From Pelomyxa schiedti (lineage: Eukaryota > Protista > Evosea), in the NCBI GenBank assembly GCA_020536535.1, contig JAHLWZ010000889.1, forward strand, positions 1-58,392: a stretch of DNA of 58,392 bases, read 5' to 3'. Under the pieces are notes generated by a model that worked only from the letters and a program-made list of their open reading frames with translations, had not been told where the DNA came from and did no database searches. Position numbers and translations under genes: made by a program. Every line of letters starts with the position of its first letter. Within the stretch, counting starts at the first letter, position 1. Shown piece after piece: positions 1 through 58,392 of the stretch.

Positions 1-53
1 ACTAGTGACCCTAAAAACACAACAAGTACAAGTACAAGCACAAGCACAGAGGC
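1..53. repeat. 53-bp exact direct copy of 17644..17696 at the window edge (probable chimeric or misassembled end)
   Basis: actagtgaccctaaaaacacaacaagtacaagtacaagcacaagcacagaggc occurs at both 1..53 and 17644..17696; the sequences diverge immediately after. Confidence 0.9.
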
Positions 54-3000
54 GAGGAGGTAATTGTGGAGAGCGGCGAGGGTTTGGCCACAACTGCTGC
101 CCTGGGGGGAGGAGCAATTGCTTGGGGCCGCCCCCCACCGCCGTAGAAAGAACTAGTGGAGACAGGGGTCAGCCCGGAGGCGGTGGCGGAGGAGGAGGAG
201 GAAATGTTGACGGGGGAGGAGGCCGAGTTGCAGGCGGCATCGTGTTGCTGTTGCTGCTGGGGAGGAGGGTTCGGCGCGGCAATCCCCGATGTGGTGAGGG
301 AGGGCGAGGGCGAGAGCGAGGGGGACGGGGACGGGGATGGGGAAGGGGAAGGGGAGGGGCTCCGAGGGTTCTTGGAACCTGGGAAGCTGGAGATGGTGTT
401 TCCGCTGTAGACAATTCTGGAGGAGGGCCGCTCGGCTTGGCTGGTCACAAACCTGATGTTATCGTCTCCCCTTGGGGTTTCGGATGCACTGGTGCCGGTG
501 CTAGTGGTAATTGTCCTTGGAGACTGAATCTGTCTGGGAGAGTTCTGTGTAGTCCCCATGTCGCAATCACTGTTCTTTGCAGACTTGTTTACATTTTTAT
601 CCCACATTCTGCCATCTGCACTGGGTCTCCCATCGTTAGGCCCTGTGGGCTCTTGGTGTCCTTGACCTGAATCTTGCAATGTTCCACTTTGTCCCTCGCT
701 GAGAATGGGTAGTTCACTTGGAAATTGATGTTTTTGAGTGCCCCCATTAGTGCCGGTGCCATTATCATTGCTAGACTTAGCATTCTTGCGGATTCCACTT
801 ACCAGCGGTTTCAACTTCTCATCTTGGTGAGGTATAGAAACTGACTCGACTGTTTTGTCAACATGGGATCCCTTGCCATTGTAATGATTGTTTTTTGAAA
901 GTGTGTCACTTTCATGCCGCTCAATGTTTGGAGTGATGGAATCAACTCTGGCTCCACTTTTGTGAGAACCCTCTTTCCGATCTTTGTGCTCACTATCATT
1001 CAATGTCGGACTATGGTGCCGTTCCCTGGGAGAAGACTTCTTCTCGTCATGTCTAGTTGATCTCGCCTTATGTCCTAACAGAGTTATATATTAATCAACT
1101 ATCCTCAGAGAAGGAATACCGGTTGCTGTTTTGTGAGCCTGATTGGGCTGTGGGGGTGAATGTATGGATTCCTTTTCTTCCCAATTGTCAACGTGTACTG
1201 ATGGTAGTCGGCTGGAACTAACAAATATTATTAATATAGTACTTAACCAAAACATTTAACCTGCTCCTGGTACGCAAAGAGTTGCTGGCATTGTAAGATG
1301 CTCCACCGAATGCGTTTGTCTGTTAATGGGTGAAAGATGTGTGGAATATGAAAGAACATACCTTATCAACTCGTGCCCTCTTAACTTTTGAATCCCCAAT
1401 ATCATTACTGGGAGTTCTCTTACAACCAACATCAGATTTTTCATTTGATGGAAGAGATCCAGACAAAAACAATTCCGTTGCCTCAGTGAGTTTTGGGTCA
1501 CCGGGTTGCCTCTCAAGACAATCTTACAAAATTGATATGTATTGAGAAACATACATCGTTGAATTCAAGTAGTGAGTAATAGTTCAGGTCACTGTCAGTT
1601 TCAAGGTCTGAGCCAACAACCTGTAGCTGTTGTAAGCACACAAATGCCAATAAAAATATACCTGTAAGACTTGATCAATACTCGATATTGGTGTTCGTGG
1701 CGTTGTGAGAGTTGCTGGTTTTCCTGCATTCTTCGTCATATCGGAAAAAATCTTGGTCAAGCTTGGCCCAGACTGGAAGAGGAATCAAAAAAGCTCAAAA
1801 AAGGAGGGAAAAAGTAACATTGGGAAGAGACACTAATGACTGGAGGGGGTGGGAATCTGCATTACTCCACATGATAAATCTCATTACATCTTCCAATTTT
1901 GAAGGTGCGTAACGAGAAAGGGAACATAGTAAAGCTCCACACAACTCTGCTGCTTTTGAAAACCTGAAAAAGTGAACACCAAGAGTCTTGAAACTTTTTG
2001 CACACCCTGGACTGGTGCGAATTTTCAAAAGATTTTCAAGGAAAGTGAAGAAGGGTGACGGTGTTGAAGTGCCCTAAAGAAGTTAAGTCGACTTTTTTTC
2101 GGAGTTTTGGACTACCTCAAATACAATGCAGGAGGCACCATAAGGACGAATGCTCAGAGTAAAAAGAATGTGCAATACCGTGACATATGGCAAACTCGTT
2201 TCACTAGGCACTTCAAGAATATGCTTGAAAAGTGCAGTCACAACCTTACCCATGATAATTAGACACTAGTAAAAAAGAAAACCCCATATACCTTCCCCAA
2301 GTCAGGCGCAGGAGGGTAGGAGGCAACTATTTTGAAATCTTCACTGTGGGTCTCCTCAGCGATACTAACAAAAGGCTAATTCCTCGGTTAGTAAGTGGAT
2401 AAAGAGAACAACACTTACACAACACAGATAATAGACAAGTGCTAGTGCCCAAGAGAGAAGCGTTCCATGAGGTCTTAGACTAAGAAGAGCTGAAATTACC
2501 CCAGCACATCGGGTGTTAAGTAGGAAGGCCTTAAAAAGTTATTAAGCACGGAGCTGGAAAAAGAACAAACTTTGCCCAATGGCCTCTGTGAAACAGCTAC
2601 AAGAATGTCCAATAACTTAACTAATAGACTTTCTTTCTTTAAAGACAAGCTGGCTTCCAATCTGTTCACCACACAGTTCAGCATTGACAGAGTTCCAGGA
2701 AATTTCAGATTTGCGAGCTTGCATAACAAGGTAACAAGGACTTGGTGTGTTATTTTGCAGCTACTACCCGAGAAGTTCATAACACTGGACATCTATTTGA
2801 ATTCAGTACGCCAAAAGTCCAGTTGTCACCTCACCTCATTGACATCGAGATATGAGGTAGTTGTAGGGTTCAAAGATACAATGGAAATAAGCAGAGACAT
2901 TCCAGAATTAAAATTGATTGGAGCCTACCAAGATTAAGACTTATTATCAGTAACAATGCGAAAAACACACCGTAAGGCTGTGTTGCAACAGAGTATTGAG

Positions 3001-6000
3001 TACTTTAATGTTCCCACTGACAATCCAATCAGTTACAAACCGGGCCAGTAATTTCTCCGATCTGCGTAACTCCCAAGTATACTCGGAGAGGGGGAAAGTT
3101 TTTTCGGGTATGAAAGTAGCCCTCAAGAAAAAAGGAGAAGAGACAAGTTCGAAATTCAACTGATAATTTTTTGTTTGTCATGGGAATCTCGAAGTGGGAC
3201 AAACCTTAAGGATGGATTTCATCAAAGGTGTATTACTGTAAAATTGTTTCCAAGTGTTCTTTATCCCCAGAATCAGGGAGGACAGGATACTGAAAATAGG
3301 TACAAGGAGATCAAGATACTTTTTTATGGTATCCCAGGGCTGAAGGAAAAAAATAAATAGTTGCATGCAGACGAAAGGGTTGACCTTGTCTTCAGCATTT
3401 GAAAGCACCTTCGTTGTGTCCTCCAATAATGTCTTAAGTGCAGTCACAAAGGTCGTGTCCAAGATGTGGCTGTATTAAAGATTAAACTTGCAAGAAAAGG
3501 GGAATAGCAGAAACTAGCCTTAAAACCACATATTGCTGATTCGAAGAAAGTAAATGTGAACAAATCCGAAGTGTAGATAAGGTCATAGGAAAGTTGTATT
3601 CCCTTTTCTCATTTCCTGGTTCTAAGCCAGGAAACTTTGGGAACTCTTCAATAAATGTTGGGATCTAACAGTGGTCAGAGGACCTCAATGAATTTTTCTT
3701 ACTCCGTGTTTGAGCTCCGAAAACGGGTGCAGCCAGGACCATGAAAGTTGTGCAAGAGAAAGGGCTTCCTCAAAGCCAAAGCATGATTCAGGTTTACAAA
3801 AATGGGAAATGGCTTGGTAGATGTGATCCCCATAAGAAAGTAGCAGTTTGGTGTTCTGCTCTAACTGTGCAACCTTCATTTCAAATTAGGAAAAGCTGTA
3901 GAATGAGTAGCCGTCACATTGTGCAGAAGATATAAACTGTAATACAAAACAGACAAATTTTGTGGAAAACACTGATCCAGCTGCGAAAGAAGAAACTCCA
4001 CGCCTACGGGACTGTTGGGGACAGGTTTTTTAGTGACAGTTATAGGAAAAAGGAAGACCTTGAGAATGTTGACACAATAGCGTATTTACCAATTGGGTTC
4101 CTCATCATCATTTGAACTTCAGTAAGCAATCCAAATTTATCTTCTGTGGAATTCATCACTTATTGTTGAGAGGCTATTTTAGAGGTACCTTCTGATAACA
4201 CCCGCTCAAATAAGAGAAATGCATGGAGGTGATAAGATAAAAAATGAGACAGCATAACACAAGAACACTGCTGCGATTCGAGCATAACAGGAAGTGTGAC
4301 AAAGCATGTCATTGGCTCGTAGTGTGGGTCTAAAACCTTGGGACTGTTTAGAAGATTGAAATTTCTTAAAAAGGCTACCTGGATTATGGAATTAACGACT
4401 GTTGTATTAGAAAGGAGATACAACTGTCCAGATTGACTGCTTAGAAGATGAAGGAAGAATTTCTTTGGAATTTCAGAAAAAAAGAAAGTTGTGGGGTTTG
4501 GTAACCGTTAATATGCTAAGAAGTTTTGAAAACGCAGTATGCTGCCGTAATGCAGGATGGCTCAGTAGTAGTAAAATTGATGTGAGAAGTTCTTCTGGAA
4601 GTGGGGGTGGTGGTGGAAAAAGCTCAAATGCATTTAACGGGGAACTACATGAACTTAGTGATCAGAGGAAAAGCTATCTTACTTTTCATATGTATTTGAA
4701 GAGAATCCAGCTGATGGGTCCATGAAGCTGAGGAAAATGTCCTGGCAATGTTACTGAGGTAATCAGAAGGGCAGAGGATAGAACCACTGTAGTATCGATA
4801 ACTTGACCACATAAATCGCCAGATACTTGTTCCTTAGATTCCAATGCCTTCAATGCCTCCTGTGAGGACATGAGACAGGTTACAAAGCTAAATGGTAACA
4901 ACTGGCAATTCCGAAATTTTATCAAAGAGTTGTGTGTTGTGAAGTAAACGCTTCGCAAGATGCAAAACAGCAGTTGAATGAGGCCGAGATAAGATGAGGT
5001 TCAAGACAATTTGGTACCCAGTCTATGGTCCAAAATCAATCAAGTGAAAAAGTACAACTGACCTACTGCTCCGCTCTTGTCTCCCTGAAGGAAATGCATC
5101 ATCCCACTTGAAAAAAATGTTATCGTGGACAGAGTGTTTAGAATGTTCAATGCAAGCCATGAGGTAGCAAAACCAAGGCTGAGAAGAGAATATAAACGAG
5201 GCAGAACTCCTGCTGACTTTTCCCAAATCAAATAAATAAACTGTAATGAAAAGTTGTAGAGTTACCAAAAGGTGTGCACACAGAGTTCTAGAGAAGGGTG
5301 TCACTGTGTTAATAAAAGTAATGGCTGCATCTATAGAAGGAAGTCCTCGTTCCATGTGGAGCATTTCAACTGTCAGAGTTGCAATGGAAGACGCATCCGT
5401 TTCACTGATGATTCCAGAGCACATATGGCAGGTCTATCACAAATTAATCCTGAAAGATGGAAGCTCAAACATTAACTATTTTTGATGCATTCTCAGAGAA
5501 GTGTAAGAATGCATTCCTTACAGCACATGCATCCTTTGAAATAAAAGTTATTAATATTAAAGGGAAACGAGGCCAACATTAATCTCTAATGTGGAAATAT
5601 TTTTCAATGCAGCTGCCATAGCAATGTGTGACGTGATACCACAGCGACCATAAGAAGAAGACTTGACAAGCACTTCACGAGGCTCGGGCCATGAAGTCCA
5701 ATCCATACTAGAGGCTGGTAGTTGAGTTTGAAATACCGAAAACAGATACCTTAAATTGGAAGTCGGTGGCGACTCTGGTGGTACAGAGCATCCATAAATG
5801 CAAATGGATAAGACAGAAAAATTTCCATGAAAAACAAGGAGGTCAGTAACTTGCTGAGACAGGTATTACGATAGAGAAAAAAATGCCAGCCCAAACCGTG
5901 ATTTGTGATGGCAAATATTCCACATTATCCTGTGCTTCATGTACAAGAGCAAAGCATAAACTCCCTTCTTCTTGGACTTGACAAAAAAATTTGAGTGGTC

Positions 6001-6415
6001 CCACAGGTAGCTTTGTCTCCCTTTTTTTTAAAAGTTTAACTCACCCAAAAAAACGAAATCACGAGGCAAAAGAAGGATACCCAGTGAACTCAAGTGATTT
6101 GCTTGCCTTTACCCCAGAAGGTAACACCCTAAGATAGTGCACATACACGGGCTTCACGAATTTGACTTGCTCCGAGTGCCACCCTTCGCTCTCGTACCTA
6201 AAGGTGCCACAATACAACAATTTGCTCTGCGGGCGTTTCCCAATTCCCATCCCACAATCAGCATAAGACAATCCCCCATCTCCCTCTGCAACGCAGCCTC
6301 CCCACTCGCAACCCTTCACGCCACTTTGGCACAGTGTCACCTGTGGCAGTGATCGACGATCTGGTGAGGCCGCGTCCGTCTTCGTGGTGCATGCAACAGC
6401 TCTCACGTTGGCCAT
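54..6415 (-). CDS. VIRMA: Virilizer/VIRMA-like protein (m6A writer complex scaffold), multi-exon, 3' end probably truncated
   Basis: N-terminal LLYCGTFRY..SEQVKFVKPVYVHYLRVLPSGVKA and VTDLLVFHGNFSVLSICIYG match the VIR_N pattern (LLFLDTFKH..VRFPCVVYINEVRVIPPGVRA / TDGLVLRGWYNCLTLAIYG). Long helical middle region. Near 1181-1212, SRLPSVHVDNW resembles the virilizer C-terminal RPPSxHVDxF motif. Low-complexity S/P tail. Start is ATG 6415 or ATG 6250. Confidence 0.75.
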
Positions 6416-6523
6416 GTTGTGGTGGTAATGCGATGTTGCGGGGAGACGTGCAATTGTCCCCCGGTCGAATTTTTTTTTTTCTTCTTCTTCTTAAATAACA
6501 AAAGTCATGGTGATAGTGTGTTG

Positions 6524-7439
6524 TCACAGGTTTTGTGCGGTTCTTTTCTGTGCTACGCCGAGTTATGTAAGGAGAAGAAAAGGGTCATTGAGGGGGAAAA
6601 GATACCTGTTTCAATCAAGCAGTCAGCCAGAAGTTTGTTCACACCACTCCTCTGTTCATCCCTGGCTTGATTTTCCATGTTTGTCTTTGTGGGGGATTAG
6701 GGAGGGTGACACTTAACTTTTTGCACAACCAATGCCTGAAGAGTTTGCTCCCTTTCACTGAGGCAGGAAGCTGGTTTTCTTGATGCCATGTACTCTGCCC
6801 AGTTGAAATCCTTTTTAAATTTTCGTTTGTAGAGTTTCAGAGAGTGCATAAGCTAACTGTGACTCGATCATATTGCCGCTCTGATGTAACTCTAGTGACA
6901 TCAAGCAATCCTCTCAAATCAGAGGCAGCCGTGCTGCCATAGGTCACTTTTTCAAGAACCTATTGTTTTGTTTTGATTGTCAAATAACAATAAACAGGTC
7001 TGTCCCACTCACAGAGGCATCTGTGGGACACCATGATATGAGCATCCACTTTTCCCCAAGTCGGAACACAAGGAAACATGCCTCGTTCTCAAGAACAACA
7101 CTCTTGAGTGCGTGAAAATCTTTTACTTTAGTGAGTCCACATGCACGACACACAACAAATGATACCTTGAGACAGAGCAGTTGTCTTTTCGAGTGTTCCA
7201 GTAACATCCCAGCTACCTTGGGTGTCATTTAGTGGGGTGAGGGTACCCATGCTCCTCTACTTCAATAACTACACACACCATCAACCAGACGAATTTTGAT
7301 TGTCCTGGTGGTCGTTGCCCTCTCTCGTTGAGATTCCCACAGCCTGGCCAGTGACTCGGACACTTTTAGGGATGATCAGTTAAACGTAAGACTTCACCAC
7401 GTCGACAGTTCGATACTACACACAGTGTGCTACGGACAT
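6524..7439 (-). CDS. Twinfilin-like protein with a single ADF-H domain
   Basis: Spliced product TRTIKIRL...DFHALKSVVLENEACFLVFRLGEKWMLISWCPTDAS-VLEKVTYGST...DFNWAEYMASRKPASCLSEREQTLQAL aligns by eye with the twinfilin N-terminal ADF-H domain and linker (PCYILFRL..WIFIAWSPD..VRQKMLYA..PAPLTAAEEEL). It stops about 30 aa later. Confidence 0.65.
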
Positions 7440-7694
7440 TTTCAAATAGAAATAAACGAAAAGGAAAGGGTTGTGAGCCTGCTGGTTGTCTCTTTCTTTT
7501 ACAAATTCTCAACTTGGTTTTTTACTGGAATGCCTGTTGGCTGACTTGGTGTGTCTGTCTGTGACTTGGTTTTGCTGATGCGGTACATGTGGTACACTGA
7601 GGTGGTTGTTGCCGTGACTGTGTTCGATTGCGGTTGCGGTTGCGGTTGCGATGGAGTTTGCCTGTGCTTGAGTGGTTGTGAGATGGGGTCGTGA

Positions 7695-8174
7695 TTACTT
7701 TGGGGAGCCCTTCCTGCGGTGCTGGTGGTGACTGGGAGTATGGAGTTGATAGACTCCCTCCTCTACCAGTGGTTGTTGGTGTTCCTGGAGGCTGTTGATC
7801 CAAGAGAACACGGCAGAGTTGACAGGGGATGGGCTTGACGGAGCTTCTAGAGTGGCTTCAGTGCTCTCCAATGCCGAGGGCTCTTCAATTTGCGCCATAG
7901 ATGTTTGTGGTCCGAGGGAGGGAGTAATTGATAGAACGAAGGAATCCTCCCCATTATTATCCCCAAATAAGCCAAGGGCGTCGTTGGCGAGTTCCGAAGG
8001 TAAAGTAGGGGCTCCGGAGTGGTCCTCATATGCAAGCTGAAAGATCAACGGAAGGTGTTGCATCAAAGGTCTCAAACGCGGTACAGGCGGCGCAGAGTAA
8101 ACTGTCAAAAGGAATGGAGGAACAATAATAGGGCACACTTGAGGACCCAAGTGTGGCGTTGATGGTGAGCTCAT
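7695..8174 (-). CDS. Hypothetical S/P-rich protein (exon structure uncertain)
   Basis: 159-aa ORF with an ATG start and no recognisable motif. Confidence 0.3.
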   Translation of the reverse strand: MSSPSTPHLGPQVCPIIVPPFLLTVYSAPPVPRLRPLMQHLPLIFQLAYEDHSGAPTLPSELANDALGLFGDNNGEDSFVLSITPSLGPQTSMAQIEEPSALESTEATLEAPSSPSPVNSAVFSWINSLQEHQQPLVEEGVYQLHTPSHHQHRRKGSPK

Positions 8175-8480
8175 TCTCTACACTCGTATTCGATTTATAA
8201 TCGCCGGTTTGTTTGTACTCGTAGTCGTACAGTATATATACAGCCTTTGTCTAACGGGAAGATCTTGACGGGTCCGCTGTCGCAATTACGCCTTTGTTGT
8301 GTCCCTACACGAGCAGAGAGATCTGCGTGTTTTTTGTTTTTTTGTTCCTTTACGGAAAAAATATGGAAATACATTTATTTGAACCGGCAGGAAGACTTTA
8401 TCTGTCTCTTAGGATAAAACGGGAAAAATACCATACCCTGTGAGGGAAAGGTTCCGGATCTCACCGTATTGAGATGGTCA

Positions 8481-9661
8481 TCAAGGGTGGTTGGCCCTCT
8501 CCAAAACGTGAATGAAGAACTTCTTCAGTTCTGCAATGAGATCTTCCTCGTATCGCATCTCGATGTCGTTGTGTCCGGCATTGTCCAGTTGCAAAAAATT
8601 GAATCGCGCTTTGTCGCTGAGTTTGTTGAAAAGCATGCAGCCGTGTTCAAATGGAACAACCTGAAATTGGCAATCAAAACGAGTTTGTAAAGTTTGTATT
8701 GGGCATTTACCTCATCCTTTTTGCCATGTATGATGAATGAAGGAACCTATGAAATATGTGAGCTGGAGGTAATTGACAGTAATAATGTACACACTGAGAT
8801 TTTGTTCATTTTGGAAAGATTACAAAACATGTCAGTAAATGGAACATATGATAGTGCCGTCGAAACAACTCTCACACAAGATGCAATACCACTCTGTATA
8901 ACCATACCCCCAAATTGTCCTTTGGGAGTGTGGAGTTCTGGATGTGCACTAGTGCATAGTGTATGTGCAAGGCCTACTGTGGGGCCAGAGCCCAGGGAGC
9001 GTCCCATCAATACAATATTTTTACTTGGAATGTTTTTGTGAACCTGTTGAAAAATTAATTTGGAGAATAGGATGAAGCTATCCAAAAAAACAACAAACAT
9101 CACAAGATAAGTACAGTAAGGTATTGATAGCAAGTTGTGATATCTTCAGTACAATTTTCTTCAGTTGGGGCACCCCCATTCAACCCATACCCCGTATAAT
9201 CATATATGAGGATGTTGACCTAGAATTGAATTAGGTAAGGATGTAATTGATTGCCAACTTCCAGTCTCGGGGCAATCGATGTCATCCAATCATGGAGCAT
9301 CCCTACAAAATTACAGGACTGTGAGTCAATAGTTCCCCTTTAAACAAATCTAAACTGATCAATTGACAGACCCATATCTTCAGCATTCCCGTGAGTATAA
9401 AGCACAGTGACCCTATCGTTCCTGTAGCAACGAGGTAAACCTCCGCCCGCATTCCCCAAAGGCACCCACAGTCCCAAAAACACAAAACATAGAGAGAGAG
9501 AGAGAGATATTGAGAGCACACAAGTGATCGTCGCTGCCAATGAACAAAGCAGGAACCCTACCCCCGCCGCGCCGCTTGTCCAACCACACGTTGGGCAGCT
9601 CCCCAGAGTATGAACTGGGCGGCGGCACAAATGCAACCGACCTCACGAACGACTGCCCCAT
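8481..9661 (-). CDS. ABHD17/BEM46-like alpha/beta hydrolase
   Basis: AFVPPPSSY N-terminus, LYTHGNAEDMG, IYDYTGYG, nucleophile GRSLG, IIHGKKDEVVPFEHG and AGHND across several exons. Confidence 0.85.
9490..9508. repeat. (GA)n microsatellite within an intron
   Basis: agagagagagagagagata. Confidence 0.6.
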
Positions 9662-9864
9662 CCCTGCCGCGGATTTACACAACAAAGGTCACTCTGGACA
9701 ATGAAGGAGGGACTCGTGGTTGTAGTGCAAGTCCAACTGCGCCGGTTGTTTCTTTGATTCTTGATTTGAAGATTACACTAACTGGTTTCGTGGTTCTATT
9801 TGAAAAATGACAAACAATTGAGGGCATACATAGTATGGGGGTGATGGGGTGCTTGTATTGAGGC

Positions 9865-11097
9865 TCAAAGTGAGAGAAGTAGGTTGTAGAGTGTGGGTCT
9901 GCGGTCACGAAATAGACCCCAGGCTGCCCTTTTCCTGGATATGGAAGGGAAGTCAAACGTGGCAACAAGTATGGATTCATCAGGGGTAGGTAATTCTGGG
10001 CTCCACTGTGGTGCTGACGTGATAACGGCACCGGTTTCGTCGGTGATGAAAGAACGGCCGTAGAACGACATGGAGGAAGTGCCTGGTGACTTTCCGCGCA
10101 TGCCTCCAGAAACTCCTGCACCCATTCCCTCCTCGGTTCCAACTCTAGTGAGATGTGACGACTAAGTTTATGGTATCAAAAAATAACCTATTTGCTGCTA
10201 CTACAGGCAGCATGTTGGCGGCCGAGTGGCCTTGCATGACTCTTGTCCAATGATCCCCACTGAAGTAAGTTGGGTCGGAAGGCTCGGAACCAATTGCTGT
10301 TGGATAGGCTATTAAATCGGCTCCTTGCAGGGCCATAACTCGTGCAGCCTCTGGAAACCACTGATCCCAGCATATTCCTACTCCCAGGTTGCAGTAACGA
10401 GTCTTGTATACTTTAAAGCCAGTGTCTCCTGGGCTGAAATAGTATTTTTCCTGCCGTTCAATAGTTAAATAAGTTGCTTCGTGTTGTTTAAACCTGGTAT
10501 CCTGGGCCATGAGGGATGTGTGACTTCCTGTACACGCCAAGTATGGAGCCGTCTGCATCCAACACAGCAACGCTGTTGAAGAAAGCATTGTTGCACTTCT
10601 CAAAGAAGCTCACAGGAATAACAATTGCCAATTCCCTCGCCAAGGCACTGAGAGCCTGAACGGCTTTATTTTCTTCCAAGGTTGATGCCAGCTCAAAGTA
10701 AGCTGGATCCATATCCTAATACGGGACAAGCACAGTTGGCGTATCCCAAGAACACAACTCCGATGTTACAAATAGGATAAAAAGGAGGTTATTTTATTCG
10801 CGCTTATATACTATATTTAGCCACGCCGGATTCGGAAATGGGCAAAACCTGGCAAAAGTATCTGTTCTCGAACAACTCAGGCAGAATGACGACGTTGGCG
10901 TTGTTGGGAGGTGCCGCGGCGACCCTTATCAATCTCGTCACTCTCTCAATCATGCGACCAGCGTTTTCGAGCGACAGCAGCGGCCCATCGGGCGTCGCCA
11001 CGCACGCCATCTGCAGCGCCGCAACAACCACATTCGAAGCATCGGCCCTCCCCGCCCCCGTCCCCGTCGCCGGCGTCGCTTCACGGGCCCCTTGCAT
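9865..11097 (-). CDS. aguB: N-carbamoylputrescine amidase (nitrilase superfamily)
   Basis: Catalytic E-K-C motifs ILPELF, YRKSHIP and GICWDQWFPEAAR. Family-typical GPGYQ-EKYYFSPGDTGFKV, YPTAIGSEP, MQGHSAAN and C-terminal WGLFRDRRP. Three introns. Confidence 0.9.
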
Positions 11098-11270
11098 CTG
11101 CACCTGGAAAAGACTTTTTCTTTGATGATGATGTGTCTTAGCGAAAACCCCTGAATCATTATCACACATAGTTGTTGCTGCTCACACCGAGTGTTCCACT
11201 GGCATTAAGTGCCGGAGCAGCTGTCGAATTATATTGGATCATCCGGAGAAATCAGAAATCGTAGTAACTA

Positions 11271-14200
11271 ATGGCCGATGATGACGAGATCAGTGATGAA
11301 GCGCACGGCACGGGAACAGACGTTCATACAGCAGGAGATACCACCGCACACGCAGAGACGCCCGTTGTGGGTGAGGGCTCAGTGGTACCGAGCACGTCAG
11401 CGTCGACCAGTGACCGCGACCAGGATCAAGACGGCGATGGCGAGAACGTGTGCCGTGTTTGTCGTGGAGAGGGGACGCCCGACGATCCGCTGCGGCACCC
11501 GTGCAAGTGCAGCGGCTCCATCAAATGGGTACACGAGGTAGCCACTCTCGTTCTTTCTGGTTCTCTCTCTCTATCTCTCTCGTCGTGGCCGTTTATTGTG
11601 GTTATCTGTGTTTTACAACTTGTGCTGCTTTGGCCACTGGCTCACTGGCTCACTGGCTCCCAGGGTTGCTTGATGCAATGGTTGCAGAGAACTGGACAAC
11701 CCACTTGTGAAGTCTGTGGTCATTCCTTTAGGTGAGTGGATCCTCGAGAGGCGTGACGCTCCCCCCCCCTCCTTTCTCTCAGAGCTGAGATATCTCAAAT
11801 TAGATTCCATTTTGTCTATGCTCCAGGAACCCCTGCAGTTCTCCCAATGACTGTACTTGTTTATGGTCTGATTACTCGTGTTATCCAGTCTTTGAAGTAT
11901 TTCAGTGTACCCTTAGTTTCTTTTGAGAGAAGCAACCAAATACCAGGAAAGCCTGGAAACTCTTCTTAGTATCTTTCTGCTGGGGATTTATCCTTCCAGT
12001 TTACACTTCCTGGGTTTTTTTGCTCTACTTTGGTGACAGCACAGAAACTGCTTCGGCCACAATGTCTAGTAATGAGACTTCGAACAACACTTCCAGTACT
12101 GTCTCCACTATGTTGTCTGGCAGCGTGCGCTCACTTGGACTCCGTGTAGTTGGACGCCCTATTGCAATGACTGTAGCAGCCCTTGCTGCACGAATGGCAC
12201 TTGGCTACTGTTTAGTATGTGCAGTCATCGTTTGCAGCCTTTGTGCTTTTTCTTTGATGGATTACATCAAAACCCACATTCAGCACAGCCCTAAAGCACA
12301 AGCAACCTACAGACGTTTGTTTCAACCACAACCACAACCACAATCACACCAACTACAAGACAGGCCCCAAGAGGCATACCCACAAGCCCCAGTAGGAGAA
12401 CAAAATACCGAATTGCACGACCAGCTCAATTATGATGGCTTAATGGCAGAACAATTACCCAATGGAGAGCTGGGAGGTAACCTGTTGGACACAGAGGAAG
12501 TTCATGATCTTGGTGGAAACCTTCCTCCTGGTATTCCCCCTGCAGACAATACTGAAGCAGAAGAGGCTGTTGCCAACGTGCAAGAACAAGATTTTGTTGA
12601 AGCAGAATTGGAAAACGATATTCCTATTCCTCCCAATCACGAAGGCCCAGCTGATAACGGCCATGCGAATGCTGTTGAAGTACGTTTGTCCTTTCATTTG
12701 AAACCTATATAACTTCCTTCAGGCTCAGCCTGCTTTGGATTTTGAAGAACTGGCGAGTTGTCTTTTTACCATCTCTCCCTCTAATTGTTTCAGGATTTAA
12801 ATGCACTTCTTGGAATAAGAGGGTCTATTCTAGCCCTATTCGGGAAATGCATTGCGTTGGTACTTTCCTTTCAGGATCTTCTTGATGTAACATCCTTGGT
12901 TCAGGGTGTTTACAATACAGTTTTCATATTTACTTTTGCCATGATGCCACACAAACTTGGATCGCTTTTTTGGTTTGTGATCGGCTCGCTTCGGGGCTCA
13001 ACCTATTCCCTTCCACAAGTCTTTGCCGTGCCCCTGGGATTGTCTTCCCTCATGATTGTTGACATAATGGGTTTCCGAGCACTTCTTTTTTTTATCAAAA
13101 AGAATGTGCCTCTCTCCCCAGGAGGAAAAATGGAGTCTGCCACCAAGGTTATTATTATAAGTCTTCAACTTAATACTTTTTCTCTGTTAACAATTTAAAA
13201 GACTATCGCTTTGCTTTACATTTTCTGCAAAGTTTGCCTTCTGATGACTTATCAGCTCGGGTATCTTTTTCTTTAAATTGATGTACTTCTCATTTTTTTC
13301 AATTTCAGGCTTTTCCCATTAATGCTTGGCTTTTCTTTGCAGTTAAGTGCCATGGGTATTACGGGCCTATCTACCTCCTCCTTAATTTGGTTCATTGGAA
13401 ATTTTCCCTCGTCTGCTTTATTCTGGCAAGCACGACACTAAAAAAATTCCTACTTACATCCCACAGTCATTGGGTAATTGGGTTTGGCATCTCAATATCA
13501 CTGGCTTCAGTTATCTCTTGGACTCGCCTTAAGGTTAGATCGTACCTTTAATTGTTAATTTAATAATTTCCCAAGTTACGTAAAGAACGACTTTGGTTCT
13601 TTCATGACCCATCTGAACCAGATTTCCATCCAATAAAAATTATGGTAAGAAAGGCAAAGAAAGACACTAAAATCTCAAAGATGGCATCCAGATTGAAACC
13701 CCTTGCCGTTATTTATTAAGAAAAGCGCTCTTATCCTCACTATTCTATATGTGTTTTGTCAGCGCTTGTACTTATTTGCCGTCGAAAATTTTGGAGTTGT
13801 TGCCGTTTCCATCTACCTTCCCTCTTGTTTTCAAGTATGCTACTTGCTGCACAATTTGTGCTGGTAAACATTTCTTTTAGATTCAACAGTCCCCTGGCTG
13901 AGGGTCCTCTTCAACTTGTAACTTTGCACTTCCTCATCCCAATTTGCCTCGAGTATTTAAAGCCCTCTCTACTGGCAAAGGACTTCACTCTTTGGTGGCT
14001 GTTGCATGTTTGTTACGCTCTTGGACCCCAATTTTATAATTGGATGATCAAACCACCTGAAACAGCCACATTCCTCCGAATACAACATGCTGTGGACCAA
14101 CAAGTGGCACAACATGAGACTCGGACTTCAACTGTTCCTTATGATCAACCTGACCGCCCAAGTCATTTACGGGCACAACTGTCTTGTTTTCTACTTTCTA

Positions 14201-15112
14201 TCTTTCTCTCAGTTATGGTACTTGAGTTCCTCATTATTTTTATTTCTCTCTTCGTGGGACGTCTGATGGTATCTCTGCTGAATGTCTCTGTAAGCAATGA
14301 TTTGTATGCTCTTCTTCCATTTTCTTTTTACTGATAAATTCTAGGTATTGTATCGTCCTAGGAGCTCTATCTTGCCTTGGCGTGGTACAATTTTCGAAGT
14401 TTGTGTACCGATTTGTGGCACAACATCCGGTCCCCACTATTGTCAGCCTTGCTGTACACTGGTTGCTAGTTTCCCTTCGGTTATTTCTCTGTGGAGTATG
14501 ATACATCAAGTGCAATACAATTCTAATAACCCTTAGAGTATCATATTATCTGTCTTTCCACTTGCATCTGGGATACTATCTGAACGCTTGCTTATTATTC
14601 CTCTTTCCGTTTCACTGGATCAATGTGCCCAACACTTTTATGGGCAAGCCTGGGCACTTGGTGTTGTAACACTAAAGGTAACAACAATCCAAATCGCGAT
14701 ACCTAACAACAAACAATGACAGTTGTGGTACTTTGTCGAGGTTACAATTAACCCAAACGTTCAACGGCAGTTCAACACTATGTGGCAGCGCGGCATTCCA
14801 AACATTCAAATGAAAGAACTGGCAGTCTTACTCACACCTTGTTTGATACACTTGATGATTCCACTCGCAGTTCCTGAGCTATTCATTTTTGGAATGAAGT
14901 ATATTCTGCCACCAGTAGAAGACAGTTTTGCCTCCATGATAATAGAGAGATACTCCCACACAACATTTGTGGTGGCAATGGTGGCCTCTGTCTGGTGCAG
15001 GCGCATTGTTAAACGACTATGGGCACTTCACCAGTCAATACGTGATGACACGTACCTAGTAGGAAGACATCTTGTGGATAACACACCCGATGTTGCTCCC
15101 GAACAACATTAG
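11271..15112 (+). CDS. MARCH6: MARCH6/Doa10/SUD1-type RING-CH E3 ubiquitin ligase, multi-pass membrane protein
   Basis: [36 protein letters not shown]...[14 protein letters not shown], many TM segments, [14 protein letters not shown] and C-terminal [14 protein letters not shown] element. Confidence 0.92.
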
Positions 15113-15244
15113 CAAACAACAAACCACTACAATCATAGACTAACGTGAAAGACAAATGTAATTAGTTGACACTTTTTCTCGTTTAGCTGCAAAACGTTCG
15201 AGCCATACGACATTTCTCACAAAGTATCGTCGTAGTAACAAGGA

Positions 15245-17736
15245 ATGACAAAAAAGACAAATTTCTATTGCCAAATTTCAAACTTGAAAAAAAGGAGAAG
15301 TGCCTGGGAGGTGATGCCGAGGCTAAAAAGGTTTGTGTCGCAGTTCCGGGTGACTAACTTTTGTTGTCGATAACTCCTATTATTGTACTGCTAGTGTTAT
15401 CGATACACATATTATTTTTATACTGTTTATTAACTTACCAACACAACTGTCTTGATGCTACTGGGGAAGACGCTGCCACTTTTTTTAAATTTTTTTTATT
15501 GGGAGCATGTCGTTCTCATATTACTCCCTAGGATCGAAGTTGATGGGTTCTTTATTCTGTGTTCGAAAACAGCACACGCTTTGGGGTATACTGCTCCACC
15601 TTCTGATGCTGGGGAAGACATCGAGGAAGAGGAGAATGACGAATTGAGTGACGGTAATAAGGAGGGAACCCAGTCTGGGCACAAGCGGTTACGAAAGACC
15701 TCCACCCTCGCTCCAAACGGGAGGAAACACAAAGACAGAAGAAGAGACCTTGAGGATGAAGACGAAGAGGAGGAGGAAGACTCGGGAGAAGAAACTCTTG
15801 CTGGTGACTTCTCGGGTATTAAGAAACGGAGGATATCTGACGGAGAGGCAGCTTCCACGGACAGCACCTCTACACAGCCTGCACTCAAAGACTTTGCGAC
15901 TTTCAGTCAGACAGCATACACTGTACGAACCAGCAACGAGCAAAGCAAAGGCCATGACGCGTTCCTTAGATTCATGGAAAAGGTGAAGCCAATTGAACCC
16001 CGTTTCGATCTCCATGTAGCTACTAGTGGGGCTTCTGCTTTGACTACCGAAAAAGGTGGAGAAGGCCGTGAGACGAATAAAAGTATCCCTGAAGGAAATA
16101 GTGTCAAAGTCAATAATCCACCCGTGATGTATGAAAAGCCTTTGGACCAAGCAGGAACTAACAGTAAGGGCAGTGATAGAGTAGAGGCTTCCAAAGATGA
16201 TAAAAGTGGGAAAAAGGACCCCTGGGATTCATCAGCCAGTCGTCCAACGTGGGGGACAAGTGAAGGTGACGGAAAAGGAAGTGGTTTCCATTGGAATCAA
16301 AACAGTGGTACTGGTGACCACAGTGTAACCAATAAAAATCAACACTCGTGGGCAGAGAGTGGCTATGGGGCTGCAAAGGCAGTAACCACACCCAACAAAA
16401 CCCATGCACCATGGGCTACCAGTGGAACAACCACTGAGTCTAACCCATGGACTTCTCCAAGCATCGGAAACAAACAACATGCAACACTAGTTAATAGCTA
16501 TTCGCAACATGCTCTGAGTCCAAATGGAAGAGGTAAAGTTAGTACACCATTGCTTCCTCTACCCACACCTCCAGTGCCATTTATTCCCATGGGAGTAATG
16601 CGTACACCCACACCTATTCCCCAACCATCTCCTCTATTGTACGGAAATAATGCACCAATCATGACACCACCAGTGCAGTTACTCACCCCCCCACCAGTGC
16701 AAGTACTCCCTCCATCTCCCGCAGTGGATAAACTACATCCAAGTCACATTACACACCACACGCCACAACCCTCATCTCAGCACCACCGAGACAGAGAACA
16801 CCATTCACATGGATCTTCAAATATTTCTTCGAGAAAAGATGGTCCCAAGAGCAGTACCGAGTATGATCTCTTTATCCTTTATTTGTGTTCTGACTCAAAC
16901 AAAACCAACAGAAAAAATCATACAAAACCCGCAAAGGTAATGATTGAACTTCATTAAACAGAAAGTTCAATTTTTTTCTTACAATATCACAGAACCCCGA
17001 GAGAGTGGTCTTCAAAGCTGCTATAGCAGAGCTTGTAAAAAGGCATCTGAAGCCTCTTTTAAAAAGTGACACGATAAACCCCATGGTAATTTACAAACTT
17101 CTAAGACTTACTCTTCTAATGCTCTCACAGGATTTCAAGCATCAGGCTCGCCAAATGACTAAGAAAATAGTATCTCGCCACCAAAGCTCATACAAGCTGG
17201 ATGAACAGATGAAAGGGCACATCGTCAAGTGGATAGAGTTATACATATGCAAAAAAAACAAGCTCGTACCGAAGCACAGATCCTCCACATCCTCCACCCA
17301 TACCTCAACGCCAGGCACACAAAACACCACTTCCACCACAACCTCTAACCTGGATACCCAGAATTCCACCTCACCCAACGCAGCAGAATCATCATCATCA
17401 CACACCCACTCTCCACACCAATACTACACTCCCTCGGAAAACACACAATCCCTCGCCAACCAAACAGCACAATCATCCCTCGAAACACCCCCATTGTACT
17501 CATCATCCCCGCCACCAACGCCACCTACCCTAAATGCGGATCCTTCACCACTATCAACCACGACAAACTCTACCTCTATCTCAACAACAAGCGGTTCAGT
17601 TGCACTCAGTACCCATGACAACCAAGAGGGTAGTGACAGACTCACTAGTGACCCTAAAAACACAACAAGTACAAGTACAAGCACAAGCACAGAGGCACTC
17701 ACAACCATTGCCAATAGCCCTGTGAGTGTTCACTGA
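15245..17736 (+). CDS. Low-complexity protein with an SRI (Set2-Rpb1-interacting)-like domain
   Basis: FKAAIAELVKRHLKPLLKSDTI..DFKHQARQMTKKIV..KGHIVKWIELYI resembles SRI domains; flanked by acidic, basic and P/S/T-rich tracts. Confidence 0.55.
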
Positions 17737-17810
17737 TGTACGCAGTGTCTAGGAGAGATGAGGGGAATTTTTTTGTTTTCATGAACTCTATTTTTAAAAC
17801 AAGCAGAGTT

Positions 17811-18544
17811 TTAAGCAAGGAATTCTTCCTCCACTTTTATCATTCGTGCACAAATAAACAACATGGAGCTAATAGGCCAGTGTTACTTTGGCATGAAAAA
17901 ATACAAGAGAGTTACCCTACGAAGATAAGGAGAGGAGAAAGAAGAACAGCAGTCCCGGCAAAACTCGAGTCGACACAGTCAAAGAGAACAACTGCCTGTG
18001 TTCCAGTTAATTTTTATTGTGTTGATCGGGACAGTAAACCGAAATAGAGATTGCAGAAACAATAGCCGCCACGTGCATGAAAAACCAAAATCCAAGCCAT
18101 AGCCGAGCAACGGCAATTCTTCGGCTGTCTTCCCACATATCAGGATTCACGTAGCTCAGATCGAGTAGATTCACCCTTTTGAAGTACAATGAACATGAAG
18201 GGATTATGAAGCACGAATAGCACGCAACGCAGCGGAAGTGAAAAACCAAACAAGTGAAAACACCAAGTATAGCGGAGCCAGTACATGACAAGAGATAGAG
18301 TTGCAATCACTGGTGGTATGTAACAATACCACGCCACATCCGGAGACCAGTCTCTGTAAGCTTGCAGTGCGTTCCCATCTATGAGAAGAAGCCAGCCACA
18401 TGCACACTTTGGTCCTCAAATTTGTCCGTTTGTAGGGAAAAGAACTCCACTGAGATTGAAAACAAAAAGACTGGAAGTGAAGCAGCGTACAGCAAATCCG
18501 GCGCAACAAACAACAACGTTTCGCACTGCCGGTTTGCCCTTCAT
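17811..18544 (-). CDS. Vps68/TMEM50 (UPF0220) family small membrane protein
   Basis: Spliced MKGKPAVRNVVVCCAGFA-CACGWLLLIDG...IPPVIATLSLVM-VNLLD...ARLWLGFWF matches the TMEM50 pattern (GWWIMID, STLAFFMIN, ARVWLF). Confidence 0.75.
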
Positions 18545-18770
18545 CTCGTAGCACCAACTTTGTATTTGTTTTCTGGTTAAAATCTAACTCGTAGACTGCC
18601 AAGTTCCGAGCTGCAGGGAACTAATGCCCTTTGATTAATTCTCTCTTTCTCTCTTTCCCTCTGTCAGATGTCAATCCGAGAAAGCAGAACAAGGTTGACA
18701 CTTGATTCGGTTCCATCAAAAACCAAAAGATCTTCGTTCATTTTTAAAAAAAAAGGGGTGGTGCTCAACC

Positions 18771-21700
18771 ATGCAGGGCATGCGACGGTTCCCGTTTTTT
18801 GACAAGGACTTGGTCACGACACCCATTTCCCCAACCGAGATCCCATTCTTCGAGGTCTTTTTCTTTGTTTTGGTTTTCCCTTTTCTTACGTCTCTTTGTT
18901 TGCTGGGTGGCCTTCTGTTCTGTCCTTTTCAATAGAAACTCAAACTCAAATGCGCTACAAGTGGCAGAGGTAGCATTATTCTGTCGGAGGAAGGTTCCGG
19001 CATTGTGAGTTTAGTCGATCAGTCTTTCCAGGCCGTGCAATTTCAGGTACTTATCCCCTCTACACTGTTGCAATTTTACCCTTATGTGAAGGCCTACGAT
19101 CAAGCCCTGGAGCACATGCAGCTGGCGTGCGACAGAAATATACTTGTTACAGTGGGGCGCGACTCCAACTCCGAATCCACAATTGTGAAGGTACCTCGGC
19201 GCCATTAAACCCTTCGTGCCTGATCCCTCTTGAGTTGTGGAACATGGGCACCAGAGACAGCAGTGGAGCACCAAACCTTGTTTCACAAATACAAGTGGAT
19301 GTAAAAGGCTCCTATAATATACCGGTATTTGCAACTGCACGCAATTAAAAACCTTAACAGTACTGGGTTCAGGTCAATTGTCTGGCAGTTACTCCTGATA
19401 TTTCGCACATTGCCCTCGGAATGGTAAATGGAATTGGTAATGCTCTCTCTTTCTGAACCGCAAATAATCGCATTAAATAAGTGATTTCCATTACTGGGGA
19501 CTTGATGCGAGACAAGGGGACAAAAGTGAAAAAAATTGCTGCTTATCAAAACTCCATTATTGGTCTTCAATTACTATTTGGGTGTTGGTCTCATTTATCT
19601 AGGTCTTTCGTTCAAGAGTCAACCCCCTGCCATGCATTTATTTGTTGCCACAATAGATGCTGTAGTTGTAGTCACTCTGCACGCAAATTCGGAACCTGCT
19701 GTAAGATACAATAAAGGGACTAGTTATTAACAGCATTTAGCAAGTTATTCTTGACCCTGAGTCAAGTGGGCAAACTCTTGCCCCTACTACTCCTCCTACC
19801 TGTGTCACAATGAGTGATGACAAGCAATTCGTTGTTGGGAAAGATGAGGTTAGACTAAACATATATGCTCGGTATCCAACTATCACCAGGCCATCTACTT
19901 CTATGATACAGAGGGCAAAGGAGGCTGTTCTGCTTTTGAAGGAAATAAAAAGTTGATGACGTGGTTTAGAGGCTACCTCATTGTTGTAGGTCCACAACCC
20001 ATACCCGAACACCAACGTGCATCTCCAATCGCTGCTGCCCCTAGAGCAGATATTTTGACTATTTATGATTTAAAGGTGTGAAATGCATTTCACGGGTAAA
20101 ACACTGACACAGAATCAACAAAAAAGAACAAATTCATTGCCTATCCTCCTGAAAATCAAACCACCAAAGACAATTGGGTCATATCACATGTGGTTTCCGA
20201 GTGGGGTAAGGTTTATGTTTTTACACAAGAAGGAAAGGTACTTATCTGCCCCTAGTTCCCTCATTTAACATGCGTAGGTGTACCGACTTGAAGAAAAAGA
20301 CATGCAGACAAAACTTGAATTACTGTTCAAGAAAAATCTGTTCAACATTGCCATTGATTTAGCATCAAGCCAGAAAGCTGACAACCAGTCCTCCATTGTA
20401 ACAGAGACATACAAAAAACACGGTGACCACCTTTACAGGTACTAGCATAAAAACAAAGTTGTAGTCTCATGTCCTTGCAGCAAAGGTGACTTTGATGGCG
20501 CAATTGACCAATATGTAAAAACAATTGGCACCCTTGAACCATCCTATGTTATAATGAAATTTCTGGATGCTCAGAGAATCAAGAATCTCACTAAATATTT
20601 ACAGGTTGCCTTCATTTTTTCCCTTACTTTGTCTCAATCATAACCAGCAACTGCACAAAGAGGGCCGTGCCAATGCCGACCACACCACGCTGTTACTGAA
20701 TTGCTATACTAAACTAAAAAAGGAGAGTAAACTCAGCAAATTTTTGCAAGTACAAGAACTTTGATGAAACCTTTTCTTCATCTCAATTACGGATAGAACG
20801 ACTCCTCAGAAGCAATTTTTGATATAGAGACTGCAATTAAAGTCTGCAGGCAAGCAGGTTACTTCGATAACGCACTCTTCTTGGCCAAGAAGAAGAAGCA
20901 ACACGAATGGTACCTGAAGATCCTTATCGAGGATAAGGCAGACTATGATTTGGCTTTAGACTACATTGAGTCCCTTCCATTTGCGCAAGTACGATTCCCC
21001 TAATACCACTACCAATCTAAATGAAAACAAGGCGGAGAGCAACATGAAGAAGTACGGTAAGACACTTGTCACTGCTGTCCCAGAAAAAGCAACCAAGCTT
21101 ATCATGAATTTGTGTTTGAACTATACCCCCGTGGCACTTCCTACAGCTGCATCACCACCCACCTCACAAAGTACGTCAACAGCATCCATTTTCGCCGCTG
21201 CAGCCTCTACAACCTCGACCGCCGCCTCTGCTGCTTCGTCTCTGTTATCATCATTGAATCCCCTCACTCAACTTGACAAGGCCTCTGGCTCTATAAGTGC
21301 TGCGTTGGATTTGAGTGGGCTACCACCAATTGTGATAGGTCCACTTGTAACGAATAACACGGCCAGCACTACACCAACGGCACCAGGAACAAGTGTTCCT
21401 GCAGCACCAGCTTTATCTTCTTCCATTTCTGTTGCGACCAAAGTAGAAGCAATACCAAAACGCGTTGAAAGGGTATGTTGGTTATGTAACAAAGTACAGC
21501 TATTCACACCTCCCAGGCTAACCCAGAAGAATTCATCCATTTGTTTGTTGATCGACCTGGATCCCTCATTGCATTCCTCGAATTTATCACTGCACGTTGC
21601 CCTTCTGATAGCTCTCTCATGTACGATACACTCCTGGAACTATACCTGCGTGAACTGGTGTGATCCTCATGGGTTTTTTTCCATCGTCTCATTCCTTTTT

Positions 21701-23154
21701 AGAGTGAGAGTGTATCTGTTCCCAGCCCAGAGAACACTGGAACAACAGCCACAACAAGTACGACCACCACAGTTAATCTCCCGGAAATTCCCACAATGGA
21801 AACGTCCTCCGCTAGTTTGACGGCAGTAATCTTGTGTCCTTTTACTTCTCTTCGTCACAGTAACATAGGATGAAAAATCGAGAAGGGCCTTCAACTTATT
21901 AACAGATCCCTCTGTAATAATTTGAAGATCTGTGTTTGGACTTAAATCCTATTAGGCCCACTATGACCCAGACCATGCACTGGTACTATGCCAAACATAT
22001 GGGTTCAAGCAAGGTGTTCTCTATTTATTAGAGAAACTTCAACTGTACGCGGCAGTAATCTTATCTTGGCACTGACGTTTCCCAGATACCATGAAATCAT
22101 TCAGTATTACATGGAAAACGAGGACTATGAACCTCTCATTAAAGCGTGTGCCAAATATGGGTATTTGTTACTATCATGTATCTACAACCTAACCAGCAAC
22201 AAGAGAGAAGGACTCTAATTTGTGGATTGAAGTACTTTCATTCCTTTCTTCCCGTCCGAACTGTCAGCAATATGTTGAAGAAGTCTTATCAAGTCACAAA
22301 TTTCCTTTTTTTTTTTTTTTTGACATGTTTCTAGTGATCGATCAACCAAGTACCACTGAGTATGAGCAGTCACATGCACGTGATGACCAACTTCCTCCCC
22401 GTAGTCTTGTTCCACCCCTAATGGTTATACAAATTCTTGCTCAAAAGCCCACAACAACTCTGGGTGTTGTTAAAGACTATATATCACGTATACTCAACCA
22501 AGAGAACAAAATTTTGCAAGCAGTGAGTTACTAATTTGGATTTTACCTCAGCTGTTCCTAATGGTTGTAGGACTTAGTACGAATACGAACTCTCAAAGAA
22601 GAAACTGAAAAGATGCAGACCGAAATTGAAGAATTGCGAACAGCGTACACTAATTTCATTTTCTTATTTCATTTGTAATTGCACTCCAAGTCCTCGAATA
22701 TTCCAGCTCAGTAAATGTTCTTCATGTCAAAACCCCTTGGAACTTCCTGCAGTACACTTTTTGTGCATGCATTCCTTCCATCAAGTAGAAGCGGATAATC
22801 TAGCATTTGGATAAACTCTTAAACCTTCACAGCGTTGCCTATCCGATGAACAAGGCTGCCCCGTTTGCACGCCAACGAACCGAGAAATTGTCAATCGCCA
22901 CAAAGCATTACTTAAAGATGCACACGACCACAAAACTTTCTTCTGGCAGGCAAGAATCCCTTCCCCTAATCTCTTCCCTAATACACAAACCCTAGCTGGA
23001 CCAAACACCGGATGGCTTCACTACTGTTTCCGATTATTTCGGCCGAGGTATATTCCAAGTCCTACAGGAACCGGGCTCGTCTACCGGCGCAAGTGCTGCT
23101 GCGTCGCAAACAACATCAACAACAGCCAGCCGCACAAGGGCCGGCAGAGTATGA
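18771..23154 (+). CDS. VPS11: Vacuolar protein sorting 11 (HOPS/CORVET core)
   Basis: N-terminal MRRFPFFD; LEEKDMQTKLELLFKKNL; GDFDGAIDQYVKTIGTLEPSYVIMKFLDAQRI; DHTTLLLNCYTKLK; C-terminal RING IFQLSKCSSCQNPLELPAVHFLCMHSFHQ and DGFTTVSDYFGRG. Confidence 0.95.
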
Positions 23155-23277
23155 ACAACAGTGTGAAAAATTATTAGTGTTTTCTTTTCTATTTTTTCCT
23201 GGTGCAGTTGTTTTTCAGAAATTTAGCCAAAATCAAGATTGCTTTTATCTAAAAAAAAAACCAAGGTGCCAGGACAA

Positions 23278-24665
<1,388 letters not shown>

Positions 24666-24780
24666 TGGAAGAAGAATGGAATAATTCCAAATACCCTGAA
24701 AGAAGAATAAAACTTGTCACAGAGCATGGGTTTTCTTTTAATTATTCTCTAGTAGATATGGAGATTCTAGATTACCCCAT

Positions 24781-25572
24781 TCACCACCTGCCCACACCAC
24801 ATACTTGGCTGTAGGGATGCGTTTCGTACCAGTCCTCACACCCCCAGGAATCATAGTCCAAATGGGCCTCAGATAAAGCAATAGTATACTTAATTACATG
24901 TCCCCCCGTTGTAGAGGCAAAAATGTCGTAGGTCCAGCCCCAGGCAGTTGAGAAAGTGATGTGTTGAATGATGAAGGAGTCGTCAAATGGGCCACGAAAG
25001 AGTAAGCTGAGACCCCTCAGAATATGTGAACGAGAACCGGCTTCTCGACGGCAGAACTTGTCCACAGTGTCTGTTGCCACTACTGGAGGTACAGTTGCGG
25101 GAGGTCTCATGCATAAATGGAGCAGACAGCCACTAGCACGAGTCAGTTCATTAGAAAAAAGCAAAGAAGATGTAACAATAATCTGAAAGTGCACATTAAA
25201 CCATGAAATAACTCGGCACCTTGTACCAACAAAAGAATGAACTCAAGGTGGAACAGAAAACAGTACAAGTCTTCCACTTTTACGACAACAACAAGGCCGC
25301 TTTAGATTAACAGAAATATGACAGCGCCGAAACCTCCTAGCACCCTTGAAGACCTCGGCACAACGGAATCCCACGTAACAGCCGTCCTTAGATTGACCAA
25401 TTGACCTCCACCACTGGTCGAATTGACCCTGGCCCAGCCGGAAATGGTCCCTCCACGTACGATTCACCCCCCGGCACCGCCATGCATTAACTAGGGGAAG
25501 CCGCGCCATTACCATCTGCACAATTGTGGGATCCCCCTGCATCGTAGCCACGGTCTCAACAAAGTCTTTCAC
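24781..25572 (-). CDS. F-box-like protein (two or more exons)
   Basis: DPTIVQMVMARLPLVNAWRCRGVNRTWRD fits the F-box consensus; the C-terminal region is unrecognised. First in-frame ATG is at 25542. Confidence 0.5.
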
Positions 25573-25625
25573 TTCAGAGAAATCTTTTTTTTCATATTAT
25601 TATGAGAGTTTTATGCTTTTGATCG

Positions 25626-28600
25626 TCACGGGGATTTGTGGCTGGTTTTTGTTACAGCACGGAGTTGGTAAGGCCCTTGTGAGAGTATAGTGCGATCGTG
25701 GGGATTGTTCCAATCAAAGAGAATAGTGGATGCAACAGGGGGTGGGTAATTGACTTCCACCACCCACAATCTGTGTTGGGTTAATAAGAGTGTTTGGAGC
25801 GCGGGTCTATTTGGTGTTTTCAGGTGAAAAGGAGACATACAGGCTCAGGTTTGGTGACAGGACGAGATCAAGGGTGTAGTCGGAACAGTTAATTTTTGGT
25901 GCCACAGATTCCCACGCAGTAAAAATTGCTTTCTCTATATCTCCATGCCGTTTTATCTGAGTGAGTTCAGTTGATTTTGAAATCGCGCGGTTATAGAAAG
26001 TGATTACAATTTCGGGCACAAAGCAATGTTTATGATACATAGATGCTGCATTCAAGTTTCCCCTTGCTACAAACAACTTGTTTGAAGTTAGAACCTCCAT
26101 GTGTAATAGGGTGCCTTACTCTAAATTCCCATTCAGTGTCAAAAACCTCGAATTTTCTTATAGCCACGTAAACAGGAAATGTACCGAGCATCTCACAAGT
26201 TCTCAAGTCATGCATAACACGCTGGCTGTGAAGAAGCAGCCGAATTGCATCCATAGCGTGTGTTACACACATTGACATCACATGAGCCCTAGCTTCACAC
26301 ACCCCTTGGTCAAGTGATGGATTCTGATGTTTCACTTGTTGTAGAATTGAATGATAGTGGCTGGTGGCGAAAGCTGAGTCTTTTGGGCTACGAGTAGAGA
26401 GACGTACAAATGCACCCTTTTTTTGAACTTGGATTAAGTTTGGGGAGGATGAAGTGCAAACTAACCTGAGGGAAACTTTCAATGAGTATTTTCAGCTGGG
26501 ATTCAAGGTCGGTTATGGCTTTCCAATTTGCTCTGTTAGTTTCCTTCCATGAAATCACAATTTTTCTATAGCTGTCATCTTTGGCTTCAATGAAATCCTC
26601 TTCGTTTTGTGCATCAAGTTTAAAATCAAGGGATACAGCGCCTGTGTAAGAGCTAAGACTATCAGTATAGAGTTAGAGGTGTATGGACCTGATTTTGATA
26701 CACCCGTTTCAGTCACCTTCATGATATACTCCGTGGGTTTGTCTCTCTCCCGGGAAAAAGCCTAGATAATCATAAGGCCAATAAATGCACACAGGAGAAA
26801 ACCTCACGAGATTCTGTGGACAATAGCATTGAATGGCTCAGTGACCTTAAAACGCGTGCATCAGTTTCTGACAGAAGTATGAACTCCGTAGGAAATGTGA
26901 CCTGTTTCAAGTCGTTGTACCATCGTTCAATCCGATAGTACATATCAGAGGGTGATGCTTCTGGCATTAGCTCCACTGTTGGTATTGATGGGCTTGGAGG
27001 CTCGGGAAGAAGCCCAGACTTTACCATGAAATCCAGTTGACGAGAAAAGACTTCAAATGTCATAGCAGGGCAAGTAATTCCACACTGTCGCATCATCTTG
27101 CGAGTATTTGACGTGTCAGGACCAAGGTCAAATTCAACGCCTGCAAAACCACCACCAAGTAGCAAGCTCTGCCTGAAGACAGCAAGAGGATTTGTGTCAG
27201 GCATTTCAGATAAACATGCAAACCACTCTTCTTCGCACATCTCACGCAGTTTGTAGCCATAACGGTGAAGGTGTGTCAGCAAAGCCTCCCAAGACAGTGG
27301 TGTAGGTGTTACTAAGTGTAATACCTCGGGGTTCACCTCGATATTTTGGGGCAGGGCCCCGGCGGTAAAACCCTTTTGTACAGCCATTGCTGTGCATATT
27401 ACAGAGCAAACATAATCCACCGGAGTTAGCAAAAAGTTGGGGGGTATGATCCCTGTTTTGGCTGGATAACCGCCCAAATATATTAGTCCACGAATCACAG
27501 CAGTGGTGAAGCATGTTGGGTTACAGCATCCACTTTCAGAGTGAGCAGAGATCGTAGATGGGCGATAAACCACAACACGAGGCAGAGAAAGAGAATGCCC
27601 TGCAGACACTGAAAGAACTTCAGAAACAAATTTGGTGGCAGCGTACCCAGGTGCATTGCTGAGTTCAGAGAGGGTGTATAAATCCAAATGTAATGGGGTC
27701 TCAGGGTGATCTTCTGCACCCTTACCGCGTAAAACGTTCACACTTGATATGTGGTGGAGGTGTTTCTTCACTGGACCAGAGGCAGCAAACTTGATAACTT
27801 CGAGGGTGCCTCCAACGTTGATTCGTTTGAGTGCCGAGTAGGGAAGAACCCCATTAACTCGTGCAGCGTTATGAACAACGTCTGCCACCTCATGAGCAAG
27901 CCTGTGGTAGGTATGTAAACTCAAACCCATGAGTGGAGATGAAACATCGCCACACAGAACAAGCACACGGGATATATCTGCTGGTAAGCAATTCAATGTC
28001 TTGGCTGCATTCAAATATCGTTCTTGGGCATGCATGTCACTATCACCCCTCACAATACAATAAACTTTTCTGCCAGGGAAAGCTTCAACTAAGTATTTGA
28101 CAAGAAAGGGTCCAAGAAAGCCTGTGGCGCCGGTGACAAGAATATCTTCACTCGCGGGCACTGAGAGAGTTTGCGTGCATCCTACCTTTTGACACACATC
28201 GGCACATTCTCTCAAAGTCTTTTTTCCATAAGTTTGTGTTACAAGAGAAGAAGAAGCTGAAGAAGAAGGCAACCTGTCTTGTAAAATTCGTGGGAAGGGT
28301 GCACTCAAGCTGCCAGTTAATTTGCGGTTTTCCCACTGATGCAGAGTGGGTTTTCTCTTTTTGGCATGCAACTAACCCTTCAAATTCCAGTAGGCTATTT
28401 GCTTGCATCAAGTCTACCACGTTGCACATTATTCCAGTTGATTCAGCAAGAGCTCTTATAACACGAACTGCGGCCAGTGAATCCAATCCAAGATGTTGAA
28501 AAGAAACGGAGGGCATGTCACAAAGAGCTGTTCCACAACCGGCTGTTACAGTGCTAAGAGCTTCTCCAAGTTGGGGTACTCTTACAAAAGGATTGCGTTT

Positions 28601-31600
28601 TCCAGAAGCAGTAACAGTTTCCTGACAAGGAGCAAATAAATCAAGTATTTCCTTCTCATATCTCCTACTAAGAGCACATCGAGACTTCTTGCCAACAGCC
28701 GTCAGCAGCCCATTCTCCTGAGAGAACGGAACAGTCTCGAGTAATATGTGTTGTGGTATTTCCCAGGGCTTGAGTCGATTTTCAGTTGCAAGATTGAGTA
28801 TTTCAGTTCTGATGGCACTCCTGGATGTGGAAGGATTTTTTGGAACAATAACACCAACGACTGATGGAGTGAAAGCAGATCCATATACATAAGCTTGCAG
28901 AATTTCAGGTGACTTCTCAAAAGTGTTCTCAAGCACTTCCAAGCAGACAAATTCACCTTGTGAAAGCTGGGGAAAAATTTTAGCATGGCAACAGGTTGAA
29001 ACGGATACCTTGACAACAGAACCAATTCGTGCCTTAATTACGATTTTGCCACCACACCGGGCTCCAATGTCCCCTGTGCGGAAGTATCGTTTTCCATTGA
29101 TTGTGAGAAACTGTGATGCATTTAAGGGGGCATTGTCAAAATATTCAGAATTGCTCTCGACGCAAATTTCACCACTAGTGTCATTGGGACCTTCACCTTG
29201 TAATCTCAATAAGGAGATTGGGTCAAGGTCGGGCAGTGGATGAAGTACTACATCAACAGAAGAGGACACAGTCCCATTTACAGCAATCGTGCCTGTTTCA
29301 GTAGTTGAATAGCCATCACCTACTTGTCTCTGATATCAAAGGTGAAAATAAAACAAAGTGTGGTAAAGAAAGAAACATTGAAGCATCGTGTCAAAAAGTT
29401 ATACAACTGTTCAGATGTTGCTGCCCCTCCTGTTATCACCCACTGTACTCTATTTCCTAGCATAAGTCTAGCGTGACTTAATGCGCGATATTCCTCGGAT
29501 ATAGTTGGCTTATTACTTTGAAGGAACTCCTTACAACCCGAAAAGAAGGAAGGGATACAGTAAGTGATGGAGTGGCAAGAGAATGCTAGAGCGTAAACCT
29601 GATATTCCGACATTAATAAAGACCAAAAAGAAGGTGGTGCACCAATCAATGTTGGACGAATGGACTTGATATTCTTAAACAGATGGGACTTGTCTCCAAA
29701 ATGAATTCCTACCTACCATCTCAGTGAATTTCCGGAGTAATGGTGTAGTATTTACCTGTCCGCCATTGCAGAAAACTCTCCAGGTTAATCGTCGGGAAAA
29801 GGCATGGAAGGGGGGCTAAGAAGAGTTATTGAAACACTCCCCATTTTGGAGGTGGGTGCAGTGAGATACTTGAAAATCAATAGTAACAATAGGCGTGACA
29901 GACCCAAGGGATTCATGTGCAATTTTGAAGTGGTTTCTATCTGTCCAAACTACCCCCTTCGGTTCCCCTGGGGTTTTCAGGGAAAAAATTGAGTACCAAG
30001 GAGGTTACCTGAACTTCCACTTGTAAAAACAATGGATATTGCGTCTTTTGGAAGGTTCAGCTGTACTGTATCTCTACTCACAATTGGAGCAAAAAAGTTG
30101 CTTTTGGATGACTCCAGTACGGTAAATAGATAAACAGAGGTAGCTCCCCATCCTTTACAGTTCAAAGTGCATTCCCCTTTCACAGAGGTCTTACCCCACA
30201 CAATAATACTGCGAAGAGTTTTGATAGATTTCTTAAGAGGGATTAGAGGAAAGTATATGGAGTCAGATTAGTACAAGCATTTCCATATTCTGGTTGAAGA
30301 ACTCGTCGTCACAAGCCATAACTGAAGCTTGTGCCGAATGCAATATTCTACTGGACACTTCTGGGTTCGCGTGTGGGTCAATTGGAACCGACACAATCGA
30401 GGCACAGAGAAGAGCATAGTCGCATATTATCCAGCACAGATGATTATCACCACATATGGCGACGGTGCTTCCTGGAGTTGCACGATGGAGTTGAGAAAGA
30501 TTATCACTCAATCTCTGATATAGATTAAGTGGAAATAGGACTGGACAAGAGAACCTCAACACGTTTGTTGATTTCTCCATAGGAAAGCCACATATAATCA
30601 TCCCCACCAGGGGAGGGAATACCAAGGAAAGGTCTCGCAGAATACTCCTGCTTGATATTAGCACAAGGAGAAAGTGATAAAATACATGAAACGCTGAGAA
30701 TAGTAGCTCTTTGCAAGTGTAGCCATAAAGGTAGTTGATGCTTTTGTGATCTGGTATATACACCCTTAAGAAGGTGTGTTTGGGAAAGGAGTGAAGGAAA
30801 GGTGAAACAAGCACACCTCTGAAAATGGTGTCCCTCTTTATGTACTGTACTAGCTTGGGGGAAACATTTTATACATAAATTCGAGACGTCGTGCTCACAT
30901 GAGGCACAGTTGTAACGATACTGCGCTGCCCAAGAATTAGGACTGTAGAATAAGTAGGAGATGAACTTGGAACGATGAGTTTTCCGCAACACAAGCATTG
31001 ATACTTTTTTGCATGCCCAGACGTGAGTTGGTCTGCATCACCCAGAGCATTGGCGAGAAGATTATTACATATGTGACATAAAGAACAAGCCGCAGTATTG
31101 TACCCTGTAATGTGTGCAACATAGCCATAAACAAGACCCCGCATAAGTCTCAAAAAGAACAACTGTAATAGTGGCAGTTGATCCCACAGTTGAAAACTAA
31201 CTTAAACCTCTGAGTGATTCGAGGCAAACCATGTAGCTTGAATTCCGCAAGCCGTCATCCACCCTATCCAACTAAGCCCCAAACCAAACAAAGATACAGA
31301 AATAATAAGTGTAGAAGGTCATGAAAAGAGTGGGCTCTCACCGGCCAAGCCTTGGCATCAAGAGAGCTCTGTAGAACCACTCCTCAGTCACAGGTAAAAG
31401 TACTACATAATCCAAATTGTTGAATGCTCCCACAACTGCCCTCTCACATCCCACCAGGCACCTTTCTGTGAAACGCCTTGCCGGCCAGTTTTGGGTCTTC
31501 CCTCCGGCATCCCACAAGTGCCTTGCCATGACCCTCCAGCGGCGTAACGTGGAGGTCAAACCCCTGCGCCACATTGTTACACACCAAGTGACACCCAGAT

Positions 31601-31982
31601 TTGCGGCCACGCCCAGTCCCACAATGGACAACGTCCTGAGGCTCCCAACACCCCACAGCCCCGCATAAAACAGTGGCGTTCCGGGATTCCCCCCCGAGCC
31701 GCTTTCGGCCCCCAGCACCCAGAGGCACACAGCCAAAATGGTGGCACCCATAATCCAGTACACCACCGCCCGGCCTGCACGCAACAAAACCGATCCAAAA
31801 ACTCCTGCGGCATCATTTAGTCTGGCTGGGAGCGGACCAGCCCGGCTATGACTCGTGCGAGCGCCGGCCGATCCAAAAACTCCATGCAACCGCGAGTCTA
31901 GCATGACCCATAATAGAACGTCAGATACGCTGGCGCACAAGACCTCGACGCATACAGCACAAGCAACAACCGCCCAACCCAT
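25626..31982 (-). CDS. Multidomain fusion: CPBP/Abi intramembrane protease + ZZ zinc finger + CAR-like adenylation-thiolation-reductase + CDC123/R2K ATP-grasp
   Basis: CPBP motifs EEWFYR, FASNH and HICNN. ZZ: CLCC..YRYNCASC..LCIKCF..H...HHF. A domain: FTSGSSG, GYSTTE, YFRTGDIG, LSQGEFV, ENGLLTAVGK. T domain: LGLDSL. R domain: VTGATGFLG, HNAARVN..LPY, GYAATK. R2K: YYRIERWY..TFPTEF, AFVRLSTRSPKD, EWEFR, YTLD, VVEVN. The domain junctions I checked stay in frame through short GT-AG introns or within single ORFs. Confidence 0.75.
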
Positions 31983-32014
31983 TCCCTTCTCTTTTTCAAC
32001 AAGAAAAACTTTTG

Positions 32015-33224
32015 ATGAACCGCGTCGCTGAACGTCGTTCTTTCTCGTCGCGTACCGTCAACCCGTTCCACGTATGCTCGTACTACGACGCACGTACTCA
32101 ATTTGTGGCACTTGGGGCCGGCGCGATTGTGGGACGTTGCGGTCGCTCTGTCGGGAGCCCAGCCTCGGTGCTCACGCCCGCGTCGCTGTCGCTCATCGGC
32201 CGCGAGTGGGTCGTGTTCCCAGCCAAGCACCTCCTCGTCAATCTCGCAGAGAAGGGGGGGACAGGCGACGTGTTTGTAGAGTTCAGCGTGTCTCCCACAA
32301 TGGGGATCGTGGACTACCCGGCCGTCGTTGACTTTGGCAAAAAGAAGAGGAAGTTTTATGGATGGGTTGGGCCACAGTCTGTTGGCCATAGGTTCCCTTT
32401 GCTGGGTACAATAGATACCCAGGGAATAAAGTGCATGAAGGTCATTGACTTGTGTGCTCAACACCATCACGTTAATAGCAGTGGAAAGACCAGCAATGTA
32501 GTGGCTGTGGTTGCTGGGAATCGATCCACAACGTGGTAGGTACACTTGGGCTGTTCGGGGCAGGTGGGTGGTTTTTACACAAGGCCAACCTCTTATTACA
32601 ATCTGGGATTTTGGTGGGATTGTGGCTGGGGTGGTAACCAATGTTGATATTACTTTGCCATGGGAACCAATCAGCTTGCAGTTCCTTGGCGATGACTCAC
32701 TTGTGGTGCAACCAGATGCAAATAAATCAAGCTGTGCACTGATTGTCATAGACCTCGTGGGCACACTTGAGAACAAAGAGCTAAGGATTGTGAGTCAGCA
32801 CGCTCTTCCACAAAATTACAACTGTTTCACAAAGCTGTGGTGCTGGGGAGGAAAGTTGTACACCACAATGAGCAGGGATTCTCAGCTTGTTTGCCTTACT
32901 ACTGGTGTGAAAACTGCCTTACCCAAACCAATAGGCAGAGGAAAGGGAAGAGGGAGCCGTATGTCACTGGATCCAATTGGGGGTCCATACTATGCACTGA
33001 CTGAAACAGCATATCCCACTACAGAGGTGTACAGTGTAATGGCTCCAAATAATTTGTGCTTCAGGCATTTTCCCAAGGGTGATGAGGCACACCACATAGT
33101 ATTTGGTAATGAACTGGGTCTAAGGGAGAAAGGCCCTCTCATCCAAGTAATTGATGCTGCATCTGGCCTGATTCTTCTCACTATTGACACACTAGGGAGG
33201 TACTTTGTATTCAATGTCTCCTAG
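32015..33224 (+). CDS. Hypothetical protein (two overlapping ORFs, probably one gene joined by a short intron or frameshift near 32535)
   Basis: ORFs 32012..32539 and 32511..33224 have coding-like composition and beta-rich WVVF-type segments; no family recognised. Confidence 0.5.
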
Positions 33225-33884
33225 ATCTTTAAAATGGCAATGGTACCATAGACTTCTTTTAACACCACAAGTTCCGATTGTGGAAGTAGTATGTACCACA
33301 ACACCCCAAAAATTCGGGAGACAAAAAAGAAGGAGATGATTGTGAGGTGTGCAACCCCAACGAACCCCTGCGGCGCCTCGTGGGATCAGTCACCGGGCTA
33401 TGGGAAATGACCCTCCAGCCACCCCCACCCCGTCCGGCGAGCGTGGCCCCACGGCGCTTGATGCGCCGGGAACCACACATCACCAGAGGGGCATGGGCAG
33501 TCACAGAGCCACGGAATTAGCTCGCAGTGAGCACGGTGTCAGACCCTGAGACAACGCATTTGAGTTGAGGTTCGCGGAGGAAAATCAGCCCCCCAAATTA
33601 TCGATGAAATCGTCAACCTCGGGGGCAAAATTTCGAAGGAGTTATTAAACTGGGTTTTTTACGAGAAAACTGTTTGGGTTTGTGGTTGGGTTTCCAACGG
33701 ACATTCTCCACAATTCTTGGTATTTAAGTCGAAGGAGCACACCTCAATTGCATCAACCTCCGAAGAAATGTCTCAAACTCGGCCCATAAACCAGCACAGA
33801 TTTTCCCATCATGTCCATTATGGGACATTGCGGGTTTTCTGTTGTTTCCTCAATTTTTCCTTTTGCTTTTTCTTTTCGCAAAGA

Positions 33885-35077
33885 ATGTGTTGTGTGGTGT
33901 TGTGTGTTTGTTTTTTTATTTTTGCGGGGGTCAGTTGGTGTGGTGGGGAAGTTTTGGTGAGTGGGGGTGTTGGTAAGCCTTGGATAATTTTTGACTCTGA
34001 TATTGGGCCTGATGTGGATGATACTGGGGCACTTGCCGTTCTCAATGTGGGGCCTCCATTCCTACAATAAACATAATATTGTGGTGAGGGTAACACCCAT
34101 TAATCAATACACACCTACAAATAAATAAATAATTTGTTTGACACAAAGGCTGGAGTGATAAATGACTTAGTGGGAATTCTTGGAGTTGCATGCTGCACTT
34201 CTGATATATATGGCGCCCCCGCTCTGGATTCAATAAATACTTACTACGGCTGTGGTTCCTTATCTTCCACGCCTGTCGTTGGTACAAACAAAGAGAGTAT
34301 AAATTTCTTGTCTGGGCCTGACTATGAAGTGTACAACAAAGACCTCGCCCTTGAATTTCCAAACAAACTGGATGGTGATGGAGGCAACGCACAAGAGGTG
34401 GTTGCGATGTACCGGTATATTCCAACTCCACTCCTTGCAGCTTAACACCTTGACATGACAAAGTCTGTTATAGGTCACTGCTCGCCAACCTCAGTTCAAG
34501 TGATTCGGTTATTTTTGTGGCTGTTGGTCCCCTCGTCAATATCGCCGCCCTTCTAAACTCGCCCGCCGACTCTATATCCCAAAAAACCGGCCTGGAGCTT
34601 ATAGCAGAGCACTCAGAGCTTCTCGTCTGCATGGGAGGGGCCTATCCCAGCGGCACTGAATGGAATTTCCTCATGGACCCCGCGGCCGCACAACTGGTTG
34701 CCACCACTTGGCCCACTTCAATAGTCTGGAGTGGCTTTGAAGTTGGTTCCACAATCATGACTGGAAATGTACTCAACCTCCAAGCACCAAAAACAGACCC
34801 CGTTCGCACAGCCTACAACCTCTACGTGGGACCAGGAAACAACCGTGAGAGCTGGGACTTGACTGCGGCCTACTATTCTGTGTGGAACACATCCACAGCT
34901 TTGTTCAAGCTCAGCACTGAGGGCTACAATGTTGTCGATTCAGATACTGGGAGCAACCAGTGGGTGGAAGAACCTGGGGCTAACCAGTGGTACTTAATAA
35001 AGGCTGCAACAGACGAGGAGATAGAAGCAGAATTAAATTCACTTCTACTCCTTACTCCCCTTTGTGTGGGAAAATGA
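33885..35077 (+). CDS. Inosine-uridine nucleoside hydrolase family protein with a predicted signal peptide
   Basis: IIFDSDIGPDVDDTGALAVL (Ca-binding aspartate motif), VAVGPLVNIA, MGGAYPSGTEWNF and SWDLTA; hydrophobic N-terminus; two introns. Confidence 0.85.
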
Positions 35078-35103
35078 ACAAGTTTTTTTTTTGTTTTGCA
35101 TAT

Positions 35104-38100
35104 TTACAGGTGAGAAATACAACAAAATTCGTTCTCCTCTTCATTGTGGTCATAGAGCCAGGTGAGTCCTACTCCCTCGCCGACCAGTGCTTCAGTGTCT
35201 TCTCCCACTTCAGGGATGACCTTCTTACTGCCGCGTGCAATATTGATTATTTCCTGTGCAAGGGACTTGATGCGAACAGCAAGTTTGCTGTCTTGAAATC
35301 TTTCTAGTGCTTCGTCGTACTGTCTTTAATGAGAGAGATACTGGACATTGTAAGCATACCTTTGATTTGGGTGCCCGTTTCTTTTTGGATTTGCCCTGTT
35401 CCGCATCATTTGACATAAATTCAAGCAGAAGTGTTGCTAGCTTGGTAAAGTGACCAGCGTACTCATGCAAATCACTGCCATTTTGGCCTGCTACTGCAGA
35501 CGAGCGTGCCTTGACTCGTAAAAGAATAAACGCGTGTTGTATAACACACCACAGGCAACGAATGCAAAACATTCTAAAATTGTAAGTAGTGTGCATAATT
35601 TGAAGAGCATTTACCTCCGACGTGGGTTAACTCTTGCGAAAGAAGATGAGCACAAGAGGTGTAGTATGTCACAAGCGGATGAAATTACTTTCCAATCGGC
35701 AGCACGAGGATCGACAACATGCCTTCCTTGTGTCAAGCCGCTTCCCAGACCAGCAACAACGTGAACAGTAATTTCAAAGAACTATTTAGTGTGAGTTTGC
35801 CTTAAGTCCCTTCCCAAAACAGTACCAGGAAGATGGAATGCCTGTCCATGGTTAAAAAAACAGCATGAGAATGCGGGATGAGCTGCTGGTCCCATGAATT
35901 TGTGTGCGCATCATATGAATTGATTGCATCAGCAATGCTGATTGCAATAGATGTGCATTCGAGTGGTGTATGGAGCGTATAGACTAATGTGAGTGCATGT
36001 GAGATGTGTAAGGCACTCAAGGGAGGGGAATTATAGTGAGGAAAATGTGGAAAGAGATGAGGCGTGTGACAAGCATGCGGTGCACTGCGTAGTGACGGTG
36101 TGTGTGATATAGCATTGTATACTCGACAAAGTGCTTGCTTTGCAAGGGTTGCTACTTGAGGAACCAGGGTACCTTTTTCAAATCTTAGGAAAAAAAAGAG
36201 CTGGATGACGTTGTCCACCATCAAAGACACACAGCTTGTGGAGCATATCTAAAACAGCTGAAGAGACTAAAGGGTCTCTTTCTACTTCAAACAGCTTACT
36301 TAGTAACATGAAAATCTTTGTTGACTGAAAGAGACTAATAAGTCAGATTTTGGGAAAATTGGAGCGGTCACATGTTTTAGTACTAGCTTGGTTATCCTGA
36401 AGAGTAACGAACTTTCTGCTTGGCACCAATCCATGGCAAGGGAAAGAGTTCGCAGAAAGTTACTGTCGAGGGGTTAATTATTTGCAGAAAGTGTTGCTTC
36501 ATACTACAAAGTTTGCTCCTTCTCTCGCACAGTGGAAATCTGAATTAACTGAGAAAGATGAACTTAGAAAAATCTGAACCTCTAGATTCTTTCTTTCTTT
36601 GAGGATTTCATTTTCAATCTGCTCACATCTTGATATCATCCACATGAAAACTTGAGGCGTAACCACCGTGTCTACAGATGGGGGTGCTATTGCGCGTGTG
36701 ATGGCATGTTGCGCATGAAACAAGGAATTGTCCTTTGCCCGATCAATGGAAAACAGGCACAACGAGTGTATTGCACTTGACATAATTGCTTGCTCAATAA
36801 TTCCCAGCTCATTGCTATGTGAATTGGCATAAAAGCTTAGTAACTTTGATCTTTCTACCTGTCAACATGACGTGATATGAGAGGAAGTGCTCTGAGAGAC
36901 GGCCCCACCAGTTCTTCAGTCAATCTAAGCACTAGAATAAGAAATTCTGCAACCCCGATGTTAATTAAACCTGTGTTTTCCATTCATTTCAACATCAGAG
37001 CGTGAAAGATGAGCTAATTGTGATAGACAATTTACAAACAGCAGCTCTTCTTTGTTAAAGAATTGTGGAACTAATTCTTCAGAGTGCACTACAGTCAGGG
37101 CAGTTGAAGTATTTACTACTGTGCCCAGGTGCACTGGGACGAGGGAATTGCTGTCTGGAGGACATGCTTGTTCAATTGACTCCACTGGTGATGAATGTAC
37201 TTCAGCATTACTTCCAATATAATGGTCACCAGCACTGTCCAGGACTTGGCGTGGTGAAATTTCCGCATAGGACAGGCTGTTAGGTGATGTTGCAATCGAC
37301 ATAGCAGTAGCCACATCAAAACATTGGCTTAGAACAGAGGGATTTCCTTTGTTCCGTGAGTTTTAACACAACCATGATTAGACGAACTGGATTGAAGAAC
37401 TCTGTCAGCTTCAGTGATATCAAATAGCACGTCAGTGATATCAATTTGCTTGAGGTCGCTTTAGGTCTGTCAATCGCACTCTAAATGCATACCCACATTC
37501 AACACAAGGTAATAAGTCACAAAGCAAGACATCAGATCTGTATTCGTACTGAGTTCTGAAGTGGATTAACCCAATGAGAGGATCTGCAATTTCAAAACCG
37601 GGGTTGACAGGTACTCTGTCATGTGATCTCAGTCGAAACGGGGAAGACTGGAGAAGTGCCAGAAACTCTTTTTCATTGGCCTGAAACAGAGTATTATAGA
37701 CATATGAAACAAAAACCTATGTGATGTGAATGCCCTTTCCCTCAATCCCTCAAGAAAACGTACTGGAGCAATGAAATCTGCTAAATCCTTCAGAACGGCA
37801 AGTGCCCCAGTAGCCAAGTCAATTACATTTGTAAACAAAACGAGGTTGCACAGAGCAGATATCAACATATGGCTCTCGGGCACTAAATGGGTACTGAACC
37901 CCGATTTTAGAAACTCACCTGCAAGAACCAAGCCTATATATTTATGAGGGATTACCAAAAGTTACTGAACATACCTATAAGCTGAGATTTGGGAACAGAA
38001 GAGGTAATATAAGTGTTTACAACACCAAACAGAGTGGTTGTTGACTCACGGTCAGCAGGTGATATTAACTTCAATAGACACTGAAAGTTGTATTAAGTAT

Positions 38101-39600
38101 TAAATGAATGAAAAACACCACAACCTGAAAAAAAATTGGATAGGACCATTCTGGCCATAAGGCAGGTGGATGGAGAACAGAAAAAAGGTATGACATGAAA
38201 GGTCTGAGGTCTGCTGGATTGGCATGCAGTAGCCAACGCAACTGGATTGCACACTCCAAGGAGCTTTCGTGCAACGGCCCTTGATTTGGTTTGCTGTTTG
38301 TAATATGAGGAGGAAACACGTTTGAGGATGGCGAAAAAAGACCAACCTGAGCAGTTTACACTGTTGTAGTGTAGAGTGAAACACCTGGAAAAAGGTCAAT
38401 TAATCGTTTTCCTTAATATGTTCGTTTGTACCTTTTCTCTGAGGTGGGGGAACTCAGAAAATAAAAAGAGCTTTAGAAACGCAACAGTTTGCATTCGCAA
38501 TGAAACGCACACGGCTGGTACACTAGGAGTTTTCTGACCCAAAACAGTGCAAAATTCCACAAGACCATGCTCCAAATTGTACCAGTTCTTGGGTTTTTGT
38601 TGGGGTAACTTTTAGAAGAAAAGCTTACCTTGCATAAGGAAAAAGCGGAGTTGAGTAGAAGAGGTGGCATTGCACCTTGGTCAAAAGAGTCAATTACTGC
38701 ATCAGCAAGGGGGACCTTGACGGCTCTGACTGGCAGTTGCAGACACAAAGAGACGATGATAAGAAGAACATCAATAGTAAACAATTTATGAGTGCGTGCA
38801 AGAGAGTACATAAAGCCCTGCACTCCTTTGAAATTTATTAGGCCATAGCCAGACTAAGATGTATACTTATAGATTCTGCAAGGAATAGTTGTCGCAGGAT
38901 TTCTGCAACCTGTTGTGTTGTTTCTGGATCCGCGCGGCTCGAAATTACATGAATTGCTTGGTAAGGCAACGAATCTATGTTATTCTTGGTGCATGTTTCA
39001 AATAGAAATCAAGTTCAACGACGTTGTACCGTCATGTGGCATCACAGCTGGCAAACAAGCCAGTGCCAAAATAGATCCCGGACTCAACTTTCCACTCAAC
39101 CCAAGTGCACAAAGTCTTCGAGCCCACACAATAGTTTCTACTGAATGGCCGGGCGATTCCGCGAGTTTCATCTTCTCATTTCTGTTGCACTTTTCTCCAC
39201 GTTGAATGTGGGAAGACGTGTCAGCTGCCTCCTCTGTCCCCACGGATTCCTCCACACTGCAATCCTCGCCGCAGCTCTTTTCTTCATCGCCTGTGCACAA
39301 ACTTTCATCACCAGAATCGTCACTCCCTGGGCTTCTCAACCCACATGTGTATTCGCAAAACGCTGCAGAAGATGCCGTTGCAACTGCGACTTGTATTGCG
39401 CTGGCAACGTTCGTAGCACCAACTGTTATCCCGCCGCTGCCAACGTCAACGCCGCACGCGGAAATTACGATTCGGGCGATACGCTCCGTAGCTTCTTCGT
39501 CATCAGTAAGAAGTACGACAGATCTCGCACAGCTGCCTCTGTTTGAGACCACTACAGCCGCAGATTCCGGCGTGTCGTCTTCGCTCTCGTCGTGGCTCAT
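35104..39600 (-). CDS. Large helical-solenoid protein, FANCD2-like
   Basis: HKLFTIDVLLIIV resembles FANCD2 HKVFDLVMLFII; LFGVVNTYITSSVPKSQLIG resembles [38 protein letters not shown] resembles VPLLKKTLELLVCRVKAM. Many exons; matches are weak and by eye. Confidence 0.45.
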
Positions 39601-40230
39601 TTATTTTTTTTACCTCGATCTATTGGGGCCGGTTCTTAGCAGATGCGAAAAGGCAAAAACAAAAAACTCTGACCCGAGATGTCAGAGTGCACGCTGTTAA
39701 CATCCGATTGTGTTACGTTTTCAGAGTGAGTGTTGTGCATTTCTCTGAGTTCCTTGCTTATCTCAATGCACAGGCTCTACACAGCCATTTCCCTTGTCGA
39801 CAACAACAACACCACAGCCCCACCACCACACTCCTCAGGCCCCGAAAATAGACCCTCGGCGGTGGCACCTTCCAGTGTTGGCGGTGGTAAGACTGACAAC
39901 GCGATCGACCCAGCACTCGACAACCGGGCACCACTCGAGCGTGAGGTCGCAGGATCGAACCCCAGCGCATCCAAACCCACAAGCCAGGCAAGGGACTCTG
40001 TTGCTTCAAGGGTGTTTGTGATACGCGACTTTGACTCGACACAAGTGCAGTACCGGTTGTCGATTGGACTGCCTCCTCATACTTTACCTTGATGCTACTT
40101 CTTTTGTTGTAGAGATTATTAGTCTATTGAAAGAGAAAGGTTTCTTTTTTTTTTTTCTTTCTTCCCATTTCCTCAACTTTTACAAGGTCTTGGCTTTTCT
40201 ATAATTTAGGTTACTACCTAGCAACAGTTG

Positions 40231-41704
40231 TTATAGTTTGGGTCTTTCATCAAAAACTCTCTTGGCTTTGCTTTCACTTCTGGCTAGACTGCGCGGTTCC
40301 ACTAGTTTGATTTTCATCCCAACACCTATTGTGCCCTTGATGTACTTCTCAATCTTGATTTCAATCTCGGCACGTTGTTCTGGAGTTGTGGAGGCAAATA
40401 CTTCCGGTGTGCCTTCTACTGCCACTGTGAGCCAATCTAAGTAACCCCTCTTGGACACTGTTATGGTGTACTGTGGTTGAACTTCGGGTATTTCCAGGAG
40501 AAGCGCTTCGATTTGGGATGGGAAAACCTATAAGTAGAAAATGAGTCAGTGCTGTGGATGAATGTCAACTGCTTACGTTTGCCCCGTTTATTTTCAGCAT
40601 ATCGTCAGCTCGTGCAAGTACCTTATCCATTTTCAACGTTGTCCTGCCACATTTACATCTCTCTCTCCACAATCTAGTAATATCCCTTGTCCTGTACCGA
40701 ATCATTGGCATTGCTTTCCTCTGCAATGAAGTGAAGACTAATTCCCCTGGTTCACCAAGCGGCAAAGGAGCCAGAGTTTGAGGGTCAATTACTTCAGCAA
40801 GGAAGTGATCTTCATTGATATGCAGGCCACTCTGGGCAGAACAGTCATATGCGACTCCTGGTCCTCCTAGTTCTGTCAGTCCATATATCTAAATGAGATT
40901 AGGGCTTGAATGTACTTTCAGTAGGTACGGTACCTCTGATGCCCGTATTCCTAGTCTTTCTTCTATCTGTTTTCTCATACCAGGAGTGCAAGGCTCAGCC
41001 CCAAATAGTCCGGCTTTGAGGTGGAGGTCTGTATGTACATTCACGTGCATATCAGCTGCTTTCTCAGCAATAGTAAGTGCGTAGGAGGGAGTACAACACA
41101 GAACGCGAGCATGAAAGTCACGTAATAGCATTACTTGCCTCTCAGTAAGCCCACAGCTTGCCGGAACTTCCACAGCCCCCAGAGAAGCTACTCCCTCATG
41201 GAACCCAAGGCCACCAGTGAATAGGCCATATCCATAGGCGTTGTGTATGCAATCACCAGGCCTAGCTCCCGCGGCAAATAGAGAGCGAGCCACACATTCA
41301 CCAAGCATTTCGATATCCGTCGCTGTATATGTGCCGGTAATTGGTTTTCCAGTGGTGCCGGAAGAAGCATGTACACGAGCAACCTGATCCATAGGTACAG
41401 CACATAAACCAAATGGATAGTTAGCTCTTAAATCATCCTTCACAGTGAAAGGCAGCTTGTGAATGTCATCGACTGTGGCAATAAACTCATTGACAGGGGT
41501 ATCAGCACTAAGACCCACTGCACGTAAGGCCTCTCTGTAAAACGGAACTCTTTCTCTAACCCATGAAACAGTCTCCCGTAGGAACTGCAGTTGAAGGCTT
41601 TTCATTTCTGATTCCTCCATGCATTCAAACCTGGGGTTAAAGGAAATTCTATCAACTGGAGACGTTACAGACGATGTGGAAGAAATCTCAGTACTGGTTG
41701 CCAT
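40231..41704 (-). CDS. paaK: Phenylacetate-CoA ligase (PaaK/PaaF-like, prokaryote-type)
   Basis: [90 protein letters not shown] and KAKRVFDER; two introns. Confidence 0.92.
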
Positions 41705-42112
41705 TGGTATTTGTTGTACTTGTGTGAAATGGTTATTTTTTTAAGCTTTTTTGCTGTTCTGCATTAAATGGTCGTTTTTTTTGCGTTTGGTTCTTTCTGC
41801 GCAAAACCACAGCGTAACAGTTTTTGCCTAATTCTACAGATCCTTTGATTTTTCCCAATACGAGAGCCTTCCATTACGTGGACGTTTGATTTGTAAGGTA
41901 CCAGAAACAAACCAACTACTGGTTGGATTCCAAATCCCCCACCTTATCCCCCACCTTCACCCCCCAGTAATACACTAATAAATAAAACGTGGTAACTTCT
42001 CCGAGGATTCCCGAAACTCCCCATGCCTCTAGAGATGCCAAAAATAAGTGGTTTTTCTTCGTTTTTCAAATCAAACCATCAAAAGTAGAAAAAAAAAACA
42101 AAAGAGGAGGAG

Positions 42113-45100
42113 ATGCTGGCGTTCAACATCGTACAGCTTACGGACAAGCCGTTCCCGTTCCGGGTGGAGTGTCTGGAGTGCTGGGGTCCCGACAGATTGT
42201 TGATAGGTACGGCGGAGAGCGCTCTTTTATTGTACGACATACAGCACGTTTCCGACAGCACCGGATACAAGATGTCGTTGCTGTGCAAGCGCGACAACTT
42301 CGCTAAGAAAGGTGCGATCACTCAGTTGTCGGTTGTTGACGAGTACGGCATCTTGGTGAGTTTATCCGATCAAGTGTACGTACACGATTTGCCTGCTAAA
42401 GGCGCAGAGGCAATGAGTACTAGTTTCGGGCTCAAGGTTTTTTCCCCCTCGGTTTCTGCTTCCACTAACGCGAGAACAAAACCAAAAGTCGGCGTTGTCT
42501 AAAACTAAGGGTTGCACGACATTCAGTGTGCAATTCACTGACACCCAAGGATTGGTTTTGATTGCTGGTTTAAAAAAGCATATACTCATTTTTACATGGG
42601 ATGGCCATGACTTTACTGAGTTTCAAGATTATCCACACCCATGCGAGCCCCCCAAGTCTATTGTATGGTGTAAAAACAGCATGTGTATCGGCTTCAAGAA
42701 AGAATACTTTCTTATGAGCGCCCTCACAGGGCAAATGACCGAAATTTCCAACAAAACATCATCTCCACTGGTTACAAGGCTTCCGGACAACCAACTTCTC
42801 CTTGCTGTAGATAACCTTGGTGTTACCGTCGATTATGAAGGAAGACCAACACGTTCCCATGCATTAATATGGACTGAACCCCCTGCTTCTGTTGTATTTG
42901 CTTATCCATATGCTATTGCCATTGCAAAGGCATTTCTGGAGATCCGGACCTTGCTGTCCGATACACTCACACAAGTACTACCTATCCGGCAAGCAAAAGT
43001 CATATGCTGCAAAGATTTAACACCAAGTGCTCAGCTTCAACCAGAAGCTGGAAAGGCAGTCATTTATGTTGCAACAAATGAAAAAATGATCTCTCGTTTG
43101 GTCCCTGTTCCTCTTTCAGATCAAATTGACCAGTTATGCTCTGCTCGTCAGTACTCTGATGCATTGGTGTTGTGTGAGGCACTCCCTGAGGATGACCCAC
43201 TTCGCCCCAAGAAGATCGAGAGTGTACGGATACAACAAGCTTATTCAATATTTGCGCATAAAGGTGACTACAAAGAAGCAATGACGATGTTCTTTGAGCT
43301 ACGCGTTCCAGTCATTGACGTGATCGGTCTCTTCACGAATTTACTTCCCCAAGATCTCCGTGGAAAGCAGAGGTACAACATCGACTTGAATGAGCTCATT
43401 GGCGAGGCCCGATCCAATGCTCTTAAGGCTTTATGTGTAAGTCACTCCTTTCACAACAATGAACACTTATCACAAATAGGGATTTTTGGTATCCACAAGG
43501 TTTAGGGTGGCTAATTCAGGGCCACCAGCAGCTCCAACGCCAACAACCACCACCACAAGCTCTTCAGCATCCTCACCCAGTCCCGCACCAAATCCAGGAG
43601 AAGTGAAATACAACCAGTGCACAGATATACCCACAATCATAGATACTTCTCTCCTGAAAGCATGCATTCAAGCAAAGGAGTTCAAACCTCTTGAACATCT
43701 TCTATCAGGTCCCAATAACTGCCATTTAGCGGAATGTGAATCTTTCTTGCTTAAGTATACTTGTCCGCAGTACCTTTTTCTATTGACACCCTCCTAGTGA
43801 TACGGCCCCCTACCCACTTGAGTTGGTGAAACTGTACAAAAGCAAGCAAACCCGAGAACTCCACACCAAGGCGCTGAACCTCCTATGTAGCAGCAAACTG
43901 AGTGCAAAAGAAAATGTTTCTGTGCAACAAACAATTGACTATCTCAAGGTACTATACTGTAGTGGGTAGGGTGGGAAAAAACAATTCACACTCGAAAGTG
44001 TCTAGGGGCCAAATACCTTGATCTAGTTCTCAATTACTCAACCCGAGTCCTACTACTTGATCCTCTCAATGCACTTACAATATTCACCAAAGGAGAGAGG
44101 GTAGCTGATGATCAACTCCCTTCAGCTGAAGTTCTCGCTCACTTCAGACGCAAAGAGCTTGCCCCTGTCTCCCTCAAATTAATTGTACCATACCTGGAGT
44201 ATCTCATTGGACAGGGGTCAAAAGAACCTGATATTCATAATGACCTTGTCATACAGTACACTGATATTATCGTGTCATCCCCCAATTTCAGTTCTACTTC
44301 AACGGTATTCACATCAACTGAACACCTCCATTTTAAATATTATATTTAGACGGCAGCTGGAACTGAAACTGGCGTTCTTGGGGAAACCCGGAAAAAATTA
44401 ATTTCTTTCCTGGAGACATCTAAGTTCTACACTGCTGAAGTTATTCTGAGCAAATTCCCGGAGCATTTGCATGAAGAAAAAGCACTGTTACTGGCAAGGA
44501 TCGGTGAGCACCGTGGCGTGCTCAATATATACGCCACCAAGTTGAACCAACCTCGCAAGGCTGAAGAGTACTGTGAGCAGCATTACTCTGTTGAAGAAAG
44601 TCAAGAGGGTCACGATGTCTACTTGAATCTATTGGAAGTCTATCTTCGTCCTGATGGCGGGGAACCTCCAATGGTGAAGCCGGCCTTCGAGCTTCTAAAC
44701 AAGCACTACCTGCGAATCAACATTCCAAAGGCATTGGCACTTCTTCCGCAAGACACCCCTCTTGCCAGTCTCAAGCCTTTCTTCGAGAATGTCATAAGGG
44801 ATACAAGCAAACGCCGCAGAAGCAACCAAGTGGAAAAGGGACTTAGAGAATCAGAAAACTTGCAGGTATGGAGACAGCTACAACTTTCTTCCAAGCACTC
44901 AACATTCCTTTAGGTTCGTCTTCAAAACATCAGTGCCCGAGCCCGAATGGTGAAAATTGATGAATCAACAAGGTGTGCTGTTTGTCTTCGACACTTGCGG
45001 CTTTCTGCCTTTGCTTTGTACCCCGACGGCAGTGTTGTACACCTAATGTGCATGAAGAACAAGGCAGGACCTATGGGGAGCTCTGCGGCTGCTCCTGCAC

Positions 45101-45123
45101 CCCCTGCCGGGAAGAAGTTGTGA
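42113..45123 (+). CDS. VPS39: Vam6/VPS39 (CNH domain, clathrin-like repeat, Vps39_2 zinc-finger tail)
   Basis: CNH-type propeller (LLIGTAESALLLY, PKSIVW..SMCIGFKKEY, AYPYAIA), IIDTSLLKAC, RKKLISFLETS.FY, EEKALLLARIGEH and CAVC..LRLSAFALYPDGSVVHLMC. Confidence 0.9.
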
Positions 45124-45288
45124 GCAATTTTTACGATTAACAACTCAAATTAGCTCTTTTTTTAACGAGAAAATCGCCAACCACCAATTACCCTCGTCGA
45201 AATTATGAGTTGAAGCAGTTGATAAGGAAGTAAAAAATGAATTTCTTTTTCAAACTGCATAAAATAAATATAAAACAAGACGAATAAG

Positions 45289-45875
45289 ATGCGCAGAACC
45301 GAGTGGGAGGCGGAACGAGAGGAACCAGTCAAGGTGGGTTCAAATCAGATGTTGGTTGGGATAGGAAGACACTGCACCGAATGTGGGAGGTTGGACTTTC
45401 TTCCCTACAAGTGTGGTGAGTGTGGGTGTCATTTCTGCTCAGAGCACAGAGACTCCCATTCCCCGTGTGGGAACCAGATAGACAAAAACAATGTATAACA
45501 CTCACTCCGACAAAAACACTCTGAATTTTTTCTGTACAGGTTGTTGGGCTGCCGTGTCCTATCTGCGGAAAATCCGTCAGAGTGAAGGAGGGTTCTGACC
45601 CTGATGAGGAACTGGCGAGGCACCTGCAGTCCTTGTGCATACCAGAACCACCGCCACAACAAAGGCCTAGTGAGCCCAACACAGCACAGGCAACGGCAGA
45701 GAGGCGGAAGTTACACACTGGAGGACTGGCCGAGCCATTCTGCAAGTGCTCTGCTTATCGCTGTAGGGCAAAGGACTTGGTGTGCTGCAGGTGCCCATCA
45801 TGTGGCAAAACATTCTGTCTAAAGCATAGGCATGAAAGAGACCACACCTGTACAGCTGTTGCAAAGAGGAGCTGA
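45289..45875 (+). CDS. AN1-type zinc finger protein (ZFAND2/AIRAP/Cuz1-like)
   Basis: IGRHCTECGRLDFLPYKCGECGCHFCSEHR; CPIC..V..KEGSDPD; second AN1 CPSCGKTFCLKHRHERDHTC. Confidence 0.88.
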
Positions 45876-45972
45876 AATGTAAATTATTTGTAGACAAAAT
45901 TGGTTTTCATGAGTATATAGAAACCCAATGTAAATTGAATAAAAAAAAAAAAAGAAAAACAACCTATATTTT

Positions 45973-46658
45973 CTATTTGGCTTGCAGTTTCTTGTAAAGA
46001 CATAACACAACCAATGAGAGTACAATTACAACAGCAAAATCGAATATGGCCACAATCACGGCGACAACAGCCACAATGTTTGTTGCGCTCCACTTGTAAG
46101 AATGTGACAGGCATAAATCTGGTGACAGACAAGCATTCTCTGGGTTCGTGGAGAATAAAACCGCCTCCTGTTGGAACTCATCCATGTAAGAAGACACAAT
46201 AGAAGCTATAGACTCGGACGAGGCACTAGTGTCAGGGTGGTAAATAACCATCACTTGCGAGTCCTCTTTCACAATCTTGTAGGAGGGGGAAGTGTATCAG
46301 TTTTTAATTTGTTTGTGTCACACCACTCACACAAAGAAGTGAGATTGGGGGAAGAAAAAAAAAAAAAACATACATCACTTGAGGCACTGAGCCACTGACC
46401 AGACGCGGACCACGTAGTGAGGCCATCAGGGAACAGTGGAGTGACTACACGCCCCATCCATTCGTTGAACTGATCGGACGTGATTTGCACGGTGGTGCCA
46501 TTTGACAGCTGGATAGAGAGCCCGAAATAGAGCTCGGACCTGGCCCAGTCTGACACATACAGCCATCCTCCCGATGGGCTGCTGCCCCCGGCACTGCGTG
46601 TGACTAAAAAGGACAGCATCAACACCACGAGGGCAGAAGAAGTGGTGGCAGTTATCAT
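45973..46658 (-). CDS. DUF3574-family protein with N-terminal signal and C-terminal TM helix
   Basis: RSELYFGLSI..QFNEWMGRVVTPLFPDGLTTWSASGQW and EDSQVMVIYH..IASIVSSYMDEFQQEAVL match the DUF3574 pattern; C-terminal IVAVVAVIVAIFDFAVVIVLSLVVLCLYKK. An alternative upstream ATG is at 46793. Confidence 0.75.
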
Positions 46659-47073
46659 GGTTTTGGTTGTGGGCCGAGACGGTGGGGCCACTGAGAATGA
46701 TTGTGGGGTTTGTTGGTGAGGGTCAGTTGTTGTACTGTTGGCAGTTATTACTGTACGTGATAGGGTGCTGCCTGAGTCGCCCTTTTTTTGCATTTACAAT
46801 ATGAAGTTGCACCATCGTAAAGGGTATTTATGTGGGTTTTAGTTTTAACCGGTAATTAGCCCTGACACGTAGCACAACAAGCCCGGCTCCTTCGGGGTTT
46901 TTTTTCTGCAACGTGGCTTATTGCGTGAACATCACAATGGCCCCTTCTCCTTTTGTTCAAGTTCCTGTATTAGGGTGTTGATCGCGGAAGCGATCGGCCT
47001 CTGATATTTGCAACTTCGTTGTGTCTTTGGTTTTTTAATCTCTGCGCACTATCGGGTGCGGGCATTGTCTGCA

Positions 47074-49866
47074 ATGCAAAAAAACAAAGTCCATGACACT
47101 GGCGTTGGTTACGTTGGAGGTGTGTCCGGTGACTTTCTAAGAAAGAATGCTGATCCAGTTTTTTCCTTGTTGTGTTGTTTCTCCCTCCTCTCTCAGGTGC
47201 AAAGGGGGAGTTCAGTTTGATGAGTATCTCTAATGCTGAGCTGCCTACAACAATTGAAATGAAGAGTTTCAGCAAACCAAGTAGCCCTGGGCGTCATGGT
47301 GCACCTGGCCATGTGTCGAAAAGCCGACGCAGATTCAAGTTGTCATTCCGCATTGGTGTTATCTTGTGCTCTGTGATGACTGTTCTGGTGGCAACTTCCC
47401 TTATTGGTGTACCAGCTTTGATCTTGGTAAATGGAATAACTTCTTCACTGACCGATGCATACGGTCATTCACTCGATTCCACAATTGGTTGGCCGATTTC
47501 TTTTCTCAATTTTTTTATCACCACTTATTTCGAATTTTAGAAGGAATATTGCTTAATTTGCAGCACAAGCTTGAAGTAATTGGCGGATTTATGTTGGAAT
47601 TCAATGACTCTAGTCTGTACAGTCCGTCACTGCCTTGGTGCCATGACGCCTCTATTGTGTCTCCCCCATCCATAAGTTTGGGATGGCAGTTTCTGAGACA
47701 GCCTGACGTTAACATGCTCTCTGTGCGTCGGTTCTGGAATGGTACAAACCACACGGAAACTGACGGAGGGAATATGGACTTCTCCTCTAGCATGACCATT
47801 CTCACTAGAGGACTTGAAATTGGAGTTCCTACCCTTGTTTGTCTCGATTCATCTGATGGGATAACAGCAAATGTTTGGCTAATGCCCGATGCCTTTCATC
47901 GTTTCTATCTCCAAACCATTTCTGCCCCCAAGCTTGGCTCCTTTTCCAAAAGTGGATTGCAGATAGGCAATGTCAGTGTTCTGCAAATAAGACCCTATCC
48001 ACTGTGCCTTCCTTTGGTCTATGCCCTAGTTCGCGAAGCAGACAAATCACACTATTTCTCTATTATCGCTGGAGTTAATCTTGACGATGTCGGATCTATG
48101 CTTCACTCAATCAACAGCCAAAGCCAAAGTGTACGTGTTGCTTTGGTTGAAACACTTTCTGGAGAAATGGTAGCCACAAATATAGCCGAGTTACCGGTAG
48201 TCAATTTAGAGACTCGTGAACAAATCAAGCTCTCTTGTGCAAACGATACCATTTTTGCGAAGGTTGGGGATTCCATTTGGAACACCAACTTAGGGCCTGG
48301 CGATATTATTGATAGCAGACTTCAAGTAAATGGAAGATGGTGGCTAATACATGGGTTTGTGTTTCCTCTCACGAATGTGTTCTGATTCTTTTGTAGATTT
48401 AGTTGGAAGTTCAACAATATTTCCGCACCACTTACTGCTATTGTTATACAAGTATGGAAGTCAAGTACTTCAAAGCCAATCTAAGTACATTAGGATGAGA
48501 AAGAGGCGTTTGGTCCTTCTCATACCTTGTTTACATTGATTATTGTACTTATTCCTTGCCTTGCTTTAATATGGGCTATTGTAAGTGTGCCCCTTGCGTG
48601 GCGAATAAGTACTCCTCTATGGGCTGTATCTTCCTGGCTTGATGGACTTTCAAATCTGGACATGAGCAAGGATGCTGACGCTGTTGATTTATCCACATTT
48701 GCTGAAGTGTCTGCCATTCAGAAGAGCTGCTTTCGCCTTCAAACAGCGATGAGGGCATTTGTTAGGTCAATCTTGTCTCTCTTTTTTTGTTATTCACAGT
48801 GTTGTTAGATATGTCCCAATATCAGTATGTAAAAATCTGATCAGTGGGCAACTTCCAGCTTGTCTGGGGGTAAAACATGGTGAAGTGGCCGTGATGTTTC
48901 TGGATGGTATTTGTTAATTTGTGTTACTCATTCCTCTTAACGAATTATAGTTGTGAACTTTACTACTCTCACAGAATTGGAAAGACCTGAAACACTAATT
49001 CAAGCTATGGCTGTTAGATTCGACGCACTTGTTAAAGTCATTACCGATCACGGGGGTACAATTGACAAGGCAAGTAATTTTTGCTTCCAATTTCTGTTGT
49101 CTAAATGAATCACAGTTCATTGGTGACTCTATAATGGCTTTTTTTAATGAACCAACAAGAATTGCCAATTTTAATGAGGTCGCTTTGCAAGCTGCCTGTC
49201 ATTGTATGGAAGTAGTAAGACTGATAAATGAGAAATGCAAAGATCAGCTTCAGGTGCACTTCAAAACAGGAATTTCCACAGGGCCCTGCCTTGTAGGCAA
49301 TGTTGGTGGTGGAGAGGTATTACTGTAAACCCTGTTTTTCTTTAACAAACCTCAAACAGAGATTTTCCTTCACTGTGCTTGGGAAGTATGTAAATGAAGC
49401 AGCACGGTTAGAGGTTAGGATTGATGGCAAAAATCACTCTCAACGTCATACAGAGTGCCACACGCCAATTTGGAGTGGACATTCTCATAAGCAGCTCCAT
49501 GTATAGTAGTGTGCGATCTTCTTTTCTATGCCGGAAACTACGCACGTGTCAATTGAAGGGATTCACTGTCCCTCATGCTGTTTATCAGCCAATGTGCCAC
49601 ATGTCACAATGCACACAAGAGATAGTTGAATGTGTTGACTCCTACAACGTTGCTTTATCCATGTTGGAGCAAAATTCTTTTCAGGAAGCTGCAGATATAC
49701 TGTCACAAAACGCCACCAATTTCCCTGACGATACACCAACCAAGGTTGTATGCATTTTGTGCTGTTTATCCACTCACGTACAAAGGTGCTACTAGAGGAA
49801 GTTCAAGACCTTCTTGCCAATGGGGTACCACCAAATTGGTCCCCTACCAAAAACCTAGAAAAATGA
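47074..49866 (+). CDS. Receptor-type class III adenylate cyclase (TM - extracellular sensor - TM - HAMP-like - cyclase)
   Basis: VAVMFLD-VVNFTTLTE, GGTIDK-FIGDSIMAFF, GISTGPCLVGNVG, FTVLGKYVNEAARLE and LKG. The lysine in IDKFIGD indicates ATP specificity. Start uncertain (47074 or 47220). Confidence 0.85.
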
Positions 49867-49985
49867 AGGAAGCGGCTCGGAATACTGTACAGGAAGTAAA
49901 TGTAGATTAATGCTATTGTGGAAAGAAATTTTTTTTTTTAACACAAAACCCACAAAAGTGGAATCTGTCCCTTTTGTATGCCTAG

Positions 49986-51733
49986 TCAACCAAATCCAAT
50001 CGAGCTGTATTGAATCATATCAACTTGTTTCTCCAACTCTTCCAACCTCACTCTCTTTGTAACAATGCTCTTTGAGCGTTCAGCTATTGAACCCTCCAGT
50101 GCCATGATATCATTATTGAGCTTGGCTACTTTCGTGCACTTGTCGATCAAGTTGTAGTGCACAACAACTTCATTGCAGTCCACAACAGTGCGAACCCACA
50201 TGGAGAGAACTGTGACAGCCACTCCAAATGGTGCTATGTGTGATGGAGAAAGGTTGGGGTCAGCAGCATAGTGCTGGAGAAGTGCCGGGGCTCTGGATGA
50301 GAGAATGTTGTCAATGGGTATTTGCTGAAGCTGCCGGACAAAATCGGCCGGGTCCTTGGCAACCTTAGGGGCTTTGAATTTTTTTCCTTGGAAGGTCAAT
50401 GAGTTACTTACTTCGTGCCAATCAGGAGGGAGGCCGCGGCCAATGCAAACAGCCTCCATAACGCGCTGGATTTCAGGAGATGGCTGTTTGTGGATGGGTA
50501 AATTTTAGGAAATGATTGAAAGATGAGTACGAACAGGATTTTCGTTAGAAAAGCGAAGTTTCGATAAGGTTGTGTTCGACAACTGAGAGAGGAGGTCGTT
50601 GGCGTGACCAATCAGCGGAAATAGAGTCTTCTTTAACTGTTCAGAAACTAGGGGACAAGATGTGAAAAAGAAACGTGATTGTGTGTCACCGCACCTTCCT
50701 CCTGAAGACGGGATTTCAGAGACAGAAGATTTTCAAGAGCAGTTTCGTCATCTCTCTGGCGTGTCCTCTCGTCGGCTATGACTGCCCCTATCGCTGTTAT
50801 TTGGGCCGATAACTGTTTTCTCTCTTCTTGCTGGGTCTGGGCCATCTTCTCCTCCCAGGTGCGGAAATTGTAGCTATTTCCGGTACTAGGATTTCCAAGG
50901 GGATCCAAGCAAGTTCCACCACCAACTAGAGACGATACTGCCCCAATTGGAAGGGGTGGGAGGCCGGGATTGCTGCCCACCATTAACCCCATCATGGAAC
51001 CTGAACCAACCACGCCCACCTCGGGAATAGTTGGAGGAACCACACTCAAGACAGCTCCACAAGATGTGCAAGCGCGGCCATCTCCAGATGAAACAACACT
51101 GTAGTTGGAGCACCTGGGGCAGAAGTCCCCTCCAATCTGCATTTGCATTGGCATTGGCATTTGCATTTGCAGCTGTTGGTTCTGAGCACCAGAACTAGAA
51201 CCGGAGCCAGAACCAGAGCAAGGATTAGCCGCTGCCACAGCAGCAGCCACGATCATAGGTATGTTAATAGCCCCGCCAGTTTGGGTTGCACTTGCCACAG
51301 AATTCTGCAGCTGAGACAGAACCAATGAATTTATCAGCTGCTGCTGCTGGCTGCTACTACTTTCCATCGCAGGCGTTCCCACAACACTCACATTTACATT
51401 TGAAGCCGGCGGGGGAACTGTCATCGCCGTTCCATCCCCTGCACCTGCACTTGTCGCATTGACAGCATTGGAATTGACCGGAATATTCACACCCGAAGCG
51501 GAATTGACTGTGGGAGGCTGCAATGCAGTCGCCTGTGTCATTGTCACTTGCTCCATGCCGGTGGATGGCGCCCCACCCGTTTTGACGGTGGTTTCCTGTT
51601 CGCCGTCGGTGTCAGCATCCTCCTGGGAATTCCCGGTATTCTCGCTCTCTAGCATCAGGGATTGCGATGATGAGGACTGGGATCGTTGTTGCTGTTGCTG
51701 TTGCTGCTGCTGTTGCTGTTGCTGCTGCTGTTG

Positions 51734-51773
<40 letters not shown>

Positions 51774-52525
51774 TGTTGTCTGTTGTCCGTTGGTGCACCA
51801 TTTACAATAGAGGTTTCTGATAAGGAGCTAGCAACGACTTGTTGCTGTTTATTTTTTTGCTGTGGTGGCGGCAACTGTTGCTGCTGTTCTAACTGTGGGA
51901 CGTTTTGTGGTTGTCGGAGTTGTAGTTGTCGCCGGTCGTCGGCTTCCTTCTGTTGGAGTTGTTGTAGCTGCTGCAGTTGGTGCAGTTGGTCCAGTTCCAG
52001 TTGCAGCTGCGGGTCCTCTCCCATTTCCTGTGTCTGTTGCTGTTGGGTGCCCACTGTGCCGTGCTGCGGCTGTCGTTGTTGTTGTTGTTGTTGTTGCTGT
52101 TGCATGTGTGCGCGGTGCTGCGTCGGCGTCGGCGGGCCCGATCGCGACTGCTGGTTTGGTTGATGTTGCCGCGGACCAAATTCTCGCCGGAATTCCGGGG
52201 AGGACGCGGAGCGCCGTGTTGGTGATTGAAGTGCGGTTTGGCTCATGTACTGTTGTATCTGATGAGGGGACACGCCCTGCTCGAACTGTAGTGGCTGCAT
52301 TTCGCGTTGTTGTTGCTGTTGCTGTTGCTGTTGCTGTACCTGAATTAGTTGTTGTTGCGCGTTTTGGTGATGGCGCCGTGTGGTGGGCATTGATTGTTGG
52401 GCATTACATTGGCGATATTGGCTTGTGGTTGTATCGAGCTGCTGTTCTAATGAGGACAAATACTGAAGGCTGGGCTGTTGTTGTGTGTCGAAGGCCAATT
52501 GCCTGGGAGTGTACCCCAAGAACAT
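49986..52525 (-). CDS. Q-rich protein with a zinc ribbon and a stand-alone dynein stalk/microtubule-binding domain
   Basis: PolyQ N-terminal half; CPRC..CTSCG ribbon; coiled coil, then PLIGHANDLLSQLSNTTLSKLR..NP-PSPEIQRVMEAVCI..DW..DFVRQLQQIPIDNI..LSMWVRTVV, then another coiled coil, as in the dynein CC1-MTBD-CC2 stalk. Confidence 0.65.
51685..51780. repeat. CAG/CAA trinucleotide tract encoding about 30 Gln (minus strand)
   Basis: tgc/tgt repeat run on the plus strand; further polyQ tracts near 52075-52100 and 52305-52340. Confidence 0.9.
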
Positions 52526-52781
52526 GCCGTCGTGAGTCGGCAAAGGTCCTTTTTTTTCTAGCTGGTTTAATTTCCTTAATTTTGTTGCTCTTTCGTCGTT
52601 TCTTACAACCGCGTGCAGGGGTTTCGTTTTTTACCCAATCTTTAAGTAGCGAACCTCATTCCTATAATGCTACCTGTGACTTCCAAAACCAAGGCACTGA
52701 AATTCACGCTCGGTTACACATTCCTCAAAAGGGTGAAGATCAAAAACCTTCTCTTTGGCTACATCCGTTGTGTTGAGAGTG

Positions 52782-53267
52782 ATGGATGCCGTTGCACTTG
52801 TGGCTGCTGCAACGACGGATGAGCCTTGGGGTGCCACTGTTGCACAAATGCAAGAAATAGCCAATTGCGTGCACACAAGGTTTTTAGCTGATTGCAAGAA
52901 TAAATGGATGTCATCCAAACGTGCTAAGAATTTAGTGAGAGGGCGTTGGGATCCCTATTTGGTCGATTGCAATTAGCTGATGAGAGTTGGCGCTCAATTT
53001 ATAAAGCAGGTAAACCTGGAATGTGGGGTGTGGTAATGTTGTGACTGAAGGCTCTGTTGGTGATTGAGTTCATACTGAAACACACACCAAATGAGGAAAC
53101 CAGGCAATACATGGTCTCACACCTTTCCAACATTGTGAAGTGTGAAAGTTCTGTGAATCAAGCAGGTATTCCTCCTTCAGTTTAATACTTAACTCACATT
53201 CGAAGTGAGAGACAAGGCAAGAGCTGTTATAGAGCTGGTGGATCAAAAGAAACAAAACACCTCTTGA
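52782..53267 (+). CDS. Small ENTH-domain-only protein
   Basis: Spliced VAAATTDEPWGATVAQMQEIA...LFGRLQLADESWRSIYK-ALLVIEFILKH...VRDKARAVIELV matches ENTH (ATSNDPWGP..MSEIA, WRHVYKAMTLMEYLIK, VREKAKQLVALL). Confidence 0.75.
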
Positions 53268-53367
53268 AACATCACTGTGAAGCAATATCTGTTGGAACTA
53301 CTAAAGACAGACAAATAATAAAATAGAATAGGTTTTTTTTTATTCGTTTGTTGTCAATTATAATCCC

Positions 53368-56071
53368 TCACAAATAAGCCTGCTCAAAGATACAACCAGT
53401 TGCTATGGGTGTTTTTTTTAGAGCCCTTGCATAGTCCAAAATGGGGAATACCTTTTTCTTTGGGAGCTGGTCAAAATTAGTACATCGTTCCGGGAATGAC
53501 CAAGTAGGCATCTCTTTCTCAGCAGTGGTAAGCTCAGCAGCAATTCCTGCATCAAGATGTGCCATGTTACCTCGCAAACTCTTAACAATTATGGCCATAT
53601 TGTTTAGCTGGATAGAGTGCAGGTAAGTAATCGAGATAAGGTATCCCGGAGAGTACTTTTTCTTCAATGGGAAGGTCTGTCCAGCTGGCACCTTCATGTG
53701 AGGGACACTGTGATTTTTTTTAGAGGAGTCTCTAGGAGAAAGTCATACATTTGAGACTTGATCAAAGAGTGTCTGCATGGCTGTGGAATGATTTTGTATG
53801 AACCTAGAAGAATATTACTAGTAATTCCAAGGTAAAACTTGTTACGTTGAGAAGTATCTCATGTAAGGCTCTTTGTCTCCGGGAAGTGTTTGATTTGCTG
53901 AAGTTACACTGAGATGTGAGGGAATGAGTAGAGGGGATACCCAGGCATTGCAAAACTTTTGTGACAAGCACAAGTGGCCTTCTGGCTACTTTAGAAGGTG
54001 GCTCTTTACCAAAAGATTATCATAGTAAGGAGTTTAGTTTTCAAATCGTACCTGTAAGAGGTACAATGGAATATATTTCAGGAGAGGAAATAGCGGGACT
54101 AAAGGCGAATTAGAGGTTTTTCGGAACGAAAAGTCAAATGACCATATATAGCGGAGAAATAGCAAAGCTCCAACTGCTTTAAGAGAAGCAGCGGGAACAG
54201 ATCTTTGCACTACTTGTCTGATAACTGTTAAGTACATCTTAATATCCCTAGATTCGGAGTTGGATCATGTATGCCACAAGAAGAAATACAGAGGCAAGGT
54301 GGCCACTGAAGTAACAATTTGTGCAAAGAAACGCTCAGCCAGAGCTTCGAGCTTGCGACAGTTAGCCTCGATGTCTTCCCCTTTGCTAGCAACATCAGGG
54401 TCGATCTGAAGAGGAAATAAGACAAATTAAGGGAGCGTTACTTTACCTCAAACCCTGCAGGTGACTTCAAAATTTCGCGAATAATATCCCCCAATGCAGT
54501 GCCAAGCCATTTGTTACCCTTGCGTTTCATGAAGACAGAACTCAACTTTGTTGCTGGTGAGTCAAGTCTAAAAAGCTGCGCCTCGGATGCTTAAGGAGCC
54601 ATTAAGAATGGCAAATTATGAAAATACGTACTAAGTGCAGAGAGCTCTCGATTAAAAAGGAGCACAGTAAACCGGAAAATCAATTTTTCACACTCAAAAA
54701 TATTATAGATTGCAGAAACAAGTTCTTGCGTTTGGAAGATATTACATAGAACGAGTGGAATTGTCATATGGTCGTCGACTGTTAGCTGGAAGATGTCGAG
54801 TTAATATTTTTCTAAGCGTAACAGGGGAATATACAGCCAAAATGTCATTGTAATGCAATTTGGAAACTTGGTAATTACGTGACGATTGTGTTGCATTTGT
54901 GTAAATGAGCTGCACGTTTATAAAGCCACTGACATGTTCTCTCTTCTTTGGTTGTAGAATTAAGCTTTTCATCAAGACAACACCAGGTTCACAATCTCCA
55001 ACCCGAACCGCTGCCCACCCCATATAATCATCTGATGTAAGCATGTCATAATCATAAACATCGATTTTGAACTGCTGGTTCTCATCGGAAATATCACTGT
55101 TATTTTGATGTGAATGCCAAAGCAATCACTTATGCAACGTACAAATAGAATTCCTCATCCCATACGGGGTTGAGGTCTTTGTCAACGATCCTTGTTCGGT
55201 ACTCCTGATCCATGTAGGACAAAACACAATATGGGTCTGAAGGGTATTTCAGATATTAGGTACACTTGACGAGAATAATACCACTTGTGCCACATAAATC
55301 TTTAACAGCTAATCCCTTTCCATCAATTACTGCAGTTAATTTGAAAAACAAAGAAGAGACGGCACATGTCCTACCTCTAACGAAGAGATTACCTCTGCCC
55401 TCAGTACTCAAGTTAACTGGAACTGGAGGTGTAGCACCTAAATCTAAGCTAGGTGATACTCCAGGTTTTGTAAGATGGTACACAGCGTGAATGTCACCAG
55501 AAGCGGGTGCTTTTGGGGTTCCTTTTAAGAGCAAGCGGCTCTCTTTTGGCAAACCATCTCTTTTTCATGTTGGCATTGAGGTGAAAATGATGCTCAAATC
55601 AGACATACGTGAAACAAGAAACAGGGATTGACAACAACCCAAGTGTAGATGATCCAAGGGCACTCTCGCAAACACTGATTTCTAGAAAATCGCAAGCTTG
55701 GGCGTCAGCACTAGAAAAACCACAGTACAAGTTAGATGATACAATTAAAAGTAACTAATGCCATACAATTGGAAAGTTTCATCCCAATGTGGTGTATTAG
55801 ACTTGTTGAGAAAGAAACAACAAGTTAGAAATTGCAGATAAAAAGAAAAGTACGAACTTTTTTGTGTTTCTTGGTTTTTTGCTTTATTCCTTTTAGTTTC
55901 AGTTTGCAATAAGTGGCTCCATTCACATTTTTCAGATTATACGCCCCGACAACTACACTCGAACCATAAGTGCGACAAAAACAACGAGAAAATACGAGAC
56001 TCGGAAGCTTAAAGTGACGGCGAGAACATACTTCTTACGTGCAGGGTAGGAGTGGCACTCGTTGCCGCCAT
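53368..56071 (-). CDS. C2-C2-RasGAP protein (GAP1/RASA-like architecture)
   Basis: Two C2 domains (PHWDETF; DPYCVL..RTRIVDKDLNPVWDEEF..DVYDYDMLTSDDYMG), arginine-finger LFRLDSPATK and the AVGALLFLRYI-CPAI FLR motif. Confidence 0.85.
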
Positions 56072-56239
56072 TTTGCTTTATTTGTTTTTAATTGTCGTGC
56101 TTTTCACAACAACCCCTTCGCCTATTCCGGAGTTCCAGAAAAACGAACATTCTCGATTAAGTTTTTCCGATTTTTCACGTGAAACAAAAACAAAAAAATT
56201 ATTTTGGCTGCACGTTTGCTTCCCTCTGTAGGGGAAGAC

Positions 56240-58334
56240 CTACAGAGGGTAGAAATTGGTGAAGATACCGAGGTGCTGGAGAACATGACCGTGGTTGAGT
56301 ATGAATGTGTTGAACCATTCAATTCCAGAACGGGCACTTTCTGCTGATCCATAGACTGCGATTCCAACCCACATCCAGTGCCCCAGGCTCTGGTTCTGGG
56401 TACAGAATCCAGGCTGCATTTCGGGTGGTAGTAAAAGTGCCACAGTGCCGGGTGTTGCGGAGGCCACTACCACCATTCCGGCATAGGCAGCTTGTAATTT
56501 TAGTGCTGTGAGGCATACTGCCACCGCTCCACGCCGTGACAGCTCTGGTGTGATGTGGTTGACTGTGTTGTGGAGGAATGTGAGGCCGCTTGTCATGTCG
56601 GGGAAGTTTCCCATAAAAACTCGTACAACAATGTGTGGGACAACTGAAGGAATGTTAGATTAGGTTTGGGTGTTTGGTTTAGATCCAGAAATTGATGGTA
56701 ATTGAAGAAGTGGCTAGCATACATTGAGTTATTTGTACAAGAGGTAGAGTAATTTGATCCTCACACATGTATGATTGAAGTTGTTCGGGGTTTATGGGAC
56801 CAGTGACAGCATCTAAATTTGTCTGCAGTGCCACTGGAATTGCTGCCTCCATTTTAGGAAATGGGGGAGATGAAGGAAATGTCGAATTTTGAGTGTTAAG
56901 AGGGGGAGCAAATGAAGTTGGTGATACAGATTTCGGAGGTGAAGGATTGTAGTAAGGTTCAGATTTTACTTGAGGAGGAGAAGTATCCCTGTCCAGAGGG
57001 AGAGGAAGAGGGACTGGTAGTGGTAATGGAAGTGGAGTGGCGGAACCTGTTGACTTGGGTCTGGTGCCAGCACTCTTGCGGAGTGGAGATTGCATTGGGG
57101 ACGAATTTGGACTGCCGGAGGTATTGGAATTTGGTGGGAGGGGTAAGGGGAGAGGAGGTGGACGATTGCCGTAGCTCAATCGAGGGCTCGAGGAATATTG
57201 CGCATGAGAATGCCCACCGGGAGGAGTGGGTTGTATTTGTTGGGGCTGACACATTGGGGAACTGGGGATCGGCTGTGGAGGTTGAGCAAAAAATTTCCGA
57301 GATGAGGTACTGCAGTACCGGGATACCGGCAGATGCCCGTTTTCTTTCGATGGCGGTGGCGGTGGAGGTGGGGGAGGTGGTGGTGGAGGTAACTGCATAT
57401 GTGTGGAGCGATGTGGAGGTGGAGGAGGTGGAGGAGGTGGGATTGGGGGGATCGGCACAGAGGGCGGTGCGGAAAGCGGAAGGGGAAGAGATGGGATGAT
57501 GACAGGTGGTTGTGGAGGTTGTGGAGGGGGTGCAGGCGTAAACTGTGCGAAACCGGAAAATTGGAATTGCTGAAAGGGGTTAATTTGCATAGGAGGTTGA
57601 CCTTGTGCTGTGGCTCCTGATTGTGGTCGAGGGGAAGGTCGTGGTGAGGGGGAAGGTGATGGAGAAGGTGATGGGGAGGGTGATGGGGAGGGCGAGGGTG
57701 ATGGAGAGGGTGACGGTGAGGGGGATGGGGAAGGAGAAGGAGTAGGAGAGGGAGTTGGTGAAGGAGACGGTGAAGGAGAAGGTGATGGTGACGGTGACGG
57801 TGACGGCGAAGGTGGCCTATCTGCTGGGAAATATTCAGTGGTTGCCTTTCTTTTTGTACGTTTGGATGTTTTGTTGTTCTTTCTGGATTTGAGGTTAAAG
57901 GGCTGACTTCTGGCGACTAGACCATCTCCAAGTTCACAATGCATCACAACCGGTGACTTTAGGTGATTCCTACTTAACGTCAATCTTAACCCTTGCTTCC
58001 ATTTATTTAACCTTGAGGATGTACATAGAGGTACAGCAGTGAACTCATATCGCTCCACTCCATCAGAAGGAAATATAATTGGTTGGGGATCCACTCCACT
58101 GTTAGAAGGAGAGACTGACAGTTTGAGCAGGGCCCCATTCGTGGGATTACATGTGAAGCACAAAGCCTCTTTGGGGAGGAGGTTGAGTCTTTTATTAGAG
58201 TACGGAGTTGCCATACTCAAAGTTTTATCTGATCTTGTTGTGAAACATTCACAATTCTGCAAAATGAGCTGGTAGACATCTTGATAGGACATTGTACGCA
58301 TTTCGCGCCATTCTGTGGGTACCACCGCTGTCAA
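56240..58334 (-). CDS. CudA-like putative transcription factor with Pro/Ser-rich linker; 5' end probably outside the window
   Basis: CFTC...VPLCTSS-RNHLKSPVVMHCEL..RSQPFNLKSRK, after removing an in-frame 42-nt intron, resembles the amoebozoan CudA DNA-binding core. A phase-1 intron (gtatgc...ccttcag) joins it in frame to ORF 56240..56614. Confidence 0.5.
57640..57812. repeat. Degenerate hexamer repeat encoding (SP)n on the minus strand
   Basis: Repeated ggngan hexamers; a shorter similar tract lies at about 295-360. Confidence 0.8.
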
Positions 58335-58392
58335 CTTGGTTCACAACAGAGTTCAACATGTTGGTTGTGGTGTGTTGTGCCTATCCCCCCCC

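Follow-up and report, generated by a model that had tools for sequence, protein, structure and literature searches.

A single spliced gene of Pelomyxa schiedti joins, in one chain, a CPBP domain, a ZZ zinc finger, a carboxylic acid reductase (CAR)-like module of adenylation (A), carrier (T) and thioester reductase (R) domains, and a CDC123/R2K ATP-grasp domain. It lies on the minus strand of the window, by which we mean the whole stretch of 58,392 nucleotides that was analysed. The fusion is kin of the NRPS-like A-T-R enzymes, and comparison with its relatives indicates that it is a conserved family and not a one-off: the domains keep their order and their motifs and are inherited together. 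We tentatively propose, with a probability of about 0.4, that the protein is a membrane-anchored, condensation-less and self-contained line for making a small molecule, in which an acid would be reduced, a bond made by ATP-grasp ligation and the product released by a hydrolase. Every domain is known singly, and the combination is new as far as the full-text literature searched goes (subscription journals lay mostly outside its scope); a text search of the supplement of the R2K paper (PMC4431377) also gave no R2K-CAR fusion. The preliminary description of this DNA had called the architecture undescribed, and the literature covered agrees with it. The gene and its parts are the following.

25626..31982, minus strand: whole fusion gene, 21-22 exons, about 1,776-1,791 aa, in the order CPBP-ZZ-A-T-R-R2K.
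31342..31982, minus strand: exon 1, with CPBP motif 1 (EExxxR, 31385-31368) and three segments predicted to be hydrophobic; the N-terminus is like that of the homologue P0040.
31061..31271, minus strand: exons 2-3, with CPBP motif 2 (FxxxH, 31228-31214) and motif 4 (HxxxN, 31075-31061); Pfam PF02517 at E 5e-13 in a homologue.
30817..30997, minus strand: ZZ zinc finger, split by the intron 30966-30926; Pfam PF00569, E 8.5e-4.
28640..30647 (ends approximate), minus strand: CAR-type A domain, with P-loop 30024-30010, A5 29317-29297, A7 29083-29069 and the A10 lysine 28699-28685.
28376..28513, minus strand: carrier (T) domain, with the phosphopantetheine Ser motif at 28492-28478; Pfam PF00550, E 1e-7.
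27020..28143 (ends approximate), minus strand: thioester reductase, with the NADPH motif 28134-28111, YxxxK 27648-27631 and, at 27567-27553, a Ser where CARs have Asp; PF07993, E 3e-50.
25626..26934, minus strand: CDC123/R2K.1 ATP-grasp domain, beginning in the exon of R, with the basic motif 26410-26378, ExR 26134-26120, Asp 25878-25864 and ExN 25760-25737.
25957..26007, minus strand: in-frame intron of 51 nt, seen as a joint in an RNA contig, additional to the introns of the preliminary description and to the 20-exon model.

The 20-exon model runs on the minus strand from the ATG at 31982 to the stop at 25628-25626 and has no internal stops, split codons included; the three unspliced frames of the same region have 106, 63 and 63. 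Its 19 introns measure 38-70 nt and have GT-AG borders throughout, and those proposed earlier (31341-31272, 31207-31163, 30966-30926 and 28273-28219) have these borders at exactly these positions. Several exons straddle domains. Exon 3 carries both CPBP motif 4 and the first cysteine pair of the ZZ finger, exon 14 joins A to T, and exon 15 takes R on into the start of R2K; the first and last of these bear out earlier claims that the exon with HICNN continues into the ZZ finger and that R and the beginning of the ATP-grasp domain lie in one exon. A further in-frame intron of 45 nt inside exon 1 (31447-31403) is probable, because the transcript of a decayed copy described below uses an acceptor at 31403, and its removal brings the spacing upstream of motif 1 nearer to that of the homologues. 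With these corrections to the introns, the second of them probable, the protein has 1,791 or 1,776 aa.

We searched with the exons of the window individually, with the database protein P0001 and with full-length homologues. The R2K exon retrieved the gene's own record, KAH3745028.1 of Pelomyxa schiedti, which is titled 'carboxylic acid reductase' and agrees with our spliced model from the A domain nearly to the end. We reject both of its ends. At the 5' end, the record removes CPBP motifs 1-4 by splicing, and with them the ZZ finger, so that the architecture is invisible in the database; at the 3' end, it joins the downstream F-box gene and is contradicted by an RNA contig that reads through the stop. 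Residues 196-1612 of P0001 agree with the exons and with the RNA. More generally, databases conceal the family through gene calls that break its members up or splice them wrongly, and word-index searches yielded few relatives. The F-box gene is a separate minus-strand gene just downstream (window 25246-25572, continuing to about 24781; Pfam E 0.003).

Support from reads is strongest at the 3' end. In a single-cell RNA run, an 816-nt contig spans 26636-25620, is identical to the window and verifies the introns 26465-26417, 26119-26077, 26007-25957 and 25840-25771, as well as the stop. The Pelomyxa RNA depth is limited to this interval; 26640-29150 and this copy's CPBP-ZZ-A junctions have no RNA coverage. 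Another, small RNA contig verifies the intron 31341-31272, yet it bears letters of a second gene copy:

G000:C1252, about 2880-5150 (L046): decayed duplicate of the fusion gene, about 98% identical in the aligned blocks.

Frameshifts are numerous in this duplicate, deletions have each removed 116-944 nt and the R2K part is missing, and it keeps the CPBP-ZZ-A-R order. It may still be transcribed, judging by the spliced RNA contig that carries some of its letters. At the DNA level, one contig covers the whole stretch and may be the source of the assembly itself; two further DNA runs of the same sample bridge the R-R2K and T-R junctions with zero differences. These runs, the uninterrupted reading frame of a relative and the intron positions common to relatives are our grounds for rejecting an assembly chimera, a possibility that the preliminary description had raised for the junctions.

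The full CPBP-ZZ-A-T-R-R2K order was found in seven sequences, Pelomyxa included, and five further members are partial; identities within the family are 30-40%. Besides Pelomyxa, the members are the following.

P0040/P0003: full order in an uninterrupted ORF of 1,789 aa (5.4 kb), on contigs of 5.6-6.0 kb from several runs.
Cymbomonas tetramitiformis KAK3277905.1: full order.
L051, L052, L140 and L142: full order, split at introns by gene callers; eukaryotic neighbours for L051, L052 and L140.
Pyxidicula operculata, Arcella intermedia, Polykrikos kofoidii and two metagenomic contigs: partial members that begin inside A, T or R.

The transcriptomes of the partial members may contain prey contamination. 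The named hosts are all phagocytic feeders, a regularity to which five names give little weight. In the tree of R domains, the fused reductases form one clade, separate from eleven Pelomyxa paralogues (98/99). The R2K tree, a quick one of 68 rows, also places the fused domains in a single clade (SH-aLRT 98), together with one fragment of unknown context. The sister pairs are the same in both trees: Pelomyxa and L140, Cymbomonas and Polykrikos, L051 and L052. L140 has introns at four or more of the positions seen in Pelomyxa, and in the same phases, and one of these also occurs in Cymbomonas. The common positions are independent support for the splice model and indicate that the gene was inherited in spliced form among eukaryotes. 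Pattern-limited scans that covered viral contigs and prokaryotic genomes gave no fused copy; what they returned were R2K proteins standing alone, one of them viral and three from genome records (two of these Asgard archaea), and on this ground we set aside a viral or bacterial origin of the fusion. For the conflict or effector role suggested earlier, what speaks in favour comes down to a patchy distribution; the lack of fused copies in these pattern-limited scans does not support it.

The domain identities given in the preliminary description (CPBP, ZZ, A-T-R and CDC123/R2K) were upheld by motifs, profiles and homologues. Its proposed domain check succeeded in part: Pfam run exon by exon returned a weak Rce1-like match, ZZ, AMP-binding, PP-binding and NAD_binding_4, and missed the R2K exons when these were taken singly. 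The CPBP match is weak in Pelomyxa, where PF02517 reaches only E 0.13 and 0.19 on the split exons, compared with 5e-13 to 4e-9 in homologues. Motifs 1, 2 and 4, which make up the catalytic set EExxxR/FxxxH/HxxxN of Rce1 and DidK (PMC10811503), are intact in the complete members; in L142 an intron splits motif 1. A low-confidence model of a homologue's N-terminal part (mean pLDDT 59) had as its top two matches, among 48,161 chains, SpdC (Z 12.4) and Rce1 (Z 9.2), the two solved CPBP proteins, with scores that helical bundles can reach by chance. Foldseek with the N-terminal model returned A domains only, and neither SpdC nor Rce1 was in its list. The fusion shares the three motifs with Rce1, SpdC, DidK and myxosortase and differs from them in being joined to large soluble enzymes and in having fewer predicted membrane helices (3-5). 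Protease or esterase activity of this domain is predicted. The ZZ finger retains its Cys/His zinc-ligand pattern across the family, and in the homologue model it superposes on the ZZ of p62 (Z 7.4, rmsd 2.0, 51 residues). We do not class it as a p62-type, N-degron-binding ZZ, since the acidic residues that p62 needs to bind N-termini are not conserved: when the groove residues D129, D147 and D149 were sought by eye in the family, the D129 site had Leu, Asn or Ser and the D149 site Asn. A second ZZ-R2K pairing occurs in P0023, in which an R2K domain is followed by a C-terminal ZZ finger.

The A-T-R module carries, in this order, A3, A5, A7, A10, the carrier Ser, TGxxGxxG and YxxxK; the carrier motif deviates in two members (NS and CS). 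Its A domain is closest to an actinobacterial CAR (E 2e-51), and its reductase to MxaA-R both in sequence (E 1e-38) and in fold (TM 0.81 by target). It shares with type I CAR (NF041592; PDB 5MSO, 5MSC and 5MSP) the A-T-R order and a CAR-type A domain with the histidine motif, and differs by an R nearer to MxaA, by Ser or Ala at the linker-loop Asp position in all fusion members and by three additional domains. Scores for NF041592 (342 and 354 bits, with a cut-off of 1300), together with the missing Asp switch and the affinity of R to MxaA, led us to reject a type I bacterial CAR. MxaA-R (myxalamid) and the thioreductase of an S. coelicolor PKS are the best matches of R in sequence and fold, but the fusion lacks condensation or ketosynthase modules, and its R is not terminal, being followed by the ATP-grasp domain. 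Domain scans found no condensation domain in the Pelomyxa exons or in the homologues, and the amino-acid adenylation profile TIGR01733 scored 86 bits (cut-off 317); on both grounds an amino-acid NRPS module is rejected.

These results bear on what the module may produce. ATP- and NADPH-dependent reduction of an acid is predicted from its motifs. In bacterial CARs this Asp is linked with a reduction that stops strictly after two electrons, the product cannot be predicted from its absence, and NRPS reductases of either product kind lack it (PMC8024701); the Ser or Ala of the fusion therefore does not fix the level of reduction, aldehyde or alcohol. The assignment of 'acid to aldehyde' made earlier is accordingly not established, for a reductase that has Ser or Ala in place of the two-electron Asp and is nearest to MxaA-R. 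A lipopeptide aldehyde made by NRPS logic, also suggested earlier, is unlikely with no condensation domain and with an A domain of CAR or acyl type; if a peptide bond is made, its source would have to be R2K, a predicted ligase. The Pelomyxa genome has two loci of the phosphopantetheinyl transferase (PPTase) family and a dozen or more further A-T-R genes, with no CPBP or R2K partners in the flanks seen. Two adjoining matches to the PPTase family lie at G000:C561 21307-25231. Just 3' of one A-T-R paralogue, on the same strand, there is a protein-kinase-like frame (L008:2-535, G000:C852) that may be a C-terminal fusion.

The ATP-grasp domain has the signature of the R2K.1 clade: two basic residues (in strand 2 and the loop of the RAGNYA unit), ExR, Asp and D/ExN. 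It matches human and S. pombe Cdc123 in sequence (E 8e-20), and its model (pLDDT 86) matches Cdc123 4ZGP (E 1e-11, TM 0.71 by target). A classical CDC123 orthologue, the eIF2 chaperone, was rejected because a much better D123 match lies on another contig, C104 (141 bits), and the fusion domain falls in a separate clade. The fast-evolving amoeba-type CDC123/R2K.1 proteins (PMC4431377) have the same two basic residues, ExR, Asp and ExN. The fusion domains differ from them in forming their own clade, in a two-strand insert after the first helix and an NYPPP-type end motif, both of them features of the family, and in being joined to a CAR module. The joint model of R and R2K, with a pTM of 0.60, does not establish that their active sites are in fixed contact. 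The R2K clade was predicted in 2015 to consist of protein-modifying peptide ligases (PMC4431377), and CDC123 has been shown to act as an ATPase chaperone only (PMC12860950); the literature covered held no demonstrated ligase activity for any R2K enzyme. Peptide ligase activity of the fusion R2K is thus a prediction. The Pelomyxa genome has about 25-30 D123-like loci. In one, GGACT follows straight after the D123-like domain (L026:605-1468, G000:C796; Pfam E 1e-11; the R2K tree has L027 as its near paralogue), and in another Pth2 does so (L034:2117-2839, G000:C833; Pfam E 1e-28). We also found two stand-alone amoeba-type R2K proteins in Asgard records (L135 and L136; Helarchaeota and Thorarchaeota), 30-34% identical to the family, which bear on the origin of CDC123.

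In the small-molecule line that we favour, A would adenylate a carboxylate other than an amino acid and load it on the phosphopantetheinylated T, and R with NAD(P)H would turn the T-bound acyl group into an aldehyde or alcohol, both steps being established chemistry for such domains. In place of a condensation domain, R2K might then activate a second carboxylate as acyl-phosphate and join it to an amine or to the R-derived alcohol. The CPBP domain would anchor the enzyme in the membrane and, by ester or amide hydrolysis, could mature or release a lipophilic product in the manner of DidK, and the ZZ finger may be a binding or regulatory module of a wider ZZ-A-T-R family. We favour this line because the family is retained with the same R and R2K clades and with the motifs of three catalytic units kept, A is nearest to CAR and R to MxaA, there are two PPTase loci, and there are bacterial precedents. 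DidK is a CPBP esterase that matures the NRPS product didemnin at export (PMC10811503), a similar pairing of CPBP hydrolase and thiotemplate enzyme (DidA). Livipeptin is made by a condensation-less NRPS working with a separate ligase, and fusions occur as well (PMC10548850); the logic of an A-T-R enzyme with a non-NRPS ligase is alike, although that ligase uses tRNA and belongs to another family. Neither system unites all three activities in one chain, unlike the fusion. Against the small-molecule line we count the lack of a gene cluster for the fusion, the pTM of the R-R2K model, the status of R2K ligation as a prediction and the NS and CS carrier variants, as well as the consideration that a fusion of domains shows linked function and not a linear pathway.

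Other readings give the same domains different tasks. The protein may be a membrane-tethered acyl reductase that makes fatty or aromatic aldehydes or alcohols, for lipid metabolism or detoxification, with CPBP as a regulatory protease and R2K as an ATPase chaperone or switch. This would accord with the CARs among the top Atlas and NCBIfam matches, with the A-T-R paralogues without CPBP or R2K in the flanks seen, and with the chaperone activity of CDC123 (PMC12860950). We hold it to be a serious if unlikely alternative, since every complete member, in distant lineages, keeps both extra domains and their catalytic residues, which suggests coupled chemistry. Doubtful as well, although it is the main rival, is a cleave-and-tag reading that takes up a proposal of the preliminary description: CPBP would cut a protein near the membrane, the carboxylate at its new C-terminus would be activated by R2K, and the product of A-T-R, alcohol or aldehyde, would be attached there, giving a new C-terminal lipidation. 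The complete Rce1 catalytic set is retained, R2K domains are predicted protein modifiers (PMC4431377), in myxosortase cleavage by a CPBP enzyme goes with anchoring at the surface (PMC11980579), and other R2K proteins of Pelomyxa have as neighbours or fusion partners the GGACT and Pth2 domains, whose targets are amide or ester links; weighing against it are a ZZ finger without the acidic residues with which p62 binds N-termini and the predicted status of R2K ligation.

It is very unlikely that Pelomyxa makes no single protein and that the domains come from separate transcripts, such as one for R2K alone that begins at an internal start, or from a chimera. A Met does stand upstream of the R2K start within exon 15, and RNA depth is restricted to 26636-25620. 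However, single-cell RNA is usually 3'-biased, inter-domain stops are absent, the relative's uninterrupted ORF recurs on several contigs, intron positions are common with a relative and the decayed copy has the same domain order. The earlier reading of the gene as one protein is therefore upheld, with the same chain in relatives and with Pelomyxa RNA covering the 3' introns only.

The fusion sets a candidate source of substrate beside an R2K ATP-grasp, and this makes the ligase question posed in 2015 testable through one gene. It also suggests that distant protists (archamoebae, testate amoebae, a green alga and a dinoflagellate data set) have in common an undescribed metabolite or modification of proteins. 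Should cleavage followed by tagging, improbable as we consider it, turn out to be true, it would be a protein modification of a new kind, and its ligase step the first to be demonstrated in the CDC123/R2K clade. Elsewhere in the window, spliced frames on the plus strand (34042-35077) have, by eye, the look of a nucleoside hydrolase.
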